Shown: positions 1 to 50,776 of the stretch, piece by piece | Position numbering within the stretch: position 1 is the stretch's first letter | How the letters are laid out: each line of letters begins with the position of its first letter | DNA from: Defluviitaleaceae bacterium | GTDB taxonomy: Bacteria > Bacillota > Clostridia > Lachnospirales > WRAX01 | Assembly (NCBI GenBank): GCA_009780415.1 | Contig: WRAC01000017.1 | Span: 1 to 50,776 of the forward strand | DNA length: 50,776 bases | Direction: 5' to 3' | Notes under the pieces: generated by a model | Seen by the model: only the letters and a program-made list of their open reading frames with translations | Databases searched by the model: none | What the model was told of the DNA's origin: nothing | Made by a program: the position numbers and the translations under genes

Positions 1-726
1 CTTCCCGCGTTTTTTTCCTTCCGCGTTTATTTCGTCTTGCTCCCGTACGGGCGGATTGCTGTCCGAAAGCGTTTTACCGTCCAGAAGCTGTATGATCCGG
101 CTGGCATAAGCGTTCGCCAGTTCCCCGTTGTGCGTAACCATAATAACCAGTCTTGTGGCTGAGATTTCCTTCAAAATTTCCATAACCTGGACGCTGGTGC
201 CGCTGTCCAATGAACCCGTCGGCTCGTCGGCAAGGATTATATCCGGGTTGTTCACAAGCGCCCGGGCGATTGCCACGCGCTGCATCTGCCCGCCGCTTAA
301 CTGGTTTGGCTTTTTCTTCATTTGGTCTTCAAGGCCCACGTCAATAAGCGCCTGTGCCGCGAGTTTGCGCCGTTCCGCGGGAGCTACGCCGCTAAGGGTA
401 AGCGCGATTTCGACGTTTTTCAGAACCGTCTGATGGGCTATAAGGTTATAATTTTGGAACACAAAGCCTATGGAACGATTGCGGTAGGCGTCCCAGTCCG
501 CGTCTTTATACTTTTTTGTGGACACGCCGTTAATAACCAAATCACCCTCGTCGTACCTATCCAGCCCACCGATAATGTTCAGTAGCGTCGTCTTGCCGCA
601 GCCCGAAGGCCCCAGCACGCAAACGAACTCGGCTTGCCGGAACCGGAAACTTACACCGCGCAGGGCATGAACCTCCATTGCCGCTCTATATGTCTTGTGT
701 ATTCCGTTTAGCTCTAATGTAATCAA
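1..726 (-). CDS. ABC transporter ATP-binding protein (partial; TTG start at 726, 3' end beyond window edge)
   Basis: Minus-strand translation reads [54 protein letters not shown]. There is a Walker [10 protein letters not shown] and a GGAGGG RBS upstream of the TTG. No stop codon occurs before position 1. The listed plus-strand ORFs 128-585 are antisense artefacts. Confidence 0.8.
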
Positions 727-895
727 ATTATACCCTCCGATTATAAGACTAGCTATACTATACTATGATTAAATAATTAGGGCAACGGCAATTTTTTTGT
801 CGTATTAAAATAAAGCATAATTACCATAATTTAACATTATATACCCATCAAGCCGCATATAATAATACTTACGCAATTTCGGACAAGTAAAGGGA

Positions 896-3319
896 ATGGA
901 TTATATGGATAAAACCTCGGGAGAAAAACCGGGAGCGGACGGCATATTGGCACAGGCGGCGCAATCTTTGCGGCGCGGCGGCGCGGGGATTGGGCTGGCG
1001 GCGGCGTGTTTTTTTATGGGCAGGGCGCAAATTTACGGGGGCATATCGCCCTTAGTTATAGCCGGAGCGGCGACGGCGTTTTTAGAAGGTAAGCGGTTTT
1101 ACATATACGCTTTGGCAACGCTGGCGGGACTGGTTACGCGTTTCAGCGTCGAACACAGTATAAAATATTTCATAGCCATAGGGATTATGTGGTTTATAAA
1201 TATCTGCTTTAACGATAAGGCGAAAAAAATTGATTTGCTTGCCAAATGCGCTGCCGCCGGGATAATTATGCTGTTATCCGGGCTTGCTACGGCTGTTATA
1301 CGCGGGTTGGATCCTTATGGGCTGATGATATGTGTTCTGGAAGGCGTACTGGCCTTTTCACTGTCCTTCATTCTGGCTAAGGGGCGCGAGGCACTGGTGC
1401 AGACATATGCCGCCAGGAAGGAAAGCCTTAACTCCGAGGAACTGGTATGCGCGATGTTCTTTGCGGGCGGCGTGGTTATGGGGGCGGCGGATATTTGGGT
1501 GGGCTGGATTTCGTTGCGTTATATGCTCTGCGGTTTTCTGACGCTGCTGGTGCTGCGCGCCGCCGGTTCCGCCGCTATTGCCGCGGGGCTGGTGCTTGGT
1601 GTCTTAATGAACGCCGCGGGATACGAAGGGCATGGTTTTGCTCTGGTGCTGGCGGTTTCGGCACTTCTATGCGGTTTCATCAAGAATGACCATAAAGCGG
1701 CGCAAGCCGGGGCCTTTACGGGCATTGCGGCTGTCCTTTCCTTATATTTCGGACTGTTCAGCATACCTCTTGTGATTTCTTTGGTTTTAGCTTCTTTACT
1801 CTTCTTTTTCCTGAATACCCACCGCTTGCTTGCCGGCGCGCGGGAGATGATGACGCCGGCGGGAATCAGCGCCGGCGAATATTACAGCAGGGTCGGGGCC
1901 ATGGCTTCCGCCAGGCTCCAAGGCGCGGCGGCTTCTTTTTCCAAGCTTGCCAAAACCTTCGGCGGCCTGAGCAAGCCGCGTACCGGACTAACCATGCCCG
2001 AGGTGCGAAGCCTCCTTGACGATGTTATCGCAAAAAGCTGCGCGGAATGCGTAAAGAGTTACGTATGCTGGGAGCAAGACTTTTACGACACTTACCAAAA
2101 GGCCTTTGAAGCCTTGAAAAACTGCGATGTCCTGCCCGTGGCGGAGGTTGAGTCGCATCCCATCATGGACTTCTGCATAAGGCGCACAGAGTTTTACGGC
2201 AACATCCGTCATTTCTTCGAGCTGTACCGCAACGACTTAAAATGGCGCAATTATCTTAGCGAGAGCCGTTATATGGCGCAAGTCCAACTAACCGCCGCCG
2301 CCGGGGTAATCGGCGAGCTGGCGGGCGGGCTGAATTTCGGCGGGCGTTTTGACTGGGAGCTGGAAAGGAAGCTGCGTCAGGCTTTCATAAAAAAAGGGAT
2401 CCCGGTGTTGAACATAATCGTGGTTGTGGATAAGGAAGGGCGGTACGAGGCGGAGATTACGCATAAATCTTGCGGTTCCAACCATAAATGCGCGGAGTAC
2501 GCGCTTATCGCCGCCGAAACCCTGGGCCGCAAGATGAGGAAACGGGAGCGGGAATGCGCAGTCACTGCCGTATCGCGGGCGGAAGGTAAGCGGGACGGGA
2601 TGGAAAAAGACGCCTGCCGTTTGCGGCTTGTTGAGGAAAGCCCCCTCAAAGCGGCTTGCGGGGCGGCATGTTCGGCCGTTTCAACGACGGGTGAGAGCGG
2701 CGACAGCTATTCCCACATGGAAAACAGAAACGGGCGCGTAACGTTGATATTATCTGACGGGATGGGAAAAGGCAAGGCCGCCGGCATTTCCAGCCGGGCA
2801 ACCGTCGAGCTTTTCGAGGATTTTATGGAAGCCGGTTTTGATAAAAACGTGGCGGCGCGGCTCATAAACTCAGCGCTTCTCCTAAAATCAATCGAGGGTA
2901 ACGAAAATTACTCCACGCTGGACGTCTGCTCCATCGACACCTACGCCGGCCGGGCGGAGTTCCTCAAGGTGGGCGCGTCCTCAACCTTCATCGTAAGCGG
3001 AGAGGGCGGGGCCAAAGAGGTTGAAGCCATCATGTCATACAACCTGCCCGTCGGCATACTGGAAAGCGTCGAGCCGGAAATAGCCAGCCGCCGCGTCAAG
3101 CACGGCGATATAATAATCATGATGACGGACGGCGTATTGGACAGCGTAGTCGGAATGGAGCAAAAAGAGGGCTGGGTAGTAGCCGCGATGAAAAAGCTCA
3201 CATCAACCAACCCGCAGCACATAGCCGATCACCTCCTCGCCTGCGCCCAGAAAAACAGCGCCGGGGCCGTAAGGGACGATATGACCGTGCTTGTTGCGCG
3301 TATATGGGAAAGGGGATAG
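896..3319 (+). CDS. spoIIE: Stage II sporulation protein E (SpoIIE), membrane-anchored PP2C-type serine phosphatase
   Basis: 807 aa. The N-terminal part has about 10 predicted TM helices. The C-terminal part is a PP2C phosphatase domain with motifs SGDSYS, ILSDGMGKG and MMTDGVLD. Length and architecture match SpoIIE. Confidence 0.9.
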   Translation: MDYMDKTSGEKPGADGILAQAAQSLRRGGAGIGLAAACFFMGRAQIYGGISPLVIAGAATAFLEGKRFYIYALATLAGLVTRFSVEHSIKYFIAIGIMWFINICFNDKAKKIDLLAKCAAAGIIMLLSGLATAVIRGLDPYGLMICVLEGVLAFSLSFILAKGREALVQTYAARKESLNSEELVCAMFFAGGVVMGAADIWVGWISLRYMLCGFLTLLVLRAAGSAAIAAGLVLGVLMNAAGYEGHGFALVLAVSALLCGFIKNDHKAAQAGAFTGIAAVLSLYFGLFSIPLVISLVLASLLFFFLNTHRLLAGAREMMTPAGISAGEYYSRVGAMASARLQGAAASFSKLAKTFGGLSKPRTGLTMPEVRSLLDDVIAKSCAECVKSYVCWEQDFYDTYQKAFEALKNCDVLPVAEVESHPIMDFCIRRTEFYGNIRHFFELYRNDLKWRNYLSESRYMAQVQLTAAAGVIGELAGGLNFGGRFDWELERKLRQAFIKKGIPVLNIIVVVDKEGRYEAEITHKSCGSNHKCAEYALIAAETLGRKMRKRERECAVTAVSRAEGKRDGMEKDACRLRLVEESPLKAACGAACSAVSTTGESGDSYSHMENRNGRVTLILSDGMGKGKAAGISSRATVELFEDFMEAGFDKNVAARLINSALLLKSIEGNENYSTLDVCSIDTYAGRAEFLKVGASSTFIVSGEGGAKEVEAIMSYNLPVGILESVEPEIASRRVKHGDIIIMMTDGVLDSVVGMEQKEGWVVAAMKKLTSTNPQHIADHLLACAQKNSAGAVRDDMTVLVARIWERG

Positions 3320-3328
3320 AATCGGTTG

Positions 3329-3357
3329 ACATATCCGGAAGGGGGATTTATAATGTT
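3329..3357 (+). promoter_or_regulatory. Sigma-A type promoter (TTGACA-17-TATAAT) for the aminotransferase gene
   Basis: TTGACA at 3329-3334, a 17-nt spacer, then TATAAT at 3352-3357. The GGGAGG RBS and ATG 3393 lie downstream. Confidence 0.6.
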
Positions 3358-3392
3358 AAACGTTGATATATAACCTTCGGGAGGTAAAGTTG

Positions 3393-4580
3393 ATGAATGT
3401 TTCAAAACGCATTGAGGCTATGCAGTATTCGCCTATCCGCAAGCTGGTCCCTTTTGCCGAGGCTGCCAAAAAACAGGGAAAAACGGTGTACCACCTGAAT
3501 ATAGGCCAGCCGGACATTGAAACGCCGCGTGAGTTTTTTGACGCTGTTAAGAATTTTGACGAGAAGGTGCTGGAATACGCGTTTTCACAGGGCATTCCGC
3601 AGCTTATCGACAGCTTTATCGAGTATTACAAGTTGTTCGGCGTGACCTATGGGAAGGATGAGATATTGGTTACGAACGGCGGCAGCGAAGCTTTGTTTTT
3701 CGCCCTTGTAGCCGTTTGCGATTATGGCGATGAGGTTATAGTTCCCGAGCCGTTCTACACCAATTACAACAGCTTCTCGAAATCGGCGGGCGCGGTTGTG
3801 GTGCCCGTGGCGACGCAGGCCTCCGACGGCTTTAAGCTGCCTCCCATTGATGCTATCGAAGGCAAGATAAATAGCAAAACCCGTGCTATCATGCTGTCTA
3901 ACCCGGGCAACCCGACAGGCGCCGTTTACGATATTGAGGATATGAACAAAGTCAAAGCCCTTGCGTTAAAGCATAACTTATATATAATCGCCGATGAGGT
4001 ATATAAGGAAATGGTGTACGACGGCCTTAAATTCACCAGCTTCTCGCAAATGGAAGGCATAGAGGACAGGGTTATCATCACCGATTCCATCTCGAAGCGT
4101 TACAGCGCTTGCGGCGCGCGGATAGGCTGCGTAGCCAGCAAGAACAAGGAAGTTATGAAGCAGATTTTGAAACTGTGCCAGGGCAGGCTGTGCGTCGCCA
4201 CCATTGAACAGGTCGGCGCGGCTGCGCTTTCGGCGGTTTCACCGCAATATATGGCGGATGTCATTAAGGAATACGAAAGCCGCCGCAACATCGTGTTCGA
4301 AGCGCTTAAACGCATAGACGGCGTGGTTTGCGAAAAACCCCACGGCGCTTTTTACATTATGGCCAAGCTGCCCGTAGCCGACGCGGATGATTTCGCAAAA
4401 TGGCTGCTGACAGATTTTTCCGTAGACAACGCCACGGTTATGGTCGCCCCCGGCGCCGGCTTCTACGCCACGGAAGGCCTGGGTAAGGACGAGATACGCA
4501 TATCGTATGTCCTGAAAGAGGATAAATTGAAAGCCGCTATGAATATCTTGGCGGAAGCGTTGAAGGCATATCAAGGTTAA
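3393..4580 (+). CDS. PLP-dependent aminotransferase, class I/II (aspartate/aromatic aminotransferase-like)
   Basis: The N-terminus reads MNVSKRIEAMQYSPIRKL. The PLP-lysine motif SISKRYSACGARIG is present and the protein is about 395 aa. The RBS gggagg precedes the ATG. The track ORF's TTG at 3363 is an upstream extension. Confidence 0.85.
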   Translation: MNVSKRIEAMQYSPIRKLVPFAEAAKKQGKTVYHLNIGQPDIETPREFFDAVKNFDEKVLEYAFSQGIPQLIDSFIEYYKLFGVTYGKDEILVTNGGSEALFFALVAVCDYGDEVIVPEPFYTNYNSFSKSAGAVVVPVATQASDGFKLPPIDAIEGKINSKTRAIMLSNPGNPTGAVYDIEDMNKVKALALKHNLYIIADEVYKEMVYDGLKFTSFSQMEGIEDRVIITDSISKRYSACGARIGCVASKNKEVMKQILKLCQGRLCVATIEQVGAAALSAVSPQYMADVIKEYESRRNIVFEALKRIDGVVCEKPHGAFYIMAKLPVADADDFAKWLLTDFSVDNATVMVAPGAGFYATEGLGKDEIRISYVLKEDKLKAAMNILAEALKAYQG

Positions 4581-4604
4581 TTATAGAAATTAATAAAAAA
4601 GTTA

Positions 4605-4633
4605 TTGACAAATCATTTTCAATGCTGTATCAT
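4605..4633 (+). promoter_or_regulatory. Sigma-A promoter driving the T-box leader (TTGACA-17-TATCAT)
   Basis: TTGACA at 4605-4610, a 17-nt spacer, then TATCAT at 4628-4633. Confidence 0.6.
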
Positions 4634-4639
4634 ACTACA

Positions 4640-4927
4640 AAAGGTTATGACGGAGAAAAAGATATCTTAACTCAGTATGCCGGCGCGCCGGCAATTAGAG
4701 ATACCGCGGTTGGTGAAAGCGGGTGCTGACGGATATATAAATACACTCCTGAACCGATACCCTGAAAAATTCTGAGTAAGGGTGTACGGATGCCCGCCGT
4801 TATACGGGCAGGGATTGTTTGATCCCGTATGAGGGGCGGCTTGTTAAAAGCCGCAATCAGGGTGGTACCGCGAATATACTTTCGTCCCTGAGCAAGCTGT
4901 TTTTGCTCATGGCCGGAAGTTTTTTTA
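4640..4927 (+). promoter_or_regulatory. T-box riboswitch leader, probable tyrosine specifier (UAC)
   Basis: The conserved T-box sequence AGGGTGGTACCGCG matches the consensus exactly at 4859-4872. Stem I shows a GA/K-turn-like start (ATGACGGAG), an AGAGA box at about 4695, and a GGTGAAA distal-loop-like motif. A specifier loop AUAAAUACA sits immediately 5' of the helix-closing CUCC (4746-4749), which pairs with GGAG (4652-4655). This places UAC followed by A as the specifier. CAGGG of the T-box can pair with CCCUG of the terminator's 5' arm, giving an antiterminator. An intrinsic terminator lies at 4879-4927. Confidence 0.7.
4879..4927 (+). terminator. T-box attenuator terminator (imperfect ~13-bp stem plus U7)
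   Basis: CTTTCGTCCCTGAGC pairs with GCTCATGGCCGGAAG and is followed by TTTTTTT, directly upstream of the RBS AGGAGG. Confidence 0.55.
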
Positions 4928-4953
4928 TGCAATTAAACAAAGGAGGAAGTAAG

Positions 4954-6402
4954 ATGTCAAAAGTAACATTATTTTCCGGTGAAAGCATACCATTGGAAAT
5001 GCACAAGCCGCGCATGGTTCAAAAAGTAAATCTGCTGCCCGTTGAAGAGCGCCTTAACACCATACGCGAGGCCGGGTTCAACACCTTCCTGCTGAGAAGC
5101 CGCGACGTATATCTGGACATGCTTACGGACAGCGGCACAAACGCCATGAGTGAGAACCAATATGCCGCCATGATGCAGGCGGATGACAGCTACGCCGGAT
5201 CCGAGACCTTTTACCGTCTTGAAAAGGTGTTACAGGATATTTTCGGTATGAAGCATTTCCTTCCCGCGCATCAGGGCCGCGCGTGCGAGCATATAATCGC
5301 GCGGGTACTCGTTGCGCCCGGTTCAACCGCTTTGACAAATTTTCATTTTACAACCACCAAGGCGCATATATCCATCGCCGGCGGCGCCCTTGAGGAACTG
5401 GTCAGCGCGGAGGGGCTTGAAATCACCAGCAGTCTGCCGTTTAAGGGAGATATTGATTTAGACATGCTTACGGAAGCCATTAAGCGGCTGGGCAAGGATA
5501 AAATCAGCTTCGTACGGCTTGAAGCGGGGACAAACCTTATCGGCGGTCAGCCCATATCAATGGAAAACATCCGCGAGGTATCCCGCATATGCCGCGCGGA
5601 GGGCATTACGCTGGTTATGGACGCAAGCCTCCTTGCCGATAACCTCTATTTCATCAAAACCCGCGACCCGGAGTTCCGCGATACCGGCATCATCGAAATA
5701 ACCCGCGAAATAGGCCGCCTTTCCGATATAATCTACTTCAGCGGGCGCAAACTGGGCGCGGCGCGCGGCGGCGGCATACTTGTAAACGACGATAAGATGT
5801 TTACCGACATGCGCGAGCTTGTGCCGCTGTACGAGGGTTTCCTCACTTACGGCGGTATGTCGGCGCGCGAAATGGAGGCTATGGCCGTCGGGCTTCTTGA
5901 AACATTGGACATTGATGTAATAAGCCAGACGCCCCTTTTCGTCGAAGCGCTGTGCAATGAATTACAGAGCAAGGGCATCCCTGTTGTGACCCCTCCCGGC
6001 GGCCTGGGCTGCCATGTGGACGCAAAGCAATTCTGCCCCGATATCCCGCAAGCCCAGTACCCCGCGGCTGCATTGTCGGCGGCCTTCTACATCGCGGGCG
6101 GTTTCCGCGGCATGGAACGCGGTACCGCAAGCGAACAGCGGAACGACGACGGTACCGAGCATTTCGCGCAGATGGAACTTGTGCGCCTTGCAATGCCCAA
6201 ACGCGTATTTTCCCTCTCCCAGGTAAAATACACTGCCGACCGCGTGGCCTGGCTGCACAAAAACCGCGGACTCATCGGCGGCTTGGTCTTCGCCGAGGAA
6301 CCAAAGGTGCTGCGCTTCTTCTTCGGGCGTTTGGCTCCGATTGGAGACTGGCCTGAGAAGCTGATGAAGAAGTTTAGGGAGGATTTTGGGGAGAGCTTAT
6401 AA
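4954..6402 (+). CDS. Beta-eliminating lyase family protein, most similar to tyrosine phenol-lyase / tryptophanase
   Basis: Motifs that align almost residue-for-residue with TPL/TnaA: FNTFLLRSRDVYLDMLTDSGTNAMSENQYAAMM, HQGR, KGDIDL, and YEGFLTYGGMSAREMEAMAVGL. The RBS AGGAGG sits 8 nt before ATG 4954. The track's upstream extension to 4819 lies inside the T-box leader and is rejected. Confidence 0.85.
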   Translation: MSKVTLFSGESIPLEMHKPRMVQKVNLLPVEERLNTIREAGFNTFLLRSRDVYLDMLTDSGTNAMSENQYAAMMQADDSYAGSETFYRLEKVLQDIFGMKHFLPAHQGRACEHIIARVLVAPGSTALTNFHFTTTKAHISIAGGALEELVSAEGLEITSSLPFKGDIDLDMLTEAIKRLGKDKISFVRLEAGTNLIGGQPISMENIREVSRICRAEGITLVMDASLLADNLYFIKTRDPEFRDTGIIEITREIGRLSDIIYFSGRKLGAARGGGILVNDDKMFTDMRELVPLYEGFLTYGGMSAREMEAMAVGLLETLDIDVISQTPLFVEALCNELQSKGIPVVTPPGGLGCHVDAKQFCPDIPQAQYPAAALSAAFYIAGGFRGMERGTASEQRNDDGTEHFAQMELVRLAMPKRVFSLSQVKYTADRVAWLHKNRGLIGGLVFAEEPKVLRFFFGRLAPIGDWPEKLMKKFREDFGESL

Positions 6403-6408
6403 TCTGAG

Positions 6409-6442
6409 GGCGGCTACAGGCCGCCCTTGCTTTATTCTTCGA
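6409..6442 (+). terminator. Rho-independent terminator (AGGGCGGC-loop-GCCGCCCT plus T-tract)
   Basis: An 8-bp GC stem followed by TGCTTTATTCTT, sitting between the convergent gene ends. Confidence 0.6.
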
Positions 6443-6712
6443 ATATATCCGCCAGATTTATTTCGCAGCCTTCCAAGACATGGACATTCATATCGGGAGC
6501 GCCCACGCAACCTTTTGCGTCGAGCTTAGATTTGTCGCATATGACCAGAATATCAGGTTGTACGATAATGTCATCTTTATCATCGGGATTTAGCCTTACA
6601 TCAAACGGAGCGGCATATACCTTGTATGGTTTTCATCCCAAGTAAGATAATCGGCATAAGTGTAAAGCTTACCCGGTTCTATCAGTTTTTTCGCATCGGT
6701 TTGAGTTTTCAT
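6432..6712 (-). pseudogene. Degenerate Uma2-family (PD-(D/E)xK) endonuclease remnant with a frameshift and internal deletions
   Basis: On the minus strand an RBS GGAGAGG precedes ATG 6712. Translation gives MKTQTDAKKLIEPGKLYTYADYLTWDENHTRY, then a stop. A second frame continues VYAAPFDVRLNPDDKDDIIVQPDILVICDKSKLDAKGCVGAPDM...EINLADIFEE. Both segments match Uma2 core motifs, but the total is under 100 aa against about 190 aa for intact proteins. Confidence 0.45.
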
Positions 6713-6722
6713 CACCTCTCCA

Positions 6723-8099
6723 TTATTTTATCACGGGAAGCGAATCAAAACCAGCCTGTAAATCCTCATCGGTCGGCGCATAGTCCGTTAAGCCTCCGCC
6801 GGTATAACTGCCATACGCCGCCATGTCGAAAAACCCTGTTCCCGAAAGGCCGAACACAATTGTTTTCTTTTCCCCGGTTTCCTTGCATTTAAGGGCTTCA
6901 TCCAGCGCGCATTTTATGGCGTGGGAGGATTCCGGCGCCGGTAGGGTGCCTTCGCAGCGGGCGAATTGTACGGCGGCTTCAAAAGCCTCGTTTTGTACGT
7001 AAGACCGCGCTTCGATATGTCCGTCGTGATAAAGCTTTGACAGTACGGGGCTCATGCCGTGATAGCGCAATCCCCCCGCGTGGCCCGGCGCGGGCATAAA
7101 CCCGCATCCCAGCGTATACATTTTTACAAGCGGGGTGGTTCTGCCGGTATCGCCGAAATCGTAGGCGTATTTGCCTCTGGTGAGGGTTGGGCAGGATGCC
7201 GGTTCAGCCGCGATAAAGCGCATGTTGTTTTTACCCGTTAATTTATCGGCTATAAAGGGCGACATCAGGCCGCCGAGGTTTGAGCCGCCGCCCGCGCAGC
7301 CGATGATGATATCCGGCTTGATGCCGTACATATCGCAAGCCGCCTTTGTTTCAAGGCCTATAACGCTTTGATGCATCAGCACATGGTCAAGGACGCTGCC
7401 AAGCACGTATTTGCAACCGGGTTTTTTTACGGCGGTTTCAATCGCCTCGGATATCGCGCAGCCCAAAGAGCCGCCGGTATCGGGGTTTTTAGCCAGAATC
7501 CCCCGTCCGGACTCCGTTGTGTCCGAAGGCGAAGGGGTTACCTTCGCGCCGTAGGTTTCCATAACCATTTTCCGATAAGGCTTTTGTTCCGCTGAGATTT
7601 TTACCATAAATACCTCAAGGTCAATGCCGTAATAGGCGCATGCCATGGACAAAGCCGTTCCCCACTGCCCCGCGCCTGTTTCGGTTGAAAGATGCGCCAA
7701 GCCCTGTTCCTTGGCGTAAAAAGCCTGGGCGGCGGCCGAATTCAATTTATGCGAACCGGAAGTGTTGTTACCCTCAAATTTGTAATAAATCGCAGCGGGC
7801 GTACCCAGCCTTTGCTCAAGACAGTAGGCGCGCACCAGAGGCGATGGGCGGTACATCCTGTAAAAACTCACCAATTCCTCTGGAATATCGATATATTCGT
7901 CTGTTGTGTTAAGCTCCTGATCAATCAGTTTATCGCAGAAAACGGGCGCAAGATCCTCTTTTGTACAGAGCTTAAGCGTTCCGGGGTGAAGCATTGGCTC
8001 GGGCAAGCATCCCATTTTCGCCATTACCGCGCGCAGATTATGCCAACAGCGCGGCGCGGCGCTCTCCGGCAGATAGATTTTATAAGGTACTCCGCTCAT
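6723..8099 (-). CDS. trpB: TrpB2-type tryptophan synthase beta subunit (stand-alone, PLP-dependent)
   Basis: Motifs YYKFEGNNTSGSHKLNSA and TETGAGQWGTALSMA, with a total of about 458 aa, are typical of the TrpB2 clade. Start ATG 8099 is preceded by GGAG. No trpA is adjacent. Confidence 0.85.
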   Translation of the reverse strand: MSGVPYKIYLPESAAPRCWHNLRAVMAKMGCLPEPMLHPGTLKLCTKEDLAPVFCDKLIDQELNTTDEYIDIPEELVSFYRMYRPSPLVRAYCLEQRLGTPAAIYYKFEGNNTSGSHKLNSAAAQAFYAKEQGLAHLSTETGAGQWGTALSMACAYYGIDLEVFMVKISAEQKPYRKMVMETYGAKVTPSPSDTTESGRGILAKNPDTGGSLGCAISEAIETAVKKPGCKYVLGSVLDHVLMHQSVIGLETKAACDMYGIKPDIIIGCAGGGSNLGGLMSPFIADKLTGKNNMRFIAAEPASCPTLTRGKYAYDFGDTGRTTPLVKMYTLGCGFMPAPGHAGGLRYHGMSPVLSKLYHDGHIEARSYVQNEAFEAAVQFARCEGTLPAPESSHAIKCALDEALKCKETGEKKTIVFGLSGTGFFDMAAYGSYTGGGLTDYAPTDEDLQAGFDSLPVIK

Positions 8100-8233
8100 A
8101 TTCTCTCCAATCCTTTCATTATAAAATAAAGCTAAAGCGAAAAAAGTTTTTTCAACCTTAACATAAGTATTGCGCTGTGTCAATAATTTGTGTTATTATG
8201 TTTTTTAACGTTATTTTTGGAAGGGTGAAATGT

Positions 8234-9574
8234 ATGAAACGACGACGAGTAATTATTATCGGGGCCGCGGGGCGGGATTTCCACAATTTCAACACTGTTT
8301 ACAGGGACAACTCCGCTTACGAAGTAGTTGCATTTACAGCAGCGCAGATACCGGATATAGCGGGCCGACGATACCCGGCGGAGCTGGCGGGCAGCCTGTA
8401 TCCGGCGGGCATACCGATACACGACCAAGCGGAACTGGAGGTCTTGATAAAAGACCTGTCTGCGGACGAATGTGTCTTTTCATACAGCGATATACATTAT
8501 AACGATGTAATGGCTCTTTCCGCGAAGATAAACGCCGCGGGGGCGGACTTTACGCTGCTGGGCCATAAATATACCATGTTGAAAAGCACAAAACCAGTTA
8601 TCGCTATAGGCGCGGTGCGCACGGGCTGCGGCAAGAGCCAAACCGCGCGGCGCGTTGCGGAGATACTTATCGCGAACGGCTTGAAGGTGATTGCCGTGCG
8701 CCATCCCATGCCTTACGGTGATTTGGCGGCGGCGAAGGTGCAGCGTTTCGCGGTTATTGAGGATCTTAAAAAACATAATTGCACCATCGAGGAGATGGAG
8801 GAATACGAGCCGCACATTACGCGCGGAAACGTTATCTACGCGGGTGTGGATTATGAGGCCATACTCCGCGCCGCCGAAAACGACCCGGACGGCTGCGACG
8901 TTATCCTGTGGGACGGCGGCAACAACGACTTCCCGTTCTATAAACCCGACATGATGATCACGGTTGTTGACCCGCACAGGCCCGGGCATGAGCTTAATTA
9001 TTATCCGGGCGAGGTTACGCTGAGATTGTCCGACGTTGTTGTCATTAATAAGATTGACAGCGCCGATTATGACGGCATTCAAGCCGTACGCGCCAATATC
9101 GCAGGCGTGAACCCGGACGCGGTTGTTATTGACGCCGCTTCGCCCTTAACCGTTGAAAACCCGGATATCATTAAGGGCAAACGGGTTTTGGTAATCGAGG
9201 ACGGCCCGACGCTTACCCACGGCGACATGAAGATCGGCGCGGGCGTTGTGGCGGCGAAGCGCTTCGGCGCGGCGGAACTTGCTGACCCAAGGCCGTATGC
9301 CGTGGGTAAGCTTGCCGGTACCTTCGTAAAGTATCCGGAAATCGGCAGGATACTGCCCGCTATGGGATACGGCGAAGAACAGCAATCCGACCTTTCCGCC
9401 ACCATTAACAAAGTTGATTGTGACGCCGTGATCATCGCCACGCCCATCGACCTCGCGCGCGTTATCAAGATTGACAAGCCCTGCACGCGGGTGGAATACA
9501 GCCTGCAGGAAATCGGGCGCCCCGATATGGAGGATGTCCTGACTGATTTCATTAAACGAGTTAAAGGGGAATAA
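8234..9574 (+). CDS. Uncharacterised P-loop NTPase-fold protein, cyclic 2,3-diphosphoglycerate synthetase-like / DUF1611-like
   Basis: 446 aa. The N-terminal part looks Rossmann-like (VIIIGAAGRDFHNF). A central P-loop reads AIGAVRTGCGKSQTA. RBS GGAAGGGTG. The family assignment is from memory of cPGS-like architecture and is tentative. Confidence 0.6.
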   Translation: MKRRRVIIIGAAGRDFHNFNTVYRDNSAYEVVAFTAAQIPDIAGRRYPAELAGSLYPAGIPIHDQAELEVLIKDLSADECVFSYSDIHYNDVMALSAKINAAGADFTLLGHKYTMLKSTKPVIAIGAVRTGCGKSQTARRVAEILIANGLKVIAVRHPMPYGDLAAAKVQRFAVIEDLKKHNCTIEEMEEYEPHITRGNVIYAGVDYEAILRAAENDPDGCDVILWDGGNNDFPFYKPDMMITVVDPHRPGHELNYYPGEVTLRLSDVVVINKIDSADYDGIQAVRANIAGVNPDAVVIDAASPLTVENPDIIKGKRVLVIEDGPTLTHGDMKIGAGVVAAKRFGAAELADPRPYAVGKLAGTFVKYPEIGRILPAMGYGEEQQSDLSATINKVDCDAVIIATPIDLARVIKIDKPCTRVEYSLQEIGRPDMEDVLTDFIKRVKGE

Positions 9575-9576
9575 AT

Positions 9577-10257
9577 ATGGGTTCAATTTCAAACGAAGTA
9601 AAAACGCAGGTACTGACGCAGGCGCTGCCTTACATCCAGCGTTATACCGGTAAGGTTATCGTCGTTAACTATGGCGGGAGCGCGGACGGTAAGCGCGAGA
9701 ACATCGATGCTTTGATGAGTGACCTTGTGCTGCTGGATACGATAAACGTTAAAGTTGTATTGGTTCACGAGGAATGCGGGGATGTAGCCGGAATGCTGGA
9801 GTTGTCCGCCGCTATTAACAAAGCCGGGGGCAAGGCCCTTGCTCTGTGCGGAGCGGATAAAGAAACGGTTGAAGGCGCGCTGGGACTGGGTTACATACCC
9901 GTTGTGGCGGCGATTGATTACGACAACGGCAAGGCCCTTAAAGGCAGCGCGGACAACACGGCGGCACGGATTGCCGGGGAGCTGAAAGCCGAAAACATGA
10001 TCGCCATTACCAATGTGCGCGGTGTCCTTAAAGACCCCTCGGACGACAGCACGCTGATTTCGGAGCTTTCTATCAGCGATGTGCCTTATTTGACCAAGCA
10101 GGGCGTTATCACCGGCGGCATGACTGAAAAAGTCGCTTCCTGTGTCGAAGCTATCCGCAGAGGCGTTAAAAAGGCGTTTATTATCGACGGAAACATAGCC
10201 CATGCCATACTTATTGAATTGTTCTCGGATGAGGGCATCGGCACAATGATTATTTAA
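9577..10257 (+). CDS. Amino-acid kinase family protein, degenerate acetylglutamate kinase (ArgB)-like
   Basis: The N-terminus LPYIQRYTGKVIVVNYGGSA and the C-terminal block ISGGMTEKV...AFIIDGNIAHAILIELFSDEGIGTMI align to ArgB. The HGGGPQ glycine loop is replaced by HEECGD. About 40 aa of the N-acetylglutamate lid region is absent. Total length is 226 aa. Confidence 0.7.
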   Translation: MGSISNEVKTQVLTQALPYIQRYTGKVIVVNYGGSADGKRENIDALMSDLVLLDTINVKVVLVHEECGDVAGMLELSAAINKAGGKALALCGADKETVEGALGLGYIPVVAAIDYDNGKALKGSADNTAARIAGELKAENMIAITNVRGVLKDPSDDSTLISELSISDVPYLTKQGVITGGMTEKVASCVEAIRRGVKKAFIIDGNIAHAILIELFSDEGIGTMII

Positions 10258-10271
10258 GGGAGGCGAAAACG

Positions 10272-11189
10272 ATGAGATTTTATCCAAAGCATTTTTTAAC
10301 CATGCAGGAACTGTCGGGCGAAGAGATTATTGAGCTGCTGAACATCGCCGACCAGTTAAAATACGAAAAAAAGAACGGCATACCCCATCCGCGCCTTGCG
10401 GGTAAGACTTTAGGCATGATATTCCAAAAATCCTCCACAAGGACGCGCATATCCTTTGAGGTGGGCATTTATCAGCTTGGCGGTACGGCTTTATTCCTCA
10501 GCCCAAATGATTTGCAAATCGGGCGCGGCGAGCCGCTGTCCGACACGGGCCGCTGTCTGGCGCGTTATCTGGACGGTATTATGATACGCACTTACGCCCA
10601 TGAGGATGTGGAACGCCTGACGGAATACGGTATACCCGTCGTAAACGGCCTTACGGATTACGCGCACCCCTGCCAGGTTCTGGCGGATTTAATGACCATA
10701 CGCGAGTATAAGAGCACGTTGAAGGGTCTGAAGCTGACGTTTATCGGCGACGGTAACAACATGGCAAATTCGTTGATTACGGGCTGTTTGAACGTTGGGA
10801 TGAGCATAAGCATAGCTTGCCCCAAGGGTTATGAGCCGCATGAAAAGGTGCTTGCCTATGCCGCCGGATTCGGCGATAAGTTTACGCTTACCGACAACAT
10901 TCAGAAGGCATGCGAGGGCTCCGATGTGCTGGTTACGGACGTTTGGGCGTCGATGGGCCATGAAGCCGAGGCCGCTAAACGGCTTGAGGCTTTCAAGGGT
11001 TATCAGATTAACGACAAAACCCTTTTCTACGCCAATGCAGAAGCCATGGTGCTGCACTGCCTACCCGCCCACAGGGGTGAGGAAATTACAGAGGAAGTGC
11101 TGGAACGCCACGCCGGTATGATTTTCGACGAGGCCGAAAACAGGCTTCACGCGCAAAAGGCTATTTTGATTAAACTTATGGAGAAGTAG
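10272..11189 (+). CDS. argF: Ornithine carbamoyltransferase
   Basis: Carbamoyl-phosphate motif STRTR, HPCQ, DVWASMG, HCLPAHRGEE, and a C-terminal FDEAENRLHAQKA. RBS AAGGGAGG. Confidence 0.88.
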   Translation: MRFYPKHFLTMQELSGEEIIELLNIADQLKYEKKNGIPHPRLAGKTLGMIFQKSSTRTRISFEVGIYQLGGTALFLSPNDLQIGRGEPLSDTGRCLARYLDGIMIRTYAHEDVERLTEYGIPVVNGLTDYAHPCQVLADLMTIREYKSTLKGLKLTFIGDGNNMANSLITGCLNVGMSISIACPKGYEPHEKVLAYAAGFGDKFTLTDNIQKACEGSDVLVTDVWASMGHEAEAAKRLEAFKGYQINDKTLFYANAEAMVLHCLPAHRGEEITEEVLERHAGMIFDEAENRLHAQKAILIKLMEK

Positions 11190-11200
11190 GATATTTTACT

Positions 11201-11236
11201 ATCCCGGGCGGATTTCCCGTCCGGGATAATTTTTAT
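11201..11236 (+). terminator. Rho-independent terminator after the OTC gene
   Basis: ATCCCGGGCGG-ATTTC-CCGTCCGGGAT hairpin followed by AATTTTTAT. Confidence 0.55.
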
Positions 11237-11250
11237 GGAGGATTTAACAG

Positions 11251-11901
11251 GTGGCGGTATACTATTTTTTCAGCGGGTTTGATAAGGACAAAGGTTTTTC
11301 GCCCGAAATAGGGCAAAGCCTGCGAGAGTGTATTACAGCGCGAAAATCACTTTTGTTTATCGCATCATCCCCTAGCGCGCATGAAAAAACCGATTTTTAT
11401 ATAAACATTACAATTAATTTGTTTCGTAATATTGGCGTTGAATTTGAAAATTACGATGTGCTTGATGACAGGAAACCAAAAACGGAATACGCGGAACTGC
11501 TTAAAAATGCCTGCGCTGTTTTTTTATGCGGCGGCACAACCTTGCTGCAAATTGATTTTTTGCGGAAGAATGACCTCATACCATTATTAAAGCAATCAGG
11601 CGGCGTAATAATGGGTGTGAGCGCCGGCGCGATAAATATGGCTGTCACGTCATTTTATTCAGCGGACAAGGACCACGGACAAACGCATACATACGAGGGT
11701 ATCGGGCTTGCGGATATATCCGTTGAACCGCATTTTTCGATTGAAAATACCGTCTTGCTCGAAAAAGAATTATTACCTTTTTCAGAAAAAACAGATATTT
11801 ACGCTATGTGCGACGGCAGCGCAATTAAAGTCTGCGATGGCAAAAGGGAATATTTCGGCGATATCTACCTTATCTCAAAAGGTAATGTAAAACAGTTGTG
11901 A
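11251..11901 (+). CDS. Peptidase S51 family (dipeptidase E-like)
   Basis: GTG start with a GGAGGA RBS. Motifs CGGTTLLQ...GVSAGAIN (S51 nucleophile-Ser region). 216 aa. Confidence 0.7.
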   Translation: MAVYYFFSGFDKDKGFSPEIGQSLRECITARKSLLFIASSPSAHEKTDFYINITINLFRNIGVEFENYDVLDDRKPKTEYAELLKNACAVFLCGGTTLLQIDFLRKNDLIPLLKQSGGVIMGVSAGAINMAVTSFYSADKDHGQTHTYEGIGLADISVEPHFSIENTVLLEKELLPFSEKTDIYAMCDGSAIKVCDGKREYFGDIYLISKGNVKQL

Positions 11902-12782
11902 ATATGCCGTCACAATCATCCAAAGAAACGCCGGGAGCATACTTGGTCATCTTCGCCGTATTATGCACCTCCGCGTCTTCTATTTTTATCAGGCTGTCAG
12001 GCATGCCGCCGCTGGCTATCGCGTTTTACCGCATGTTAGCTTCTGCGGCTTTTCTTGCCGTGCCGTTTATCCGTGATAAAAACGGGGTTAAATCCATAAA
12101 GAAACGCGACCTGATTTTATGCGGTTTTTCAGGAATCGCGCTGGCGCTGCATTTCGCCACATGGATAGTCTCGCTCACGTTGACAACCGTGACGGCCTCA
12201 ACGGTTTTGGTGTCGCTAAGCCCTATTTTCGTCGCAATCATAAATATGCTCTTTTTCCGCAAAAAGCCGGGAAAAATCCTGTTTATCTGCCTTGCGCTTG
12301 CCATTTCGGGCACGGTAATCATTTCCGCCGGAAGTTTTGACGGTAACATGGGAAGCTTGACCGGCAATGCCCTTGCTCTCGCCGGGGCCTTTTTTGTGGC
12401 GGTTTACCTGATGATCGGCCAAGATGTGCGCAAACGCGTATCCACCGCCGTTTACGCGTTTTTGGTATATGGCTTCGCCGCCGCGGCCTTGCTTGTGTGC
12501 TGTCTGGCCTTCGCCCAGCCCCTTGCGCCTTACGGCCCCCTCGAGTATGCGAACATCGTGTTGATGGCCCTTGTATGCTCAATCGGCGGGCACACCCTTT
12601 ATAACATGCTGTTAAAGTTTCACGGGGCGGCGCTTATATCCCTCGCATCCCTTGGAGAGCCTGTTTTCGCCAGCATTCTGGCGGTTATTATCCTCTCCGA
12701 GCCGCCCCCCCTAACGGCCATTGCCGGCGGTGTTCTGGTCGTTGCTGGGGTAGCGGCTTTTATTGTTAAAGGAAAATCCTAA
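11898..12782 (+). CDS. EamA/DMT family transporter
   Basis: 10 predicted TM helices in a duplicated EamA-like arrangement. The start overlaps the upstream stop as GTGA. Confidence 0.75.
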   Translation: MNMPSQSSKETPGAYLVIFAVLCTSASSIFIRLSGMPPLAIAFYRMLASAAFLAVPFIRDKNGVKSIKKRDLILCGFSGIALALHFATWIVSLTLTTVTASTVLVSLSPIFVAIINMLFFRKKPGKILFICLALAISGTVIISAGSFDGNMGSLTGNALALAGAFFVAVYLMIGQDVRKRVSTAVYAFLVYGFAAAALLVCCLAFAQPLAPYGPLEYANIVLMALVCSIGGHTLYNMLLKFHGAALISLASLGEPVFASILAVIILSEPPPLTAIAGGVLVVAGVAAFIVKGKS

Positions 12783-13315
12783 ACAATCGTTTTAACCCAA
12801 TACCTACGTGTTCGGATCATTTTCCCGCCAATATTGTTATCCACCGTATCCAAATATTCTCCGCCGTTTTTCTCTATAACGCGCCAGGAACCGATGTTGC
12901 TGTCATTGCACGTAACCAGTGCGGATTCGATTCCCAAGCTCGCCGCCTCACGCAGCAGAAGCGACAACTGCATTGTGCCGTATCCCTTGTTCCACGCCCC
13001 CGCGCGGATTGCGTAGCCTATATGCCCGCCGAAGCACATCAGAGCGGGCGTAAGCTCGTGGCGGATGCTGCCCTCGCCTAAAAATTCCTTTTTATCCTCG
13101 TCCACAAGCCATAGTGTCGTTGCCGGCACATAACCCTCTTTAAGGTTTCTGCCCAGTCTGTTATCTTCAAACCCGCGGAACAAATCAGGCGCCCATTTTT
13201 CATAATCATCCGGATCGTTAAGGCTGTACGACAAAAGCCCCAATTCCTTAAATTCCCGGCACGCTTCCAGATAACTCTGCAAGTAAACAGGTGATGGCGT
13301 AACAAGCTTTAACAT
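12779..13315 (-). CDS. GNAT family N-acetyltransferase
   Basis: Motifs GHIGYAIRAGAWNKGYGT and CNDSNIGSWRVIEKNGGEY match GNAT motifs A and B. An RBS GAGGAGG lies upstream. Confidence 0.75.
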   Translation of the reverse strand: MLKLVTPSPVYLQSYLEACREFKELGLLSYSLNDPDDYEKWAPDLFRGFEDNRLGRNLKEGYVPATTLWLVDEDKKEFLGEGSIRHELTPALMCFGGHIGYAIRAGAWNKGYGTMQLSLLLREAASLGIESALVTCNDSNIGSWRVIEKNGGEYLDTVDNNIGGKMIRTRRYWVKTIV

Positions 13316-13318
13316 ACC

Positions 13319-14527
13319 CTACCGCCGCCTCCTCGTCATTTCCATCAGCCCAAGGCGTGTCATGCCTTCAACAACAGTAATAGCGGGATCCTTTCTTAGT
13401 TCGTCCTTCAATTCCCGGGTAAGGGCCGCGATGTTTTCCGGCTCCTTCATCCCAATAAAATCAATGATAATAATGCCGCCCAGATTACGCAGCCGCAATT
13501 GTTTCGCTGTTTCACGCGCGGCCTCGATGTTTATTTTCAATGCCATATCCTCAAGGCTTTTCCGGCCCGAATACTGGCCTGAGTTTACGTCTATGACCAC
13601 ACATGCCTCTGTTCTATCTATTATAATACGGCCGCCGGAGGGCAGATATACCATCCTGTGCCTGGTAGTTTCATATGGTTTGCTTAGATTATATGTAGTA
13701 AATGCCTGGCCCTGAACCAGCGTTACCTTTATGCCCCTTGCCGCGTAAGCCTCCGTAAGCAGTGCGTGTTCGTCGGCGTTGTTAATAATTATTTCCCGTA
13801 CATTGGTACCGGCTCCGGCCATCAATTCCGCGGCAAGCATAACACACGCGCTGGCGTGGGGTTTATATGCCGGTACAGGGAGCCGGTCTTTGTCAAAGCC
13901 GTCTTTAACCGCTTCCGTTATCAGCGCCTCTGTTTCGGCAACCGCGCGTGCCAGTTGATTCAGCTCGGCATCAAGAAAGCTTGAGGCCGCATTCGCAGCG
14001 TCTGTCCTAATTATTATATTTTTATCAGGCAAAGCGATTTTTTCAAGTAGTTCCCCGGTTATCCTCAAAAGCCTTTCGCGCTCTGTTTCGGATGTAATCT
14101 TCTTTGATATACTTATCCTTCCAAGTTCAGTATCTATATTTTCTGGTTGTTGTATATGTTCTATAACAAAAAATCTACCGGGCCATGTCAGCTTTGTGGT
14201 TACGTATGCCCCCTTTTCGCGGCACGCGTCCCTTGTGACCTGTACCGCCACCGGATGCCCGGCTTTTACGGTTCCAACCGCCGCCGTATCCTTGTTGTCA
14301 TTAAGGTTCAGGAACGCGTTGCGTTCCTGCCCGATATCCACAAAAGCGAAGCCGTTTTTATTAACGGCTTCCACAATGCCGACATATATATTACCCGACG
14401 CGGACTCCTTACCCTGATTGGTATCCATAAATTCAATAGGTTCGCCGTTTTCCGCAAGCGCCGCCTTTGATCCGTTTTCATCTTTATCAATGATAATACG
14501 CCATTCAGCGCTAAGCTTAACCGGCAT
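13319..14527 (-). CDS. rng: Ribonuclease G/E family endoribonuclease (catalytic domain)
   Basis: Contains RLRNLGGIIIIDFIGM and an S1-like N-terminus. The ATG at 14527 is the preferred start. The track's TTG at 14569 has no RBS. Confidence 0.8.
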   Translation of the reverse strand: MPVKLSAEWRIIIDKDENGSKAALAENGEPIEFMDTNQGKESASGNIYVGIVEAVNKNGFAFVDIGQERNAFLNLNDNKDTAAVGTVKAGHPVAVQVTRDACREKGAYVTTKLTWPGRFFVIEHIQQPENIDTELGRISISKKITSETERERLLRITGELLEKIALPDKNIIIRTDAANAASSFLDAELNQLARAVAETEALITEAVKDGFDKDRLPVPAYKPHASACVMLAAELMAGAGTNVREIIINNADEHALLTEAYAARGIKVTLVQGQAFTTYNLSKPYETTRHRMVYLPSGGRIIIDRTEACVVIDVNSGQYSGRKSLEDMALKINIEAARETAKQLRLRNLGGIIIIDFIGMKEPENIAALTRELKDELRKDPAITVVEGMTRLGLMEMTRRRR

Positions 14528-14544
14528 TAAAATACGCCTTTTCT

Positions 14545-15219
14545 TCAAAATATCAGCTCCCGTCTGCAATACTCAGTGGTAAATCCACATAATTTTATAT
14601 TTGTTATAGAACAAAGCACATCAGCTAAAACCTGCGGTTTAAGGTTACCGCTTCCTCCGCAGGCCACAAGTGCCTCCACAACATTTCCATCAGCGCGAAG
14701 CTCATAAACAAGCCCGCGAATATCGGTTTCCTTGGGTGGCTGCCCTTCCCTGCGCACGCTGATAAATACATTTTCACGCGACAAAAAATCCCTCACCGCT
14801 CCGTTCATGTCCGGTTCAATCCCATCCGCGCGTATGGTCATCCCATACAACGCCCTGCGCAAAAGGGCCGCCGCGGATTTTTCACCCGAAGACAGCTCTG
14901 AACAAGATAACGCGGTAAGCCCAGAGGGAAAAGAGGAATTAAGCCTCCCTACAATATCGTCCGGTGCGATCCGCTCCGCCAAATCAATGTCCGATATTTC
15001 GGCAAGCCCGTCCGTCCCGACAGACAGCGGGCTGGCGAAGGATATAATTGGGTGCGGGTTAAAGCCTTCCGAATAACGCGATTTTATACCCGCGCGGCGA
15101 ATTGCGCGCTGGAAGAGGTTTTGCAAGTCCAAATGCCCTATATAACGCGCCACACCGGTCTTTTCATAGGTTAATCTATATCTGAAAAAATTATTTATTG
15201 TCGCGGCCTCCTTTATCAT
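14545..15219 (-). CDS. DUF2344 (TIGR03936) radical-SAM-linked protein
   Basis: Reads RYIGHLDLQNLFQRAIRRAGIKSRYSEGFNPHPIISFASPLSVG. The start ATG at 15219 overlaps the radical SAM gene's stop as ATGA. The track's N-terminal extension to 15264 is rejected. Confidence 0.75.
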   Translation of the reverse strand: MIKEAATINNFFRYRLTYEKTGVARYIGHLDLQNLFQRAIRRAGIKSRYSEGFNPHPIISFASPLSVGTDGLAEISDIDLAERIAPDDIVGRLNSSFPSGLTALSCSELSSGEKSAAALLRRALYGMTIRADGIEPDMNGAVRDFLSRENVFISVRREGQPPKETDIRGLVYELRADGNVVEALVACGGSGNLKPQVLADVLCSITNIKLCGFTTEYCRRELIF

Positions 15220-16958
15220 ATCGAGCAGCCCGCCGCGCCGCAATTTGAACAAGCATCCCGGCAATTGGGCGTCGCAAGCCCTTTACGCGCGCGTTCCATT
15301 TCTGAAATCAGGAAATGCTTGTCCACCCCGGTCTGCACATGATCCCAGGGCAGGATTTCATCATATGCCCGTTCTCTTTGACAGTAATAATCCATCGACA
15401 GCCCGGCTTTATCAAACGCTTCATGCCAAATGTCGTAATTAAACATTTCCGACCATCCGTCAAATCTCGCGCCCAATTTGAACGCTTGTAAAATAGCCTG
15501 TCCCGTGCGCCTGTCCCCGCGCGCCAGCGCTCCCTCAACAATTGAAGCGTCTGCATTATGATATGAAAACTTGATATGCTTTGAACGGATAAGCCGTTTC
15601 AGCATTCGCTGCTTCTCCGTCAATTCCTCAATACTTGCCTGCGCCGCAAATTGGAACGGGGTGTGCGGTTTCGGCACAAAGCAGGAGGCGCTGAGATTCA
15701 CTTGCAAACCCTTGCCGCGCTGGTATTTCGGTATGTTATAGAACACATCAACGACTTTATCCGCAAGTTCCGCTATGGCCGTAATATCCTCGTCCGTCTC
15801 AAAGGGCAGCCCAATCATAAAATAGAGCTTTACTCGCGTCCAGCCGCCCAAAAACGCCAGACGGCAGCCTTCCAGTATTTCTTCCTCAGTAAGATTCTTA
15901 TTGATAATATCGCGGAGACGCTGGGAACCCGCCTCCGGCGCAAATGTAAGGCCGGACTTGCGTTCACCCGCGATGCGTCCCATCAGCTCAAGGGAAAACG
16001 CGTCAACCCTAAGCGACGGCAGGGAAAGCGATATGTTTTCGCCAAGCTCCATCGCGCCGGATGAAAGCTCGGCAAAACGGCTGTAATCGCCTGTTGAGAG
16101 CGAGAGCAGCGATATTTCGTCATAGCCGGTGCAGGCCAGCATGTGCTTTGCGTGGTTCAGCAGCAGCTCGGGCGGGCGTTCGCGGCAGGGTCTGTATATA
16201 TATCCGGCCTGACAGAACCGGCAGCCGCGTATACAGCCGCGAAAAATTTCCAAAGCCGCACGGTCGTGGACGGATCCCAGGTTGGGTACAAGAAAGTTCT
16301 CCGGTAAAAAAGCGGTATCCAGATTATCCGGGACGGCTTTTTTAACTGTTTTAAAATGCCTTGGTACATAAACACCCGGAAGCGCGGATATTTCAGCTAA
16401 AAAGCGCTCTTTTCCGTTCTTGTTCGCGATATATGCATCCAAAACCGCGTCAAGCCCCGCTTCTGCTTCGCCTATATAGAAAAAATCGACGAAATCAGCC
16501 AGCGGCTCAGGATTGCATGTAGCCGGGCCTCCGGCGCAGATAACGGGCCAATCATCCCCCCGTTCCGCCGGAAGCAGCGGAATTCCTGACAAATCAAGCA
16601 TATTCAGCACATTTGTATAGCTTAATTCATGGTTTAACGAAAAACCCAGTATATCCATCACCGATAAGGGATTGCCAGTTTCAAGGGTTACCAGCTTTAA
16701 GCCGTTTTCTTTCATCAGCGCTTCCATATCTGTCCACGGGGCGAAGGCGCGTTCGCAATAAACATCTCCGCGCGCGTTCAACAAGGAGTAAAGGACATCC
16801 AGGCCGCTCCAGCTCATGCCTACTTCGTAAACATCCGGGAAGCACAGGCAAAACCTTGCGTCAACGGCATTCTTGTCCTTCATAACCGCCCCGGTTTCGC
16901 CGCCCGTATACCGCGCCGGCTTTTGCACACGCATTAAAACGCTGTGAGGATAATTCAT
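15216..16958 (-). CDS. B12-binding-domain radical SAM protein (TIGR03960 family)
   Basis: 580 aa. There is a CxxxCxxC-type cluster region (RGCRFCQAGYIY). It has the conserved neighbours DUF2344 and RNase G. Confidence 0.8.
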   Translation of the reverse strand: MNYPHSVLMRVQKPARYTGGETGAVMKDKNAVDARFCLCFPDVYEVGMSWSGLDVLYSLLNARGDVYCERAFAPWTDMEALMKENGLKLVTLETGNPLSVMDILGFSLNHELSYTNVLNMLDLSGIPLLPAERGDDWPVICAGGPATCNPEPLADFVDFFYIGEAEAGLDAVLDAYIANKNGKERFLAEISALPGVYVPRHFKTVKKAVPDNLDTAFLPENFLVPNLGSVHDRAALEIFRGCIRGCRFCQAGYIYRPCRERPPELLLNHAKHMLACTGYDEISLLSLSTGDYSRFAELSSGAMELGENISLSLPSLRVDAFSLELMGRIAGERKSGLTFAPEAGSQRLRDIINKNLTEEEILEGCRLAFLGGWTRVKLYFMIGLPFETDEDITAIAELADKVVDVFYNIPKYQRGKGLQVNLSASCFVPKPHTPFQFAAQASIEELTEKQRMLKRLIRSKHIKFSYHNADASIVEGALARGDRRTGQAILQAFKLGARFDGWSEMFNYDIWHEAFDKAGLSMDYYCQRERAYDEILPWDHVQTGVDKHFLISEMERARKGLATPNCRDACSNCGAAGCSI

Positions 16959-17039
16959 GTAATCTCCATCTATAGGCCTTTTCAGGCATGATATAGAATT
17001 ATATCACATAAACCCGGCGTGTACAAATATTTCGTTAAA

Positions 17040-17804
17040 TTATTGAACAGGGTTCCGATGCTGCCGCCCTTCAACATCAATGTAATAATCGTTTTTATAT
17101 ATCAGCTCGGAAACCGGCACACATTTGTACCCTTTACCATCCATGCCATTGATTATTTGCTCCAAAACAGACGCAGTATACTTTCCATCCGTATGAAACA
17201 GGATAATCGAACCGTTTTTTAATTTCTTGTTGTGTAATACGCGGTTGATAATATCTTGCTCACCTCGATTCATCCAGTCCAAGCTATCCACATCCCATTG
17301 AATCATTGTGTACCCCAAGCTCTCTGCGGCTGTGACGACCGTATTATTATACTCTCCGTACGGGCCGCGGTACAGCTCCATATCAATGCCGATGATGTGC
17401 TTAACTTTCTTATGCAGGCCGGTTATCTCGTTTTTGTTTGCTTCCAAAGAAATGGAGGCGACGTGGGCGTGTGTGTCGCCATGGTTGCCTATGTCATGCC
17501 CTGCGGCATAGATTTTTTTAAGGATTTCCGGGTATTTTTCCACCCAGGAGCCGCATAAAAAAAAGGAAGCCTTTATCCCGTGTTTTTCCAATATATCAAG
17601 AATGGTTTCAGTGTCGGCAGCGTCCCAGGCCGCGTTAAAGGTCAGTGAAACCAGTTTTTCCTGCGTGTTTACGCTAAAGATAGGTATTTTATATTTTTTC
17701 GTCTGTGCCACAACCGGACCTGCCTTAAATAACAGTATCATAACGGCGGCAAATGTAACCAAAATTAATCTTAACACAAGTTTTTTAGACTTTAGGATCA
17801 TCAT
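17040..17804 (-). CDS. Polysaccharide deacetylase (NodB domain; PdaB/CDA-like), secreted or membrane-anchored
   Basis: N-terminal TM or signal segment. NodB motifs TFNAAWD and HDIGNHGDTH. Confidence 0.8.
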   Translation of the reverse strand: MMILKSKKLVLRLILVTFAAVMILLFKAGPVVAQTKKYKIPIFSVNTQEKLVSLTFNAAWDAADTETILDILEKHGIKASFFLCGSWVEKYPEILKKIYAAGHDIGNHGDTHAHVASISLEANKNEITGLHKKVKHIIGIDMELYRGPYGEYNNTVVTAAESLGYTMIQWDVDSLDWMNRGEQDIINRVLHNKKLKNGSIILFHTDGKYTASVLEQIINGMDGKGYKCVPVSELIYKNDYYIDVEGRQHRNPVQ

Positions 17805-17813
17805 AAAGGCTCC

Positions 17814-18881
17814 TTAGTTATTTATTTTGACATACGCGGTGATTTCTAATTTATACGATTCCTGCCCACCATACCGTTCATATAACTCCGTATCGTGTTT
17901 TTTTAGGCGTTCGCTAAGTCCGTAGCCGTCTATGTCATAGGATGCAAGCAGTGCGTATGTCGATTTGATCTCGTTAACAATGGCCTCGGCAAATATCCTT
18001 TCAAGATAAGCGGATTGTTCATCGTTTTCATATAGGTCCTGTGGATATTCTTCAAGATGTCCCTTTGTTCTAACACTTATAGAACAAACAATGCCTTGCG
18101 AATCTTCACGGATTCTATAACGCGTATTTTGATCCGTAATCCGCAATGTCGTATGTGCATCATCCAGTTTAACTGATAATAAGCGTCCGCGTCCAAGGCC
18201 TTTGGCCCATGCAAGCCCCTCCAGCTCCTCATTTGAAGCGAATCCGGCCAATTCCCCCTTAACCAATGCCGCACCGGAGAATATAAGCGATTTATTATTC
18301 TCATCATACGAAATCAATGGGATTAATACACCCTCATCCTCATGCAAAGCAACTGCGAGCATTTCTAATTCAAGCTGTAACGCTGAACCGGCCTGCTTTC
18401 TGGCGTGTTTATAATGATTTGAAATATACGCTCCGAACGAGCTTTCATCCTTCAGCACCTCTGAAAGCGCGTCAGCCGCCTCTCCATGAACAGCCGCAAT
18501 TAAAAGCTTACCGCTTATTTCATTGTTTTGATCAAGGGCGCCGATTACCTCGCGCAGCTTTGAGGCGTCTTGCAAGAGTTCTTCTCCCAGCAGACAGGCC
18601 TTACTTAGCGCAAAGCTCAGGGCCCTGGGGTTTACCTCGTTCAGTTCATACATCGCCGAGGATAGGTTTTGACGCGTTATGCTCCTTACGTCTTTCTTTT
18701 CATTATCGCCGTCGTCTTCACCGATAGCCAGTAATTCAACGCAAAGCGCAACTCCGCCATCTTCGGCATCTATGCTGAACGCCCCCACAAAACCGCGTTC
18801 CTCCAATTCTATTTTGTCGTAGCATCCGGTAAGCATCAACGAAATTATTAATAAGTGTAAAAAACACAAATGTTTTGTCAT
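17814..18881 (-). CDS. Spore germination protein, Ger(x)C family lipoprotein
   Basis: Lipobox LMLTGC, then YDKIELEERGFVGAFSID, matching the GerxC N-terminal consensus. 355 aa. Confidence 0.8.
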   Translation of the reverse strand: MTKHLCFLHLLIISLMLTGCYDKIELEERGFVGAFSIDAEDGGVALCVELLAIGEDDGDNEKKDVRSITRQNLSSAMYELNEVNPRALSFALSKACLLGEELLQDASKLREVIGALDQNNEISGKLLIAAVHGEAADALSEVLKDESSFGAYISNHYKHARKQAGSALQLELEMLAVALHEDEGVLIPLISYDENNKSLIFSGAALVKGELAGFASNEELEGLAWAKGLGRGRLLSVKLDDAHTTLRITDQNTRYRIREDSQGIVCSISVRTKGHLEEYPQDLYENDEQSAYLERIFAEAIVNEIKSTYALLASYDIDGYGLSERLKKHDTELYERYGGQESYKLEITAYVKINN

Positions 18882-19972
18882 TTATCAAATCTCCTCAGGC
18901 GTGCTATAACCAATAGAACAAATGGTAATGCCAGAACAAGCGCAGGCGCGGAATATCGGTACATAATACGTGAATATTCATACGCTCGGGATGCGTTGTC
19001 AGGAATTAACGACAGCAGAAGGACAACCGGCACAAGGACAGTCAGATAAATTCTGCGCTTGCCTTTGCCTGCCATATCGCGGAGCAGCAACGAACCAAAA
19101 AACAAGCCCGCGCCCGCTCGCGCAAAAACTGTCAGTATCCAAAAAGATATAACTATCGCGTTCTGACGCTCCATAAACGAACCTGGTATTTCGGTTGTAA
19201 ACAGCAGTTCGAGTAAAGGCCAGTCATGAGCTAATGCCCCTTGCGGCGTTAACCTTGCAATGACAAGCGCTGTTATCGCCGACAGCAGTATTCCCATAAA
19301 AACAACCGCTCCGGTTACGCATTTACGTGTTGTCTCTCCTGCCGCGTTGGTAAAAGAAACCGCCACCAGTACCAACTCAATGCCCGCGAAGGCGTAACCG
19401 CTTTCAAAGCCGCTTTTCAATAACCTTTCAGGCGTATTATTCAGAACGGGTAAAAGATTAGAGTAATCCGCGCCAAACGCAGACAGAACCAACAGAATCA
19501 ACAGCGGAACGAATACCGCAAACACCAGGATTTCCGCAATCCGGCCCCTTGTCTCGTAACCGTGGTACACAGCCAGCCAGCCCAGAGCGAGAATCACAGC
19601 CGCAATCAGCCAGTATGGCGTAAGCGGCAGCAATACGGATTTTATGATTTCACCAAAAATCCGGAGTTCCAGCGCTGTGCCTGCCAAAGCCCGAATCGCC
19701 AGTATCAGGCAAAGTAACTTACCCAATGGGCGCGATAGCAACAGACAACTATATTCATGAAAGCTCTTCCCGCGAAACAGAGACCCAACTGAAGCCATCA
19801 GATATACGCCCGCGGCGGCAAAAATCGCCGCTATAAGAACACCGGCCCATCCATTCTGCCCGGCATTTGAAATAGCGATATTAGGCAGGAAAATCGCGGA
19901 CGTACCAAAGAGAAAAAGAAGCGTAAGCGCCTGTAACTGCCGCGCCGAGATTTTTTCGTTTGATGAAAACAT
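18878..19972 (-). CDS. Spore germination protein, Ger(x)B family (APC-superfamily permease)
   Basis: The opening KISARQLQALTLLFLFGTSAIFLP is GerxB-like. About 10 TM helices. The start overlaps the gerA-like gene's stop. Confidence 0.8.
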   Translation of the reverse strand: MFSSNEKISARQLQALTLLFLFGTSAIFLPNIAISNAGQNGWAGVLIAAIFAAAGVYLMASVGSLFRGKSFHEYSCLLLSRPLGKLLCLILAIRALAGTALELRIFGEIIKSVLLPLTPYWLIAAVILALGWLAVYHGYETRGRIAEILVFAVFVPLLILLVLSAFGADYSNLLPVLNNTPERLLKSGFESGYAFAGIELVLVAVSFTNAAGETTRKCVTGAVVFMGILLSAITALVIARLTPQGALAHDWPLLELLFTTEIPGSFMERQNAIVISFWILTVFARAGAGLFFGSLLLRDMAGKGKRRIYLTVLVPVVLLLSLIPDNASRAYEYSRIMYRYSAPALVLALPFVLLVIARLRRFDK

Positions 19973-19981
19973 TCGAGCCTC

Positions 19982-21460
19982 CTATTCCTTTTTATCAGCC
20001 ATACGCGTGGTTTGATCCGGCCTGGCGAAAATGGGGCGTTTTTTTTGGAATCTCGCGGGCATCCTGACAATCGAATCCTTTAAATCCGTGCCGTTGTTTA
20101 CTTCGCCGGACACAAAGGGGAACAGATAGGGTATGCAGAAGCTTTGCAAGCTTGCCAGATGTATCAGGATTAAAAGCATCCCTGCCCAGAAACCCAGCAG
20201 TCCAAGCATCGCGGTTAATATTATCACTGTAAATTTGACTATCCTGTAGCCCGTGACCAGGGCGTTGCTGGGTATAGCGAAACTGGCTATGGCGGTCAGG
20301 GCGACGACCACAACCACAATAGGACTTACGATTCCGGCCTCCACCGCTGCGTTGCCGACGATAAGGCCTCCCACAATGCCCAGCGTGCCCCCGACTGCGT
20401 TTGGCATACGCGTCCCGGCTTCACGTAATAGTTCAAATGCCGTTTCCATTATAAGTATCTCCGCAACCGCCGGAAACGGGACATTTTGGCGCGCTGCGGA
20501 CATTTTCAGCATAAGTGTTGAAGGCAAAAGCGCGGGATGGTAAACGGCGGCGGCCAGATAAAACCCCGGCAGCGCGACGGCAAGCAGTCCGGCTGCGAAA
20601 CGAAGCACGCGCGTTAAAGACATGATCCAAAAACGTTGGTAATAATCGTCCGAGCTTTGATATAATGAGTTTAATGTAACCGGCACAATCAGCGCAAACG
20701 GCGAATTATCGGCAAGGATCACGACACGTCCTTCCAGTATTGAAGCGGCGGCTTTATCCGGGCGTTCCGTTGTTTCGGCCTGAGGAAACGGTGAACGCCA
20801 GCTTTTCTCAATTAACTGTTCTAGTACACCTATATCAGCTATAGAATCTACATCAATCTCAGATAAAAGCGTTTCTACTTCGTTAACAACCTCAGGGCGG
20901 GCTATATCGTCCATGTAAACAATGGCAAGATCCGTGTTGCTCCTGCGCCCTGCTCTCAATTGCTTTATTTTCAAGCGTGTATCGCGGATACGCCGCCGAA
21001 TCAAAACGGTATTTATGCGGAAAACTTCGCCGAATGCCTCTTTGGAGCCCATAACGGTCACTTCCGTCGAGGTCTCCGGCACACCCCGGTTTGCAAAGCC
21101 TTTTGACGAAATAACGGCAATCTTATCGGAACCGTTTACGAATATAGCCGTATCCCCCGTCAGAACGGATGTAATCGCTGCGTCAAAGTCCGTCTCGTCC
21201 GCGATTTCCAATGTACGTATGGTGTCTTTTACCTTTTCATAAACGCCGCCCGGTTCCAAAACCGCGTGTTTCAAGCCATCCATTATGGGTATAATAATCT
21301 GGCGGTCGATTGACATGCGGTCTATCATATTATCTATATAAACCAAGCTTAGCGCGACCCCAGGGCATGGAGACAGAGTCCCTTGCACAAAATCGCCGCA
21401 ATCGGCGAAAAGTTCCTCCAGCCGTGCTTTATTCACGTTTAAATCCGTAGATACAGCCAC
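19982..21460 (-). CDS. Spore germination protein, GerA/Ger(x)A family
   Basis: 492 aa. A soluble N-terminal domain is followed by C-terminal TM helices. A conserved block reads RSPFPQAETTERPDKAAASILEGRVVIL. GTG start with a GGGGTGA RBS. Confidence 0.8.
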   Translation of the reverse strand: MAVSTDLNVNKARLEELFADCGDFVQGTLSPCPGVALSLVYIDNMIDRMSIDRQIIIPIMDGLKHAVLEPGGVYEKVKDTIRTLEIADETDFDAAITSVLTGDTAIFVNGSDKIAVISSKGFANRGVPETSTEVTVMGSKEAFGEVFRINTVLIRRRIRDTRLKIKQLRAGRRSNTDLAIVYMDDIARPEVVNEVETLLSEIDVDSIADIGVLEQLIEKSWRSPFPQAETTERPDKAAASILEGRVVILADNSPFALIVPVTLNSLYQSSDDYYQRFWIMSLTRVLRFAAGLLAVALPGFYLAAAVYHPALLPSTLMLKMSAARQNVPFPAVAEILIMETAFELLREAGTRMPNAVGGTLGIVGGLIVGNAAVEAGIVSPIVVVVVALTAIASFAIPSNALVTGYRIVKFTVIILTAMLGLLGFWAGMLLILIHLASLQSFCIPYLFPFVSGEVNNGTDLKDSIVRMPARFQKKRPIFARPDQTTRMADKKE

Positions 21461-21479
21461 TTTTTCACCCCATTTATAA

Positions 21480-21510
21480 CATAATGTACCCCATTGCTTT
21501 AACCGTATAC
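21480..21510 (-). promoter_or_regulatory. Forespore sigma-G/sigma-F-type promoter candidate for the ger operon
   Basis: On the minus strand, GTATA, an 18-nt spacer, then CATTATG. This resembles the sigma-G consensus (GnATA ... CATnnTA). It lies about 12 nt upstream of the RBS and GTG. Confidence 0.4.
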
Positions 21511-21545
21511 ATTGTTAAAGGAAAATGATATAATGTGGGGGAAAG

Positions 21546-22505
21546 GTGGAATGGGACTTGCGTTTCGACTCGGATATGAAGATTTTCGCCGGCAGCGGCA
21601 GCAAAGCCTTGACGCGTAAGATATGCGATATTCTAAACGTTTCCGTCGGGCAATGCAATGTAATCCGGTTTTCAGATAACAACACTTATGTGAAAATCGA
21701 GGAAAAAGTGCGCGGCAAAGACGTTTATATTGTGCAAACAATCGGATTCGACCCAAATAATCAATTTATGGAGCTTTTGTTCTGGATTGACGCGTTCAAG
21801 CGCTCCAGCGTCGCTTCCGTCACCGCTATAATCCCGTATTTCAGTTATGCGAAAGCAGATAAAAAAGACGAACCAAGGGTGTCGATCCGGGGACGTGTTT
21901 GCGCGGACAGCCTTGAGGCGGCGGGCGTGGACAGAGTGGTGACGATGGACCTGCACAGCCCGCAAATCCAAGGCTTTTTCAAGAAGCCCGTAGACCATTT
22001 ATACGCGGCGAATATCTTTGTTGAACATATAAAATCCTTGCAACTGGAGGATTTCATTATTGTCGCGCCGGATGAGGGCTTTGCGAAAAACGCCAGATAC
22101 TATTCGGACAAGCTTGGTGTGCCGCTTGCCATCGGAAACAAAAAGCGGTCATCACATGATGAAAACGCTGAAATTTTAGGCATTACAGGAAATGTTGAGG
22201 GTAAACGCGCGGTGATCATAGACGATCTTGCCATAAGCTGCGTAACCCTCGTAGAGGTTGCCAAAGTGTTGAACCGACTGGGCGCGCCAGACATTTACTG
22301 TTACGTAACCCACGGCATGGTTACCGAAAAGGGCGCGGTGGCGCTTACGGACAGCCCGATCAAAACCTTTTACACGACAGATACCGTTTTCAATCCTTAT
22401 CTCGAGAAATGCCCGAAGGCGGAAATCCTTTCCGTTGCGGAGCTTTTCGGCAAAACCATAAGGATTATACACGACAGGGAATCACTTGGCGAATTGTTTG
22501 ATTGA
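21546..22505 (+). CDS. prs: Ribose-phosphate pyrophosphokinase
   Basis: MKIFAGSGSKALTRKICDIL..., and the PRPP-binding loop VIIDDLAISCVTL. 319 aa. The true start may be ATG 21576 instead of 21546. Confidence 0.8.
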   Translation: MEWDLRFDSDMKIFAGSGSKALTRKICDILNVSVGQCNVIRFSDNNTYVKIEEKVRGKDVYIVQTIGFDPNNQFMELLFWIDAFKRSSVASVTAIIPYFSYAKADKKDEPRVSIRGRVCADSLEAAGVDRVVTMDLHSPQIQGFFKKPVDHLYAANIFVEHIKSLQLEDFIIVAPDEGFAKNARYYSDKLGVPLAIGNKKRSSHDENAEILGITGNVEGKRAVIIDDLAISCVTLVEVAKVLNRLGAPDIYCYVTHGMVTEKGAVALTDSPIKTFYTTDTVFNPYLEKCPKAEILSVAELFGKTIRIIHDRESLGELFD

Positions 22506-22518
22506 TAGGAGGTATATA

Positions 22519-23895
22519 ATGTATATAACGTATATTATGAGACGTATTTTACTTGCGGCATTAGCTGTGGCTATACTGCTTCCGGGCTGTACCAGCGGCG
22601 GCGAGTCCCGTGCGCTGCGCGATGACGCCTCCCGGCAGGCAAGGGATTTCGTTATGGATATAGTAAACGAAAATTATGTGCGCGCGCTCACCCAGGGAAC
22701 GGACGGATTGAAGGCAGACTTAACGGTCAGAGATTTACAATGGATGTGGCTTGAAACACAGATGCAGGCCGGGAGCTTTAATTCCATATCCGGCACATAC
22801 ACAAACTTTGAGGCCGGCAACTATACTTGTGTGCTGACAGCGGATCATAGAAACAGGACGGTTTTCTGGACTCTTACATATAAAGAGGACGGGGAAACGG
22901 TAAAGCTTGACAGTGTTGATGTCCGCGCCGTTTACAAGCCTGAGGCCCGCGTTGCCCCGCCGGAGGGTATTGTGCAGGAAAATGTCGTTGTGGGCGAGGC
23001 TTCGGGATATCCATTAAACGGAAGGCTTACGCTGCCCCGAAACATCGGTGAGGGCGCTAGGCTCCCGGCTGTGGTGCTGGTGCATAACCACGGCCCCTGG
23101 GATATGGACGCGTCGGTTTTTGACAACAAACCTTTCCGCGATATCGCCTACCATCTGGCGGCAAACGGCATCGCCGTACTGCGTTATGATAAAATTACCT
23201 ACAGGTATCCCGACGAATTGAAGGACGTTTACGGAAACCGTATAACCGCCGAGCTGGAGACGGTTTACGACGCGGCTTACGCCAGATTGCTGCTTGCCGG
23301 AGACGAACGCATTGACCAGGACCGCGTGTTTGTGCTGGGGCATGGGCTTGGCGGGTCGCTGGCGCCGCTTATTTGCGCGTTGTACGGTTATAATGGCTGG
23401 ATATCAATGGCGGGATCGCCTCGCAATTTGGTGGAGCTGGCAATTGACACGCAAATGTACGCGGCGGAACGTGATGGGCGCGGGCGCGCTTACCGCGATA
23501 ATCTGCGCAGCGAACACGAAGCCGCCGCCGAGTTGTTTTTGGCTCTGGTTGAAATGTCTTTTGAGGAAATTGACGAAATCTGCATTTTCGATATTTCTGG
23601 GTATTATCTTAAATCTTTGATTGAAAACGCGCCCGAAGAATTCCTGGAGCTTAATTACCCTGCCCTTGTTTTACAAGGCACAAACGATTTCGAGGTATTC
23701 TTTGACAGGGATTTTGAACTGTATCAACAATTTCTTACGGAAAACGATAATGCGGAATTCCGTCTTTACAGAGGCGTGAACCATATGTTAATGTGGTCAA
23801 CTATGGAAAGGCCGGATATACGGGATTACAGACCCGCGGCAACGGTTGAAAAAACTGTCTTGGACGATATCGCGGAATGGATAAATAAAAATTAA
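22519..23895 (+). CDS. Lipoprotein with C-terminal alpha/beta-hydrolase domain
   Basis: RBS AGGAGG 6 nt before ATG 22519. Signal peptide with lipobox LLPGC. A GHGLGG nucleophile-elbow motif is present. Confidence 0.7.
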   Translation: MYITYIMRRILLAALAVAILLPGCTSGGESRALRDDASRQARDFVMDIVNENYVRALTQGTDGLKADLTVRDLQWMWLETQMQAGSFNSISGTYTNFEAGNYTCVLTADHRNRTVFWTLTYKEDGETVKLDSVDVRAVYKPEARVAPPEGIVQENVVVGEASGYPLNGRLTLPRNIGEGARLPAVVLVHNHGPWDMDASVFDNKPFRDIAYHLAANGIAVLRYDKITYRYPDELKDVYGNRITAELETVYDAAYARLLLAGDERIDQDRVFVLGHGLGGSLAPLICALYGYNGWISMAGSPRNLVELAIDTQMYAAERDGRGRAYRDNLRSEHEAAAELFLALVEMSFEEIDEICIFDISGYYLKSLIENAPEEFLELNYPALVLQGTNDFEVFFDRDFELYQQFLTENDNAEFRLYRGVNHMLMWSTMERPDIRDYRPAATVEKTVLDDIAEWINKN

Positions 23896-23914
23896 AAATA
23901 TTTGAAATTACGTA

Positions 23915-23943
23915 TTGACATAGGTAAGAGCCTATGGTATTAT
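23915..23943 (+). promoter_or_regulatory. Sigma-A promoter (TTGACA-17-TATTAT) for the small-ORF / ArsR-like pair
   Basis: TTGACA at 23915-23920, a 17-nt spacer, then TATTAT at 23938-23943. Confidence 0.55.
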
Positions 23944-24005
23944 GGACTTACATATTTACGACATTCTTTATTTCGTAATAACATAATCCATAGGAGGTAA
24001 ATAAA

Positions 24006-24194
24006 ATGGAAATCGCTAAAAGAAATCAAAAAAGTAAGACAGAGAGGTTTTTTACCAAACTTAAAAACCTTATGCGGAACAATAAGGATTACAACGCCAG
24101 ACATATGCTGGCGGAACACAGGGCCGCGTATGAAAAACATATTAGGCGAACCGAGATGATATATCATATACACATGGGGGGTATCATAAAATGA
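24006..24194 (+). CDS. Small basic protein (62 aa), unknown function
   Basis: RBS AGGAGG 8 nt upstream of the ATG. Highly basic sequence (MEIAKRNQKSKTERFFTKLKNLMRNNK...). Its stop overlaps the next ATG as ATGA. Confidence 0.55.
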   Translation: MEIAKRNQKSKTERFFTKLKNLMRNNKDYNARHMLAEHRAAYEKHIRRTEMIYHIHMGGIIK

Positions 24195-25318
24195 GTGATA
24201 ATCACAACGGCTACAAATATCGCGGAAATGAAAACAATAATAACCAGCGCGACTTCGGCGGCGAAATCGACAGGCTTAGCGAGGGCCTTTCCGCCATGAA
24301 GGATATGCTTGGGCAATTATTAAGGCAAAATACCCAACCCCTGCCGCCAAAGCCCGAAGAACCGACTCCCCCGCCAAGAACGGAGCCCGATCCCCCCCCA
24401 AGAGCCGAGGATTGGGATGATTACGGCAGAAAAATGAATGAATACAGCTGGAAAATATCCGACCACTACAACAAGAAATACGGTTCCATGTATGTAAACA
24501 ATAACAATGTGAACAATACCAGGCCGCCTAAACCGCCGCGCCCCCCGAAACCGCCCAGACCGCCTAAGCCGCCTAAGGTTAAGGTTTTTTACGGGAACGG
24601 CTTTAACACTGTCGGCGAAACGGTAAGGCGCGCGCTGGATCAGGGGATGAAGGGTATGGAAGATGCCCTGCGCGGGCTGGATATCGGCGCGTCGGTAAAA
24701 GACGCCCTGGGTGAGGTTAAAGTAACCCTGCGCGATCTGGACGTCGGCGAAACGGTGAGGCAGGCGCTTGACGAAGGGTTAAAGGGCGTTGAGGAATCAC
24801 TGCGCGATATGGATGTGAACATCGACATGGTTGACCTCAGCTTCAAGCCCGTGATGGACAGCATAGAGGCCAAACTTTCGGATGAGGATGTACGCGGCGT
24901 CGTAACCTATATGGGCGGTTATAAGCCCTATGACGGCCCCTCAATCTACTGGTCCGCCAGGGAACGCACCTTTGACGATATCCTGTCCAGCTTACGCAGC
25001 TCCGACGCGGAAAAAGCGCTGGGCGCCATTGGCAGCCGCGCGAAGCTGGATATTCTGCTGGCCCTGCTGCACGCGCCAATGACGGTAAACGAGCTGGTCG
25101 CGTTCCTAAGCCTTAACTCCACGGGACAGGCTTACCACCACCTGCACCATCTGCTTGCGGCAAAGGTCGTTATAGAAGAACAGGGCAGTAAGGGCGTTTA
25201 TGCCATAAACCCGAACCGTGTTCAGGGATTGATTATGATTCTGGCCGGTGTACGCGATTTGCTCAGCGCGAAGGATAACGGTGACGCGCAATGGGACACG
25301 GAGCAAGACGAAAACTAG
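24191..25318 (+). CDS. Atypical ArsR/SmtB-type winged-helix protein with a proline-rich linker and internal repeats
   Basis: C-terminal HTH reads RAKLDILLALLHAPMTVNELVAFLSLNSTGQAYHHLHHLLAAKVV. There is a central PPKPPRPPKPPRPPKPPK tract. Three copies of a ~20-aa repeat (G)ETVRxALDxGxKGxExxLRxLD are present. The N-terminus is Asn-rich. Confidence 0.7.
   Translation: MSDNHNGYKYRGNENNNNQRDFGGEIDRLSEGLSAMKDMLGQLLRQNTQPLPPKPEEPTPPPRTEPDPPPRAEDWDDYGRKMNEYSWKISDHYNKKYGSMYVNNNNVNNTRPPKPPRPPKPPRPPKPPKVKVFYGNGFNTVGETVRRALDQGMKGMEDALRGLDIGASVKDALGEVKVTLRDLDVGETVRQALDEGLKGVEESLRDMDVNIDMVDLSFKPVMDSIEAKLSDEDVRGVVTYMGGYKPYDGPSIYWSARERTFDDILSSLRSSDAEKALGAIGSRAKLDILLALLHAPMTVNELVAFLSLNSTGQAYHHLHHLLAAKVVIEEQGSKGVYAINPNRVQGLIMILAGVRDLLSAKDNGDAQWDTEQDEN
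24524..24577 (+). repeat. Short coding tandem repeat (CCGCCNARR) encoding PPKPPRPPKPPRPPKPPK
   Basis: Direct reading of 24524-24577. Confidence 0.6.
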
Positions 25319-25324
25319 AAATTA

Positions 25325-25361
25325 GCTGTACCGTATTAAACATAGGGTACAGCCTTTTTTA
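25325..25361 (+). terminator. Rho-independent terminator (GCTGTACC...GGGTACAGC plus T7)
   Basis: A 9-bp stem followed by CTTTTTT, downstream of the ArsR-like gene. Confidence 0.65.
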
Positions 25362-25434
25362 TATTCATTTTTTATCTGTATATAAAGATATAAATATGTT
25401 ATAATCCCGGTATACAGCTATACGGAGGAAATCA

Positions 25435-27810
25435 ATGAACACCAAGGCTTTACGGACGCTTGAGTTCGATAAGATAATAGAAATGCTTGCGGGCAAGGCG
25501 ATATCGCAGCCCGGAAAAGCGCTGGCACGTGAGCTGGTACCCGCCGCGGAGCTTTATGATATTGAGATAGGGCAAAAAGAAACCAGCGAAGCGATGCGCT
25601 ATATATTAAAAAACGGGTCGCTGCCGCTGGGCGGTATCAGGGATGTGGGGGCTTCCGCGAAACGCGCCGAGATGAACGGAATCTTGATGATTGAAGAGCT
25701 GATGCATGTGGCGGAGTTCCTGTACGTCTGCGGGAAGGCCGTAAACTACGCGAAGGAAGCGGAGCGGTCAGTTGCGTCTGACCGGATAGGCGATATGTTC
25801 GGACGAATCGTTACCTTGCCGCATTTGGCTAAAGAGCTGAACCGTTGCATATTAAACGAACAGGAACTTTCCGACGATGCCAGCCCCAGGCTTTCGGACA
25901 TACGTAAAAACATAAAAACCCAAAATGCCCGCGTGCGCGAGACGCTGAACTCCATCATCCATTCCCAGACATACAAGACAATGCTGCAAGACCCGGTAAT
26001 AACCATCAGAAACGGGCGCTTCTGCGTACCCGTCCGCGCCGAGCATAAAAGCTCCTTCCAAGGTATGGTACACGACCAGAGCGGTTCCGGCTCGACGCTG
26101 TTTGTTGAGCCGATGAGCGTTGTGTCCCTGAACAATAAGATCAAGGAGCTGGAGGCGGAGGAACGCGCGGAGATAGAGCGGATTTTACGCAAGCTGTCCG
26201 GCCTTGTGGCGGAGGATGCGCTGACGATTACAACCAATTCGGAAGTGCTGACGCATTTGGATTTTGTGTTTGCGAAGGCAGAGCTGTCTCTATCCATGAA
26301 CGGTTTCGAGCCTAAGTTCAACGAACGCGGCGTTATCAACCTTAAAAGGGCCAGACATCCGCTTTTGGACAAGGAAAAGGCCGTGCCGATAGACATCCGG
26401 CTGGGCGACGGGTTCACTATTCTTTTGATAACGGGGCCGAATACGGGCGGTAAAACCGTTGCTCTCAAAACACTGGGATTGTTCACGCTGATGGGCCATG
26501 CCGGCCTGCATATCCCCGCCGCGGAGAATCCCGAGCTGGCAGTGTTTGACGATGTTTTCGCGGATATTGGCGACGAACAGAGCATCGAACAGAGCCTAAG
26601 CACGTTTTCCGGGCATATGAGTAATATTGTGAAAATCCTTGATAAAGTTACTCCCTTCTCGCTGGTGCTGCTGGATGAGCTGGGCGCGGGCACAGATCCC
26701 ACAGAGGGCGCGGCTTTGGCGGTTGCCATAATTAAATTCCTGCATGATCGCAAAATACGTTCCGCCATAACCACACATTACAGCGAATTGAAGGTTTTCG
26801 GCTTGCAAACCGAGGGCATTGAAAACGCCGCCTGCGAGTTTGATGTTGAGAGCCTGCGGCCCACTTACCGGCTGCTTATCGGCATTCCGGGCAAGAGCAA
26901 CGCCTTCGCCATTTCCCGGCGGCTTGGGCTTACGGAGGATATCATAGAATCGGCCCGCGCGTTTTTGACCAGCGAGGACGAGCGGTTTGAGGATGTCATC
27001 ACCAACCTTGAGATCAGCCGCAAAACCGTTGAAATGGAGCAGGAACGCGCCGAGCGTTTCCGTCAGGAAGCCGAAAAGCTTAAACGCGACTATGAAAGCC
27101 AAAAGGCGAAGCTTGCGGAAAGCCGGGAGAAAATCCTTAAAGAAGCCCGCGACGAAGCTAAAAAGGCGACGGACGCGGCTAAAAAAGAGGTTGACCGCAT
27201 TATTAAGGAAACGCGTCAAATACAGGAAAGCGGCAGGAATATCAAGGAGCTTGAGGAAAAGCGCGGGGAACTGCGTGAAATGGCGGCGCAATTCGATCAG
27301 ACTGCAACGGAAACCGTTCCGCCGCCAAAGTATAAAAAAATTGAGCGTCCGTTAAAGCCGGGCGAACGGGTCTATATACATTCGTTATCCCAGCGCGGCG
27401 TTATTATCGCCGAGGCGGACTCGTCCGGCAGTATTATGGTTCAGGCCGGGATAATGAAGGTAAAAGTCGGCGTAAACGCCCTCTCCCTTGACGAATCCGC
27501 GCCCGCCGCGCCCAAAAACCCCGAACGCGCCTATTCCCTCAAGGGCGTTGCCGAGCGCAAGCGCAACATCTCCCCTACCCTGGACATACGCGGAAACACA
27601 TCGGACATGGCTTTTGATAAGATTGATTCATACCTAGGCGACGCGTATTTCGCGGGATTGCAAAACGTAACAATCCTCCACGGCAAAGGCACAGGGGCGT
27701 TACGCCACGCGGTTCAGGGATATTTGAAATCCCATCCGCATGTGAAAAAATACCGTGATGGCGCCTTCGGCGAGGGTGATTTAGGCGTTACTATTGTTGA
27801 GTTAAAATAA
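25435..27810 (+). CDS. mutS2: Endonuclease MutS2 (MutS domain-V ATPase plus C-terminal Smr domain)
   Basis: 791 aa. Walker A reads ITGPNTGGKTVALKTLG, with DELGAGTDP. A KOW-like segment is followed by a C-terminal Smr domain (LDIRGNTSDMAFDKIDSYL...ILHGKGTGALR). An extended -10 TGTTATAAT lies at 25397-25405. Confidence 0.9.
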   Translation: MNTKALRTLEFDKIIEMLAGKAISQPGKALARELVPAAELYDIEIGQKETSEAMRYILKNGSLPLGGIRDVGASAKRAEMNGILMIEELMHVAEFLYVCGKAVNYAKEAERSVASDRIGDMFGRIVTLPHLAKELNRCILNEQELSDDASPRLSDIRKNIKTQNARVRETLNSIIHSQTYKTMLQDPVITIRNGRFCVPVRAEHKSSFQGMVHDQSGSGSTLFVEPMSVVSLNNKIKELEAEERAEIERILRKLSGLVAEDALTITTNSEVLTHLDFVFAKAELSLSMNGFEPKFNERGVINLKRARHPLLDKEKAVPIDIRLGDGFTILLITGPNTGGKTVALKTLGLFTLMGHAGLHIPAAENPELAVFDDVFADIGDEQSIEQSLSTFSGHMSNIVKILDKVTPFSLVLLDELGAGTDPTEGAALAVAIIKFLHDRKIRSAITTHYSELKVFGLQTEGIENAACEFDVESLRPTYRLLIGIPGKSNAFAISRRLGLTEDIIESARAFLTSEDERFEDVITNLEISRKTVEMEQERAERFRQEAEKLKRDYESQKAKLAESREKILKEARDEAKKATDAAKKEVDRIIKETRQIQESGRNIKELEEKRGELREMAAQFDQTATETVPPPKYKKIERPLKPGERVYIHSLSQRGVIIAEADSSGSIMVQAGIMKVKVGVNALSLDESAPAAPKNPERAYSLKGVAERKRNISPTLDIRGNTSDMAFDKIDSYLGDAYFAGLQNVTILHGKGTGALRHAVQGYLKSHPHVKKYRDGAFGEGDLGVTIVELK

Positions 27811-27839
27811 TTATTTGATATGATAAAGGAGAAGCACAA

Positions 27840-28313
27840 TTGAAAAAACCAGATCATTCGCGCGATTATCAGTCGTCAAACAGGCCGAAAAGCTTTCCGG
27901 TGCTTGAATGGCTTGTTATTATTCTATATATAATAGCTGTTATAGCTATTATATCAGGAATAGTATCAGGGATTAATTTTTCAAGAAACGTATGGAGCGG
28001 TAAATTTCCCGCGTTTATTATTCCTTTTATTACAGGCATAGCTTCCGCTGTTGGAAGCGTAATTATTGCCGAGTTGATCAAGTTGTTCCTTTGCATAGAG
28101 AAAAATACATATGACGCGGCTCATAATGCTTATATTACAACAAAGCTACAGGAAGAATTGGCGGATATTCAGAGAAAAATACACGCGGACGCTTTAAAAA
28201 ACGATGAAATGTATGACAGTGATAAAGCTATATGCGCCAAATGCGGTAAGGAATGGAAGAAAAGCAATTATACCAACAGCAATAATTGCCCGCGGTGCGG
28301 TACAAGGATTTAA
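27840..28313 (+). CDS. Membrane protein with C-terminal zinc-ribbon (CxxC...CxxC)
   Basis: TTG start with an AAGGAG RBS. Two or three TM helices. The C-terminus has CAKCGKEW...CPRCGTRI. Confidence 0.55.
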   Translation: MKKPDHSRDYQSSNRPKSFPVLEWLVIILYIIAVIAIISGIVSGINFSRNVWSGKFPAFIIPFITGIASAVGSVIIAELIKLFLCIEKNTYDAAHNAYITTKLQEELADIQRKIHADALKNDEMYDSDKAICAKCGKEWKKSNYTNSNNCPRCGTRI

Positions 28314-28337
28314 CCGTTGAGATTGCTGGGCCAAAAC

Positions 28338-28366
28338 AGGGGATGCCGCTCTTAGCGTCCCCTTTA
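28338..28366. terminator. Bidirectional rho-independent terminator (GGGGATGC...GCGTCCCC)
   Basis: The hairpin is flanked by A-rich sequence upstream and TTTAAAAT downstream. It sits between convergent genes. Confidence 0.5.
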
Positions 28367-28561
28367 AAATATAAATTTATTAAATTTACCCATTCTTTTT
28401 TGCAATTGATTTTGCTTGTGTTCTTCAAGCTCTTCCTGTGAAAATTGCACGGTTATACGGTTTTGACAAATTCCTATACAATTAATCCGTATTTCCTTCA
28501 GCATACAAACAAAGCCGCCCCTGTTGTAAATACAGTAATCAAATTCGCATTTTATACTCAT
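28364..28561 (-). CDS. Small Cys-rich protein, DUF1540-like (tentative)
   Basis: 65 aa. RBS AGGGGTGA. The cysteine pattern CEFDYCIYNRGGFVC...EIRINCIGIC resembles DUF1540. Confidence 0.5.
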   Translation of the reverse strand: MSIKCEFDYCIYNRGGFVCMLKEIRINCIGICQNRITVQFSQEELEEHKQNQLQKRMGKFNKFIF

Positions 28562-28674
28562 TTATATCACCCCTATAAACATTTTACAACCAAACGGTCT
28601 AAATGTCAATACTCCCATTCGGATGTTTTATATAATTATTTATAAATGAATATCTGAATGGAGAGCGGTAGATA

Positions 28675-28884
28675 ATGAAACATTATAATGATATGATTCG
28701 TGAATTAAGACAAGACAGAGATTTAACACAAAAAGATATTGCTGAATTATTAAATACTAACCAAAGAGTTTACTCGAGGTATGAACTTGGAATTCGTTCA
28801 TTGCCTATTGAGCATCTTATTAAATTGTGTAAGTATTATAACGTTAGTGCAGATTATATCCTTTGCCTCAGGAATGAAAAATGA
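28675..28884 (+). CDS. XRE-family HTH transcriptional regulator (Cro/C1-type)
   Basis: 69 aa. The HTH reads LTQKDIAELLNTNQRVYSRYELG. A GGAGAG RBS is present. Confidence 0.75.
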   Translation: MKHYNDMIRELRQDRDLTQKDIAELLNTNQRVYSRYELGIRSLPIEHLIKLCKYYNVSADYILCLRNEK

Positions 28885-28896
28885 TTTTTCCTTGAA

Positions 28897-30000
28897 TCAG
28901 GATTCCCCCCTCCGCGTAGGATCCAGCGCCTCACGCAGCCCTATGGACAGCATGTTGAATGATATCATCAGAACGGAAATCACCAAGGCGGGGAAAAACG
29001 TTTGGTAAGGCATTTCCGTCAGAAGCTGCCGCCCGTCGGCCAGAAGCACGCCCAAAGACGGCTCCGGCGCTTGAACGCCAAGCCCAAGGTACGCAAGGAA
29101 GCTTTCTATAAAAATCGCGCCGGGTATGGCTGCCATTGCCCTTGTTACCACCGGGCCGATGGCGTTTGGTAAAATGTGCGCCGTTATAATCCTTAGGTCA
29201 CCCGCGCCGATTGTACGCGCGGCAAGGACGAACTCGAATCCTTTATAGCGCAGGAATTGGGCGCGGACAAGACGCGCCGTTCCCGTCCAGCCGCGTATGC
29301 AAAGCGCCGCGATAATGGGCCACGCGCCCGGCCCGATAATAATGATTAAGAGCGTAAACAGCACAATTTGCGGAAGGCTGTCCAGAATCTCCGTAACGCG
29401 CATCAGCAATAAGTCGGTTTTGCCTCCGTAATATCCGCAAACCGCGCCGTAAACCGTGCCGATTACCGTGTTAAAGAACACGGAGGTTAGCGCGATGAAC
29501 AGGGATAACCGCGTACCCATCCATAAGCGTGTCCATAAATCACGCCCTAAATAATCCGTTCCAAACCAAAAGTATGTGTTCTTTGCTTCGTTTAATAAAT
29601 AAACGTCAACTTTTGCGTCGGCAAGCTCAACGCCATGCTCAATGAAAACCGGATAAACCCGCAGTACCGAACCCGCGGGATATACCGACGTGTCGTTTAA
29701 ATTAGCCGCGCGCCGTCTTTTCAATATGCGGGAGCCGTCAAAAATGCCAAATCTTTCAACTCCCGCAATCCTGGGCGGCATGTAACGCAGATCCGTACGG
29801 GGCTCGTTGTACGCCCATCGGTTCATTCCCGGCCCGAAAACTGCCAAAAAGGTTATCAGGCAAATGCAAAATATAGCGGAAAGTGTGGACTTGCTTCTAA
29901 GAAGCCTCCTTAGGATATCGCTATGTCGTGATGACCCTGCCGTTTTTACGCTTTTTTGCGCTGCTTCCCTGTTTGCGAAAACAAATTTACTGTTGTTCAT
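28897..30000 (-). CDS. oppC: Oligopeptide/dipeptide ABC transporter permease (OppC/DppC-like)
   Basis: The N-terminus reads MNNSKFVFANREAAQ...SAIFCICLITFLAV. An EAA-loop-like motif is present. 6 TM helices. Confidence 0.8.
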   Translation of the reverse strand: MNNSKFVFANREAAQKSVKTAGSSRHSDILRRLLRSKSTLSAIFCICLITFLAVFGPGMNRWAYNEPRTDLRYMPPRIAGVERFGIFDGSRILKRRRAANLNDTSVYPAGSVLRVYPVFIEHGVELADAKVDVYLLNEAKNTYFWFGTDYLGRDLWTRLWMGTRLSLFIALTSVFFNTVIGTVYGAVCGYYGGKTDLLLMRVTEILDSLPQIVLFTLLIIIIGPGAWPIIAALCIRGWTGTARLVRAQFLRYKGFEFVLAARTIGAGDLRIITAHILPNAIGPVVTRAMAAIPGAIFIESFLAYLGLGVQAPEPSLGVLLADGRQLLTEMPYQTFFPALVISVLMISFNMLSIGLREALDPTRRGES

Positions 30001-30950
30001 GCCGTTTTACCGCCCGTAAGACGTATACGCGGGTCAGCCGCGCCAAGGGCAAGGTCAGCCAAAAACATCGCCGCCAGTTCAACAAAGGTATAAAAAATCA
30101 ATACCGCCATGGTCAGGGAGTGATCCTTTGCCGTAATGGAATCGATCAGCACGCGCCCCATGCCGGGTATGGAAAATATACGTTCTATAACAAGCGATCC
30201 GGCTAGAATATCTGTAAACATAAGGGTAAGCACCGGTATTAAAGGCACAATGGCATAGCGCAATCCGTGATTTACCGCCGCACGGAAGGGGCTTAAACCC
30301 TTGGCTCTGGCTAGTGCCATAAAATCGGTGTTTTGCGCGTCAATCAGCTCGGCGCGCAGTAATCGCGTAACAATCGCCGCCGGAGCAAGGGCAAGGGCCA
30401 GAACCGGCAGCGCAAGCGACCGCGACCTCTCAAAAAATCCGGCGCTGGGCATGTACAATCCGGGCGCAAGCCCCAGCCTGTACGCAGCGAAATATTGAAG
30501 CAGCGCCGCCACAACGAAGGACGGGACGGATACGCACATCACGGTTACGAACACTACCGCTTTGCCGGAAAAAGCGCCGCGCCCAAGTGCCGCCGCAACG
30601 CCCAGCAATATCCCCAACGGCAGCGCTAAAGCCAGAGCCGCGAAATTAATGATAACCGTGATGGGCAGCCTTTGCTTTAAGACACTGAAAACCGGCACGC
30701 CGGGGTCGATTTTTAACGAAACTCCAAAATCGGCATAAAAAACAGCCCGTCTGATATAATCGGCAAGCTGGAGGAGAACAGGCCGCCCCGTCATTTCGCG
30801 CTCAGCCAAGACCTCTCTTGCGGCCGATGTCAGGTCGGGGTCGTCAAAAACGTTCCCCGGCATCAGCCTGATAACGCAGAAAACAAGGACAATCACCGTA
30901 AAAAACGTTAAAACAAGCGCGGCAAGGCGTTTTATGGCATAAATAAACAT
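29997..30950 (-). CDS. oppB: Oligopeptide/dipeptide ABC transporter permease (OppB/DppB-like)
   Basis: The N-terminus reads MFIYAIKRLAALVLTFFTV. 317 aa. Its stop overlaps the oppC start. Confidence 0.8.
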   Translation of the reverse strand: MFIYAIKRLAALVLTFFTVIVLVFCVIRLMPGNVFDDPDLTSAAREVLAEREMTGRPVLLQLADYIRRAVFYADFGVSLKIDPGVPVFSVLKQRLPITVIINFAALALALPLGILLGVAAALGRGAFSGKAVVFVTVMCVSVPSFVVAALLQYFAAYRLGLAPGLYMPSAGFFERSRSLALPVLALALAPAAIVTRLLRAELIDAQNTDFMALARAKGLSPFRAAVNHGLRYAIVPLIPVLTLMFTDILAGSLVIERIFSIPGMGRVLIDSITAKDHSLTMAVLIFYTFVELAAMFLADLALGAADPRIRLTGGKTA

Positions 30951-30953
30951 CCG

Positions 30954-31487
30954 CTATTTTACAAGGGCTTGGATGGCTTTCCTCGCGGGATGGTCGGCGC
31001 TTCTCATAATCTCGAACAACAGGCTTTCCATGGTCGATACCGTAACGCCCGCCTGTTCCATCCTGCAAAGCGCGAAGCCGCGGTCAACCTCGGTGCGAGA
31101 GCCGCAGCAGTCCGCCGCCAGGAATACGTTATAACCATTCTCAATCAGTTCCAAAGCCGTTTGTTGCACGCAAATATGCGTCTCCACACCGGCTATGACA
31201 ATGTTTTTTTGGGTAAGCTTATCCTTGAAGCCATTATCGTCCCCAAGACAGCTAAACGCTGTTTTATCGGTATTATCATGCTCGCCAAGGGCTTCCGCAA
31301 GGGCGGGAACCGTATCGCCCAACCCTTTGGGATACTGCCTGGTAACAAGCACAGGCATATCCAAAATCCTCGCGCCCCGCGCTAATATACAGCTTTTTCT
31401 GATAACCTCTTCCTGGCAATGTATTGCGGGCATCATTCTCTCTTGCAAATCAATGAATAAAAACAGCGTGTCGTTTTGGTTAATCAT
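30954..31487 (-). CDS. Isochorismatase-family cysteine hydrolase
   Basis: Reads LFLFIDLQERMMP...VIAGVETHICVQQTALELIENGYNVFLAADCCGS. This is the isochorismatase fold with a catalytic Cys. Confidence 0.75.
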   Translation of the reverse strand: MINQNDTLFLFIDLQERMMPAIHCQEEVIRKSCILARGARILDMPVLVTRQYPKGLGDTVPALAEALGEHDNTDKTAFSCLGDDNGFKDKLTQKNIVIAGVETHICVQQTALELIENGYNVFLAADCCGSRTEVDRGFALCRMEQAGVTVSTMESLLFEIMRSADHPARKAIQALVK

Positions 31488-31622
31488 GGTAAACCCCTTT
31501 CGTTAGGCTTGTTTTATATTATAGAACAGTCAGTTAAATAAGTAAAGTTTCTTTGGTAAATTGACTTTTACGTATGATATGGTAAAATAAAATATAATCG
31601 GCTTAAGAGAAGAGGTAGTTTT

Positions 31623-32624
31623 ATGCGTGTTATAGTTAAGATAGTACTTCTATATGTTGTAATGATTATACTACTGACTTCATGCGGATTAAAAAATTAT
31701 GGCGGAGCGCCGTCCCCATCAAGCACCGATGCGATAATTACGCATACACCGGAACCCACTCCTACACCAGAACCCGCTCCGACTCCCGAACCGACCCCGG
31801 AGCCTACGCCGGAACCAACCCCAACCCCCGAACCCACGCCGTATACGGCTCCTGTGCTGAGCTTGCCCGAAGGTATGAATAACCCTTACAGATCAAGCTA
31901 TCCCAACGCTTTTAATGACGACGGCACGCTAAAGAATGACAGTTGCCAATCCGGTATGAGGCCGAATTACCATAATTTCCAGCCGCCTGTCGCCCACACG
32001 TATTTTGATATCAGGCAGTTTAACGGTTATTATTTGGGCGATTTAAGCGAAAGGGCCGTTTATCTAACCTTTGATAATGGCTACGAGAACGGATTCACTC
32101 CGATTATCCTTGATATTTTGAAGGAAAAGGGCGTGCATGCGGCGTTTTTTGTTACAAAGCCATATATACAGCAAGCCCCGGAGCTGTGTATACGCATGAT
32201 AGAAGAAGGGCATATTGTGGGTAATCATACCGTAAGGCACAGAAACAGCTCATCATTGACCGATGAGGAATTTATTTTCGAGTTAGAGGAAACGGCCCGG
32301 TTTTTCAAGGAAGTAACCGGATACGATATGCATCCCTATTTCCGCCCGCCGGGCGGCGAATACTCAGCCAGGATCTTGAGCCTTGCCAATGAATTGGGTT
32401 ATAAGACGATTTTCTGGAGCCTGGCTTATCTGGATTATGACGTTAATAACCAGCCGGGCAGGCAGGCCGCCTTCGACCGCGTTACATCAACGATACACAA
32501 CGGCTGTATAATACTCCTTCACGCCATTTCGCAGTCCAATACGGAAGCTTTGGGTGACATTATTGATTATATCCGGGAGCAGGGATTTGAGTTTAAGCCG
32601 CTGGATGACCTGGCAGATTGGTAA
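31623..32624 (+). CDS. Polysaccharide deacetylase lipoprotein (PdaA-like, delta-lactam-type de-N-acetylase)
   Basis: Lipobox LLTSCG. A Pro/Thr-rich linker. The NodB domain reads TFDNGYENGFTPIILDIL...HTVRH. Confidence 0.8.
   Translation: MRVIVKIVLLYVVMIILLTSCGLKNYGGAPSPSSTDAIITHTPEPTPTPEPAPTPEPTPEPTPEPTPTPEPTPYTAPVLSLPEGMNNPYRSSYPNAFNDDGTLKNDSCQSGMRPNYHNFQPPVAHTYFDIRQFNGYYLGDLSERAVYLTFDNGYENGFTPIILDILKEKGVHAAFFVTKPYIQQAPELCIRMIEEGHIVGNHTVRHRNSSSLTDEEFIFELEETARFFKEVTGYDMHPYFRPPGGEYSARILSLANELGYKTIFWSLAYLDYDVNNQPGRQAAFDRVTSTIHNGCIILLHAISQSNTEALGDIIDYIREQGFEFKPLDDLADW
31745..31845 (+). repeat. Imperfect tandem PT-linker repeat (CCNGARCCNACNCC units) encoding PEPTPTPEPAPTPEPTPEPTP
   Basis: Direct reading. 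Low-complexity coding repeat inside the PdaA-like gene. Confidence 0.6.
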
Positions 32625-32627
32625 TTA

Positions 32628-33284
32628 TTATATGGTGCCCAGTCCTTTTTTCAATAAATGTTTATATGTCGCCCATGAAATGTGCCGGCCTCCCATTTTT
32701 TCCAAATGCGCGGTGTGAAACTGGCAGTCGATAAACAGGAACCCTTCGTCGGATAGTTTTTGGCAAAGGCTGATTAACGCAAGCTTTGAGGCATTTGCGG
32801 TTTTTGAGAACATGCTTTCTCCAAAAAAACATTTACCGATGATCACGCCGTACAAACCGCCGGCAAGCTCTAACCCGTCGTAAACGCCTGTACAGTGAGC
32901 ATATCCCAATTCAAACAGCTTTATATACGCCGATTCCATTTCGCTGGTTATCCATGTCTCGTTTTCCCGCATTGTACGGCAGTTATGTATTATTTGATTA
33001 AAATTAATGTTAAATTTGATTTCCAAGGATGTTTTTGACATTTCCTTTTTCATGCTGCGTGATATGTGGACATCTTGCGGAAAAATAACAAAGCGTTCTT
33101 TCGGGCACCACCATTTTATTTCCTCACCCGGATTATACCAGGGGAAAATGCCGTTTGAGTATGCGCTTAACAGCCGCCCGGCGCTCAAATCGCCGCCTAC
33201 GGCCAGCAGACCGTTATCGCTGGCAAGCTCCGGCGGAGGGAAGATATGTAATTTATCGGATAACAGAAAAATCGGCATAAACAC
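32628..33284 (-). CDS. aat: Leucyl/phenylalanyl-tRNA--protein transferase
   Basis: FPPPELASDNGLLAVGGDLSAGRLLSAYSNGIFPWY is the classic L/F-transferase N-terminus. 218 aa. Confidence 0.85.
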   Translation of the reverse strand: MFMPIFLLSDKLHIFPPPELASDNGLLAVGGDLSAGRLLSAYSNGIFPWYNPGEEIKWWCPKERFVIFPQDVHISRSMKKEMSKTSLEIKFNINFNQIIHNCRTMRENETWITSEMESAYIKLFELGYAHCTGVYDGLELAGGLYGVIIGKCFFGESMFSKTANASKLALISLCQKLSDEGFLFIDCQFHTAHLEKMGGRHISWATYKHLLKKGLGTI

Positions 33285-33347
33285 ATTATATAATAAAGAG
33301 CATTATTCAACCACAAAAAACGCAAAAAAACACAAAAAATAAAAAAA

Positions 33348-34265
33348 ATGTGTTATACTTTAAGCATGGACGGATTACGAAAGAGAATGCTTCTGATATT
33401 TAACCCCAATGCCGGGCAGCAAAGGTTTCCGGCTTATCTTTATGATGTTGTGAACATTTTTACGCTGGCGGGTTTTCTTGTTACGGTACTGCCTACGCGG
33501 GCGAACGGCTGCGCGGGCGATGCCATTGCCCGTTACGCGGAAGATCATGAGTATGTGGTCTGCTCCGGCGGGGACGGTACAATCGGCGAATGCATCGACG
33601 CGCTTCTGCAACTTGAGAAACGCCCGGTTTTCGGGGTTATTCCCTCGGGTACCGCCAATGATTTTGCCGTGTCGCTTGGTATTCCGAAGGATATTATTTC
33701 GGCTGCCGGTATAATCACTGGCGGTAACGCGAAGGCGTTGGACATCGGACGGTTTGGGAGCCGTCATTTTTCATACGTAGCCGGTTTTGGTATTTTTACC
33801 GACGTAGCTTACTCAACCCCGCAAAACCTTAAAAACGTGCTGGGAAGCCTTGCTTATTTGCTTGAGGGAATAAAACGCCTGGGATCAATTAAAACCTACG
33901 GCTGCGGGTTTATGCTTGACGGAGAAGCCGTAAACGGCGGCTTTATCCTGGGCCTTGTGGCGAACACGCATTCCGTGGGCGGTTTCAGGCTGCCAGGTAC
34001 CATTGATGTGCGGATGGATGACGGCATGTTTGAGGTGATATTGTTGAAAAGGCCCAGAACGTTAAGGGACCACCAACAGATCATAGCATCCCTCCGCAAA
34101 CAGGAAAATGGTTCGGATTTATTAATTATTCGGAAGGCAAGCAAGGTGGAATTCAGCTCCCCGATGCCGGTGGCATGGACGCTGGACGGCGATTTTGGCG
34201 GTGAATGCAAAGATGTTGTCATCGAAAATGTTCCCCATGCCATAAATGTTATGGTTCCGGGATAA
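33348..34265 (+). CDS. Diacylglycerol/lipid kinase family protein (DagK/YegS-like)
   Basis: The LLIFNPNAGQ start region and the VVCSGGDGTIGE motif. The start is ambiguous among ATGs 33348, 33366 and 33387, none with a strong RBS. A TGTGTTATACT extended -10-like element overlaps 33350-33360. Confidence 0.7.
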   Translation: MCYTLSMDGLRKRMLLIFNPNAGQQRFPAYLYDVVNIFTLAGFLVTVLPTRANGCAGDAIARYAEDHEYVVCSGGDGTIGECIDALLQLEKRPVFGVIPSGTANDFAVSLGIPKDIISAAGIITGGNAKALDIGRFGSRHFSYVAGFGIFTDVAYSTPQNLKNVLGSLAYLLEGIKRLGSIKTYGCGFMLDGEAVNGGFILGLVANTHSVGGFRLPGTIDVRMDDGMFEVILLKRPRTLRDHQQIIASLRKQENGSDLLIIRKASKVEFSSPMPVAWTLDGDFGGECKDVVIENVPHAINVMVPG

Positions 34266-34273
34266 AATAACAC

Positions 34274-34302
34274 TTGATAAAAATAATCAACTATGCTATG
34301 AT
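34274..34302 (+). promoter_or_regulatory. Sigma-A promoter (TTGATA-17-TATGAT) for the leader of the MutS2-paralog/ABC operon
   Basis: TTGATA at 34274-34279, a 17-nt spacer, then TATGAT at 34297-34302. Confidence 0.55.
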
Positions 34303-34329
34303 AATAAAAAATTGAAGGGTGGTTTATTG

Positions 34330-34365
34330 ATGTCGGTTCTGTCTGTTACGGTGATGATCAACTAA
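34330..34365 (+). CDS. Candidate leader peptide MSVLSVTVMIN (uORF)
   Basis: The RBS is 7 nt upstream. The ORF lies inside the attenuator-like leader. It is very short, so low confidence. Confidence 0.35.
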   Translation: MSVLSVTVMIN

Positions 34366-34484
34366 ATAATAGTTGTAAGGAACGCATAAGCATTAGCTTA
34401 TTTTGTTGTTCCTTTAAAACACTGCCTAACAGACTGCTCGGAACATCAATATATGCCCTTTTTTTGTAGTATATTGAGAGATAT

Positions 34485-34546
34485 GCCCACGGGAGCATTC
34501 TGCACTTTTTATGGTGTGGTTGTGTTTTCGTGGGCTTTTATTTTGT
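34485..34546 (+). terminator. Leader terminator (GCCCACG-long loop-CGTGGGC plus T4AT4)
   Basis: A 7-bp GC stem closes a structured interior. It is followed by TTTTATTTTG immediately before the RBS. Confidence 0.45.
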
Positions 34547-34559
34547 AAAGGAGATTATC

Positions 34560-36482
34560 ATGAACCACTTAACAACGCTTGAATTTGACAAGATATTAGA
34601 AAAACTTGCCCATTGCGCGGTTTCTGAAACGGTGAAGGAGCGCTGCCTTACGTTAAATCCCGCAAAGAGCTTACCGAAAGCCGAACGCCGCCAGTGCGAA
34701 ACAACACAGGCCAAGCAAATAATTGAACAGACGGGAACGCCGCCCCTTGCGGCTATGACCGATTTACAAAAGATTATCGGGCTATTGGGTGCGGATGCTA
34801 TGCTTATCCCGGAACAGCTTGCCCATGTTATGGCTTTCATTACATCTTGCCGGCGCATGGTTACGTATATGCAAAAAGCCCGGTTTACAGATGTTGACGT
34901 GGCATTTTACGGCGGGTCGTTTATAGATTTGTCGCATGTTGAGGATGAAATAAACCGTTGTATACGCGGTATACAGGTGGACGACCGGGCTTCCCAGCGT
35001 CTATATGACTTGCGCAGGGGTATTGAGATCAAAGGCGAACAGATAAAGGCAAAACTGGATCAAATGCTGAGGAAAAACAGGGATTGCTTTTCGGAAGGCT
35101 TCGTTGCCGTCCGAAACGGGCGCTATACCCTTCCGGTTAAAAGGGAATTCAAAAGCAGGATAGAGGGTGTTATGGTTGAATTATCAAACACCGGCGGCAC
35201 TTGTTTTATTGAACCCGCATCTGTAAGGAAACTGCAGGACGAGCTGGGGGAGCTGCATATCGAGGAGGACAATGAGGTGCGCCGCATCCTTTACACGCTC
35301 ACTGCTTTGGTGCATGATTTTCTGCCATCCATCCGCGTAAATATCGATGCCATGGAAACATTGGATTTCCTTTTCGCTAAGGCTAAATTGAGCATGGACA
35401 TGAAAGCCTCCCCCGTCCGGTTGATTGAAGGCAGGGAAATGCGGATTCTGTCGGCGCGGCATCCGCTGTTGCGTGAAGAAATTGCTGTGCCGTTAGACTT
35501 TGCATTGGGTGGGGATTGGACGGGCGTTGCCATAACCGGGCCAAATACCGGGGGTAAGACGGTGGCTCTTAAAACGGTGGGGTTGCTATCGCTAATGGCT
35601 CAAAGCGGGTTGCATATTCCTGCTAACGATAAAAGCATAATATGTATGTTTGACGCGGTTTTGTGCGATGTAGGCGATGGGCAGAGCATTACGGAGAATC
35701 TTTCCACTTTTTCGTCGCATATGACAAATATAATAGGTATTTTACGGGCATCCACTGAAAATTCCCTTGTCCTCCTTGATGAGCTGGGTTCGGGAACCGA
35801 TCCGGCGGAGGGCATGGGCATTGCGATGGCGATTCTGGAAGCTTTGCTGGTAAAACGCTGTTTGTTTACCGTAACTACCCATTATCCCGAAATAAAGGAT
35901 TTCTCGGCGTATACTGACGGTTTGATAAACGCGAGGATGGCTTTTGATAAGGAAAGTCTGATGCCGTTATATAGGCTTGAAATAGGCGAGGCCGGGGAAA
36001 GCTGCGCTTTGTATATTGCCGAAAGGCTGGGTATGCCTGTTGATTTATTAAATCGCGCGCGGGAGATAACGTATGCGGGCGCGCACAGTGCGCCCCTGCG
36101 GATGCCGCCGGCAATGGAAAGATTAATCCCGGTCGTACCTCTGGAATTGGCGGAGGAAGCCGCCGAACCCGTTCCGGTCCCGCGCAGTCAACGGTTTAAT
36201 ATCGGCGACAGCGTCACCGTGTATCCGCAGAAAGAAATAGGGATCGTATACGCCCGCGCCAATGAAAAAGGGGAAGTCGGCGTTCAAGTAAAGGGCAGAA
36301 AGCGGTTGGTGAACCATAAACGGATAAAGCTGAAAATAGCGGCAAGCGAATTATATCCCGACGATTACGACATGTCCATTGTTTTTGACAGCGTGGAGAA
36401 CCGGAAGGCTTGGCGTTTAATGGATAAGAAGCATGTTGAGGGGAATGTCGCCGTCATTAAAAAAGGGGTGAATGAGAGATGA
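34560..36482 (+). CDS. MutS2-family paralog lacking the Smr nuclease domain (MutS domain-V ATPase plus KOW-like C-terminus)
   Basis: RBS AAGGAG. 640 aa. Reads ITGPNTGGKTVALKTVGLLSLMAQSGLHIPA, with DELGSGTDP. A KOW-like block (FNIGDSVTVYPQKEIGIVYARANEKGEVGVQVKG) is present, but there is no Smr domain. Its stop overlaps the next gene's start as ATGA. Confidence 0.85.
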   Translation: MNHLTTLEFDKILEKLAHCAVSETVKERCLTLNPAKSLPKAERRQCETTQAKQIIEQTGTPPLAAMTDLQKIIGLLGADAMLIPEQLAHVMAFITSCRRMVTYMQKARFTDVDVAFYGGSFIDLSHVEDEINRCIRGIQVDDRASQRLYDLRRGIEIKGEQIKAKLDQMLRKNRDCFSEGFVAVRNGRYTLPVKREFKSRIEGVMVELSNTGGTCFIEPASVRKLQDELGELHIEEDNEVRRILYTLTALVHDFLPSIRVNIDAMETLDFLFAKAKLSMDMKASPVRLIEGREMRILSARHPLLREEIAVPLDFALGGDWTGVAITGPNTGGKTVALKTVGLLSLMAQSGLHIPANDKSIICMFDAVLCDVGDGQSITENLSTFSSHMTNIIGILRASTENSLVLLDELGSGTDPAEGMGIAMAILEALLVKRCLFTVTTHYPEIKDFSAYTDGLINARMAFDKESLMPLYRLEIGEAGESCALYIAERLGMPVDLLNRAREITYAGAHSAPLRMPPAMERLIPVVPLELAEEAAEPVPVPRSQRFNIGDSVTVYPQKEIGIVYARANEKGEVGVQVKGRKRLVNHKRIKLKIAASELYPDDYDMSIVFDSVENRKAWRLMDKKHVEGNVAVIKKGVNER

Positions 36483-37459
36483 ATGTTATTACAACGCAAG
36501 GTTTATCCAAAATATATAAGCGATTTGAAAAAGAAGCCGGGTTAAAGGGTAGTGTAAAAAGCCTGTTTAACCGGAAATTCACAGAAAAACACGCGGTGTC
36601 AGCTTTCGACTTAAACATCGAAAAAGGCGAGTTTGTAGGCCTTATCGGGCCGAATGGAGCGGGGAAAACCACCCTTGTAAAAATGCTTACGGGTATTATC
36701 GCCCCTACATCAGGGGAGATATCGGTTCTGGGATATTATCCCAATAAGCTGGAAAACGCGTTCAAAAAGCAATACGCGGTGGTTATGGGGCAAAAGAGCC
36801 AGCTTTTCTTCGAGTTGACCCCAACCGACACCTTCCGCCTGTTTAAGGAATTATACGCCATACCGGATGACCTTTATAAGCGTAATGTCGGTTATTTTGT
36901 CGAATTATTCGGCGTATCCCAATTCCTTAATGTCCAGGTGCGGACTTTATCTCTGGGCGAACGCATGAAGATGGAATTAATCGTTGCCCTTCTTCACAGC
37001 CCCGGCGTTCTGTTCCTGGATGAACCCACCATCGGGCTTGACGCCGCGTCCCAAAGGCAAATGCGCCTGTTCCTAAAGGAGGTCAACCGTGAGAAAGGCA
37101 CCACTATTTTGTTGACATCGCATTATATGGAGGATGTGCGCAGTCTTTGCCCGCGGAGCATCGTTATCGGCGGCGGGGCAAAAATCTATGACGGTTCAAC
37201 GGATAACTTGTTTGACTCTTATCAGACCCGTAAAAAAATAACCCTCGCCTTTGATACGGAAACCGATTTTACGGTTCCGTACAACTGTGAGCTTATTGAT
37301 AAAAGCCCGTACAAGGTAGTATTTATGGCGCCTAAAGACGGCGATGCCCGTTTAATTTCAACACTGGCGCAGGAATATACGCCCATTGACATCTCCGCCG
37401 AAGAAGAGGATATCGGCGCGGTGGTGGAACGGATTTACGCGGGGGGGATGAACCGTTGA
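36479..37459 (+). CDS. ABC transporter ATP-binding protein (ABC-2 type) with C-terminal extension
   Basis: Walker A GLIGPNGAGKTT. Signature LSLGERMKM. Walker B LFLDEPTIGLD. An ~80-aa C-terminal domain follows. Confidence 0.85.
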   Translation: MNVITTQGLSKIYKRFEKEAGLKGSVKSLFNRKFTEKHAVSAFDLNIEKGEFVGLIGPNGAGKTTLVKMLTGIIAPTSGEISVLGYYPNKLENAFKKQYAVVMGQKSQLFFELTPTDTFRLFKELYAIPDDLYKRNVGYFVELFGVSQFLNVQVRTLSLGERMKMELIVALLHSPGVLFLDEPTIGLDAASQRQMRLFLKEVNREKGTTILLTSHYMEDVRSLCPRSIVIGGGAKIYDGSTDNLFDSYQTRKKITLAFDTETDFTVPYNCELIDKSPYKVVFMAPKDGDARLISTLAQEYTPIDISAEEEDIGAVVERIYAGGMNR

Positions 37460-38250
37460 AAAAATATATGGCGTTTTCCAAAATATTTTTCAAAGCGCAG
37501 ATTATATACCGTTTTGATGTAGCCGTAACGGCTATTGAGGCCCTTGGAAGGATACTTTTCGCATGGCTGATATGGGGGGCTGTTTTTGCCGGGCGTGACG
37601 TGGTTGGCGGTTTTACATTCCGTTCCATGCTGCTTTATTATGTTGTAAGCTCCTGTATCGCCACATTGGATATATGCTTCGGGGTAAGCAGCGAAATCAA
37701 CCACGAAGTCAGGAACGGTTTATATACAAAGTTCATGGTCATCCCAATCAACCAGCAGTTATACTGGCTGTCGAAAAATCTTGGCGTCGTCTCATATCTG
37801 GCGATGTTTGTGCTGCCCGTGGCGCTTATAAGCGGCTGGCTTTTCGGGGCTGGCGGTTATGCCGGCCAGCCCGCCGCCGCAATCCTTGGGCTGCTCATGA
37901 TTCCTTTGGGGCTGGCCTTTATGGTTACATTCCACTTTTTTATTGGGATACATGCGTTTAAGTTCCATGATGTGGGGTTTTTCATATATTTCCAGTCAGC
38001 TTTGGTACAGTTCACCCAAGGCGGAGTAATTCCAATTAACCTCCTGCCCGATACCGTATTAAACATCCTGCGCCTGCTTCCCTTTCCTCATGTTATTTAC
38101 ACGCCGTCGATGCTGCTTATCGGCGGAATGGATTTTAGGGAGGGTTTATTCTCAGCCGGGGTGCTGATTGTTTGGTTAGCAGGTATGTCGGCGGCGGCTC
38201 AATTCGCATACAAACGGCTGCGGATAAAATATGACGGGGTGGGTATATGA
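37456..38250 (+). CDS. ABC-2 family transporter permease
   Basis: 6 predicted TM helices, about 264 aa. TTG/ATG start overlaps the upstream stop. Confidence 0.7.
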   Translation: MKKYMAFSKIFFKAQIIYRFDVAVTAIEALGRILFAWLIWGAVFAGRDVVGGFTFRSMLLYYVVSSCIATLDICFGVSSEINHEVRNGLYTKFMVIPINQQLYWLSKNLGVVSYLAMFVLPVALISGWLFGAGGYAGQPAAAILGLLMIPLGLAFMVTFHFFIGIHAFKFHDVGFFIYFQSALVQFTQGGVIPINLLPDTVLNILRLLPFPHVIYTPSMLLIGGMDFREGLFSAGVLIVWLAGMSAAAQFAYKRLRIKYDGVGI

Positions 38251-39038
38251 AAAGGAATATTAGATTCATCTTACTGTTGATAAAATTAAAGCTCTCCCAT
38301 ATGATGGTGTTCCGGCTGAGTTTTTTTATCGGTTTTTTTGCGGACGGAATGTTGTTTGCCGTGCAATTACTGACCTTTCAGATTATATTCGGCCAAGTAG
38401 ATTCTATAGGGAACTGGGGTCAGGGCGAAATGTTAATATTTATCGGTACTTTCTCCATGATTAATGGTTTAAATATGTTCATTTATTTTTTCGGGGTTTC
38501 AAATATCCCCCGGCTTATCAGAACCGGGGGGCTCGACCTTTATATAACCAAACCGGTAAACCCATTGCTTCGCCTTACATTTGAAAACGTAAATCTGGGC
38601 AGCGCGCCGCTGCTTATTTTCAGCGGCGTGATCGTTGCATACGGGGTATCGGTGTTAGGGGCGGAGGTAACTGCGCCTCTGTTGACCGGGTATATCACGC
38701 TTACGCTGCTTATGACGCTGCTCTATTATGACATGGAAGTCATACTCCGTACCCTACCGTTCTTCTTCATCGGAACAAGCGCCATAGACCGCTTGGAAGG
38801 CGAGTTAATCATGTTGAATTTCAAAGTCCCGGGAGTGATTTATCAGGGCGTATTTAAAATCATTTTCTATTTCATCTTACCCTACGGCATAATGGCTACC
38901 GTGCCCACACAGGCACTTTCCCGTACATTAACCGCAGGCGGTTTGCTTCAAGCTTTAGCCGTTGTTGTTTTCTTCACGGTATTTGCCTTGTGGTTTTGGA
39001 AATTCGGGCTTAAACATTACAAAAGCGCCAGCAGTTAA
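38247..39038 (+). CDS. ABC-2 family transporter permease (second subunit)
   Basis: 6 predicted TM helices, 263 aa. ATGA overlap with the upstream gene. Confidence 0.7.
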   Translation: MKRNIRFILLLIKLKLSHMMVFRLSFFIGFFADGMLFAVQLLTFQIIFGQVDSIGNWGQGEMLIFIGTFSMINGLNMFIYFFGVSNIPRLIRTGGLDLYITKPVNPLLRLTFENVNLGSAPLLIFSGVIVAYGVSVLGAEVTAPLLTGYITLTLLMTLLYYDMEVILRTLPFFFIGTSAIDRLEGELIMLNFKVPGVIYQGVFKIIFYFILPYGIMATVPTQALSRTLTAGGLLQALAVVVFFTVFALWFWKFGLKHYKSASS

Positions 39039-39051
39039 CGTCGAAACGCTT

Positions 39052-40518
39052 TCACGCCGTAATACCTCTGTTCGCCCGCTCCGCCGCAACCTCCTCCGGG
39101 GTTTTGACGCGCCGGCGTACGGCGCCTTTATAACCATCGTTGGTTGGCAGCAGATTGCCTTCGGCAAAGCGCCCTTTCGCATCGGTTATGGCCTGCTTGT
39201 ATTGCGGCAGCCATTTCTCCCCGGCGATAAGCATCTCGTCAATCATCTGCCAAACCTCCGGGGGATTGCAAACCGCCCCGGTCAGCGGATCCATTAACGC
39301 GGCTTGTTTAAGGAGGTTCGCGTCGCCGGAAACAGCCGCCTCCACAGCCAGTTTCTGCACCCAGACGGACTGGGAGCAAACCGCCGCGCAGGGAAGGGGC
39401 AAATTACCCACTTTGGGGGCCGCTACGCCGTTACCGTCCACATAGCAGGGGACCTCAACCACGCACTCGTCCGGCAGGTTTGTTATACAGCCCTCGTTCA
39501 TTACGTTAAAATGCCCGCGATAGACGCGCCCGGTTTCCAGCCCTTCCATAATATAGGAGCAATGTTCGCCGCCGCGCTGGCTGCCGTCGTATATTTTCGG
39601 CGGTTCTTGCAGAATTTTAGGATACTCTGTCTCAAACCAATCCCGTTCTTCACGCGTCACGCGGAGGTAACCGCCCGTTTCACCGTGGATCCAGCTGTTC
39701 AGGTTTATCCACCGGGAGATTTCGTCCGGGCGTTTGCGGTACCAGGCCACATATTCGGAGAGATGCCCGTTGGATTCGGTGGAATAATAACCGAATCTCC
39801 GTAGCATATCAATGCGCACTTTTTCCTCCTGGCTGAAAACAGGGTGGCGTTCAAAGGCTTCCAAGAGTTTATCAAGCTGTTCCATGCCCTTGTGCTTTAC
39901 CGATATATACCAGGTTTGGTGGTTTATTCCGGCGCAGATAAAATCCAGTTCGTTATGGGGAATGCCCAGCGCTTCGGCAATTTGGCGCTCCCCGTGAATT
40001 TCACCGTGGCAAAGCCCTATCGTGCGTACGCCGCCGTATTTATTACATGCCCAGGTTGCCATCGCGTTGGGGTTTGAATAGTTCAGCATAATGGCCCCCG
40101 GTTCCGCAACCTCACGGATGTCCTTGCAAAAATCAAGCATTGACGCGATTACGCGCTGTCCGTACATAATGCCGCCAGTGCAGAGGGTATCGCCCACGCA
40201 TTGGTCAATACCGTATTTAAGCGGTATTTCAATATCCGTTTCAAACCCCTCAAGCCCGCCAACACGCACCAAATTAACAATATAACGAGCGCCACGGAAC
40301 GCTTCCCTGCGATCTGCGGTGGATTGGATTCTTGTCCTTATTCCGTTTGCCTCAAGGTCTCGCTGGCATAAACCCGTCACTTTCTCAAGGTTACCCCCGT
40401 TAATATCCGTAAACGCGATCTCAATATCACGAAATTCAGGCACGGACATGATATCCGTAAACAGGTTGCGCGTAAATACAAGGCTTCCCGCGCCTATTAC
40501 CGCTATCTTAAAACTCAT
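39052..40518 (-). CDS. Glycoside hydrolase family 4 (NAD+/Mn2+-dependent; alpha-galacturonidase/alpha-glucosidase-like)
   Basis: The N-terminal Rossmann region reads MSFKIAVIGAGSLVFTRN. The GH4 region reads NYSNPNAMATWAC...GLCHG. An AAGGAG RBS precedes ATG 40518. The track's TTG extension to 40554 is rejected. Confidence 0.8.
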   Translation of the reverse strand: MSFKIAVIGAGSLVFTRNLFTDIMSVPEFRDIEIAFTDINGGNLEKVTGLCQRDLEANGIRTRIQSTADRREAFRGARYIVNLVRVGGLEGFETDIEIPLKYGIDQCVGDTLCTGGIMYGQRVIASMLDFCKDIREVAEPGAIMLNYSNPNAMATWACNKYGGVRTIGLCHGEIHGERQIAEALGIPHNELDFICAGINHQTWYISVKHKGMEQLDKLLEAFERHPVFSQEEKVRIDMLRRFGYYSTESNGHLSEYVAWYRKRPDEISRWINLNSWIHGETGGYLRVTREERDWFETEYPKILQEPPKIYDGSQRGGEHCSYIMEGLETGRVYRGHFNVMNEGCITNLPDECVVEVPCYVDGNGVAAPKVGNLPLPCAAVCSQSVWVQKLAVEAAVSGDANLLKQAALMDPLTGAVCNPPEVWQMIDEMLIAGEKWLPQYKQAITDAKGRFAEGNLLPTNDGYKGAVRRRVKTPEEVAAERANRGITA

Positions 40519-40532
40519 TCCGACAGCTCCTT

Positions 40533-41855
40533 TTACTTGTACTTGGGCATCCAACCCCCGTGCGCGTCAATCAGCTCATCCACCATAGAGCGGATATCGT
40601 CGAGAGAAAGCTCCGCGGCGGTAAGGGGATCCAGCATCGCGGCATGGTAGATATGCTCTTTTTTCAAGGTTACCGCCGCTTCAATCGTTATCAGGTGCAC
40701 GTTAACATGCGTCATGTTCATAGCGGCAAGCTGCACAGGGAGTTTGCCCGCGTAACAGGGGTTTATGCCATAATTGTCCACCATGCAGGGCACTTCGACG
40801 CAAGCCTCGCGCGGCAGGTTTTCGACTAGCCCGCCATGGTTCAGCACATTGCCGCCGATCTTGTACGGAATGCCCGTAATAAGAGCTTCCATGATATAAG
40901 ACGCGTATTCCATGGAGCGTTTGTGCTCCAGCGTGTCCTTCCTTGTCAGGCCCTCGTATTCCTTTGCCCATCCGGCGGCCTGGTGTATGCAGCGGCGGGG
41001 ATATTCGTCCAGCGGGATGTTAAACTTTTCGATAAGCTCCGGATAACGGGATTTTATGTAATACGGGTTGTACTCGGCGTTATGCTCGCTGGACTCCGTA
41101 CAGTAGTAGCCCAGTTTTTCTATATAATCGTAACGCACCATATCCCAGTGTTTTTCGCCGGCGTTTTTGGCGGCGGCGCGCTTTCTTATCTCGGGGTACA
41201 AGTCGCTGCCGTTCTTGTCCCTAATCTCAAGCAGCCAGCCCATGTGGTTTATCCCGGCTATCAGCTCCTTGCGGCCTTCCAGCTTATCATGCATTTCCAG
41301 AAATTCAAGCAAATGCTTCGAACAGCATTGAACGCTGTGGCACAAACCGATGGTTTTAACACCGGTATACCGCTGCATAAAGCCGGTGAGTATGGACATG
41401 GGGTTTGTATAATTCAAAAACCAAGCGTTGGGACAGACCTCCTCCATATCCCGCGCGAAATCCGCCAGTACGGGGATGGTACGCAGCCCGCGCATTATGC
41501 CGCCAATGCCCAATGTATCCGCGATGGTTTGGCGCAGGCCATATTTCTTGGGGATTTCAAAATCGGTGATTGTGCATGGGTCGTACAGACCGACTTGGAT
41601 GGCGTTCACCACGAAATCCGCGCCGCGTAAGGCGTCCTTGCGTTTTTCCACGCCCAGATAGGTTTTAATGGATGCCTTCCCGCCCAAACCCTTATTTATG
41701 GCGGATAGAATCGTTTCGCTCTCTTTCAGGCGCTGAGCGTCTATGTCATAAAGGGCGATTTCGCTCTCCGCCAGCACAGGCGAACACATGCAGTCGCCAA
41801 TAACATTGCGGACGAATATCGTGCTGCCCGCACCCAAAAAAGTAATTTTTGCCAT
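40533..41855 (-). CDS. Glycoside hydrolase family 4 (second paralog)
   Basis: Reads MAKITFLGAGSTIFVRN...NYTNPMSILTGF...GLCHS. 440 aa. Confidence 0.8.
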   Translation of the reverse strand: MAKITFLGAGSTIFVRNVIGDCMCSPVLAESEIALYDIDAQRLKESETILSAINKGLGGKASIKTYLGVEKRKDALRGADFVVNAIQVGLYDPCTITDFEIPKKYGLRQTIADTLGIGGIMRGLRTIPVLADFARDMEEVCPNAWFLNYTNPMSILTGFMQRYTGVKTIGLCHSVQCCSKHLLEFLEMHDKLEGRKELIAGINHMGWLLEIRDKNGSDLYPEIRKRAAAKNAGEKHWDMVRYDYIEKLGYYCTESSEHNAEYNPYYIKSRYPELIEKFNIPLDEYPRRCIHQAAGWAKEYEGLTRKDTLEHKRSMEYASYIMEALITGIPYKIGGNVLNHGGLVENLPREACVEVPCMVDNYGINPCYAGKLPVQLAAMNMTHVNVHLITIEAAVTLKKEHIYHAAMLDPLTAAELSLDDIRSMVDELIDAHGGWMPKYK

Positions 41856-41882
41856 TTCTGATCATCCTTTATTATTTTTATA

Positions 41883-42770
41883 TTAACCCTTAACACTTCC
41901 TAAAACCAAGCCTTTCGCGAAATGCTTCTGTAAAAACGGATATGCGACAAGGGTAGGTATCAAGCTCAAGAACAACTGGGCCGCCCGCCCCGTCTGTTCG
42001 TTCATCCGCATCAGCAATCTGTGGTAGTCTGAGCCGGACATCCTTAAAAGATCCCTGAAATTGATCAGCAGGGTTTGCAGGTATGTTTGCAGCGGGTAAT
42101 TCACGGGGTCGTTCATGAACAATGCGCCCGTAAACCAGTCGTTCCAGTGAAACACGAAGGAGAACAACCCCACCGTAGCCAGGGCGGGTTTTAACACCGG
42201 CAGGTATATGGATACAAGTATCCTGAAATGCCCCGCGCCGTCCATCATTGCGGCTTCCTCCATCTCGGCGGGAAGGTTCCGCATGAAGTTCATCAGAATT
42301 ATCAGCGAGTAAACCGGCACCGAAAGCGGCAGCACCAAACTCCATATACTGTCAAGCAGCCCAAGCTGCAATATCAGGATATAGTAAGGGATCAATCCGC
42401 CGCCGAACAGCATGGTGAAAACATAAAATCCCATGAAGAAATGCCTGGCGGCGAAGCGCTGCCTGCTTTTTGACAGCGGATACGCCGTGGTGACAAGCAT
42501 AAACATATTTATACTGACCCCTAAAAGACACCTTTGGAGGGTGACAAAAAAGGCCTGCAGAAACCTGCCGTTTTCGATGGCGAATTCGTAAGACATAGTG
42601 GTGAAATCCCTGGGCCAGAAGGCCACTTTTCCCGTAGCGACCTGTGCCGGAGAGCTGAGGGATATGGCAAGGGTATTAATGACGGGAAGAATGCATATTA
42701 AACAAACGGCAATACAGATTATGTAGTTGAAAACCCGGAAGAGCTTTTGCCCTTGTGTCATCTTGTCCAT
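41883..42770 (-). CDS. Carbohydrate ABC transporter permease (LplC/MalG-like)
   Basis: An EAA loop reads EEAAMMDGAGHFRILVSIYLPVLKPA. 6 TM helices. Confidence 0.8.
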   Translation of the reverse strand: MDKMTQGQKLFRVFNYIICIAVCLICILPVINTLAISLSSPAQVATGKVAFWPRDFTTMSYEFAIENGRFLQAFFVTLQRCLLGVSINMFMLVTTAYPLSKSRQRFAARHFFMGFYVFTMLFGGGLIPYYILILQLGLLDSIWSLVLPLSVPVYSLIILMNFMRNLPAEMEEAAMMDGAGHFRILVSIYLPVLKPALATVGLFSFVFHWNDWFTGALFMNDPVNYPLQTYLQTLLINFRDLLRMSGSDYHRLLMRMNEQTGRAAQLFLSLIPTLVAYPFLQKHFAKGLVLGSVKG

Positions 42771-42782
42771 ATGCCGCCCTCC

Positions 42783-43688
42783 TTAAAATACTTTATAGTC
42801 AGCAACTTTATAAGCGACAAGCAAAGACAGTGAAATCAAAACCAGGGATACCACCGATTTGAACATACCCACCGCGGTGCCTATGGCAAACCTTCCGTTT
42901 TGTAAGCCCAGCCTGTACACGAAGGTATCGATAATATCACCCGTTGAGTAAACAGCCGGCGAATACAGGTTGTAAATCTGGTCAAAACCCGCGTTCAATA
43001 CCGTTCCAAGGGCAAGCACCGTCATAAGCATAATAATCGGCCCCATCATAGGCAGTGTGATGGAAATTGTCTGCCTGAACCGGCCCGCGCCGTCTATCAC
43101 GGCCGATTCGTACAGCCCGGGGTCTATTGAGGTTATAGCGGCCAGATAAACAACAGTTCCAAACCCAAAGGTTTTCCACACATCCGTCCAAACCATCGTC
43201 CACGGGAAAACGCTGGAATTTGATAGAAATTGAATGGGTCCGATGCCGAAGAAACCCAGAAAATTGTTGACAATGCCGTCCGAAGCAAGGATTCCGTATA
43301 AGATGCCCGCCATGATAACCCACGATATGAAGTTGGGTATATAAACAATTGTTTGGAATATTCGTTTTATAATGGTGTTTCTTATCTCATTTAACATCAA
43401 CGCGAATATTACAGACGCCGAAACGCCGAAAATAATCTTAAATATAGAGATATAGAAGGTATTATAAACAGACCTCACAAATTGGGGCTGCGAAAAAATA
43501 AACCGGAAATTTTCAAACCCTATCCATGGAGACCTGCCAAAACCCAGCCCCGGGTTATAATCCTGGAAAGCCATCACCAGCCCGTATATAGGCATATACG
43601 AAAAAATAAACGTCAATACGACGCCTGGGAGCAGCAAAACCAAATATGGCCAGTCTTTTTTCAACCTTTTTACCATACTCAACCCCAC
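42783..43688 (-). CDS. Carbohydrate ABC transporter permease (LplB/MalF-like)
   Basis: Reads ESAVIDGAGRFRQTISITLPMMGP. 6 TM helices. Confidence 0.8.
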   Translation of the reverse strand: MGLSMVKRLKKDWPYLVLLLPGVVLTFIFSYMPIYGLVMAFQDYNPGLGFGRSPWIGFENFRFIFSQPQFVRSVYNTFYISIFKIIFGVSASVIFALMLNEIRNTIIKRIFQTIVYIPNFISWVIMAGILYGILASDGIVNNFLGFFGIGPIQFLSNSSVFPWTMVWTDVWKTFGFGTVVYLAAITSIDPGLYESAVIDGAGRFRQTISITLPMMGPIIMLMTVLALGTVLNAGFDQIYNLYSPAVYSTGDIIDTFVYRLGLQNGRFAIGTAVGMFKSVVSLVLISLSLLVAYKVADYKVF

Positions 43689-43744
43689 CTTATAAATAAA
43701 CCCAGGGGTACCGATAAATCAGTACCCCTAAGGCATTGTCCTGC

Positions 43745-45403
43745 TTAATTACCGTATTCCGCATTTACGGAGTCTTCCAAAATCTGTCCGCCGTTAGCAT
43801 ACCATTCGGCAAGGACGGTGTCAAAGAATTCCACGGGTTGGCTGCCCAGTATGATTTCCATTACACCCATCGCGATAATATCGCCGGTGTTGGCCGTCTG
43901 GTGGAAATCCAACGGAGGCGGGCCCCACATTGAGGTGCGGATGAGGAAGTTATTATCTACAAGGAACTTATTATGGTAGTAAGAACAGCCCTCGTGGCGG
44001 CCCTGTTGCAAGTACGCGCCCAATCCTGCGGGGTTACGGTTTTCGATCCAGTCAAGGGAGTCGCCGTGCTTTTTCTGCATCCCGGAGGTGAAGAGCTGGC
44101 TGGTATCGCCTGTGTGCAGCGCGTGGCTCACATTCTGGTACTGAAGCATATCGGCCATCGGGTCGATGATGCCGAAGGGACCGCAAGCGTGCTCGCGCTG
44201 CCCGTCCGTGAACCCGCGGAATTGTTCCTCGGTCAGAACGGTATTGGGGTCAAACATTATGTAGTCGGTATAACTGAGGAGTTTCATGGCGGCGGCAGGG
44301 TTCTGCGCGTCTTTGTTAACTACCGTGATGTAAACGTTGGGGAATACTACCTGGCCCAAAACCTGCGACCCGTCAACCGTGGGAAACGGGAGCGGAATCA
44401 TGTAAGCGTCTTCGTTATGCACGGCTACAAGGTTGGGGCCGTTCATCCAGCCATGCCACTGCCAGAAGGGCTGAATGCCGGTTCTGCCGTTTACGACGTC
44501 CTCATGCATTCTGTTGTTGTCTATACTGGCGAAGTCGGGGCTTATAATGCCTTCCTGATACCATTTGGCCCAATATTCAAGGGCTGTCCTGAATTCGGGA
44601 TGGGTTACGCCGGCCTTTATACGTCCGGTTTCGTCAGGATACCAGAAATACTCGCTTAGCTGGGGGTTTCCAAGATATACGCCAAACATCGGGCCCGTAA
44701 AGAACAGGAACTCGAGGGTATTGCATGTAGCCATACCATAACCGCCGTATTCGGCCATAAAGCCTTTGGCAAGCTCCTCAAACTGAGCCACTGTATTCAT
44801 CTCGGGGGAACCGGCCGCTTCATACCAGTCTTTTCTGACCCAAATCAATCTGGGAGCGTCGATAACGCCGTAATAATACTGCGGTACGCCGTAAATCCTG
44901 CCGTCCCTGCTTACGGTTTTAATAGTATCGGGATCGGTCAGTTCATAATCCCGTATGCGTTGTGAGAGGTTATTTTCGTAATATTCCGTGATATCCATCA
45001 ACAGGTCCGCTTCCATGAGCTGCAGGAATTGAAGATAGTTAACACGGAAAACGTCAGGCAACGTGCCGGAAGCAATGGCCATGTTCAATCTGGTGATATA
45101 CTCCGCGTCGCCTGTTGTAAGCCAATCCCACGTAACTTCAATGTTCAGGTCCTCTTTCCACGCCCTTGTCCAAGGCTGGTTATGCATGGAGTCACCGGTT
45201 TCAAAAACCCAGTCATTTCCCATATTCGCCACGGATGTGACGTGTACGGTGGTTTCATACGGAACATTCCAATCGCCCGCAGGCACCGGAACGAAATCAC
45301 GCGTGCCGGTCACCTCGGGTGCCGCACCGTCGGTTGCGCATGCCGCGAAAAGCATCATCGCCGCAATAAGGAGCGCAACGAACCGTTTGAAACTTTTGCT
45401 CAT
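43745..45403 (-). CDS. Extracellular solute-binding lipoprotein, large LplA-type (family-1 SBP)
   Basis: RBS GGAGG 7 nt before ATG 45403. Signal peptide with lipobox LFAAC. About 552 aa, typical of LplA-like oligosaccharide SBPs. Confidence 0.8.
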   Translation of the reverse strand: MSKSFKRFVALLIAAMMLFAACATDGAAPEVTGTRDFVPVPAGDWNVPYETTVHVTSVANMGNDWVFETGDSMHNQPWTRAWKEDLNIEVTWDWLTTGDAEYITRLNMAIASGTLPDVFRVNYLQFLQLMEADLLMDITEYYENNLSQRIRDYELTDPDTIKTVSRDGRIYGVPQYYYGVIDAPRLIWVRKDWYEAAGSPEMNTVAQFEELAKGFMAEYGGYGMATCNTLEFLFFTGPMFGVYLGNPQLSEYFWYPDETGRIKAGVTHPEFRTALEYWAKWYQEGIISPDFASIDNNRMHEDVVNGRTGIQPFWQWHGWMNGPNLVAVHNEDAYMIPLPFPTVDGSQVLGQVVFPNVYITVVNKDAQNPAAAMKLLSYTDYIMFDPNTVLTEEQFRGFTDGQREHACGPFGIIDPMADMLQYQNVSHALHTGDTSQLFTSGMQKKHGDSLDWIENRNPAGLGAYLQQGRHEGCSYYHNKFLVDNNFLIRTSMWGPPPLDFHQTANTGDIIAMGVMEIILGSQPVEFFDTVLAEWYANGGQILEDSVNAEYGN

Positions 45404-45456
45404 AAAATACCTCCATTCAACATTTTTTTGTTGCATATTTTTCATTATACACTAAA

Positions 45457-45488
45457 TTATACCATACAGCAATAGCTTTTTCGCTCAA
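45457..45488 (-). promoter_or_regulatory. Sigma-A promoter for the lpl-like operon (TTGAGC-17-TGgTATAAT on minus strand)
   Basis: Reverse complement of 45457-45488 gives TTGAGC, a 17-nt spacer, then the extended -10 TGGTATAAT. A second TATAAT lies at 45444-45449. Confidence 0.5.
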
Positions 45489-45543
45489 AAACGTACGGTT
45501 TATTTTTGTGTGTTTTTGTGCTTTATGTACTTAAATAAAAAAA

Positions 45544-45570
45544 CAGCCGGAATCCGAAGGCTGTTTTTTT
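45544..45570. terminator. Bidirectional rho-independent terminator (ACAGCC...GGCTGT flanked by A7 / T7)
   Basis: AAAAAAACAGCCGGAATCCGAAGGCTGTTTTTTT, downstream of the flotillin gene. Confidence 0.6.
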
Positions 45571-45598
45571 GATTACATAAATACATTTGCCGTACTGT

Positions 45599-47113
45599 TT
45601 ATTGTTCTTTCTTCTCCACTATCTCCGGCTCTTCCGTAACCGGTGCGCCGCTTAGAAAACCGGGCAAACTTAGCCCCGTCATGTTCAGCAGATCGTTAAG
45701 CGGCGGAAGGGACTTCATCAAACCGCTGGCAAAACCCGCTGCCGCATTCTTTTCGCCGCCGCCGTCCCACACTGTGACCTTGTCGATCTTGAGGTTCTTG
45801 ATGGCCTCGACCTGCGTTTTTACAAGGTTCTCCAGCTTGTCGGCAATCATCATCTTCACGGCTGTCTCGGCATTGCCGTCAGCCGCTTCCATGATTTTCA
45901 TAAGGCCTGCCGCCTGTTTTGTCAAGAGTTCCTCCGCGCCGCGCGCCTCGGCTTCCATGCGGGCAAAAGCGCCTTTGGCCTCGGCTTCGGCTTTTGACAG
46001 GCTCGCGTCCGCTTCACCTCGCGCAAGTTTACGCATTTTTTCCGCGTTGGCTTCAGCGGCCTTGGATTCAACCTCCACGCGGATAAGCACAACGTCCGCT
46101 TCGGCGCGGGCTTGGCGGCGCTGCTTTTCCGCATTTGCTTCGGCGTCGATTTCTATACGGCGTTTATCAATTTCAGCTTTTACGATTACATCGGCTTCCA
46201 TAAGGGCCTGTTCGCGTTTAGCGCGGGCAAGCTCCGCTTCCTGCTGGGCGGCGTAGCTTTCCTCAAGCGCCTTGGCTTCGGCGACGCGTTCGGCGACAAT
46301 AGCCTTGCGGTTGGCTTCGGCTTCGCTTTCACGGCGCATGGCGTCTGTTTTGGCGATTTGCATCTGTGCCTCGTTTACGCCTTTAACCGCCTCGGCGTTC
46401 GCGCTGGCGACCTGTATGCGCTGGTCACGTTCGGCGTTTGCCGCGCCTATATTACCGTCCCTATCCTTCTCGGCAACGCTTATCTTCGCGTCGTTTATGG
46501 CTTTTGCCGCGGCTTCCTTGCCAAGCGCCTCAATATATCCCGACTCGTCCGTAATATCCGTCATATTAACGTTTATAAGTCTTAGGCCGATTTTCTTCAA
46601 TTCGCTTTCAACGTTATGGGAAACCGCGGATAAAAATTTGTCCCTGTCGGTATTTATTTCCTCAATATCCATGGTGGCGATAACAAGCCTCAGCTGTCCG
46701 AAGATAATATCCCGCGCAAGGTCCTGTACCTCCGCCGATTTAAGCCCCAGCAGCCTTTCCGCCGCGTTCTGCATAACCGTCGGCTCCGTCGAGATACCTA
46801 CCGTAAATTTGCTGGGCACGTCAACCCTGATATTCTGCCGCGACAGCGCGCCCTTTAAATCCACGCCAATCGAGATCGGCGTCAGATCCAGATACTGGTA
46901 GCTTTGTATAACGGGCCAGATAAAAGTCGCGCCGCCGTGCAGGCACTTTGCCGCGATACTCCCGCCCGGCTCCTTCACGCGCCCGTAAATGACCAAAACC
47001 TTATCCGACGGGCATTTCCTGTACCTCGATAAAATAGCCGCCGCAACGCTGAAAAACACGCCGACAATAATAAATACCCAAATCAATAACATTGTGCCTC
47101 CGGACATTGACAT
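45599..47113 (-). CDS. floT: Flotillin (SPFH/band-7 domain, FloT/YuaG-like) with Ala/Glu-rich coiled-coil
   Basis: An N-terminal TM helix, an SPFH domain, and a long EA-repeat coiled coil (AEANAEKQRRQARAEAD). Architecture matches B. subtilis FloT. Confidence 0.8.
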   Translation of the reverse strand: MSMSGGTMLLIWVFIIVGVFFSVAAAILSRYRKCPSDKVLVIYGRVKEPGGSIAAKCLHGGATFIWPVIQSYQYLDLTPISIGVDLKGALSRQNIRVDVPSKFTVGISTEPTVMQNAAERLLGLKSAEVQDLARDIIFGQLRLVIATMDIEEINTDRDKFLSAVSHNVESELKKIGLRLINVNMTDITDESGYIEALGKEAAAKAINDAKISVAEKDRDGNIGAANAERDQRIQVASANAEAVKGVNEAQMQIAKTDAMRRESEAEANRKAIVAERVAEAKALEESYAAQQEAELARAKREQALMEADVIVKAEIDKRRIEIDAEANAEKQRRQARAEADVVLIRVEVESKAAEANAEKMRKLARGEADASLSKAEAEAKGAFARMEAEARGAEELLTKQAAGLMKIMEAADGNAETAVKMMIADKLENLVKTQVEAIKNLKIDKVTVWDGGGEKNAAAGFASGLMKSLPPLNDLLNMTGLSLPGFLSGAPVTEEPEIVEKKEQ

Positions 47114-47141
47114 CCACCTTTCATGATTAAATAACTTTCAT

Positions 47142-47528
47142 TTATTGATTAAACAGCTCCCGTTGATACTTTTTTGGGAGTTTGCTTGTTGCTGCCGCGT
47201 AAGAATGGTCTATCATTTCTATCAGCTCCTCACCGGTAACGGCGCCGTCAAGCGTTATCGTATTGAAATACGGCTGCTGCACGGGAGGGCAGTGGTATCC
47301 CCGAACAACCGTCCCGGGATACATGGAGCGGTAAAGTTCACCCATCATCATATCACAGTTCAGCGTCACAACAGGCTTCCCGCGGAGCATAAACAACTGC
47401 GCGAAAATGCGCCCCTTATCCTGTGACGGCGCTTTCACCTTCACAACCGCGCACTCAGGCCCGAACGGCCAATCCAAATACGCGCCGGGCTTGGCAAGGC
47501 AATAGTTTTCAATCTCGCTTAGGTTCAT
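47142..47528 (-). CDS. YjbR/MmcQ-family protein
   Basis: Reads MNLSEIENYCLAKPGAYLDWPFGPECAVVKVKA, matching the YjbR N-terminus. ATG 47528 is preferred. The track's extension to 47573 overlaps the upstream gene. Confidence 0.65.
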   Translation of the reverse strand: MNLSEIENYCLAKPGAYLDWPFGPECAVVKVKAPSQDKGRIFAQLFMLRGKPVVTLNCDMMMGELYRSMYPGTVVRGYHCPPVQQPYFNTITLDGAVTGEELIEMIDHSYAAATSKLPKKYQRELFNQ

Positions 47529-47889
47529 TTTTATCTTTCTTAAAACGACCGCCCATAACTTGAATAGCGCCATAGATGCAGAATCCGGCTACGGCAAGGG
47601 CAGCGACGGTAAATGCGGCGGTTAAAAACGTATATCCCTCATCCAAAAATAAAAAAATCACAGAGAAGCTTATAATCGCCGACGCGGGAAGCAGGATAAC
47701 CTTTCCGATGAATTTATTCATCGCAATTACATCATATTCCTCCCTGAACTTGTCCTTGTCTTCTTTTGGTAAAAAGATATATCCAGAAAGAAAAATCCTG
47801 TTACTGCCTTTCATACAAACAGCCGCCATAATCCATAATCCCAGACTGGTTATAAGGAGAGCAAGCGCTGCGGCAATGTTTGCAGTCAT
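47509..47889 (-). CDS. Small membrane protein (3-4 TM), unknown function
   Basis: 126 aa, hydrophobic segments, with a basic C-terminus KKDKNEPKRD. Confidence 0.5.
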   Translation of the reverse strand: MTANIAAALALLITSLGLWIMAAVCMKGSNRIFLSGYIFLPKEDKDKFREEYDVIAMNKFIGKVILLPASAIISFSVIFLFLDEGYTFLTAAFTVAALAVAGFCIYGAIQVMGGRFKKDKNEPKRD

Positions 47890-48563
47890 TAGTTTTCACG
47901 CCCTTTGCCCGCTCCGGGCATTGTAATTACGGCGTCGGCGGGTTCCACCACCAGCACGCCCTCACGCAGGATATCCGTTACGCGTACGGTCTGGCCAGTG
48001 CCGATGGGCGAACCGTCCTCCGTTACCGCGTCGCATTCGCGGAACGCGCCGTTTATGGTTACATTGACTTTGCCCATGCCGCCGTCGCCGGGTATGCGCA
48101 GATAAACCACGGCAAGGCTGCCAAGCGCCGTGCGGTAGTCCATTTTACCTATGGACGAAAGCCCCATCAGCCACTGGATAAGATAAGCTATGCCGACCAT
48201 CGCGCCAAATCCGCAGACCGCCGCGATAAGGCTTGCAAGCACAGGGGGCAGCAGCAGCTCTATGCACAATACCCCCGTCCAGCCAGCAACGGTTAGAAAC
48301 GCGACAACACCGCGTGTTGTGACAAACCTAAGCCCCTGCGCCCCCGATTCGCTGTCGCCGCCGTCACCGTTGTCAGAACCCATGCCGCCGTCGCCGCCGT
48401 CCTCAACACCTGAAATCTCCGAATCCATGCCTACCCCGTGCGAACTGCCATCAGTTCCGAAGAACAGCATTACCGTCTGTATCAGCATAATTAACGTTGA
48501 GGGCAGCGCAATAAAGAAAAATATCTGCTGCATAATATGTAGATTCTCAAACCAAGCAGACAT
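47889..48563 (-). CDS. NfeD-family membrane protein (flotillin-associated, C-terminal OB-fold)
   Basis: N-terminal TM helices. A Gly/Asp-rich linker (GGDGGMGSDNGDGGDSESG). A C-terminal OB-like domain (MGKVNVTINGAFRECDAV...GQTVRVTDI). Confidence 0.65.
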   Translation of the reverse strand: MSAWFENLHIMQQIFFFIALPSTLIMLIQTVMLFFGTDGSSHGVGMDSEISGVEDGGDGGMGSDNGDGGDSESGAQGLRFVTTRGVVAFLTVAGWTGVLCIELLLPPVLASLIAAVCGFGAMVGIAYLIQWLMGLSSIGKMDYRTALGSLAVVYLRIPGDGGMGKVNVTINGAFRECDAVTEDGSPIGTGQTVRVTDILREGVLVVEPADAVITMPGAGKGREN

Positions 48564-48645
48564 AAACAGTCACCCCGATATGTAAGTTTTAATTACTTTA
48601 TTATACAACACAAATATCAGAATGTCAATTCTAAACATTTTATGG

Positions 48646-48674
48646 TTGAAAAACGTAAATATATATGTTATAAT
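48646..48674 (+). promoter_or_regulatory. Sigma-A promoter (TTGAAA-17-TATAAT)
   Basis: TTGAAA at 48646-48651, a 17-nt spacer, then TATAAT at 48669-48674, upstream of the XRE gene. Confidence 0.55.
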
Positions 48675-48717
48675 ATAGTAAGTATCAGTTACACTTGTTA
48701 TTTAAAGAAGGTATTTT

Positions 48718-49218
48718 ATGGGAGCAGGTTATAGCTTAGGCCAGCGCATCCGCGAGGTCAGGTTGCAAAAAAAGCTGACGCAGACCGATGTCGTCGGCGA
48801 TTATATGACGCGCAATATGCTGTCGAAGATCGAAAACGGCTCCGCCGCGCCGTCCGTACGGACGCTGGAGTTTTTAGCCGTGGCGCTGGACGTGCCGGTC
48901 AGTTATTTTCTGGACGGAAGCGACAGGGAGCCGGTAAACACCGAGCAGCTCCGCGAAATAGACGATCTGGCCTGTATGGTATTGGACTGCGAGGGAAAAA
49001 ATCTGCCGGCGCTTTCGCTGTGCATCCGGGCAAGGACAAGGCTGGCGGCGGGGCGGCCTGACGCGGCGCTTTCCATGATGGAGGGGGTTGACCCCGTGAA
49101 TTACCCGGAAGAAGTGCATAACGACATATACGCCGTGCTGGAGGACTGTTACAGGCTGAAAGGCAACTACAGGCTGGCATACGAATACGCGCTGAAACGG
49201 CTGGGGGAACATGCTTAA
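48718..49218 (+). CDS. XRE-family HTH transcriptional regulator with C-terminal helical (TPR-like) domain
   Basis: N-terminal HTH reads LTQTDVVGDYMTRNMLSKIENGSAAPSVRTLEFLAVAL. 166 aa. Confidence 0.75.
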   Translation: MGAGYSLGQRIREVRLQKKLTQTDVVGDYMTRNMLSKIENGSAAPSVRTLEFLAVALDVPVSYFLDGSDREPVNTEQLREIDDLACMVLDCEGKNLPALSLCIRARTRLAAGRPDAALSMMEGVDPVNYPEEVHNDIYAVLEDCYRLKGNYRLAYEYALKRLGEHA

Positions 49219-49247
49219 AGCGTTCCGATAACGTTAGGGAGGTACTC

Positions 49248-50642
49248 ATGAAACCATTTTTAAGCGATGATTTTTTATTGGATAACGAACTTGCGATTAA
49301 GCTGTACAACGAGATTAAAGGGCTTCCGATTCTGGATTACCATTGTCACCTTGACCCGGCTGAGATAGCGGAGGACAAGCGTTTTAAGAATCTTACGGAA
49401 ATATGGCTGGGCGGCGATCATTATAAATGGCGGCTTATGCGCGCGAACGGCGTATGCGAGGAGTACATAACCGGCGAAGCCGATGATTGCGATAAGTTTT
49501 ATAAGTGGGCCGAGACGGTAGAGGATTTGATCGGCAGCCCGCTGTATCACTGGACGCATTTGGAACTTCGGCGTTATTTCGGATATATGGGATGCTTGAG
49601 CGCGAAGACGGCAAAAGAGGTTTGGGAGCATTGCAACAGCGTTATCCAGGGCGCGGATTTTTCGGTGTGGAAGATATTGGAACGATTTAATGTTGAGGTA
49701 CTGTGTACGACGGATGACCCTGCCGACGATTTAAGATATCATATCAGTTTGGCAAAAAGCGGATTAAAAACAAAGGTTTTGCCTACATTCAGGCCATCGA
49801 AGGCCATGGCGGTGGATTCACCCGGTTTTCCCGCCTATACCGGCAAGCTTGCGGAGGTTTCGGGCGTTTCAATTTCTGATTATGAGACTTTAAGGGCGGC
49901 GCTTTATAAGAGGATTGAATTCTTTCATGAGGCGGGGTGCCGGGTATCGGACAATGCCCTTGACCCGCCGGTTTTTGAAGATTATGAGGACAGTGAGATA
50001 AATTATATTTGCATAAAGGCCTTAAACGGGGAATTACTTGAGAACGTTGAGATAAACAAGCTCAAGACTGCGCTGTTCGTGGACATGGGCCGGAAATACG
50101 CCGGGCTGGGCTGGGCGATGCAGCTGCATTTGAATGCCGCGCGCAGCAATAATCGGTTAATGTATGAAAAGCTGGGCCCGGATACGGGATATGATTCTAT
50201 TCTGGATGTGCCGGTGGCCGTTTCCGTAAACAAGTTGCTGGACAGCCTGGCAAAAACAGACTCCTTACCAAAGACTATCCTCTACAGCCTGAACCCCGCC
50301 GACGATGATGTAATCGGCACTCTGACCGGGAATTTCCAGGGAGGAGGCGTGCGTGGCAAGATTCAATTCGGTTCGGCATGGTGGTTCAACGACACTAAGT
50401 CCGGCATGGAAAAGCAGATGACCGTGCTTGCCAACACAGGCATGCTTGCGCGGTTTATCGGTATGCTTACGGATTCGCGGAGCTTCCTCAGCTACACAAG
50501 GCACGAATATTTCCGGCGTATAATGGTAAACTTGATAGCCGGATTTGCCTGGCGCGGCGAATTCCCCGGCGATTTCAACAAATTAGCCGCTATAGCCAGA
50601 AATATATCATATGGGAACGCAAAAGAGTATTTTTCATTCTAA
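49248..50642 (+). CDS. uxaC: Glucuronate isomerase (uronate isomerase)
   Basis: Contains the PILDYHCHL motif. The N-terminus MKPFLSDDFLLDNELAIKLYNEIK aligns with UxaC. 464 aa. RBS GGGAGG. Confidence 0.88.
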   Translation: MKPFLSDDFLLDNELAIKLYNEIKGLPILDYHCHLDPAEIAEDKRFKNLTEIWLGGDHYKWRLMRANGVCEEYITGEADDCDKFYKWAETVEDLIGSPLYHWTHLELRRYFGYMGCLSAKTAKEVWEHCNSVIQGADFSVWKILERFNVEVLCTTDDPADDLRYHISLAKSGLKTKVLPTFRPSKAMAVDSPGFPAYTGKLAEVSGVSISDYETLRAALYKRIEFFHEAGCRVSDNALDPPVFEDYEDSEINYICIKALNGELLENVEINKLKTALFVDMGRKYAGLGWAMQLHLNAARSNNRLMYEKLGPDTGYDSILDVPVAVSVNKLLDSLAKTDSLPKTILYSLNPADDDVIGTLTGNFQGGGVRGKIQFGSAWWFNDTKSGMEKQMTVLANTGMLARFIGMLTDSRSFLSYTRHEYFRRIMVNLIAGFAWRGEFPGDFNKLAAIARNISYGNAKEYFSF

Positions 50643-50776
50643 ATACGTTTTTATCACGGCAATCTAATTTAAAAAAAATACAAATCATGTTAAACTATCT
50701 CCTGGGTGATGGGAATGGAGATATTAAACAAGCTTCAAGAAGAAATGCAAGCAATAGAAAAAAACTCGAAGCATGA

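Follow-up and report, generated by a model that had tools for sequence, protein, structure and literature searches.

A tyrosine-specific T-box attenuator precedes a gene of the tyrosine phenol-lyase (TPL)/tryptophanase family in the window, by which we mean the whole stretch of 50,776 nucleotides that was analysed; promoter, attenuator and gene together make up a self-contained, monocistronic unit. From this arrangement we infer, with somewhat better than even confidence, that the gene is induced by uncharged tRNA-Tyr and that its product forms tyrosine, acting as a phenol-salvage enzyme. T-box regulons indicate function reliably, since the characterised targets all increase the amount of cognate charged tRNA that is available. 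The conservation of a Tyr T-box before a nominal lyase would thus reassign a widespread clade of proteins, automatically named tryptophanase, to tyrosine acquisition.

The unit lies on the forward strand and begins with a sigma-70-type promoter (−35 TTGACA at 4605–4610, a 17-nt spacer and −10 TATCAT at 4628–4633; 11 of 12 consensus matches), which is placed just 5′ of position 4638, where the match to the Rfam T-box family RF00230 starts. This match, the only one to Rfam within the window, extends over positions 4638–4892 and over the full length of the model (1–219 of 219), with a score of 113.8 bits (gathering score 93) and an E value of 1.7e-24. The leader is arranged in the order Stem I (with the GA/K-turn motif and the specifier loop), Stem II, Stem IIA/B, Stem III and antiterminator; in the covariance-model architecture, Stem I carries an AGAGA bulge at 4697–4701 and the distal loop GGUUGGUGAAAG at 4708–4719. 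The 14-nt T-box sequence AGGGUGGUACCGCG (4859–4872) is contained in the antiterminator (4859–4889), which has the pairs AGGG/CCCU and CGAA/UUCG and a UGGU bulge (4863–4866). The intrinsic terminator of the leader (4878–4926) consists of a hairpin at 4878–4920 followed by a U7 tract at 4920–4926, and its fold has a minimum free energy of −23.7 kcal/mol (z = −2.3). Since positions 4878–4889 serve both as the 3′ strand of the antiterminator and in the 5′ arm of the terminator, the two structures are mutually exclusive. The T-box and the antiterminator–terminator pair before the gene, both of which had been proposed from the nucleotide sequence without database searches (hereafter the sequence-only reading), were recovered in full.

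The gene that follows (4954–6402) encodes a PLP enzyme of 482 residues that matches PF01212 (Beta_elim_lyase; E = 2.4e-52). Its start codon is ATG 4954, not 4955, with the ribosome-binding site AAGGAGGA at 4940–4947. The deposited gene product has a start codon that differs from ATG 4954. The stop codon is followed by a terminator-like hairpin (6405–6429) with an 11-bp stem, which includes seven G–C pairs, and a T-rich tail.

The covariance-model alignment places UAC, a tyrosine codon, at 4742–4744, followed by the purine A4745; the closing strand CUCC of Stem I (4746–4749; partner GGAG at 4652–4655) lies directly 3′ of A4745. UAC and A4745 are in the canonical specifier position, next to the closing helix as the sequence-only reading had placed them. 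The UGGU bulge would pair with the ACCA-3′ end of an A73 tRNA, and A73 is the discriminator base of tRNA-Tyr, so that this part of the proposal also fits; no tRNA-Tyr gene in which to check A73 is present in the window or in the seven loci scanned. It is highly improbable that the specifier is misassigned and that the leader senses another tRNA by way of the triplets that overlap in AAAUACAC (Ile AUA, Thr ACA/ACC or Asn AAU). Such a reading could draw on the overlapping triplets themselves, on the fact that A73 is not unique to tRNA-Tyr and on two leaders (L090 and L106) in which C rather than a purine follows UAC, where an alternative ACC+G reading is conceivable. However, the alignment sets UAC+A at the canonical position, and the specifier-loop contexts differ among leaders (AAAUACA, GUUACA, AUUACA and AAUACG), and UAC is the one element that they share at a constant distance from the helix.

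All 26 readable leaders, that of the window included, have UAC at the position of the specifier, and it is kept even in strongly diverged ones (L076, 149 bits; L067, 131 bits; and L093). The TACA columns are invariant in 15 aligned leaders and also in 18 that include the divergent L076 and L067, and they are unchanged while the stems of the leader vary by compensatory changes, which are found at 34 of the 66 predicted pairs (18 leaders). The element GGUGGUACC is invariant in all aligned leaders, and the position next to it changes from G to A in one (L046). Hairpins equivalent to the terminator (GUCCCUGAGCAAG...CUUGCUCAGGGAC), with a U run, are found in orthologous leaders. The intact terminator and antiterminator and the invariant specifier across 26 leaders show that tRNA-Tyr sensing is under purifying selection. 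In its full architecture, UAC plus purine, UGGN bulge and attenuation by antiterminator and terminator, the leader resembles other RF00230 T-box leaders such as that of Bacillus subtilis tyrS; unlike them, it regulates a gene of the beta-eliminating lyase family, where a synthetase, a transporter or a classical biosynthesis gene would be usual.

In the sequence around each related gene (∼10 kb per side), a T-box motif is located at most 450 nt upstream of the gene in 27 of 118 related loci, mostly ∼100 nt from the start, and 17 of the orthologous leaders score at or above the Rfam gathering score. A pairing that recurs in this number of loci is not explained by chance. The identity of the leaders parallels that of the coding sequences. 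Between L002 and L038 the leaders are 89% identical and the coding sequences 88%, and the upstream flanks of the same two loci are 44% identical, which is the level of every other flank comparison; the leader and the gene thus move jointly as a cassette. The T-box is absent at six of 19 Firmicutes genome loci and at all loci assigned outside Firmicutes and Chloroflexi, and a looser T-box motif, applied to the related loci for missed leaders, gave no additional matches. An ordinary catabolic TPL whose T-box is leaky, vestigial or otherwise purposed (e.g. for the harvest of pyruvate and ammonia in general starvation) would be compatible with the many orthologues that have no T-box, with the catabolic role of characterised family members and with the annotation of these proteins as tryptophanase or TPL in their sources. 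We nevertheless regard it as very unlikely: a cell with uncharged tRNA-Tyr would only worsen its shortage by destroying tyrosine, the attenuator and its specifier are preserved across the 26 leaders, none of the canonical TPL-type representatives examined (three lineages, a small sample) has a T-box upstream and the enzyme itself falls in a separate clade and not with canonical TPL.

The protein is like TPL (EC 4.1.99.2; Citrobacter freundii, PDB 2EZ1/2TPL; TIGR02618) in fold, family, catalytic residues and pocket residues. The PLP lysine is K266 (Lys257 in TPL) and the general acid is Y80 (Tyr71); R411 aligns with Arg404 of TPL, and equivalents of Asp214, Asn185 and Phe449 are also present. 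The phenol-pocket residues are T133, R389, F455 and M387, and the protein is TPL-type at the sites that discriminate TPL from tryptophanase (Thr124 = T133, Met379 = M387, Arg381 = R389 and Phe448 = F455; positions taken from PMC5805759), three of which the sequence-only reading had singled out for this comparison. Position 288 (Met288) is Phe in the window protein, a residue shared with two of the three canonical TPL-type representatives. Among PDB entries, TPLs match best (E = 3e-118 to 1e-115), ahead of tryptophanases (E = 1.5e-90). Tryptophanase (EC 4.1.99.1; Escherichia coli TnaA; TIGR02617) belongs to the same family, and NF009709, an NCBI subfamily model named 'tryptophanase', matches with 571 bits; unlike TnaA, however, the clade has Thr, Arg, Phe and Met where TnaA has Asp137, Ile396, His463 and Val394, and the indole-pocket residues are absent. 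The name 'tryptophanase' for proteins of the clade is very probably a misannotation. The scores stay below the equivalog cut-offs for TIGR02618 (TPL; 442.6 bits, cut-off 720.7), TIGR02617 (TnaA; 327.8 bits, cut-off 825.8) and the tryptophanase equivalog NF053783 (362 bits, cut-off 750). A score below the TPL cut-off means that the enzyme is not a canonical TPL; the assignment to the TPL/tryptophanase family made from the sequence at the outset stands (PF01212, with TPL residues).

A neighbour-joining tree places the enzyme in a tight, monophyletic clade with a mean identity of 62% among its members, ∼41% to TPL and 35% to TnaA. The C-terminus of the window protein is ∼25 residues longer than that of TPL. 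The substitutions E69D, K256R and H343L are present in 112 of 112 clade members and R217L in 111 of 112, all at positions where canonical TPL and tryptophanase agree with each other and the clade residue differs; in addition, N262R occurs in every clade member tabulated and D258L/V in clade members tabulated. The corresponding clade-specific residues in the numbering of the window protein are D78, L226, R265, R271 and L351. Glu69, Arg217, Lys256, Asn262 and His343 are presumably residues around PLP and the cation site; no statement on the K+ ligands of TPL was found in the literature searched. The clade appears to have been widely transferred and to have kept the C–C lyase machinery and the para-hydroxyphenyl pocket, with a PLP/cation environment that seems to have been remodelled. 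Neither the PDB nor the literature searched yielded a characterised member of the clade.

We propose that, with ample tyrosine, charged tRNA-Tyr would be unable to stabilise the antiterminator, and the hairpin at 4878–4920 and its U tract would then stop transcription ahead of the gene. Under tyrosine shortage, the GUA anticodon of uncharged tRNA-Tyr would pair with the UAC specifier (4742–4744) and its ACCA end with the UGGU bulge (4863–4866), the antiterminator would form and the gene would be transcribed. The enzyme would form tyrosine from phenol by one of two candidate routes, which differ in the presumed co-substrate. Phenol could add to a PLP-aminoacrylate derived from serine or cysteine, a beta-replacement that is thermodynamically favourable, or the reaction could proceed from pyruvate and ammonium, i.e. 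as the reverse of the TPL reaction. For the latter route, thermodynamics favour breakdown, and phenol at millimolar concentration is normally required for synthesis; tyrosine derivatives have been made from phenols by TPL inside E. coli cells (PMC13174591). The residues for tyrosine cleavage are retained, so that the enzyme could equally degrade tyrosine. To our knowledge, every known T-box target raises the supply of its cognate aminoacyl-tRNA, which makes a role in converting phenol to tyrosine most likely. In the Bacillus cereus group, a Tyr T-box stands before phenylalanine-4-hydroxylase, a precedent for a nominally catabolic enzyme that serves as a source of tyrosine. In enterobacteria, tyrosine itself induces TPL by way of TyrR, unlike in the clade, where the putative regulation is by tyrosine starvation. 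The biosynthetic direction suggested by the sequence-only reading is strengthened, short of proof, by the 27 further loci, by UAC in the readable leaders, by the separate clade and by the neighbourhood of trpBA in L067 described below. Its interpretation is supported overall and its checkable elements all held; the gut as the presumed source of the phenol is too narrow, as the carriers come from digesters, fens and permafrost as well as from termite and vertebrate guts.

The neighbourhood of the gene is highly variable among loci. All-against-all neighbour clustering (119 loci) gave no conserved operon partner, and the gene is essentially stand-alone, as it also is in isolate-linked contexts (Rikenella microfusus and Opitutaceae TAV4); the surroundings of P0121 and P0129 gave no further information. 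Among the related loci, no gene for phenol production, phenol transport or aromatic biosynthesis is linked with any consistency. In the window, a stand-alone TrpB2-type (TrpB-like) gene on the reverse strand (6723–8183; NF009057, 654 bits, cut-off 366) is convergent with the T-box gene; we treat it as context, with only putative membership in the T-box unit. TrpB-type genes are found near the orthologue again in L001 (TrpB2, 5.6 kb off) and in L067, i.e. in three loci together with the window; in L067 a Trp T-box (UGG+A, UGGC) that governs trpB–trpA comes immediately after the Tyr-T-box unit. An analogy can be proposed with the indole-salvage tryptophan synthases TrpB and TrpB2 and with the engineered, TrpB-derived 'tyrosine synthase' TyrS: each would be a last-step PLP enzyme that couples an aromatic ring, indole or phenol, to an aminoacrylate and whose induction follows when its product runs short. 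The clade enzyme differs from them in fold type (PF01212, compared with PF00291 in TrpB and TyrS), and TyrS is a laboratory product.

In one Bacteroidales lineage (six or seven loci), the gene sits between hydE and a TM1266-like gene with hydG; HydE (349 bits) and HydG (488 bits) each score above their own cut-offs. A general link to [FeFe]-hydrogenase maturation was rejected, since hydE and hydG neighbours are confined to this lineage. HydG consumes tyrosine, and the position of the gene, like the clade-specific changes in the active site, would suit an enzyme with another substrate or product, which might build a tyrosine-like compound from a substituted phenol (catechol or lignin- or peat-derived phenols) or with a special donor, or might make tyrosine for the HydG/ThiH radical-SAM lyases and not for translation. 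Such an enzyme is unlikely here: the hyd linkage is limited to the one lineage, Thr124, Arg381 and Phe448 point to a 4-hydroxyphenyl group without substituents and, as the T-box reads the charging of tRNA-Tyr, the product must feed TyrRS.

Detoxification of tyrosine analogues offers a different account of the same unit: L-DOPA, halogenated or nitrated tyrosine or azatyrosine would block TyrRS, uncharged tRNA-Tyr would accumulate and the induced lyase would destroy the analogue. The retained lyase residues and TPL-type pocket would serve this purpose, a modified substrate could account for the changed residues near PLP, carriers live in habitats rich in plant phenolics (termite gut and fen) and a DUF554 membrane protein that is sometimes co-transcribed could be an exporter. 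The pocket residues that read the 4′-OH are nevertheless all unchanged, the neighbouring Trp-T-box trpBA unit in L067 is more in keeping with supply than with detoxification and no T-box in control of an enzyme that degrades an antimetabolite is known to us; this account therefore appears distinctly unlikely.

The preferred reading, phenol salvage, can be taken a step further, at somewhat less than even confidence, to a natural 'tyrosine synthase', i.e. a dedicated and horizontally mobile branch of the TPL family that builds tyrosine from phenol and is switched by tRNA-Tyr in Firmicutes and Chloroflexi. The phenol would come from phenolic-rich anoxic habitats or, conceivably, arise internally, from chorismate via 4-hydroxybenzoate. 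E69D together with N262R, R217L, K256R and H343L would then mark a cation-independent active site tuned to synthesis, and the enzyme would do for tyrosine what TrpB2-type indole salvage does for tryptophan. We found no paper in the searchable literature that connects T-box control to TPL or tryptophanase in the way described here, or that ties TPL to HydG, termites or tyrosine biosynthesis in anaerobes. If phenol salvage holds, tyrosine would be recovered from phenol in one step, in a natural parallel to the salvage of indole by TrpB2, and predictions of tyrosine auxotrophy and of phenol cross-feeding in gut, termite, peat and digester communities would change. The clade would also offer a naturally synthesis-oriented scaffold for tyrosine analogues, for which engineers now evolve TPL and TrpB instead.

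No aromatic biosynthesis genes are present elsewhere in the window. The remainder has the character of an ordinary spore-former chromosome, with genes for SpoIIE, GerA/B/C, MutS2, sugar transporters and UxaC.

The T-box (RF00230) is the sole Rfam family in the 50.8-kb window. It matches positions 4638–4892 (+ strand) over the whole model with a score of 113.8 bits (gathering score 93; E = 1.7e-24), which bears out the T-box recognized in the sequence-only reading. A near-consensus promoter (TTGACA-17-TATCAT, 4605–4633, +; 11 of 12 matches) lies upstream and accounts for the start coordinate chosen in that reading. Aligned to the covariance model, the specifier loop has ...AUAAA-UAC-A-CUCC on its 3′ side, with UAC at 4742–4744 (+), the purine A4745 and the Stem I closing helix formed by CUCC (4746–4749) and GGAG (4652–4655). 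The predicted specifier, UAC with A4745 immediately 5′ of CUCC, is in the canonical position, and the tyrosine assignment made earlier stands. The T-box sequence AGGGUGGUACCGCG (4859–4872, +) contains a UGGU bulge (4863–4866, +) that would base-pair with a tRNA ending in ACCA and so fits the A73 discriminator proposed earlier; bacterial tRNA-Tyr carries A73. The scanned sequences (the window and seven related loci) hold no tRNA-Tyr gene in which A73 could be checked.

The antiterminator (4859–4889, +) consists of AGGG/CCCU and CGAA/UUCG helices around a UGGUACC bulge. Folding of 4855–4935 gives a terminator hairpin at 4878–4920 followed by seven U (4920–4926, +), with an energy of −23.7 kcal/mol and z = −2.3. 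The two structures are mutually exclusive, since the 3′ strand of the antiterminator is contained in the 5′ arm of the terminator. By every sequence-level criterion, this is a genuine T-box leader. On these structures, uncharged tRNA-Tyr would stabilize the antiterminator and allow read-through, and charged tRNA-Tyr would have no such effect, so that transcription would end at 4926. The gene encodes 482 residues (ATG at 4954, end at 6402, +), with AAGGAGGA upstream of its start (4940–4947, +) and a terminator-like hairpin directly 3′ of the ORF (6405–6429, +); the unit is predicted to be monocistronic and controlled by transcription attenuation.

Related loci carrying an orthologue were collected from one genome per species (38 loci) and a metagenome scan (80 more), with protein identities of 55–77%. 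The motif GGUGGUACC(G/A)CG, sought up to 450 nt upstream of the start, is present in 27 of the 118, mostly ∼100 nt from the start; a looser pattern run over the same loci gave no additional leaders. The Rfam gathering score is reached by 17 of the 27. Among genomes, the T-box occurs in 13 of 19 Firmicutes loci and in one Anaerolineaceae. In the Firmicutes genomes L013, L020, L021, L022, L023 and L036 the orthologue has neither a T-box nor any other leader detected by Rfam.

Two leaders are cut by contig ends and incomplete. AAAUACACU is invariant across 15 aligned leaders, and the TACA columns are invariant in 18, the divergent L076 and L067 among them. Covariance-model alignments place UAC followed by A at the specifier position in L076 (149 bits), L067 (131), L043, L046 and L093 in varying loop contexts (AAAUACA, GUUACA and AUUACA), and L094 has UAC followed by G. 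Compensatory changes affect 34 of 66 predicted pairs (RNAalifold), so by this alignment the stems of the leader change and the specifier stays fixed. A misread specifier would find its opening in L090 and L106, where UAC is followed by C and an alternative reading of ACC followed by G is possible; set against the invariant columns, it is extremely improbable. The L090 contig also carries the 5′ end of a 16S rRNA gene (1–302, −), ∼760 nt from its T-box unit at the contig end, which could give the taxonomy of this divergent lineage with C after UAC.

The encoded protein belongs to the Beta_elim_lyase family (PF01212, E = 2.4e-52) and matches the broad NCBI subfamily model NF009709, ‘tryptophanase’, with 571 bits. 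Its closest solved structures are tyrosine phenol-lyases (TPLs; E = 3e-118 to 1e-115), with tryptophanases (TnaA) weaker (1.5e-90). The general acid Tyr71 (C. freundii TPL numbering; window Y80) and the PLP lysine Lys257 (K266) are retained, as are Arg100 (R109), Asn185 (N194), Asp214 (D223) and Arg404 (R411), which are common to TPL and TnaA. At the positions that separate the two enzymes (PMC5805759), Met379 (M387) and Phe449 (F456) are TPL-type, and so are the three residues singled out for checking in the sequence-only reading, Thr124 (T133), Arg381 (R389) and Phe448 (F455). The pocket is thus suited to a para-hydroxyphenyl group, not indole, and the name ‘tryptophanase’ that sources give to these proteins is, from these residues, very probably wrong. 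The pocket and catalytic residues are TPL-like, but the enzyme falls outside the TPL equivalog: its score against TIGR02618 (443 bits) is below the cut-off of 721, and residues that TPL and TnaA share are altered. The score against the TnaA equivalog TIGR02617 is likewise below the cut-off (328 bits; 826).

A search of 1.84 billion representatives at 50% identity returned a single full-length cluster, P0121, which is 60% identical to the protein; P0129 (46%) follows as the next single-domain relative, and canonical TPL-type proteins are 41–44% identical. Further relatives (P0122–P0128 and P0132–P0136; ∼850–930 residues, 32–38% identity) match the query twice and are tandem two-domain Beta_elim_lyase proteins. 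In an alignment of 112 clade members, four TPL-type proteins and 25 TnaA-type proteins, clade members are on average 62% identical to one another, 41% to TPL and 35% to TnaA, and a neighbour-joining tree of the same set recovers the clade as monophyletic and sister to TPL. Four positions are clade-specific, canonical TPL and TnaA mostly or all sharing another residue there: E69D (window D78), K256R (R265) and H343L (L351) in all 112 members and R217L (L226) in 111. Every member tabulated also has N262R (R271) and D258L/V. We take Glu69 and Asn262 of TPL to be ligands of the activating monovalent cation (K+); if so, an Asp–Arg salt bridge formed by E69D and N262R might replace it. Arg217 presumably touches O3′ of PLP, and the cofactor environment of the clade might be altered.

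To our knowledge, the characterized targets of T-boxes (synthetases, biosynthetic enzymes and importers) all make more of the cognate charged tRNA available, and by the same logic this gene product should increase tyrosine. A tyrosine T-box before a nominally catabolic enzyme had been regarded as a paradox that perhaps pointed to tyrosine synthesis from phenol; comparative evidence supports the biosynthetic part of this proposal, and the direction of the reaction is one that we infer. Given the intact C—C lyase machinery and the phenol pocket, the simplest route would be the reverse or β-replacement chemistry of the family, in which tyrosine would form by addition of phenol to a PLP-aminoacrylate. 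Serine or cysteine could supply the aminoacrylate, which would be strongly favourable; for TPL, β-replacement of serine with phenol is classical enzymology. Pyruvate and NH4+ are the other possible source, a route that is thermodynamically unfavourable when phenol is low (PMC13174591). TPL forms tyrosine analogues from phenols in living E. coli (PMC13174591). Formation of tyrosine from phenol by the T-box-induced enzyme is, on the sequence evidence, moderately probable. The carriers come from anoxic habitats (termite hindgut, anaerobic digesters, fens, permafrost and vertebrate guts), and such habitats are often rich in phenolics.

The tyrosine-forming reading is weakened by the retention of the residues for the lyase reaction, which would also suit an enzyme that destroys a tyrosine analogue blocking TyrRS or an ordinary catabolic TPL under non-standard regulatory logic. 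Set against a T-box gene product that should raise tyrosine, we regard the former as quite unlikely and the latter as very unlikely. A further weakness is that the T-box is absent from a third of the Firmicutes loci and, in the 118-locus sample, from each one whose assigned phylum is neither Firmicutes nor Chloroflexi; the motif is found in none of the Bacteroidales and Opitutales loci.

The leader and coding sequence appear to travel together. Their identities covary, with flanks at the level of every other flank comparison, so the unit moves as a cassette. The units of L002 (5682–7449) and L038 (5684–7449), one from an Anaerolineaceae genome on a 2.3-Mb contig and the other from a Christensenellales MAG, are 89% identical in the leader, 88% in the coding sequence and 44% in the 1-kb upstream flank at the nucleotide level. 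Treponema, Synergistaceae and Deferribacteraceae MAGs from termite guts (L001, L007 and L015) encode proteins 72–75% identical and have no T-box when scanned with Rfam; these identities suggest inter-phylum transfer within one habitat.

The searchable literature, with the 2008 comparative T-box survey outside its scope, ties no T-box to TPL or tryptophanase and no TPL to tyrosine supply in anaerobes. As a T-box target the gene is of a new class, and its product belongs to a new TPL-family clade, the physiological role of which is probably inverted. This should surprise T-box and PLP specialists; comparative support is good, and the central functional claim is one that we infer.

Apart from three kinds of recurring neighbour, the gene neighbourhood is highly variable. 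In the window a stand-alone TrpB2 (6723–8183, −) is convergent with the T-box gene, and the remainder is an ordinary spore-former chromosome with no aromatic-pathway genes. TrpB2 recurs in the Treponema locus L001 (13034–13446), 5.6 kb from the orthologue. Directly downstream of the tyrosine unit in L067 (2424–4728) is a second T-box (specifier UGG followed by A, bulge UGGC; E = 1e-17, its 79.7 bits falling short of the gathering score), which by position would control a canonical trpB (633 bits) and trpA. The proximity of TrpB enzymes of the indole-salvage type suggests that rings are salvaged in parallel into Trp and Tyr, with a separate amino-acid-specific T-box for each.

One Bacteroidales lineage, found in fens and permafrost, has the orthologue between hydE on one side and hydG with a TM1266-like regulator on the other, the maturases being those of [FeFe]-hydrogenase (L029, 4548–9264; also L028, L030, L034, L035 and L037, and partly L117). 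HydG is a radical-SAM enzyme that consumes tyrosine, which would suit a dedicated tyrosine supply for HydG/ThiH; the linkage is restricted to that lineage. Taken jointly with action on another phenolic substrate, in a pocket suited to para-hydroxyphenyl, this alternative is unlikely.

A DUF554 membrane protein, which may be a transporter, adjoins the orthologue in seven of the 119 loci, the window included in this total (L047, 1917–2741; L003, 7485–8216; L075, 8601–9299; L073, L079, L096 and L119). In L047 its start and the stop codon of the gene under T-box control overlap, which places it in the tyrosine T-box regulon there. Elsewhere in the window, a 465-residue ORF without a convincing family match (8177–9574, +) and a 226-residue ORF whose sole match is to the C-terminal half of acetylglutamate kinase (AA_kinase; 9577–10254, +) adjoin ornithine carbamoyltransferase (10272–11189) and may represent a disrupted argB or an unusual one.

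Follow-up and report, generated by a model that had tools for sequence, protein, structure and literature searches.

A Shrunken, Catalytically Degenerate ArgB Is Retained beside Ornithine Carbamoyltransferase in a Three-Gene Unit with a Probable Arginine Synthetase

Arginine synthetase (ArcE), characterized as TK2200 of Thermococcus kodakarensis by Michimori, Yokooji and Atomi (PNAS 2024; PMC11032458), interconverts citrulline and arginine in a single step: citrulline + NH3 + ATP ⇌ arginine + ADP + Pi. In T. kodakarensis the enzyme is catabolic, and the equilibrium favors arginine breakdown; Hyperthermus and Pyrodictium are also ArcE-bearing genera (PMC11032458). The preferred nucleotide of TK2200 is ADP, with GDP at 8.4%.

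Carbamoyltransferases offer precedents for a catalytic trimer being made sensitive to an effector by a non-catalytic or second protein, namely the PyrI regulatory dimers of aspartate carbamoyltransferase (ATCase) and "epiarginase" control in yeast, in which arginase binds and inhibits ornithine carbamoyltransferase (OTC). The amino acid kinase (AAK) fold can itself serve regulation. In ArgA, the classical N-acetylglutamate synthase (NAGS), the AAK domain is a non-kinase, arginine-binding, oligomer-forming regulatory module (PMC4490483). Here we compare these systems with a three-gene unit, arcE-argB*-argF, in a 50.8-kb stretch of DNA, referred to as the window.

Layout of the unit

The three genes are co-directional on the + strand (8234–9574, 9577–10257, and 10272–11189) and lie 2 and 14 nt apart. 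A promoter-like site, TTAACA-18-AATAAT (8158–8187, +), which is a consensus match only, agrees at 10 of 12 consensus positions and lies within the 134-nt gap between a divergent TrpB-like gene and arcE. No ARG box with three or fewer mismatches was detected in this gap, and scanning with the ARG-box consensus gave 11 matches compared with 13 expected, none of them upstream of the operon. A strong intrinsic terminator (11200–11238, +), composed of a 12-bp stem with 8 G-C pairs, a 5-nt loop, and then ATTTTTATGG, closes the unit, confirming an earlier note on this DNA that had described three closely spaced genes with a shared terminator. A peptidase S51 gene and a gene of the EamA exporter/importer type follow directly downstream.

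The unit is neither a standard arg operon nor an arginine deiminase operon, as had also been stated. No carbamate kinase was found in the operon or the 50.8-kb window, and the complete ArcE, ArcB, and ArcC gene set is therefore absent from the window. Canonical argB, argG/H, or arcC may lie beyond it.

The 446-residue P-loop protein and its homologues

The first gene (8234–9574, +) encodes a 446-residue P-loop NTPase that, judged by its sequence, very probably belongs to the ArcE family. It aligns over its full length with a homologue from Hyperthermus butylicus (45% identity, E = 8e-139) and is 44–46% identical to proteins from Pyrodictium, Ignisphaera, and Thermoproteota; the link to the assayed TK2200 runs via homologues that PMC11032458 names by genus, and no Thermococcus sequence turned up in the homologue clusters looked up. 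In addition to this homology to archaeal ArcE-clade proteins, the window protein has a P-loop NTPase fold whose nucleotide pocket resembles that of LpxK, shows only weak similarity to cyclic 2,3-diphosphoglycerate synthetase (cDPGS), and is linked to OTC, which was also noted for some genomes in the ArcE study (PMC11032458). Its homologues reproduce the traits described there for the family, including annotation as "putative GTPase", weak cDPGS similarity, an LpxK-like P-loop fold, and a location near arcB/arcC, and they occur in Virgibacillus, Bacillus, Desulfovibrio, Planctomycetota, and a eukaryote, matching the published distribution (PMC11032458). No mention of COG2403 was found in the literature searched, which calls Sll0572 a "potential GTPase". 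Homology suggests that the window protein would interconvert arginine and citrulline. The earlier note, which treated it as a P-loop protein of unknown function, had allowed that its reading would fail should this prove to be a well-characterized enzyme of arginine metabolism; that has largely come about, although the characterized, assayed member is the archaeal one.

The Walker A motif, G126-AVRTGCGKSQ-T137 (8609–8644, +), is invariant in 40 homologues, and GCGKS is found in 70 of 80. A G4-type NKxD guanine-specificity motif, NKID (N272–D275; 9047–9058, +), is invariant in our alignment A1, aligned with the NKID of HypB (2hf8), and present in 77 of the 80 bacterial-type homologues. The window protein is bacterial-type at this position, whereas Desulfurococcales homologues carry TKxS; cDPGS lacks the motif and has VITLAD.

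Many homologues are named cDPG synthase by NCBI, and the protein could accordingly be read as a cDPGS or as a G3E-type metallochaperone GTPase that has nothing to do with arginine and sits here by coincidence. A weak cobW match, the NKxD motif, conserved Cys/His residues, and the unrelated neighbors at most homologue loci are all compatible with this reading, but we regard it as very improbable. Similarity to solved cDPGS structures covers only residues 222–325, about 100 residues (E = 6.6e-7 to 9sxb and 0.01 to 8ork/8oru), and falls far short of the full-length match to the ArcE clade; a full-length similarity to characterized cDPGS was not found. Overall, sequence similarity to the M. fervidus enzyme (8ORK/8ORU) is marginal or absent, its reaction and taxa differ, and hyperthermophilic methanogens are the only known source of cDPG (PMC10690619). 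Similarity to DUF1611 proteins (TM0796, 2G0T; Ava_3511, 2OBN; DgcN, 7XRJ) is likewise marginal or absent, and the DUF1611 Pfam model (PF07755) did not match. A metallochaperone or carbamoyl-phosphate-forming role, first suspected from the neighboring genes, was replaced after the ArcE literature.

We surveyed the neighborhoods of ArcE homologues in 79 species-level loci. Most have unrelated neighbors. The gene at +1 is pyrB in 20 loci and that at +2 is pyrI in 15, an arcE-pyrBI context seen in Bacteroidota. Elsewhere the homologue lies beside carA-carB (L020 and L031), ornithine aminotransferase (L072 and L018), a catabolic OTC with carbamate kinase (L025), arcC-ndk (L050), or argC-argJ-argB (L011). 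At L009, argC-argJ-argB-argD-argF follows directly downstream of arcE, with no argG/H inside the operon. That linkage to OTC, carbamate kinase, carAB, pyrBI, ornithine aminotransferase, and arg operons recurs independently across several phyla argues against a cDPGS or metallochaperone, and the association with arcB/arcC or arg genes (the window, L025, L050, L009, and L011) is a trait of the ArcE family.

A truncated ArgB next to an anabolic-type OTC

The third gene, argF (10272–11189, +), encodes a 305-residue protein that its profile scores place among canonical anabolic-type OTCs, with 420 bits for NF001986 and 404 bits for TIGR00658 (cutoffs 306 and 281). It reaches 263 bits with the catabolic-type model NF003286, below the cutoff of 515. 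The motifs STRTR, HPxQ, DxxxSMG, and HCLP are all present (residues 55, 132, 223, and 262), which bears out the earlier reading of a canonical enzyme based on STRTR and HCLP. The protein is 66% identical to ArgF of the L009 argCJBDF operon and, unlike the L025 ArcB, has no C-terminal insertion. As a signature specific to OTCs linked to the short ArgB, we found just that the N-terminus is extended by a short "xYYP" in comparison with the L009 ArgF, a difference too small to interpret.

Between arcE and argF lies argB* (9577–10257, +), which has its own Shine-Dalgarno sequence and encodes a truncated, catalytically degenerate N-acetylglutamate kinase (NAGK) homologue of 226 residues. Asn31 (9667–9669, +), at what we take to be the position of E. 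coli NAGK K8, replaces the catalytic lysine; this residue is Lys in every canonical ArgB aligned and Asn in all six short proteins. H64-E-E-C67 (9766–9777, +) stands in place of the HGGG phosphate-binding glycine loop, so the degeneracy claimed earlier for this loop holds and extends to the catalytic lysine.

The short ArgB clade comprises only six protein clusters (205–228 residues) among 7668 matches. A metagenome scan with the short-ArgB alignment gave, among the matches listed, only canonical ArgBs of ~283 residues and no further short members. In all six clusters K is changed to N, HGGGP to HEECG, the GLRxTD segment is missing, and of YNINAD just AD is left; two deletions common to the six remove the N-acetylglutamate site, and a third occurs in three of them. 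GGNAM is degraded, and acidic or Cys residues replace the GGG loop. Five of the six also have an eroded "TD" nucleotide-site motif, which makes nucleotide binding by ArgB* doubtful. ArgB* thus lacks the catalytic Lys, the Gly-rich loops, and the N-acetylglutamate-binding residues (GLR..., NxN) of NAGK, and it scores 92.1 bits with TIGR00761 (cutoff 151.3) in a match limited to model positions 124–231. Relative to hexameric NAGKs it is about 60 residues shorter, with the lid also deleted. In these alignments, both the N-acetylglutamate site and the phosphoryl-transfer residues have been lost.

What remains includes the putative arginine-responsive part of the fold. The segment E214-LFSDEGIG-T223 (10216–10245, +) is an intact arginine-site signature, E-(L/I)-(F/M)-(T/S)-x-x-G-x-G-T as defined in section 7 of PMC4490483, and is invariant in the six short proteins except for L/M at the second residue. 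Together with an N-terminal helix (ALPYIQxY), it gives ArgB* the sequence features of arginine-sensitive NAGK/NAGS modules. The AF2 model is confident and compact (pLDDT 89.7). By sequence and by structure (TM about 0.89), ArgB* comes closest to the hexameric, arginine-sensitive type of NAGK (T. maritima 2BTY, P. aeruginosa 2BUF, and S. elongatus 2JJ4). The AAK domain of ArgA (N. gonorrhoeae 2R8V/3D2P), which has the arginine-site motif in common with ArgB*, gives a TM of 0.80; it has a full-size N-lobe and is fused to the acetyltransferase that it regulates, whereas ArgB* is truncated and free-standing and would presumably act on a separate protein, OTC.

Could ArgB* be a functionless remnant, a decaying argB that is stranded between two working genes and whose reading frame stays open just by accident or through constraints of polarity or translational coupling? 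The loss of catalytic residues, the third deletion in three of six proteins, an N-lobe remnant that evolves fastest (52% mean pairwise identity compared with 67–68% for the N-helix and C-lobe), and the tiny clade would fit such decay. Yet the open reading frame is intact at 216–228 residues in five lineages despite synonymous saturation (pS 0.68–0.80 compared with pN 0.19–0.32; dS is saturated and dN/dS is rough), 73 alignment columns are invariant, including the arginine-site loop bar its second residue, and the compact model and the gene's own Shine-Dalgarno sequence also speak against decay. This explanation is disfavored and improbable. The N-terminal helix, C-lobe, and arginine-binding signature have been kept under purifying selection, as read from these comparisons.

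Still less probable is a minimal AAK-fold enzyme with a new small substrate, for example a carbamate kinase completing an ArcE-carbamate kinase-OTC set. Carbamate kinase is a member of this fold family and, as ArcC, makes up the canonical three-part pathway together with ArcE and ArcB. Deletion of the lid and the N-acetylglutamate site would suit a smaller substrate, and ArgB* retains D126 and K185 (E. coli D162 and K217). The substitution of the catalytic Lys in all six proteins and the altered GGG and GGNAM loops weigh against it, however, as does a score of 28 bits with the arcC model TIGR00746 (cutoff 358). To our knowledge, all AAK enzymes retain the catalytic Lys and Gly-loop elements. 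We consider it likely that ArgB* is functional, but not as a kinase.

OTC directly follows the short ArgB in all five lineages with DNA, and the preceding gene is ArcE in two and argH in one (L088). The second lineage with the full triad is L089; the arrangement is thus not unique to this genome, as had been thought possible. Horizontal replacement of the L089 ArcE fragment (67% identity) was rejected because other phyla are equally close (66–76%) over the same C-terminal stretch. An ancestral argB...argF operon may be all that lies behind the adjacency of the short ArgB and OTC. The new part of the operon is the shrunken, catalytically dead ArgB that selection has retained beside OTC.

Pathway direction and a possible arginine sensor

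ArcE and ArgF would together constitute a two-step route between ornithine and arginine without ArgG/ArgH or arginine deiminase. ArgF would catalyze ornithine + carbamoyl phosphate ⇌ citrulline, and ArcE would catalyze citrulline + NH3 + NTP ⇌ arginine + NDP + Pi. The unit departs from the ArcE-ArcB-ArcC pathway in having no arcC, an anabolic ArgF partner, and a dead ArgB between the two genes. We lean, by a modest degree, toward regarding it as a short, reduced arginine/citrulline/ornithine operon. The earlier tie to citrulline and carbamoyl phosphate proved right, with an ArcE-family protein beside OTC, and "energy-harvest or regulatory module" pointed in the right direction, although not in leaving the 446-residue protein without a function.

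Since ArcE is catabolic in T. kodakarensis, the unit could run from arginine to ornithine and carbamoyl phosphate. ArcE would then convert arginine + NDP + Pi to citrulline + NH3 + NTP, and OTC would phosphorolyze citrulline; the carbamoyl phosphate would pass to a carbamate kinase encoded elsewhere, for a second ATP, or to pyrimidines, with ArgB* as an arginine-sensing on-switch or a passenger. The role demonstrated for ArcE and ArcB in T. kodakarensis, which extends to providing pyrimidine synthesis with carbamoyl phosphate (PMC11032458, PMC13260591), the homologues at L025, L050, and the 20 pyrB loci (with pyrI), and the peptidase S51 and EamA-type genes right downstream fit this catabolic module. 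An OTC of the anabolic ArgF subfamily, below the catabolic-model cutoff and without the L025 ArcB insertion, fits it poorly, as do the missing carbamate kinase and the biosynthetic contexts in which the short ArgB and ArgF lie behind argH (L088) or arcE precedes argCJBDF (L009). We judge the catabolic module as a whole to be rather unlikely. For direction alone, synthesis of arginine from ornithine is slightly the likelier here because the OTC is of ArgF type, no carbamate kinase is present, and a related arcE lies upstream of argCJBDF without argG/H.

ArgB* is probably a pseudoenzyme derived from a hexameric, arginine-inhibited NAGK, and it could act on its constant neighbor OTC, and possibly on ArcE, as a regulator or scaffold that senses arginine. 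The lost NAGK step would thereby have handed feedback control to the first step that is left. That ArgB* is an arginine sensor acting on OTC is a tentative proposal. A NAGK-type trimer-of-dimers hexamer would, by analogy with ATCase, have the right symmetry for bridging two OTC trimers; ArgB* has no homology to PyrI or arginase, and its complex with OTC is hypothetical. The fuller model is more speculative still: a kinase-dead, free-standing NAGK hexamer would bind arginine and dock on OTC trimers in an ATCase-like holoenzyme, placing OTC under arginine feedback in lineages that have just ArgF and ArcE left of their arginine route, and the NKxD-bearing bacterial ArcE clade would be GDP/GTP-dependent. 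Such nucleotide dependence, if true, would account for the arcE-arcC-ndk operons.

Thousands of bacterial and archaeal proteins labeled "cyclic 2,3-diphosphoglycerate synthase" or "GTPase" by NCBI are probably arginine synthetases, and reconstructions of arginine, pyrimidine, and energy metabolism in gut and sediment anaerobes would need correction. Leads on the role and nucleotide of bacterial ArcE come from arcE before argCJBDF without argG/H, arcE-pyrBI in Bacteroidota, arcE-arcC-ndk, and the NKxD motif. The dead ArgB would be a clean natural case of an enzyme reduced to an allosteric module and retained as a separate protein, and if it does control OTC, it would represent a feedback mechanism new to arginine biosynthesis.

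Layout of the Unit and Its Flanking Genes

The unit consists of three ORFs on the + strand, encoding a putative ArcE homolog of 446 aa (8234-9574), a truncated ArgB homolog of 226 aa that we denote ArgB* (9577-10257), and an ornithine carbamoyltransferase (OTC, ArgF) of 305 aa (10272-11189). The ORF positions in the earlier note are exact, and its gaps of 2 and 14 nt were reproduced. Both argB* and argF have their own Shine-Dalgarno sequence. A promoter-like site lies upstream of arcE (8158-8187), and the terminator that the note placed at the end of the unit is found 3' of the OTC stop codon as a hairpin with a 12-bp stem (8 GC) and a T-run (11200-11228). Window-wide Pfam calls show no other arginine gene, carbamate kinase, or arginine deiminase, and no ARG box was found upstream of the unit. 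The window makes up half of a 100.7-kb contig (ENA ERZ27257304 k141_660376), and its proteins are placed by NCBI in a Defluviitaleaceae MAG. Isolate names of the MAGs bearing the closest homologs point, in our reading, to the termite gut.

With NF001986 the OTC reaches 420 bits, above the cut-off of 306, and with the catabolic-type model NF003286 it reaches 263 bits, below the cut-off of 515. It shares 66% identity with the ArgF encoded by an argCJBDF operon in another genome (locus L009), and the two align without internal gaps. The model score and the motifs STRTR, HPCQ, DVWASMG, and HCLP, all four present, bear out its description as canonical, and by sequence it is classed as an anabolic ArgF type.

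Several features flank the unit. A T-box leader (4638-4892, +), with 113.8 bits against a gathering score of 93, lies upstream of a gene of the tryptophanase/tyrosine phenol-lyase family (4951-6402; NF009709, 571 bits). Its specifier, read by eye from the cmscan alignment as AAA-UAC-A, would be a Tyr codon, which would suggest tyrosine starvation as the inducer of this beta-eliminating lyase; the enzyme may run in the synthetic direction. Divergent from arcE is a gene for a TrpB-like PLP enzyme (6723-8099, -; TrpB2, NF009057, 654 bits), a homolog of which (55% identity) is found close to arcE in L054; in L018, a tryptophanase-like gene adjoins arcE. Downstream of the terminator, a peptidase S51 gene (11251-11901, +), with weak PepE/cyanophycinase similarity far below cut-offs, overlaps by 4 nt an EamA-family transporter gene (11898-12782, +). 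Since an EamA gene also follows the OTC gene in L089 (69.5% identity), the transporter may be functionally associated with the arginine unit.

The 446-aa Protein and the ArcE Family

The 446-aa protein has only a marginal cobW match in Pfam and no match in NCBIfam. Among solved structures, its similarity to cyclic 2,3-diphosphoglycerate synthetase is limited to approximately 100 residues (E=6.6e-7), so the earlier label "cPGS/DUF1611-like" is fair at the level of fold and does not describe family membership. The further statement that its function is unknown does not hold, as the family has been known since 2024. The Thermococcus kodakarensis protein TK2200 (ArcE) acts as an "arginine synthetase" (citrulline + NH3 + ATP <-> arginine + ADP + Pi; Michimori, Yokooji, Atomi, PNAS 2024, PMC11032458). 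Its homologs, annotated as hypothetical proteins or putative GTPases, have weak similarity to cDPG synthase and an LpxK-like nucleotide pocket, and in some cases their genes adjoin arcB/arcC (PMC11032458). Their distribution is wide, taking in Thermococcales, Desulfurococcales (with Hyperthermus and Pyrodictium among others), and Thermoproteales, many bacteria, including Bacillus, Virgibacillus, Clostridium, Desulfovibrio, Synechocystis, Gimesia, and Petrimonas, and a few eukaryotes (PMC11032458).

We tested the link between the window protein and TK2200 indirectly, through archaeal homologs. An exhaustive representative search returned a Thermoproteota protein (P0266, 46% identity) whose nearest relatives are proteins of Hyperthermus butylicus, Pyrodictium occultum, and Ignisphaera; the Hyperthermus protein is 45% identical to the window protein over 439 residues (E=8e-139). 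A eukaryotic (Creolimax) member was also found, as would be expected from the paper. On this evidence, the window gene is very probably an arcE homolog. The name "cyclic 2,3-diphosphoglycerate synthase", which many of these homologs carry at NCBI, is probably a systematic misannotation.

The family, of which more than 8000 proteins were retrieved, is very well conserved. Identity is 68-81% across 80 species-level genomes and 78-81% to proteins of Treponema, Desulfovibrio, Oscillospiraceae, Planctomycetaceae, Synergistaceae, and the archaeon Methanimicrococcus (P0002-P0120); either conservation is unusually strong, or gut anaerobes have exchanged the gene extensively by horizontal transfer. The most strictly invariant stretches of the window protein, within residues 159-198 and 234-258 (HPMPYGDL..., CTIEEMEEYEPH, and FPFYKPD...DPHRPGHE), have the lowest AF2 confidence (pLDDT below 50) and may be loops ordered by substrate or at an interface.

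The Walker A motif GxxRTGCGKSQT is invariant in the alignment, as is NKID, which aligns with the G4 NKxD motif of HypB. NKxD is present in 77 of 80 bacterial-type homologs, whereas the Desulfurococcales proteins have TKxS. Because ADP is the preferred nucleotide of TK2200, and its activity with GDP is 8.4% of that with ADP, this difference suggests that the bacterial clade may use GDP/GTP.

We surveyed 79 neighborhoods using crude gene calls, with key neighbors verified by NCBIfam. pyrB lies at +1 of the arcE homolog in 20 of 79 species-level loci (L019, L023, L034, L035, L038, L039, L047, L048, L053, L061-L063, L065, L067, L069, L070, L074, L077, L082, and others) and pyrI at +2 in 15, mostly labeled Bacteroidota/Bacteroidales. 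This synteny fits a 2026 follow-up in which ArcE and ArcB supply carbamoyl phosphate for pyrimidines (PMC13260591). Yet carAB is also present: in L020 and L031, carA-carB follow arcE (then pyrB in L031). Other neighbors are a catabolic-type OTC with carbamate kinase (L025), ornithine aminotransferase (L072, L018), argC-argJ-argB (L011 1508-6540, a contig binned as Methanomassiliicoccaceae), and a complete argC-x-argJ-argB-x-argD-argF operon directly downstream (L009 8001-17063), with no argG or argH within that cluster. Candidatus Neomarinimicrobiota MAGs have arcE-arcC (L050, L051, L080); nucleoside-diphosphate kinase (ndk) joins the operon in L050 (8001-10731), and an ndk-cluster gene lies three genes downstream in L080. 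The L050 arrangement would fit a GDP/GTP-using ArcE and, with the NKxD motif, hints at GTP as the product nucleotide. Neighbors at many other loci are unrelated, and in two Oscillospiraceae MAGs (L007 2787-7348, L008 ~9330-14343) by-eye calls place a lactate-permease-like membrane protein after arcE, then PEP carboxylase (L007) or pyruvate carboxylase (L008). Across several phyla, the recurrence of carbamoyl phosphate, ornithine, and arginine genes beside the homologs points to arginine metabolism for the family.

A Truncated, Kinase-Degenerate ArgB

A search of 5.8 billion clustered proteins gave 7668 ArgB matches. Just six of these clusters are short, with lengths of 205-228 aa and 56-100% identity to the window protein; the rest are normal, nearly all 283-294 aa, with 40-45% identity to ArgB*. 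All six short clusters carry two deletions whose positions coincide, one of ~34 aa including the GLRxTD...VLxGKxNK segment, which binds N-acetylglutamate, and one of ~28 aa forming the beta-hairpin lid. The catalytic Lys is Asn in all six, YNINAD is cut down to AD, and GGMIPK reads GGMx(E/D)K in five. HGGGP is replaced throughout (HEECG, HGECT, HRQTE, or QGA), confirming the reported loss of the glycine-rich phosphate loop. The corresponding E. coli NAGK residues at the sites compared are K8, G44/G45, R66, N158, D162, and K217. ArgB* is also unlikely to be a carbamate kinase, given a score of 28 bits against the arcC model (cut-off 358) and the missing catalytic elements.

ArgB* retains an N-terminal helix (ALPYIQxY) together with most of the C-lobe. 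The arginine-site signature of arginine-sensitive NAGK and NAGS, E-(L/I)-(F/M)-(T/S)-x-x-G-x-G-T (PMC4490483), is intact (E214-LFSDEGIG-T223) and invariant across the six short proteins except at its second residue (L/M). The AF2 model is confident (pLDDT 89.7) and best matches hexameric arginine-sensitive NAGKs (TM ~0.89), followed by the AAK domain of N. gonorrhoeae NAGS (0.80) and arginine-insensitive E. coli NAGK (0.71-0.75).

DNA was available for five lineages (window, L086, L088, L089, L093), and argB* is intact in all of them. Nonsynonymous differences are 0.19-0.32 per site and synonymous differences 0.68-0.80; the nominal dN/dS of 0.09-0.15 is rough because dS is saturated, yet the contrast is clear (neighboring OTC, 0.015-0.09). 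The intact ORFs and this contrast indicate that argB* is not a pseudogene. Mean pairwise identity in the short clade versus canonical ArgBs is 68% versus 58% for the N-terminal helix, 52% versus 69% for the N-lobe remnant, and 67% versus 73% for the C-lobe, an unevenness that runs in the expected way.

OTC lies directly downstream of argB* in all five lineages, whereas the upstream gene varies: arcE in the window, the C-terminal 83 residues of an arcE homolog 170 nt away in L089, argH in L088, a flavodoxin-like gene in L086, and none within 270 nt in L093. The conserved unit is thus ArgB*-ArgF, the triad being present in two lineages (window, L089).

A Proposed Reduced Arginine Operon

We read the three-gene unit as a reduced arginine operon. 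The authors of the ArcE study raised the possibility that in several bacteria ArcE takes over the last biosynthetic step from ArgG/ArgH (PMC11032458), and the L009 operon is what would be expected in that case. The window unit would be such an operon minus argC, argJ, and argD, with argB eroded, in which ArgF and ArcE together would interconvert ornithine and arginine. The ArgF-type OTC, the absence of arcC from the window, and the biosynthetic contexts in L009 and L088 slightly favor the anabolic direction, from ornithine to arginine. A catabolic, carbamoyl-phosphate-supplying direction is a serious rival, being the one demonstrated in Thermococcus.

In genuine NAGKs and NAGSs, the parts that ArgB* has kept serve to bind arginine and to assemble the hexamer. 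Together with the constant OTC neighbor, they lead us to propose, tentatively and at less than even odds, that ArgB* could sense arginine and serve OTC, possibly also ArcE, as a regulatory or scaffold protein. Such a role would have parallels: ArgA has a kinase-dead AAK domain, ATCase has its PyrI subunits, and in yeast OTC is under epiarginase control.

The observation in the earlier note is thus upheld and its interpretation in part, with the "unknown" protein now placed in the ArcE family. As that family has been known since 2024, the triad as a whole is less novel. What is new is a truncated, kinase-dead ArgB that is under selection and tied to OTC, a bacterial ArcE clade bearing NKxD, and further genomic contexts for arcE.

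Follow-up and report, generated by a model that had tools for sequence, protein, structure and literature searches.

A conserved uORF-bearing leader, a candidate ribosome-dependent attenuator, precedes an Smr-less MutS2 paralog and a DUF990-type exporter in a Defluviitaleaceae bacterium

The window analysed here, a 50,776-nt stretch of DNA from a Defluviitaleaceae bacterium (contig WRAC01000017.1), carries four overlapping genes that encode a second MutS2-family protein and an ABC-2-type exporter, preceded by a leader of about 250 nt with a short upstream open reading frame (uORF) and an intrinsic terminator. We lean, somewhat beyond even chances, toward reading the locus as an inducible translation-stress operon that is switched by its leader peptide and that delivers a rescue paralog, genes for efflux or modification, or both. 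From genome to genome it is the leader that stays constant, and not the pairing of genes; on the best reading, MutS2 paralog and exporter are cargoes that one regulon can carry singly or in combination, with no fixed complex between them. The features are collected in Table 1.

Table 1. Features of the leader and operon, with positions in the window
Feature	Position	Strand	Remarks
Canonical housekeeping MutS2, 791 aa	25435..27810	+	MutS_V + MSSS/KOW + Smr; same genome
Promoter-like site, sigma-70-type, TTGATA-17-TGnTATGAT	34274..34302	+	10/12 matches, extended -10
Leader RNA, ~250 nt, type A	34310..34559	+	Candidate ribosome-dependent transcription attenuator
SD site of uORF, GAAGGGTGG	34314..34322	+	Read from the sequence
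uORF, 11 codons, MSVLSVTVMIN-stop	34330..34365	+	46 distinct homologous uORFs
Region 1, GTCTGTTACGGTG, uORF codons 4-8	34341..34353	+	5' strand of anti-antiterminator helix
Small hairpin CAACT...AGTTG	34359..34375	+	uORF stop codon in loop; 87% paired
Variable stem-loop H2	34377..34415	+	6/7 basal pairs changed on both sides
Region 2, CACTGCCTAACAGACTGCTCG	34420..34440	+	Partner of region 1; 34430-34440 may instead pair with terminator 5' arm
Intrinsic terminator	34485..34544	+	Arms 34485-34505 and 34514-34535; U-tract 34536-34544
Region 3, GGAGCATTCTG	34492..34502	+	Conserved, within terminator 5' arm
RBS AAGGAG of MutS2 paralog	34548..34553	+	3 nt past U-tract
MutS2 paralog	34560..36482	+	Residues 1-505, core/clamp + ATPase; 508-543, disordered linker; 546-593, KOW-like barrel; then a conserved 47-aa tail
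ABC-2-type (DrrA-like) ATP-binding subunit	36479..37459	+	ATGA overlap with paralog
Permease 1, DUF990 / ABC2_membrane_6	37456..38250	+	TTG start, TTGA overlap
Permease 2, DUF990 / ABC2_membrane_6	38247..39038	+	ATGA overlap; orthologues found elsewhere
Paralog-less ABC-2 operons with leader			L082, L086, L097, L115, L117, L125, L126, L148, L158

The first gene of the operon encodes a 640-aa MutS2-family ATPase whose core and ATPase are intact. An earlier note on this DNA had described it as a second MutS2-family protein that keeps the domain-V ATPase but has no Smr domain, and both parts of that description stood. Pfam detects MutS_V alone (6e-38), and the NCBIfam model TIGR01069 (mutS2) scores 568 bits against a cutoff of 400, matching model positions 4-511 of 790 and leaving positions 512-790 unmatched. 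The paralog aligns with B. subtilis MutS2 (7qv3, 8qpp) over residues 4-505 (2e-106) and with the canonical MutS2 of the window over residues 4-501 (42% identity), and its Walker A motif GPNTGGKT, Walker B DE and STFSSH motif are invariant in 49 sequences. When a cryptic Smr domain was sought, Pfam found neither Smr nor MSSS in the paralog, although its last 120 aa were scanned at a threshold as loose as E<=1, and hhalign of the paralog tail against the window's own Smr gave an E of 0.45. A module of KOW and tail ends the protein in all 309 representative clusters; by these comparisons, the absence of Smr is a trait of the whole paralog family.

The KOW-like C-terminus that had also been proposed is weakly but consistently matched at the level of fold (E about 1e-3), without a Pfam match to MSSS, the SH3-like domain that in MutS2 binds uS10. 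A 5-strand barrel is predicted at residues 551-593 (pLDDT about 82-85); its best PDB fold match is the KOW/SMR fragment of B. subtilis MutS2 (8r55_z, from MutS2 on the collided disome; a weak E of 1.5e-3), followed by the KOW domains of NusG and Spt5, and hhalign against the canonical KOW gives an E of 8e-4 (probability 24%). None of the PADLOC defence models matched the paralog or the permeases, and the ATPase showed only generic ABC-ATPase similarity. We note one further departure from MutS2, on which the earlier note did not remark: the coiled-coil lever is absent, and residues 508-543 are a variable, Pro-rich stretch of about 36 aa that is predicted to be disordered (pLDDT <50). Because the lever is absent, ribosome engagement by the paralog may differ or be absent.

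The stop of the paralog overlaps the start of the ABC ATPase as ATGA (36479-82), in agreement with the earlier description. The same 4-nt overlap had been claimed for both permeases; the length is right in each case, and the junction between the permeases is ATGA (38247-50), but that between the ATPase and permease 1 (37456-59) reads TTGA, since the TTG start is preceded by a Shine-Dalgarno (SD) site, GGGGGGGA, and the candidate ATG at 37468 has none. GTG 34530 was likewise rejected as the start of the paralog; it lies inside the terminator, and the conserved start is ATG 34560. Both permeases match PF06182 ABC2_membrane_6 (1.5e-14 and 1.8e-34), and the ATPase is DrrA-like (1.3e-54, below the NCBIfam cutoff). 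One ATPase with two distinct PF06182 membrane subunits fits the definition of TCDB 3.A.1.141, the DUF990 or Ethyl Viologen Exporter family (PMC5417439). The characterised EvrABC also combines one DrrA-like ATPase with two different DUF990 membrane subunits (PMC5417439), whereas the regulation of the window operon differs and its family assignment is by Pfam PF06182 only. Ethyl viologen, the sole characterised substrate of the family, is no ribosome inhibitor (PMC5417439). A search for a solved structural relative of the permease found none.

The leader had been described as containing a uORF and a terminator abutting the RBS, and its anatomy and its conservation across Clostridia bear this out. 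The window leader folds at -86 kcal/mol (z = -7.8 vs shuffles). Among the 69 paralog loci that have enough upstream DNA, 67 carry the leader (58 of type A and 9 of a type B variant), and in these 67 the conserved stretch runs from the promoter to the RBS. Its carriers include Oscillospiraceae, Desulfosporosinus/Peptococcaceae, Syntrophomonas, Christensenellaceae, Pseudobacteroides and Ruminiclostridium, and such sequence conservation across dozens of genera puts the leader far beyond chance. An nhmmer profile of 41 leaders matches the window once, at 34312-34563 (E 2e-38), and in the alignment of related loci TTGACA/TATAAT boxes stand at an equal distance upstream of the uORF. Leader length ranges from 230 to 570 nt across loci, with several covarying hairpins (H2, H4); the window leader lacks the first hairpin and U-tract that are present in most type A leaders. 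The type B leader has a different sequence and the same logic, and region 1 lies inside the uORF in both types. Rfam covariance models run over positions 33000-40000 of the window at E<=1 gave no match to the leader, and the L013 leader returned noise alone (E 0.3-0.8, far below gathering scores). The earlier note did not recognise the system as a described one, and we found no description of it in Rfam or in the literature searched.

The uORF is under coding constraint at the amino-acid level. All 46 distinct homologous sequences have 11 codons and share the consensus M-S-V-[L/S]-S-V-x-V-x-x-N-stop, in which M1, S2 and N11 are invariant and V3, V6 and V8 are conserved in 89%, 98% and 85% of the sequences, respectively. 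S2, V3, L/S4 and V6 vary among synonymous codons (CTG, CTA, TTA or TTG for Leu and AGY or TCG for Ser), all three stop codons occur, and 43/46 homologues have an SD-like site upstream. The uORF contains none of the recognised arrest motifs, RLR for example.

The alternative pairings of the leader were followed across genomes. In the OFF-state structure, 88.5% of cells are paired, vs about 42% with partners slid, and 25 of the 51 pairs are changed on both sides; none of 500 shuffles attained the observed values. Helix 1:2, which in the window MFE fold joins region 1 to 34420-34434 (duplex -15.9 kcal/mol), is paired in 88% of cells across 41 leaders, and it covaries, with compensatory changes at 4 pairs (for example, GTTA/TRAC to GTAA/TTAC and G-C to A-U). 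The arms of the small hairpin are swapped for CTCTA/TAGAG in some loci. The terminator (3:4 duplex, -30.7 kcal/mol in the window) shows covariation in its outer stem, and its base is also recovered by unbiased RNAalifold, which besides it returned the H4 hairpin alone and not helix 1:2. Within region 2, ACCTRACAGACTGCTTC is nearly invariant across genera. Helix 2:3, with a duplex of -13.3 kcal/mol in the window leader, is paired in 92.9% of cells with only 1/10 pairs changed on both sides; being almost invariant, it is conserved and not proven by covariation. With the uORF masked and the RNA cut off ahead of the 3' arm, helix 2:3 became the predicted fold in 16/41 leaders, vs 3/41 without masking; the window's own leader is not among the 16.

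From this arrangement we infer a stalling-dependent read-through. RNA polymerase would start near 34309, and a ribosome would at once translate the uORF. If the ribosome completes the uORF and departs, region 1 would pair with region 2, the hairpin at 34485-34535 would form and transcription would end at the U-tract, short of the paralog RBS. A ribosome stalled on the uORF would instead cover region 1, and a trailing ribosome may queue behind it; region 2 would pair with GGAGCATTCTG of the terminator 5' arm, block the terminator and allow all four translationally coupled genes to be transcribed. The paralog would then supply a ribosome-splitting core and a KOW-like docking barrel, without Smr and without the lever, and together with the DUF990 exporter it would rescue blocked ribosomes and expel the compound responsible, most likely a ribosome-targeting natural product. 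The uORF and terminator are genuine, and the comparative data strengthen the earlier suggestion that the leader senses translation.

What is reported of related proteins and leaders is consistent with this mechanism. B. subtilis MutS2 splits disomes without cleavage, with the ATPase as the critical domain and modest effects of SMR deletion, and deleting mutS2 brings hypersensitivity to chloramphenicol, tetracycline and erythromycin (PMC10897456). These data contradict the earlier statement that mRNA cleavage in B. subtilis is the work of Smr, and they make an Smr-less splitter more plausible, not less. The window paralog resembles B. subtilis MutS2 / RqcU (7qv3, 8qpp, 8r55; PMC10897456) in its core/clamp, ATPase, catalytic motifs and where its predicted KOW-like barrel lies; unlike it, the paralog lacks Smr and the coiled-coil lever that positions KOW and SMR, has an extra conserved 47-aa tail and would be attenuator-controlled, not constitutive. 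The plant plastid MutS2A is also an Smr-less paralog beside an Smr-containing copy and is needed against erythromycin- and chloramphenicol-stalled ribosomes (10.1101/2025.09.02.673837), but it arose by an independent duplication, is eukaryotic, nuclear-encoded and of cyanobacterial origin, and has neither an attenuator nor transporter linkage. The closest analogue of the window locus appears to be rli80-hflXr of Listeria monocytogenes, in which ribosome stalling on the leader induces resistance to ribosome-targeting drugs (Duval et al. 2018, PMC6310831). In both, a specialised second copy of a housekeeping ribosome-splitting NTPase, with the housekeeping copy (here MutS2) in the same genome, stands behind a short-ORF leader with an anti-antiterminator, an antiterminator (here a candidate) and a terminator. 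The two differ in that HflX is a GTPase and MutS2 an ABC-type ATPase, the leader sequence is another, the window peptide has no RLR, and the cargo here often shares a predicted transcript with an exporter or acetyltransferase gene. Taken together, HflXr and bmrBCD show that ribosome-dependent attenuators govern both the paralog of a splitting factor and an exporter of the ABC type (PMC6310831, PMC4191407). Leader-peptide attenuation of an ABC exporter upon translation inhibitors is seen in bmrB-bmrCD of B. subtilis (Reilman et al. 2014, PMC4191407), although BmrCD belongs to the heterodimeric type I exporters and not to ABC-2/DUF990, its peptide and RNA are unrelated and no rescue factor is co-regulated; msrDL-msrD is likewise a case of ribosome-mediated leader-peptide attenuation of a resistance factor (PMC10314930).

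The proposal that the four coupled genes form a conserved unit did not survive a neighbourhood check in Clostridia. ABC-2 genes follow the paralog in 9/81 paralog loci, in a patchy distribution that leaves out the closest relatives, including the nearest (78% identity); from the transporter side, a paralog lies upstream in 2/24 loci and downstream of the second permease gene in two more. No ABC-2 genes adjoin about 88% of the paralogs, and a paralog is missing from most ABC-2 operons. Pseudobacteroides cellulosolvens ATCC 35603 (L058) shares the window's order of leader, paralog and ABC-2 genes; further candidate carriers in culture are Acetanaerobacterium elongatum, Marasmitruncus massiliensis and Desulfosporosinus spp. 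These counts, and the equally tight coupling of the paralog to a GNAT gene in other genomes, make it very improbable that paralog and transporter are a physical machine with obligatory coupling, whether for docking or for clearing ribosomes that translate the permeases, even though 4-nt overlaps occur in the window and several other loci and the juxtaposition recurs at 5 or more separate places in the paralog tree, in both gene orders. What recurs with either cargo is the leader. In paralog-less operons, 1-25 nt separate its end from the start of the ABC ATPase gene, and its uORFs there include MSVLSVMVSVN*; the type B leader stands upstream of other ABC-2 operons. Other genes that follow the paralog, in most cases overlapping it by 4 nt, encode a GNAT acetyltransferase (14 loci), an MFS pump (2) or an RsgA-like GTPase (2), and units of all three kinds stand behind the leader; a different ABC-2 pump follows the paralog in L010, and L131 has the order leader, RsgA-like GTPase, ABC-2.

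Val, Ser, Leu and Ile abound in the uORF, as they do in ilv-type leader peptides, and the 1:2 / 2:3 / 3:4 layout is that of trp- or ilv-type attenuators, which would suit a classical response to starvation in which ribosomes stall at Ser, Val or Leu codons when charged tRNAs are low. We give this only a slim chance: the cargo (MutS2 paralog, DUF990 exporter, GNAT, MFS, RsgA-like GTPase) serves neither biosynthesis nor amino-acid transport, the uORF has no runs of one regulatory codon, and its position-specific conservation, invariant C-terminal Asn and fixed 11 codons resemble an arrest or sensor peptide. A similarly small probability attaches to a metabolite- or protein-binding, riboswitch-like element with an incidental or merely modulatory short ORF. 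The length of the leader, the covarying hairpins H2 and H4, superfluous to a simple attenuator model, and the very high nucleotide conservation of regions 2 and 3 speak for such an element, but the amino-acid selection on the uORF (synonymous codons, fixed length, interchangeable stops, strong SD), the placement of region 1 of the key helix within it in both leader types and the lack of an Rfam riboswitch match speak against it. Unlikely, too, is a paralog that acts on DNA, in an operon that answers DNA-damaging or redox-cycling cationic toxins (a viologen or an intercalator) by exporting them, with a leader that reports general stress. It would accord with the reported DNA-binding and anti-recombination roles of MutS2 proteins, such as suppression of homologous recombination (PMC3200294, PMC4739419), with the ethyl viologen export of the only characterised DUF990 transporter, and with the absence of two parts used on the disome, the lever and the Smr domain. 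A translated uORF attenuator, however, senses the ribosome and not DNA, a ribosome GTPase paralog (RsgA-like) is a further cargo of the same leader, the C-terminal barrel best matches the KOW domain of ribosome-bound MutS2, and the B. subtilis ATPase core alone carries most rescue activity (PMC10897456).

We therefore retain the leader-peptide-switched translation-stress operon as the preferred reading. Of the earlier proposal of ribosome rescue plus efflux under translation stress, the combination of functions fits the ABC-2, GNAT, MFS and RsgA-like GTPase cargoes, and induction by antibiotics and action on the ribosome are its conjectural part. That many Clostridia share this leader, ahead of paralog and exporter genes together or singly, suggests an inducible and so far undescribed response to ribosome blockage.

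The four genes lie on the + strand within window 34274-39038 and encode, in order, the MutS2 paralog, an ABC ATPase and two permeases, both of which match PF06182 (ABC2_membrane_6, formerly DUF990). DUF990 transporters constitute TCDB family 3.A.1.141, whose type member is the ethyl viologen exporter EvrABC (PMC5417439). A sequence search with the permease profile against the PDB returned no relatives of solved structure. The earlier note described the genes as tightly coupled by 4-nt ATGA overlaps; the overlaps are real and a Shine-Dalgarno (SD)-like run precedes every start codon at the junctions, but the overlaps read ATGA, TTGA and ATGA, and permease 1 begins at a TTG codon with a G-rich SD site. 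An alternative permease 1 start at ATG 37468 has no SD site, and GTG 34530 was rejected as the paralog start, being inside the terminator while homologues begin at the ATG. A defence-system reading was dropped because PADLOC gave nothing specific. Running towards the operon are two family-4 glycoside hydrolase genes in tandem; only 13 nt, with no clear terminator, separate the stop codon of the first from that of permease 2. On the other side, the two upstream neighbours, a transferase and a lipid kinase, are not conserved beside the paralog in other genomes; the lipoprotein-like deacetylase beyond them has a long linker made of (E/T)P repeats (PEPTPTPEPAPTPEPTPEPTPEPTPTPEPTP).

Features of the window and of homologous loci. 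Positions are those of the window unless preceded by an L handle, which denotes a single fetched genome or metagenome locus.
Feature	Position	Strand	Detail
Canonical MutS2	25435-27810		791 aa; MutS_V + MSSS + Smr (domain search)
Polysaccharide deacetylase	31623-32624		
Leucyl/phenylalanyl-tRNA-protein transferase	32628-33284	-	
DAGK/YegS-type lipid kinase	33348-34265	+	
Leader, single copy	34312-34563		nhmmer, E 2e-38
uORF SD site	34314-34322		GAAGGGTGG
uORF	34330-34365		MSVLSVTVMIN*
Region 1	34341-34353		GTCTGTTACGGTG; uORF codons 4-8
Small hairpin	34359-34375		uORF stop codon in loop
Variable stem H2	~34377-34415		
Region 2	34420-34440		CACTGCCTAACAGACTGCTCG
Expected place of H4	34441-34484		retains only GCCCTTTTTTTG
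Terminator	34485-34535		
Region 3	34492-34502		GGAGCATTCTG; within 5' arm of terminator
U-tract	34536-34544		
Paralog RBS	34548-34553		
MutS2 paralog	ATG 34560 to 36482	+	640 aa (ORF calling)
Paralog C-terminal tail	36339-36479		residues 594-640
ABC ATPase, DrrA-like	36479-37459	+	326 aa (Pfam/NCBIfam)
Permease 1	37456-38250	+	~263 aa; PF06182 (Pfam)
Permease 2	38247-39038	+	~263 aa; PF06182 (Pfam)
Family-4 glycoside hydrolases	39052-40554; 40533-41855	-	
GNAT 3' of paralog	L013:9929-10537; L014, L016-L018, L021, L024, L027, L029, L030, L035, L036, L039, L041		
MFS_1 transporter 3' of paralog	L031:4439-5623; L033:10168-11352	same as paralog	Syntrophomonas
RsgA-like GTPase 3' of paralog	L068:9938-11002; L077		Desulfosporosinus
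RsgA-like GTPase between leader and ABC-2 genes	L131:4454-5233		metagenome contig
Paralog 3' of ABC-2 genes	L088:2532-4403; L112:7793-9649		termite-gut contigs
Paralog-less operons with type A leader	L082, L086, L097, L115, L117, L125, L126, L148, L158		
ABC-2 operons with type B leader	L093, L094, L095, L099, L112		
Paralogs with type B leader	L001-L010		termite-gut Clostridia

The only Pfam match of the paralog is MutS_V, and NCBIfam TIGR01069 (mutS2) scores 568 bits over model positions 4-511 of 790 only. The canonical MutS2 of the window is 42% identical over residues 4-501, and Walker A (GPNTGGKT), Walker B (DE), STFSSH and TTHY are invariant in 49 homologues. Among solved structures, the paralog is closest to B. 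subtilis MutS2 as present in the ribosome complexes 7qv3, 8qpp and 8r55 (2e-106, paralog residues 4-505). An AlphaFold model built from the 49-sequence alignment (mean pLDDT 77.9) shows a confidently modelled core and ATPase, followed by a disordered, variable linker at residues 508-543, where canonical MutS2 instead has a ~130-residue coiled-coil lever, and a predicted five-strand barrel at residues 551-593 (pLDDT about 82). When residues 541-640 were modelled alone and compared by fold with the PDB, the best match was 8r55_z (E 1.5e-3, probability 1.0), which is B. subtilis MutS2's KOW+SMR fragment bound to a collided disome; KOW domains of NusG and Spt5 came next, together with Tudor/PWWP barrels. 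In hhalign, the barrel aligns to the MSSS/KOW segment of canonical MutS2 (E 8e-4). Both comparisons support, weakly but consistently, the KOW-like C-terminus proposed from the sequence.

The protein ends in a conserved 47-residue tail (AASELYPDDYDFSIIFDSVENRKARH...GN) of low model confidence, in which Y599, P600, Y603, D604, D610, R615 and K616 are invariant and for which no Pfam similarity was found. By eye, NVVIIKEG resembles the Smr strand IIHGKG, but a cryptic Smr domain can be eliminated: Pfam finds none in the last 120 residues at E<=1, and hhalign in local, low-mact and global modes finds no similarity of the tail to the window's own Smr (E 0.45). The claim that the paralog has no Smr nuclease domain thus survives the check that could have overturned it. 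A barrel+tail profile run against 1.84 billion proteins retrieves 309 representative clusters, with full-length members of 630-756 aa. Since the module ends the protein in every match listed, the lack of Smr is a trait of a distinct family of moderate size and not an assembly artefact. The companion premise, that Smr supplies mRNA cleavage in B. subtilis, is outdated: there, KOW and SMR recruit MutS2 to collided ribosomes, which are split without mRNA cleavage, and the ATPase is essential, while SMR deletion or KOW mutation has modest effects (PMC10897456). These results make a Smr-less splitter plausible. Plant MutS2A, which is independently without Smr, is required against erythromycin/chloramphenicol stalling (10.1101/2025.09.02.673837).

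A leader with a uORF and a terminator abutting the RBS had also been claimed, and its conservation and the coding signs of the uORF bear this out. The leader alignment is conserved from a TTGACA/TATAAT promoter to the RBS, and a long hairpin with a U-tract, within the 100 nt 5' of the paralog RBS, is nearly alike in most genera. All 46 distinct uORF homologues are 11 codons long; M1, S2 and N11 are invariant, V3, V6 and V8 are kept in 89%, 98% and 85%, and an SD site precedes 43 of the 46. Leu4 is encoded by CTG, CTA, TTA or TTG, Ser4 by AGY or TCG, and all three stop codons are used; the uORF thus behaves as a translated sequence. Most of these type A leaders contain two terminator-like hairpins. 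The window is without the first, H4, a covarying GCGYGGCAAGG...CTTGYCRCGC with a U-run, situated 3' of region 2 and 5' of the main terminator (columns 246-278 of alignment A2, which holds 41 leaders in 656 columns), possibly a first terminator.

We propose that ribosome-dependent transcription attenuation controls the operon. Prompt completion of uORF translation would free region 1, so that helix 1:2 (the anti-antiterminator) forms and the terminator folds. A ribosome stalled on the uORF would instead cover region 1, region 2 would capture region 3 (helix 2:3, the antiterminator), the terminator would be blocked from folding and the operon would be transcribed. Because the paralog RBS lies outside the hairpin, control would be transcriptional and not by RBS masking.

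The structure counted on A2 was specified by hand, and 88.5% of its cells pair versus 40-44% with slid partners, a margin that is inflated because the structure was drawn by eye from the same sequences. Compensatory-pair counts suffer less from this; both sides change in 25 of 51 pairs. None of 500 shuffles attains the values observed. The terminator and H4 covary strongly. In helix 1:2, 88% of cells pair and four pairs are compensatory; in the Pseudobacteroides group, for example, GTTA/TRAC is replaced by GTAA/TTAC. The proposed helix 2:3 is 92.9% paired with almost invariant strands and essentially no covariation, a near-invariance that fits constraint by two alternative partners but is not proof of it. 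RNAalifold, run without bias on the whole alignment with its many gaps, finds just two of the elements, H4 and the base of the terminator, and is silent on helix 1:2 either way. The window leader folds at -86 kcal/mol (z -7.8), with helix 1:2 extending over the uORF SD and start codon, and its duplex energies are -15.9 (1:2), -13.3 (2:3) and -30.7 kcal/mol (3:4, the terminator). When the uORF was masked and the RNA ended ahead of the 3' arm, 16 of 41 leaders were predicted to form helix 2:3, versus 3 of 41 unmasked; in the window leader so treated it is not the predicted fold, because the still-free SD segment competes for pairing.

An nhmmer profile of the 41 leaders places type A 5' of 58 of the 69 paralog loci with at least 300 nt upstream, and a type B profile, from termite-gut relatives, adds 9 of the 69. 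Type B uORFs, which have no terminal Asn, were found by scanning for any SD-preceded short ORF; they also have 11 codons (M-S-x-x-x-V-S-V-x-x-[T/A]*, some with a GTG start). Their codons 6-8 (GGTATCGGTG) pair with CCGCATACC right after the stop codon, and the resulting hairpin encloses the uORF 3' end and stop codon and is followed by two hairpin + U-tract terminators. Type B is thus a different sequence with the same logic. In ABC-2 operons without the paralog, the type A leader ends 1-25 nt 5' of the ATPase start, with uORFs that include MSVLSVMVSVN* and MSTVSVMVIIN*; on one metagenome contig the order is leader, RsgA-like GTPase, ABC-2 genes. Since the same leader precedes both the paralog and paralog-less ABC-2 operons, it is the leader that defines the regulon. 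The cargo is the paralog, by itself or joined by a GNAT, MFS pump, RsgA-like GTPase or ABC-2 genes, or else ABC-2 genes alone. The window holds the paralog + ABC-2 combination. No Rfam family was found in the window (E<=1) or in a well-conserved homologous leader (E<=10).

An obligatory four-gene unit is rejected from both sides. We fetched 80 species-level genome loci with the paralog (Oscillospiraceae, Desulfosporosinus/Peptococcaceae, Syntrophomonas, Christensenellaceae, Pseudobacteroides, Ruminiclostridium and termite-gut MAGs). In 8 of these, among them Pseudobacteroides cellulosolvens ATCC 35603 and Acetanaerobacterium elongatum, the paralog is directly followed by an ATPase gene orthologous to the window's (58-69% identity) and by orthologues of the two permeases, and the -4 overlap is kept at several. 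In a neighbour-joining tree of the paralogs, the linked loci occupy at least 5 separate positions. The proposed co-occurrence is only partly conserved: linkage is absent in the nearest relatives of the window paralog (60-67% identity) and beside a 78%-identical paralog on a 7.5-kb contig. From the transporter side (80 metagenome loci with permease-2 orthologues), the paralog precedes the ATPase gene in 2 of the 24 loci with at least 700 nt of upstream sequence; on two termite-gut contigs the order is reversed, the paralog following permease 2 by 13-20 nt. The paralog neighbourhood is otherwise unconserved, save for recurrent same-strand downstream partners. The most frequent, directly 3' in 14 of 80 genomes and mostly with a -4 overlap, is a ~202-aa GNAT acetyltransferase (Pfam Acetyltransf_1/7/9), restricted to one half of the paralog tree. 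An MFS_1 transporter occupies this place in two Syntrophomonas, an RsgA-like ribosome-biogenesis GTPase paralog (Pfam RsgA_GTPase, 6.5e-48) follows in two Desulfosporosinus genomes, and in L010 the partner is an ABC-2 pump of another type. The window's four-gene set is one of several cargo combinations.

The cargo genes combine efflux, drug modification and target rescue, a classic mix: besides an exporter and an MFS pump there are an acetyltransferase and two NTPase paralogs associated with the ribosome. Such a mix suggests that the stall is caused by a compound that targets the ribosome. The interpretation in the earlier note is partly supported: its translation-sensing leader and its rescue-plus-efflux logic gain strong comparative support, but four genes as a fixed unit do not. 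Tentatively, and as a real possibility rather than the expected outcome, we read the paralog as an inducible antibiotic-resistance/tolerance class, the leader peptide as a drug-specific arrest sensor and the whole as a Clostridia-wide resistance regulon. The paralog would then be a dedicated splitter of stalled/collided ribosomes, the MutS2 counterpart of HflXr; the sensor would be the 11-codon peptide M-S-V-x-S-V-x-V-x-x-N; and the regulon would comprise rescue factor, exporter, acetyltransferase, MFS pump and RsgA-like GTPase. One class of peptidyl-transferase-centre inhibitors stalls ribosomes after Ser/Ala/Thr-X. One possibility is that such an inhibitor is the inducer, the ribosome stalling exactly over region 1. 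The uORF spans just one ribosome footprint, and a ribosome that stalls near its stop codon leaves the SD accessible to the rear. The leader might therefore also gather a disome, and the paralog itself might reset the leader, in a feedback that senses collisions.

The closest analogue of the leader-paralog arrangement is Listeria rli80-hflXr, in which an extra copy of a housekeeping factor for ribosome splitting lies behind a leader with a 14-codon ORF, antiterminator and terminator, is switched on by lincomycin and by erythromycin, and confers resistance (PMC6310831). In B. subtilis, a ribosome-mediated transcription attenuator at bmrB-bmrCD controls an ABC exporter (PMC4191407), and mutS2 deletion causes hypersensitivity to chloramphenicol, tetracycline and erythromycin (PMC10897456). 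We found no literature on a bacterial Smr-less MutS2 paralog, its leader or its regulon; coverage was incomplete, and this is absence of evidence only. Comparison with these systems suggests a new attenuator family and, in the MutS2 paralog, a new cargo, both belonging to the known class of resistance modules that ribosome stalling induces.

If our reading is right, this is a leader-peptide attenuator family absent from Rfam, with about 70 examples in two variants, and a marker for finding more translation-stress genes; it has already led to the GNAT, the MFS pump, the DUF990 exporter and the RsgA-like GTPase. The finding also corrects the current annotation of the paralog genes as "endonuclease MutS2 / DNA mismatch repair protein MutS". 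Natural Smr-less, lever-less variants would test which MutS2 domains are needed for collision recognition and splitting, a matter still debated between two B. subtilis structural studies. MutS2-type splitting would join HflXr and ARE-ABCF proteins as an inducible and dedicated answer to ribosome-targeting compounds, and would occur widely among Clostridia of gut, termite gut and sediment, whose resistance biology has had little study.

Follow-up and report, generated by a model that had tools for sequence, protein, structure and literature searches.

What kind of regulatory element separates a diacylglycerol-kinase-like gene from a 640-aa gene in a Defluviitaleaceae bacterium, and what does it respond to? 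The window, that is the whole stretch of DNA analysed here, covers 50,776 nt of contig WRAC01000017.1 (assembly GCA_009780415.1), and positions are those of its forward strand, read 5′ to 3′. A first-pass annotation had described in this interval a leader with a short upstream open reading frame (uORF), mutually exclusive hairpins and a terminator close to the ribosome-binding site of the structural gene. The leader spans 34309–34559, and its multiple elements from uORF to terminator were all verified in the sequence. As detailed below, we consider that it is a real, conserved and previously unannotated leader, predicted to act as a ribosome-dependent transcription attenuator. The computational support for this covers conservation, covariation and alternative folds.

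Promoter and genes of the locus

The leader and the genes on both sides are arranged as follows.

33348–34265, diacylglycerol-kinase-like (dagK-like) gene, adjoining the leader on its 5′ side
34266–34559, intergenic region between the dagK-like gene and the 640-aa gene
34274–34302 (+ strand), promoter-like site: −35 TTGATA, 17-nt spacer, TG at 34294–34295, −10 TATGAT
34548–34553 (+ strand), Shine–Dalgarno sequence (SD) AAGGAG of the structural gene, unpaired in the predicted folds
34560–36482 (+ strand), Smr-less MutS2 paralogue of 640 aa, with its ATG at 34560
36479–39038 (+ strand), ABC-2 transporter composed of a DrrA-like ATPase and two ABC2_membrane_6 permeases
36479–37459 (+ strand), DrrA-like ABC ATPase of this transporter
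37456–38250 and 38247–39038 (+ strand), the two ABC2_membrane_6 permeases

Since the promoter-like site ends at 34302, the transcript is expected to start a few bases 5′ of the uORF SD, at about 34309. Promoter-like sites were also located in three relatives (L013, L018 and L077), where they end 8–20 nt 5′ of the SD region. A scan of the window detected no promoter-like site between the leader and the structural gene.

The protein encoded by the structural gene matches TIGR01069 with 568 bits (cut-off 400) over model positions 4–511 of 790, and its residues 4–505 align to B. subtilis MutS2 as present in the ribosome-collision structures 7qv3 and 8qpp (E = 2e-106). The match and the alignment indicate that the N-terminal, clamp and ATPase (MutS_V) regions of MutS2 are present. 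With Pfam, MutS_V alone was retrieved, and no Smr or KOW match was observed in the window protein nor in eight diverse homologues. Nearly all of 70 homologues of the paralogue measure 630–660 aa. Its C-terminal 136 aa gave no Pfam match and no PDB match by sequence or profile, and a single-sequence structure model of this region (pLDDT 40.6) was too poor to judge a KOW-like fold. The stop codon of the paralogue gene overlaps the start codon of the ABC ATPase gene (ATGA, 36479–36482) and the permease genes overlap likewise, which implies that the genes from the paralogue through the permeases form one operon. The overlapping stop and start codons also suggest translational coupling.

The leader accompanies the genes on its 3′ side

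A genome scan with the MutS2 paralogue protein retrieved 71 loci, all from Clostridia except one from Halobacillus; the closest belong to Defluviitaleaceae MAGs from termite gut. When the window leader was used in BLASTN, matches were obtained about 300–450 nt upstream of the gene in distant taxa, as in Pseudobacteroides (81% identity over 67 nt, E = 8e-10). When the 71 loci were searched with a profile of the uORF region, 41 gave a single match, in each case 270–460 nt upstream of the gene and in its orientation; the window contained one match. The carriers span Desulfosporosinus, Pseudobacteroides, Aminipila, and Lachnospiraceae and Oscillospiraceae MAGs. The dagK-like upstream neighbour was found in none of the other loci and the genes upstream differ between loci; the leader therefore travels with the downstream genes. 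Most loci are devoid of the ABC transporter.

An independent sample was provided by a metagenome scan using the uORF motif (25 nt) alone, which yielded 39 contigs. The MutS2 paralogue was present downstream on 17 of them, the ABC transporter seen in the window lay directly downstream instead on six (L074, L081, L087, L083, L099 and L107), and six others end before any gene is visible. Seven were chance matches (the TARA ocean contigs L073, L075, L078, L106 and L108, together with L093 and L101), with no start at the uORF position and no good downstream partner for helix P2 (see below), and acted as internal negative controls. The uORF with its own SD is kept in 41 genome loci and about 30 metagenome loci, and the leader stands before the MutS2 paralogue, a DrrA-like ABC-2 transporter, or both.

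Two metagenome contigs carry remnants of the paralogue. In L107, a short fragment of its N-terminus separates the leader from the ABC ATPase, and in L097 a 78-aa stub of the N-terminus is encoded by an ORF located 426–663 nt past the uORF motif. These remnants suggest that the paralogue has been lost or is decaying there, the leader being retained.

A uORF of fixed length and variable sequence

The uORF and its ribosome-binding site lie at the 5′ end of the leader.

34314–34322 (+ strand), SD region of the uORF, GAAGGGTGG / GAAGGGUGG, also the outer 5′ strand of helix P1
34330–34365 (+ strand), uORF of 11 codons plus stop, MSVLSVTVMIN, with ATG at 34330 and TAA at 34363–34365

The reading frame MSVLSVTVMIN, previously noticed for its good ribosome-binding site, is present, and its SD, start, stop and 11-codon length are conserved. 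Of 41 distinct main-type leaders, 40 have this length, and the start codon is ATG (19), TTG (19) or GTG (3). Every true member carries an SD (GGAUGG, GGAGG or GGGUGG) and a start codon, whose distance to the conserved core is constant. The stop codon is changed from TAA to TGA in L056, and a one-base deletion within the uORF of L011 is followed by a new stop one codon further. The peptide itself is variable: position 7 is occupied by K, M, T, R or E, and many changes occur at positions 2–4 and 9–10. The most constant codons are at the same time helix strands, so that conservation of the uORF is confounded with that of RNA pairing. Given the variable peptide and the location of the constant codons in helices, length and translatability appear to be selected rather than a specific arrest peptide. 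The uORF is probably translated.

A Ser-Val pair recurs among the uORF peptides. Ser, Thr or Ala in the penultimate position is known to favour chloramphenicol-induced stalling (10.1101/2021.06.17.448903). By analogy, the recurrence of Ser-Val may be taken as a lead towards such stalling.

The uORF is embedded in a conserved RNA domain

The leader is unusually stable: the minimum free energy (MFE) of 34300–34565 is −89.4 kcal/mol compared to −58.1 ± 4.4 kcal/mol for shuffled sequences (z = −7.15), and none of 200 shuffles was as stable. Each leader, when folded singly, gave the same domain composed of helices P1 to P4, in which the uORF SD, the start codon and approximately codons 4–9 pair with a distal 3′ strand (P1/P2), constituting the predicted anti-antiterminator. 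In the window, this domain includes the following elements.

34314–34336 with 34441–34461 (+ strand), P1 in the predicted fold
34325–34336 (+ strand), inner 5′ strand of P1, which holds the start codon and pairs with 34441–34451 in the MFE structure
34341–34353 (+ strand), 5′ strand of P2, UCUGUUACGGUG, pairing with 34420–34434
34359–34375 (+ strand), P3, a small hairpin with the uORF stop (CAACUA-AAUAA-UAGUUG), found in nearly all main-type leaders
34377–34414 (+ strand), P4, the peripheral hairpin AAGGAAC/GTTCCTT, of variable length and sequence among relatives
34420–34461 (+ strand), distal 3′ strand, including the 3′ strand of P2 (34420–34434) and those of P1 (34441–34451 and 34454–34461)

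The SD region was paired with the distal strand in the MFE structure of all 32 distinct leaders examined, and the SD and its partner change together: GGAUGGUU/AACCAUUU, GGAUGGUG/CACUAUCC and GGGAGG/CUUCCU, compared to GAAGGGUG/UGCCCUUU in the window. P2 pairs uORF codons 4–8 (UCUGUAA.GGUG) with CC.UUACAGA. With a plain MAFFT alignment of the whole domain (A1), RNAalifold recovered 7 pairs. This alignment is poor because the variable P4 and the 3′ strand of P1 misalign, and anchored segments (A2) were therefore used. In A2, 89% of the P2 cells are paired, versus 30–47% when the partner is slid. Four P2 pairs change on both sides, including an A-U to U-A exchange at columns 42/71 in the window-like group. 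Throughout the leader, covariation comes from few independent lineages.

The first-pass annotation had proposed a different switch, in which the 3′ arm of hairpin AAGGAAC/GTTCCTT would leave its partner for a downstream GGAAC. The hairpin (34377–34383/34408–34414) and the GGAAC (34440–34444) are indeed present, and the alternative pairing GTTCC/GGAAC is possible in the window. As a switch, it was rejected, being absent in relatives including the window-like L077, L083 and L084. Folding in silico did reveal alternative structures, the conserved ones differing from those named, and alignment of homologues showed that the uORF and the terminator are conserved in distant relatives whereas the P4 hairpin is variable. 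The annotation was right about the class of element and wrong about the helices.

One strand is shared by the uORF domain and a candidate antiterminator

Downstream of the domain, the leader contains a putative intrinsic terminator (T2) and the elements that could prevent its formation. Here, OFF refers to the state with the uORF domain and T2 folded, and ON to the state with the antiterminator.

34485–34535 (+ strand), GC-clamped terminator hairpin T2, −30.6 kcal/mol
34485–34498 with 34522–34535, and 34500–34506 with 34513–34519 (+ strand), stems of T2
34536–34544 (+ strand), U tract of T2, UUUUAUUUU
34430–34441 (+ strand), antiterminator strand A, CAGACUGCUCGG, partner of the uORF region (OFF) or of 34486–34502 (ON)
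34491–34502 (+ strand), antiterminator strand B, GGGAGCAUUCUG, within the 5′ arm of T2
34446–34477 (+ strand), helper hairpin of the ON fold only (34446–34454 with 34469–34477), which uses the P1 3′ strand and has a U7 run in its loop

The GC-clamped hairpin with a U tract that had been reported near the ribosome-binding site is thus recovered, its U tract ending three bases before AAAGGAG. Its position is conserved. The 5′ arm consensus CCCRCAGGAGYAUUCUGC is kept across families, which is unusual for a terminator, and is kept even where the arm lies partly in an internal loop. The T2 stem covaries (CCCGC/GCGGG versus CCCAC/GUGGG). From its sequence, T2 probably terminates transcription.

The segment CAGACUGCUC (34430–34439) is complementary to the conserved strand GGGAGCAUUCUG of the T2 5′ arm, and is predicted to pair with GAGCAUUCUG in this arm. 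In its consensus form CAGAyUrCUUC, it pairs within the domain with codons 5–6, codons 2–3 and the start codon, and complements the T2 5′ arm. This antiterminator pairing was observed in 96.3% of the cells of a 24-sequence alignment, versus at most 55% with the partner slid. One position is always paired, as A-U or G-C (11 sequences each) or as G-U (2 sequences); a single pair has changes on both sides. None of 500 shuffles matched the observed score, and cognate strands pair better than non-cognate ones (p = 0.014). Further lineage-specific changes, in L060, L031/L068, L034/L055 and L028, mend or lengthen the antiterminator helix.

The consequences of ribosome occupancy were simulated by folding nascent transcripts, cut after the T2 5′ arm, of 29 leaders with and without a ribosome footprint. 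Without ribosome, none of the 29 constrained folds contained the antiterminator. A footprint over the start codon produced it in 28 of 29 leaders; with the P site placed at codons 1 to 11, it formed in 22–28 of 29. A control footprint of the same size on P4 gave no antiterminator (0/29). The window fold flips solely for P-site codons 1–6, and most relatives flip for any codon. A footprint corresponding to a stall at the stop codon gave the antiterminator in 5 of 29 leaders, rising to 22 of 29 after a 3-nt shift. Because of this dependence, we do not claim that only initiation stalls are sensed, save for codons 1–6 of the window. Equivalents of the helper hairpin (UCAAU...AUUGA) are found in the window-like L077 and L084. 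The antiterminator (−13.3 kcal/mol) is far weaker than T2 and, at equilibrium, T2 forms even with a ribosome on the start codon; the switch must therefore be kinetic, as in other attenuators.

These folds also bear on a different reading, in which the uORF domain would be a ligand- or protein-binding, riboswitch-like RNA controlling T2 directly, the short frame being incidental. Such an RNA would account for the conserved multi-branch fold, for the location of most conserved nucleotides in helices and for the poor conservation of the peptide. It would not account for the constant placement of an SD and a valid start codon among all true members, nor for a stop codon that is kept through its change in L056 and a length of 11 codons kept in diverged variants (described below). 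Moreover, blocking the uORF region alone flips the predicted fold, and no conserved unpaired junction core was identified. Searches against Rfam 15 returned no credible match in the leader (E up to 10) and no gathering-score match in the leaders of six relatives. We regard a riboswitch-like RNA as quite unlikely and, for the metabolite riboswitch in particular, the earlier dismissal agrees with the absence of an Rfam match and the conserved uORF. Elsewhere in the window, a T-box leader (RF00230, 4638–4892, + strand, 113.8 bits) is the sole gathering-score Rfam match.

Most relatives carry a second terminator

In nearly all relatives, including the window-like L077, L083 and L084, an extra strong terminator (T1) lies between the domain and T2 (for example L018 2817–2851, L013 2816–2834 and L077 407–431), often with one or two more hairpins. 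A scan of L013, L018 and L077 detected no promoter-like site in the T1–T2 interval with the orientation of the gene. In folds cut after the T1 5′ arm, this arm pairs with the freed 3′ strand, at positions −5 to +14 around CAGA. In most Desulfosporosinus-type leaders, the T1 5′ arm (GUAGAGUGUAACAGG) is predicted to be captured only with a ribosome over the start codon; the prediction is weak or less clear in the Pseudobacteroides-like group. The models explain only in part how one strand might serve both T1 and T2 in relatives.

The T1 hairpin is absent from the window, where its place is taken by a U run.

34459–34465 (+ strand), U7 run directly after P1, at the place of the relatives' T1

This run may be a pause or weak termination site. 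It is flanked by two copies of the 8-mer ATATGCCC (34451–34458 and 34481–34488), the first giving GCCC to P1 and the second starting T2. The duplication had drawn attention in the first reading of the sequence; it is real and weakly unusual, with seven occurrences in the window versus 2.9 expected, a number reached by 2 of 100 shuffles. No conserved role was found for it. The two copies and the U7 run look like the trace of a local duplication or deletion that removed T1 in the window lineage.

Sequence-diverged leader variants also occur (Defluviitaleaceae type, L050 type and L041). In Defluviitaleaceae (L001–L009 and L070), a sequence-diverged leader lies about 200–390 nt upstream of the gene, with an SD and a GTG- or ATG-started uORF that has 11 codons in 9 of 10 cases (MSANMVSVIKT-like). 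The SD pairs with the strand AACCUUUUUUGAAUACUGC, which is conserved and lies ahead of T1 and T2; the segment that comes next (CAUCUGC or UAUCUGUGG) looks complementary to the T2 5′ arm. A third variant (L050–L053), about 250 nt upstream of the gene, has a 12-codon uORF (MSVLIAGVRVTE-like) and two terminators; its distal strand contains GACUGC, a match to the GCAGUC of the upper part of T2. In Halobacillus litoralis (L066, Bacilli), a 7-codon frame, MSVVVLN, stands behind AAAGGAG about 342 nt upstream of the paralogue. This frame gave no match to the leader profile.

The presence of a strong T1 right after the domain in relatives, and the frequent linkage of an ABC transporter, could be read differently: the promoter, the uORF domain and the first U run (T1 in relatives) would form a gene of their own, whose product is a small RNA or a hydrophobic micropeptide of 11 residues, the latter perhaps a substrate of the ABC transporter, and T2 would be separate. 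Several observations argue against such a gene. The window has no T1 hairpin, no promoter-like site separates the domain from the gene in the window or T1 from T2 in the three relatives inspected, and the 3′ strand of the domain covaries with the T2 5′ arm. In addition, the peptide varies at most positions and most loci lack a transporter. We therefore hold it to be very improbable.

Still less credit is given to an amino-acid-sensing attenuator of the trp/his type, which would read the charging of Ser or Val tRNA. The peptides are Ser- and Val-rich, as in MSVSSVKVIFN, but contain no run of one regulatory codon, and the genes downstream, a MutS2 paralogue and an exporter, are non-biosynthetic. 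Finally, translational attenuation of the ermC type, one of the two models initially put forward on account of the short uORF and the hairpins downstream, would have stalling free the ribosome-binding site of the structural gene, and is the least probable of all since none of the predicted states has the SD (34548–34553) or the ATG at 34560 paired, both being outside T2, and the T2 U tract is typical of an intrinsic terminator; the other model, bmrB-bmrCD, stands.

A model for ribosome-dependent attenuation

The features above lead us to favour, with good though not full confidence, a ribosome-dependent attenuator of the anti-antiterminator/antiterminator/terminator type. Transcription would start near 34309, and the SD and the 11-codon uORF would be made first. 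In the OFF state, the uORF would be without a ribosome as the distal strand (34420–34461) emerges. This strand would then pair with the SD, the start codon and the P2 codons, locking away CAGACUGCUC; T2 and its U tract would form, and transcription would end 15–25 nt before the MutS2-paralogue gene. In the ON state, a ribosome held on the uORF would keep P1 and P2 from forming. The freed CAGACUGCUC would pair with GGGAGCAUUCUG before the T2 3′ arm is made, T2 would fail, and the MutS2 paralogue and the ABC transporter would be transcribed.

Arrest of translation by a compound that targets the ribosome is the most likely signal. Canonical MutS2 uses its KOW and Smr domains to bind collided ribosomes and its ATPase to split them (PMC10897456). 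Without it, B. subtilis becomes more sensitive to chloramphenicol, tetracycline and erythromycin, the ATPase being the critical domain (PMC10897456). By analogy, the Smr-less paralogue may also act on ribosomes, and the role of canonical MutS2 together with the drug sensitivity caused by its loss makes a stalling-induced paralogue a plausible rescue or tolerance factor.

A more daring extension, which we think unlikely but worth stating, is that the uORF is a built-in collision sensor with feedback through the induced paralogue. With 11 codons, 30 nt separate the P site of a ribosome that waits at the stop (codon 11) from that of the next one, at the start (codon 1). The two ribosomes of a collided disome are spaced by roughly this distance. 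To cover the SD, the start codon and P2 together, and so free the antiterminator, would require such a pair or a ribosome stalled early. The paralogue would in turn act on stalled or collided ribosomes and split them, those on its own leader included, turning the switch off. If so, the locus would combine an exporter with an inducible, autoregulated module for ribosome rescue or antibiotic tolerance.

Beyond this extension, the favoured attenuator points to an unrecognised inducible response to translation inhibitors across many Clostridia, in which a putative ribosome-rescue ATPase would occupy the place usually held by ABCF or HflX factors. An 11-codon uORF, CAGAyUrCUUC, and GGAGyAUUCUG inside a terminator provide a family-wide signature for annotation, and the start codon and the two 10-nt strands a concrete switch that can be mutated.

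Comparison with known systems

No paper was found describing this leader or any MutS2 leader or attenuator. Among antibiotic-responsive leaders, those of Listeria hflXr (lmo0762) and lmo0919 place a terminator before a ribosome-splitting or -protecting factor. Their effector is an HflX GTPase or an ABCF protein, in contrast to the MutS2 paralogue, their leader sequences also differ, and we know of no 11-codon rule in these attenuators. Translational attenuation of ermC needs a specific arrest peptide. As in ermC, a short leader peptide would sense drug-bound ribosomes; here, however, the peptide varies and the response would be read out by an intrinsic terminator.

The bmrB leader peptide is much longer, about 54 residues, the bmrB leader sequence is unrelated to that of the window, and the bmrCD transporter is a type I heterodimeric exporter, compared to the ABC-2 system found here. 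What the two would have in common is a ribosome-mediated transcriptional attenuator before an ABC exporter; that of B. subtilis bmrB-bmrCD, a model established by experiment, responds to translation inhibitors (PMC4191407).

In the vmlR leader of B. subtilis, which has been dissected by experiment, a stalled ribosome holds open an anti-antiterminator stem bearing the uORF, which permits the antiterminator to form and leads to read-through (PMC9226507). The leader described here likewise has a short uORF inside a predicted anti-antiterminator stem and an antiterminator that would capture the terminator (PMC9226507 for vmlR). This likeness is one of architecture, known on our side from sequence and predicted folds. 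The vmlR uORF has 3 codons (MIN) and lies in a bulge, with a single-stranded SD (PMC9226507), whereas the present uORF is 11 codons long and belongs to a four-way domain, with SD, start and stop each engaged in a helix. The vmlR leader also has a hairpin sequestering the SD of the gene itself, in contrast to the free SD of the MutS2-paralogue gene, and it induces a resistance factor acting on the ribosome, the place of this ABCF protein being taken here by the MutS2 paralogue. Relative to both vmlR and bmrB-bmrCD, the leader is thus distinguished by a uORF fixed at 11 codons, by tandem terminators in its relatives and by the MutS2 paralogue that it would regulate.
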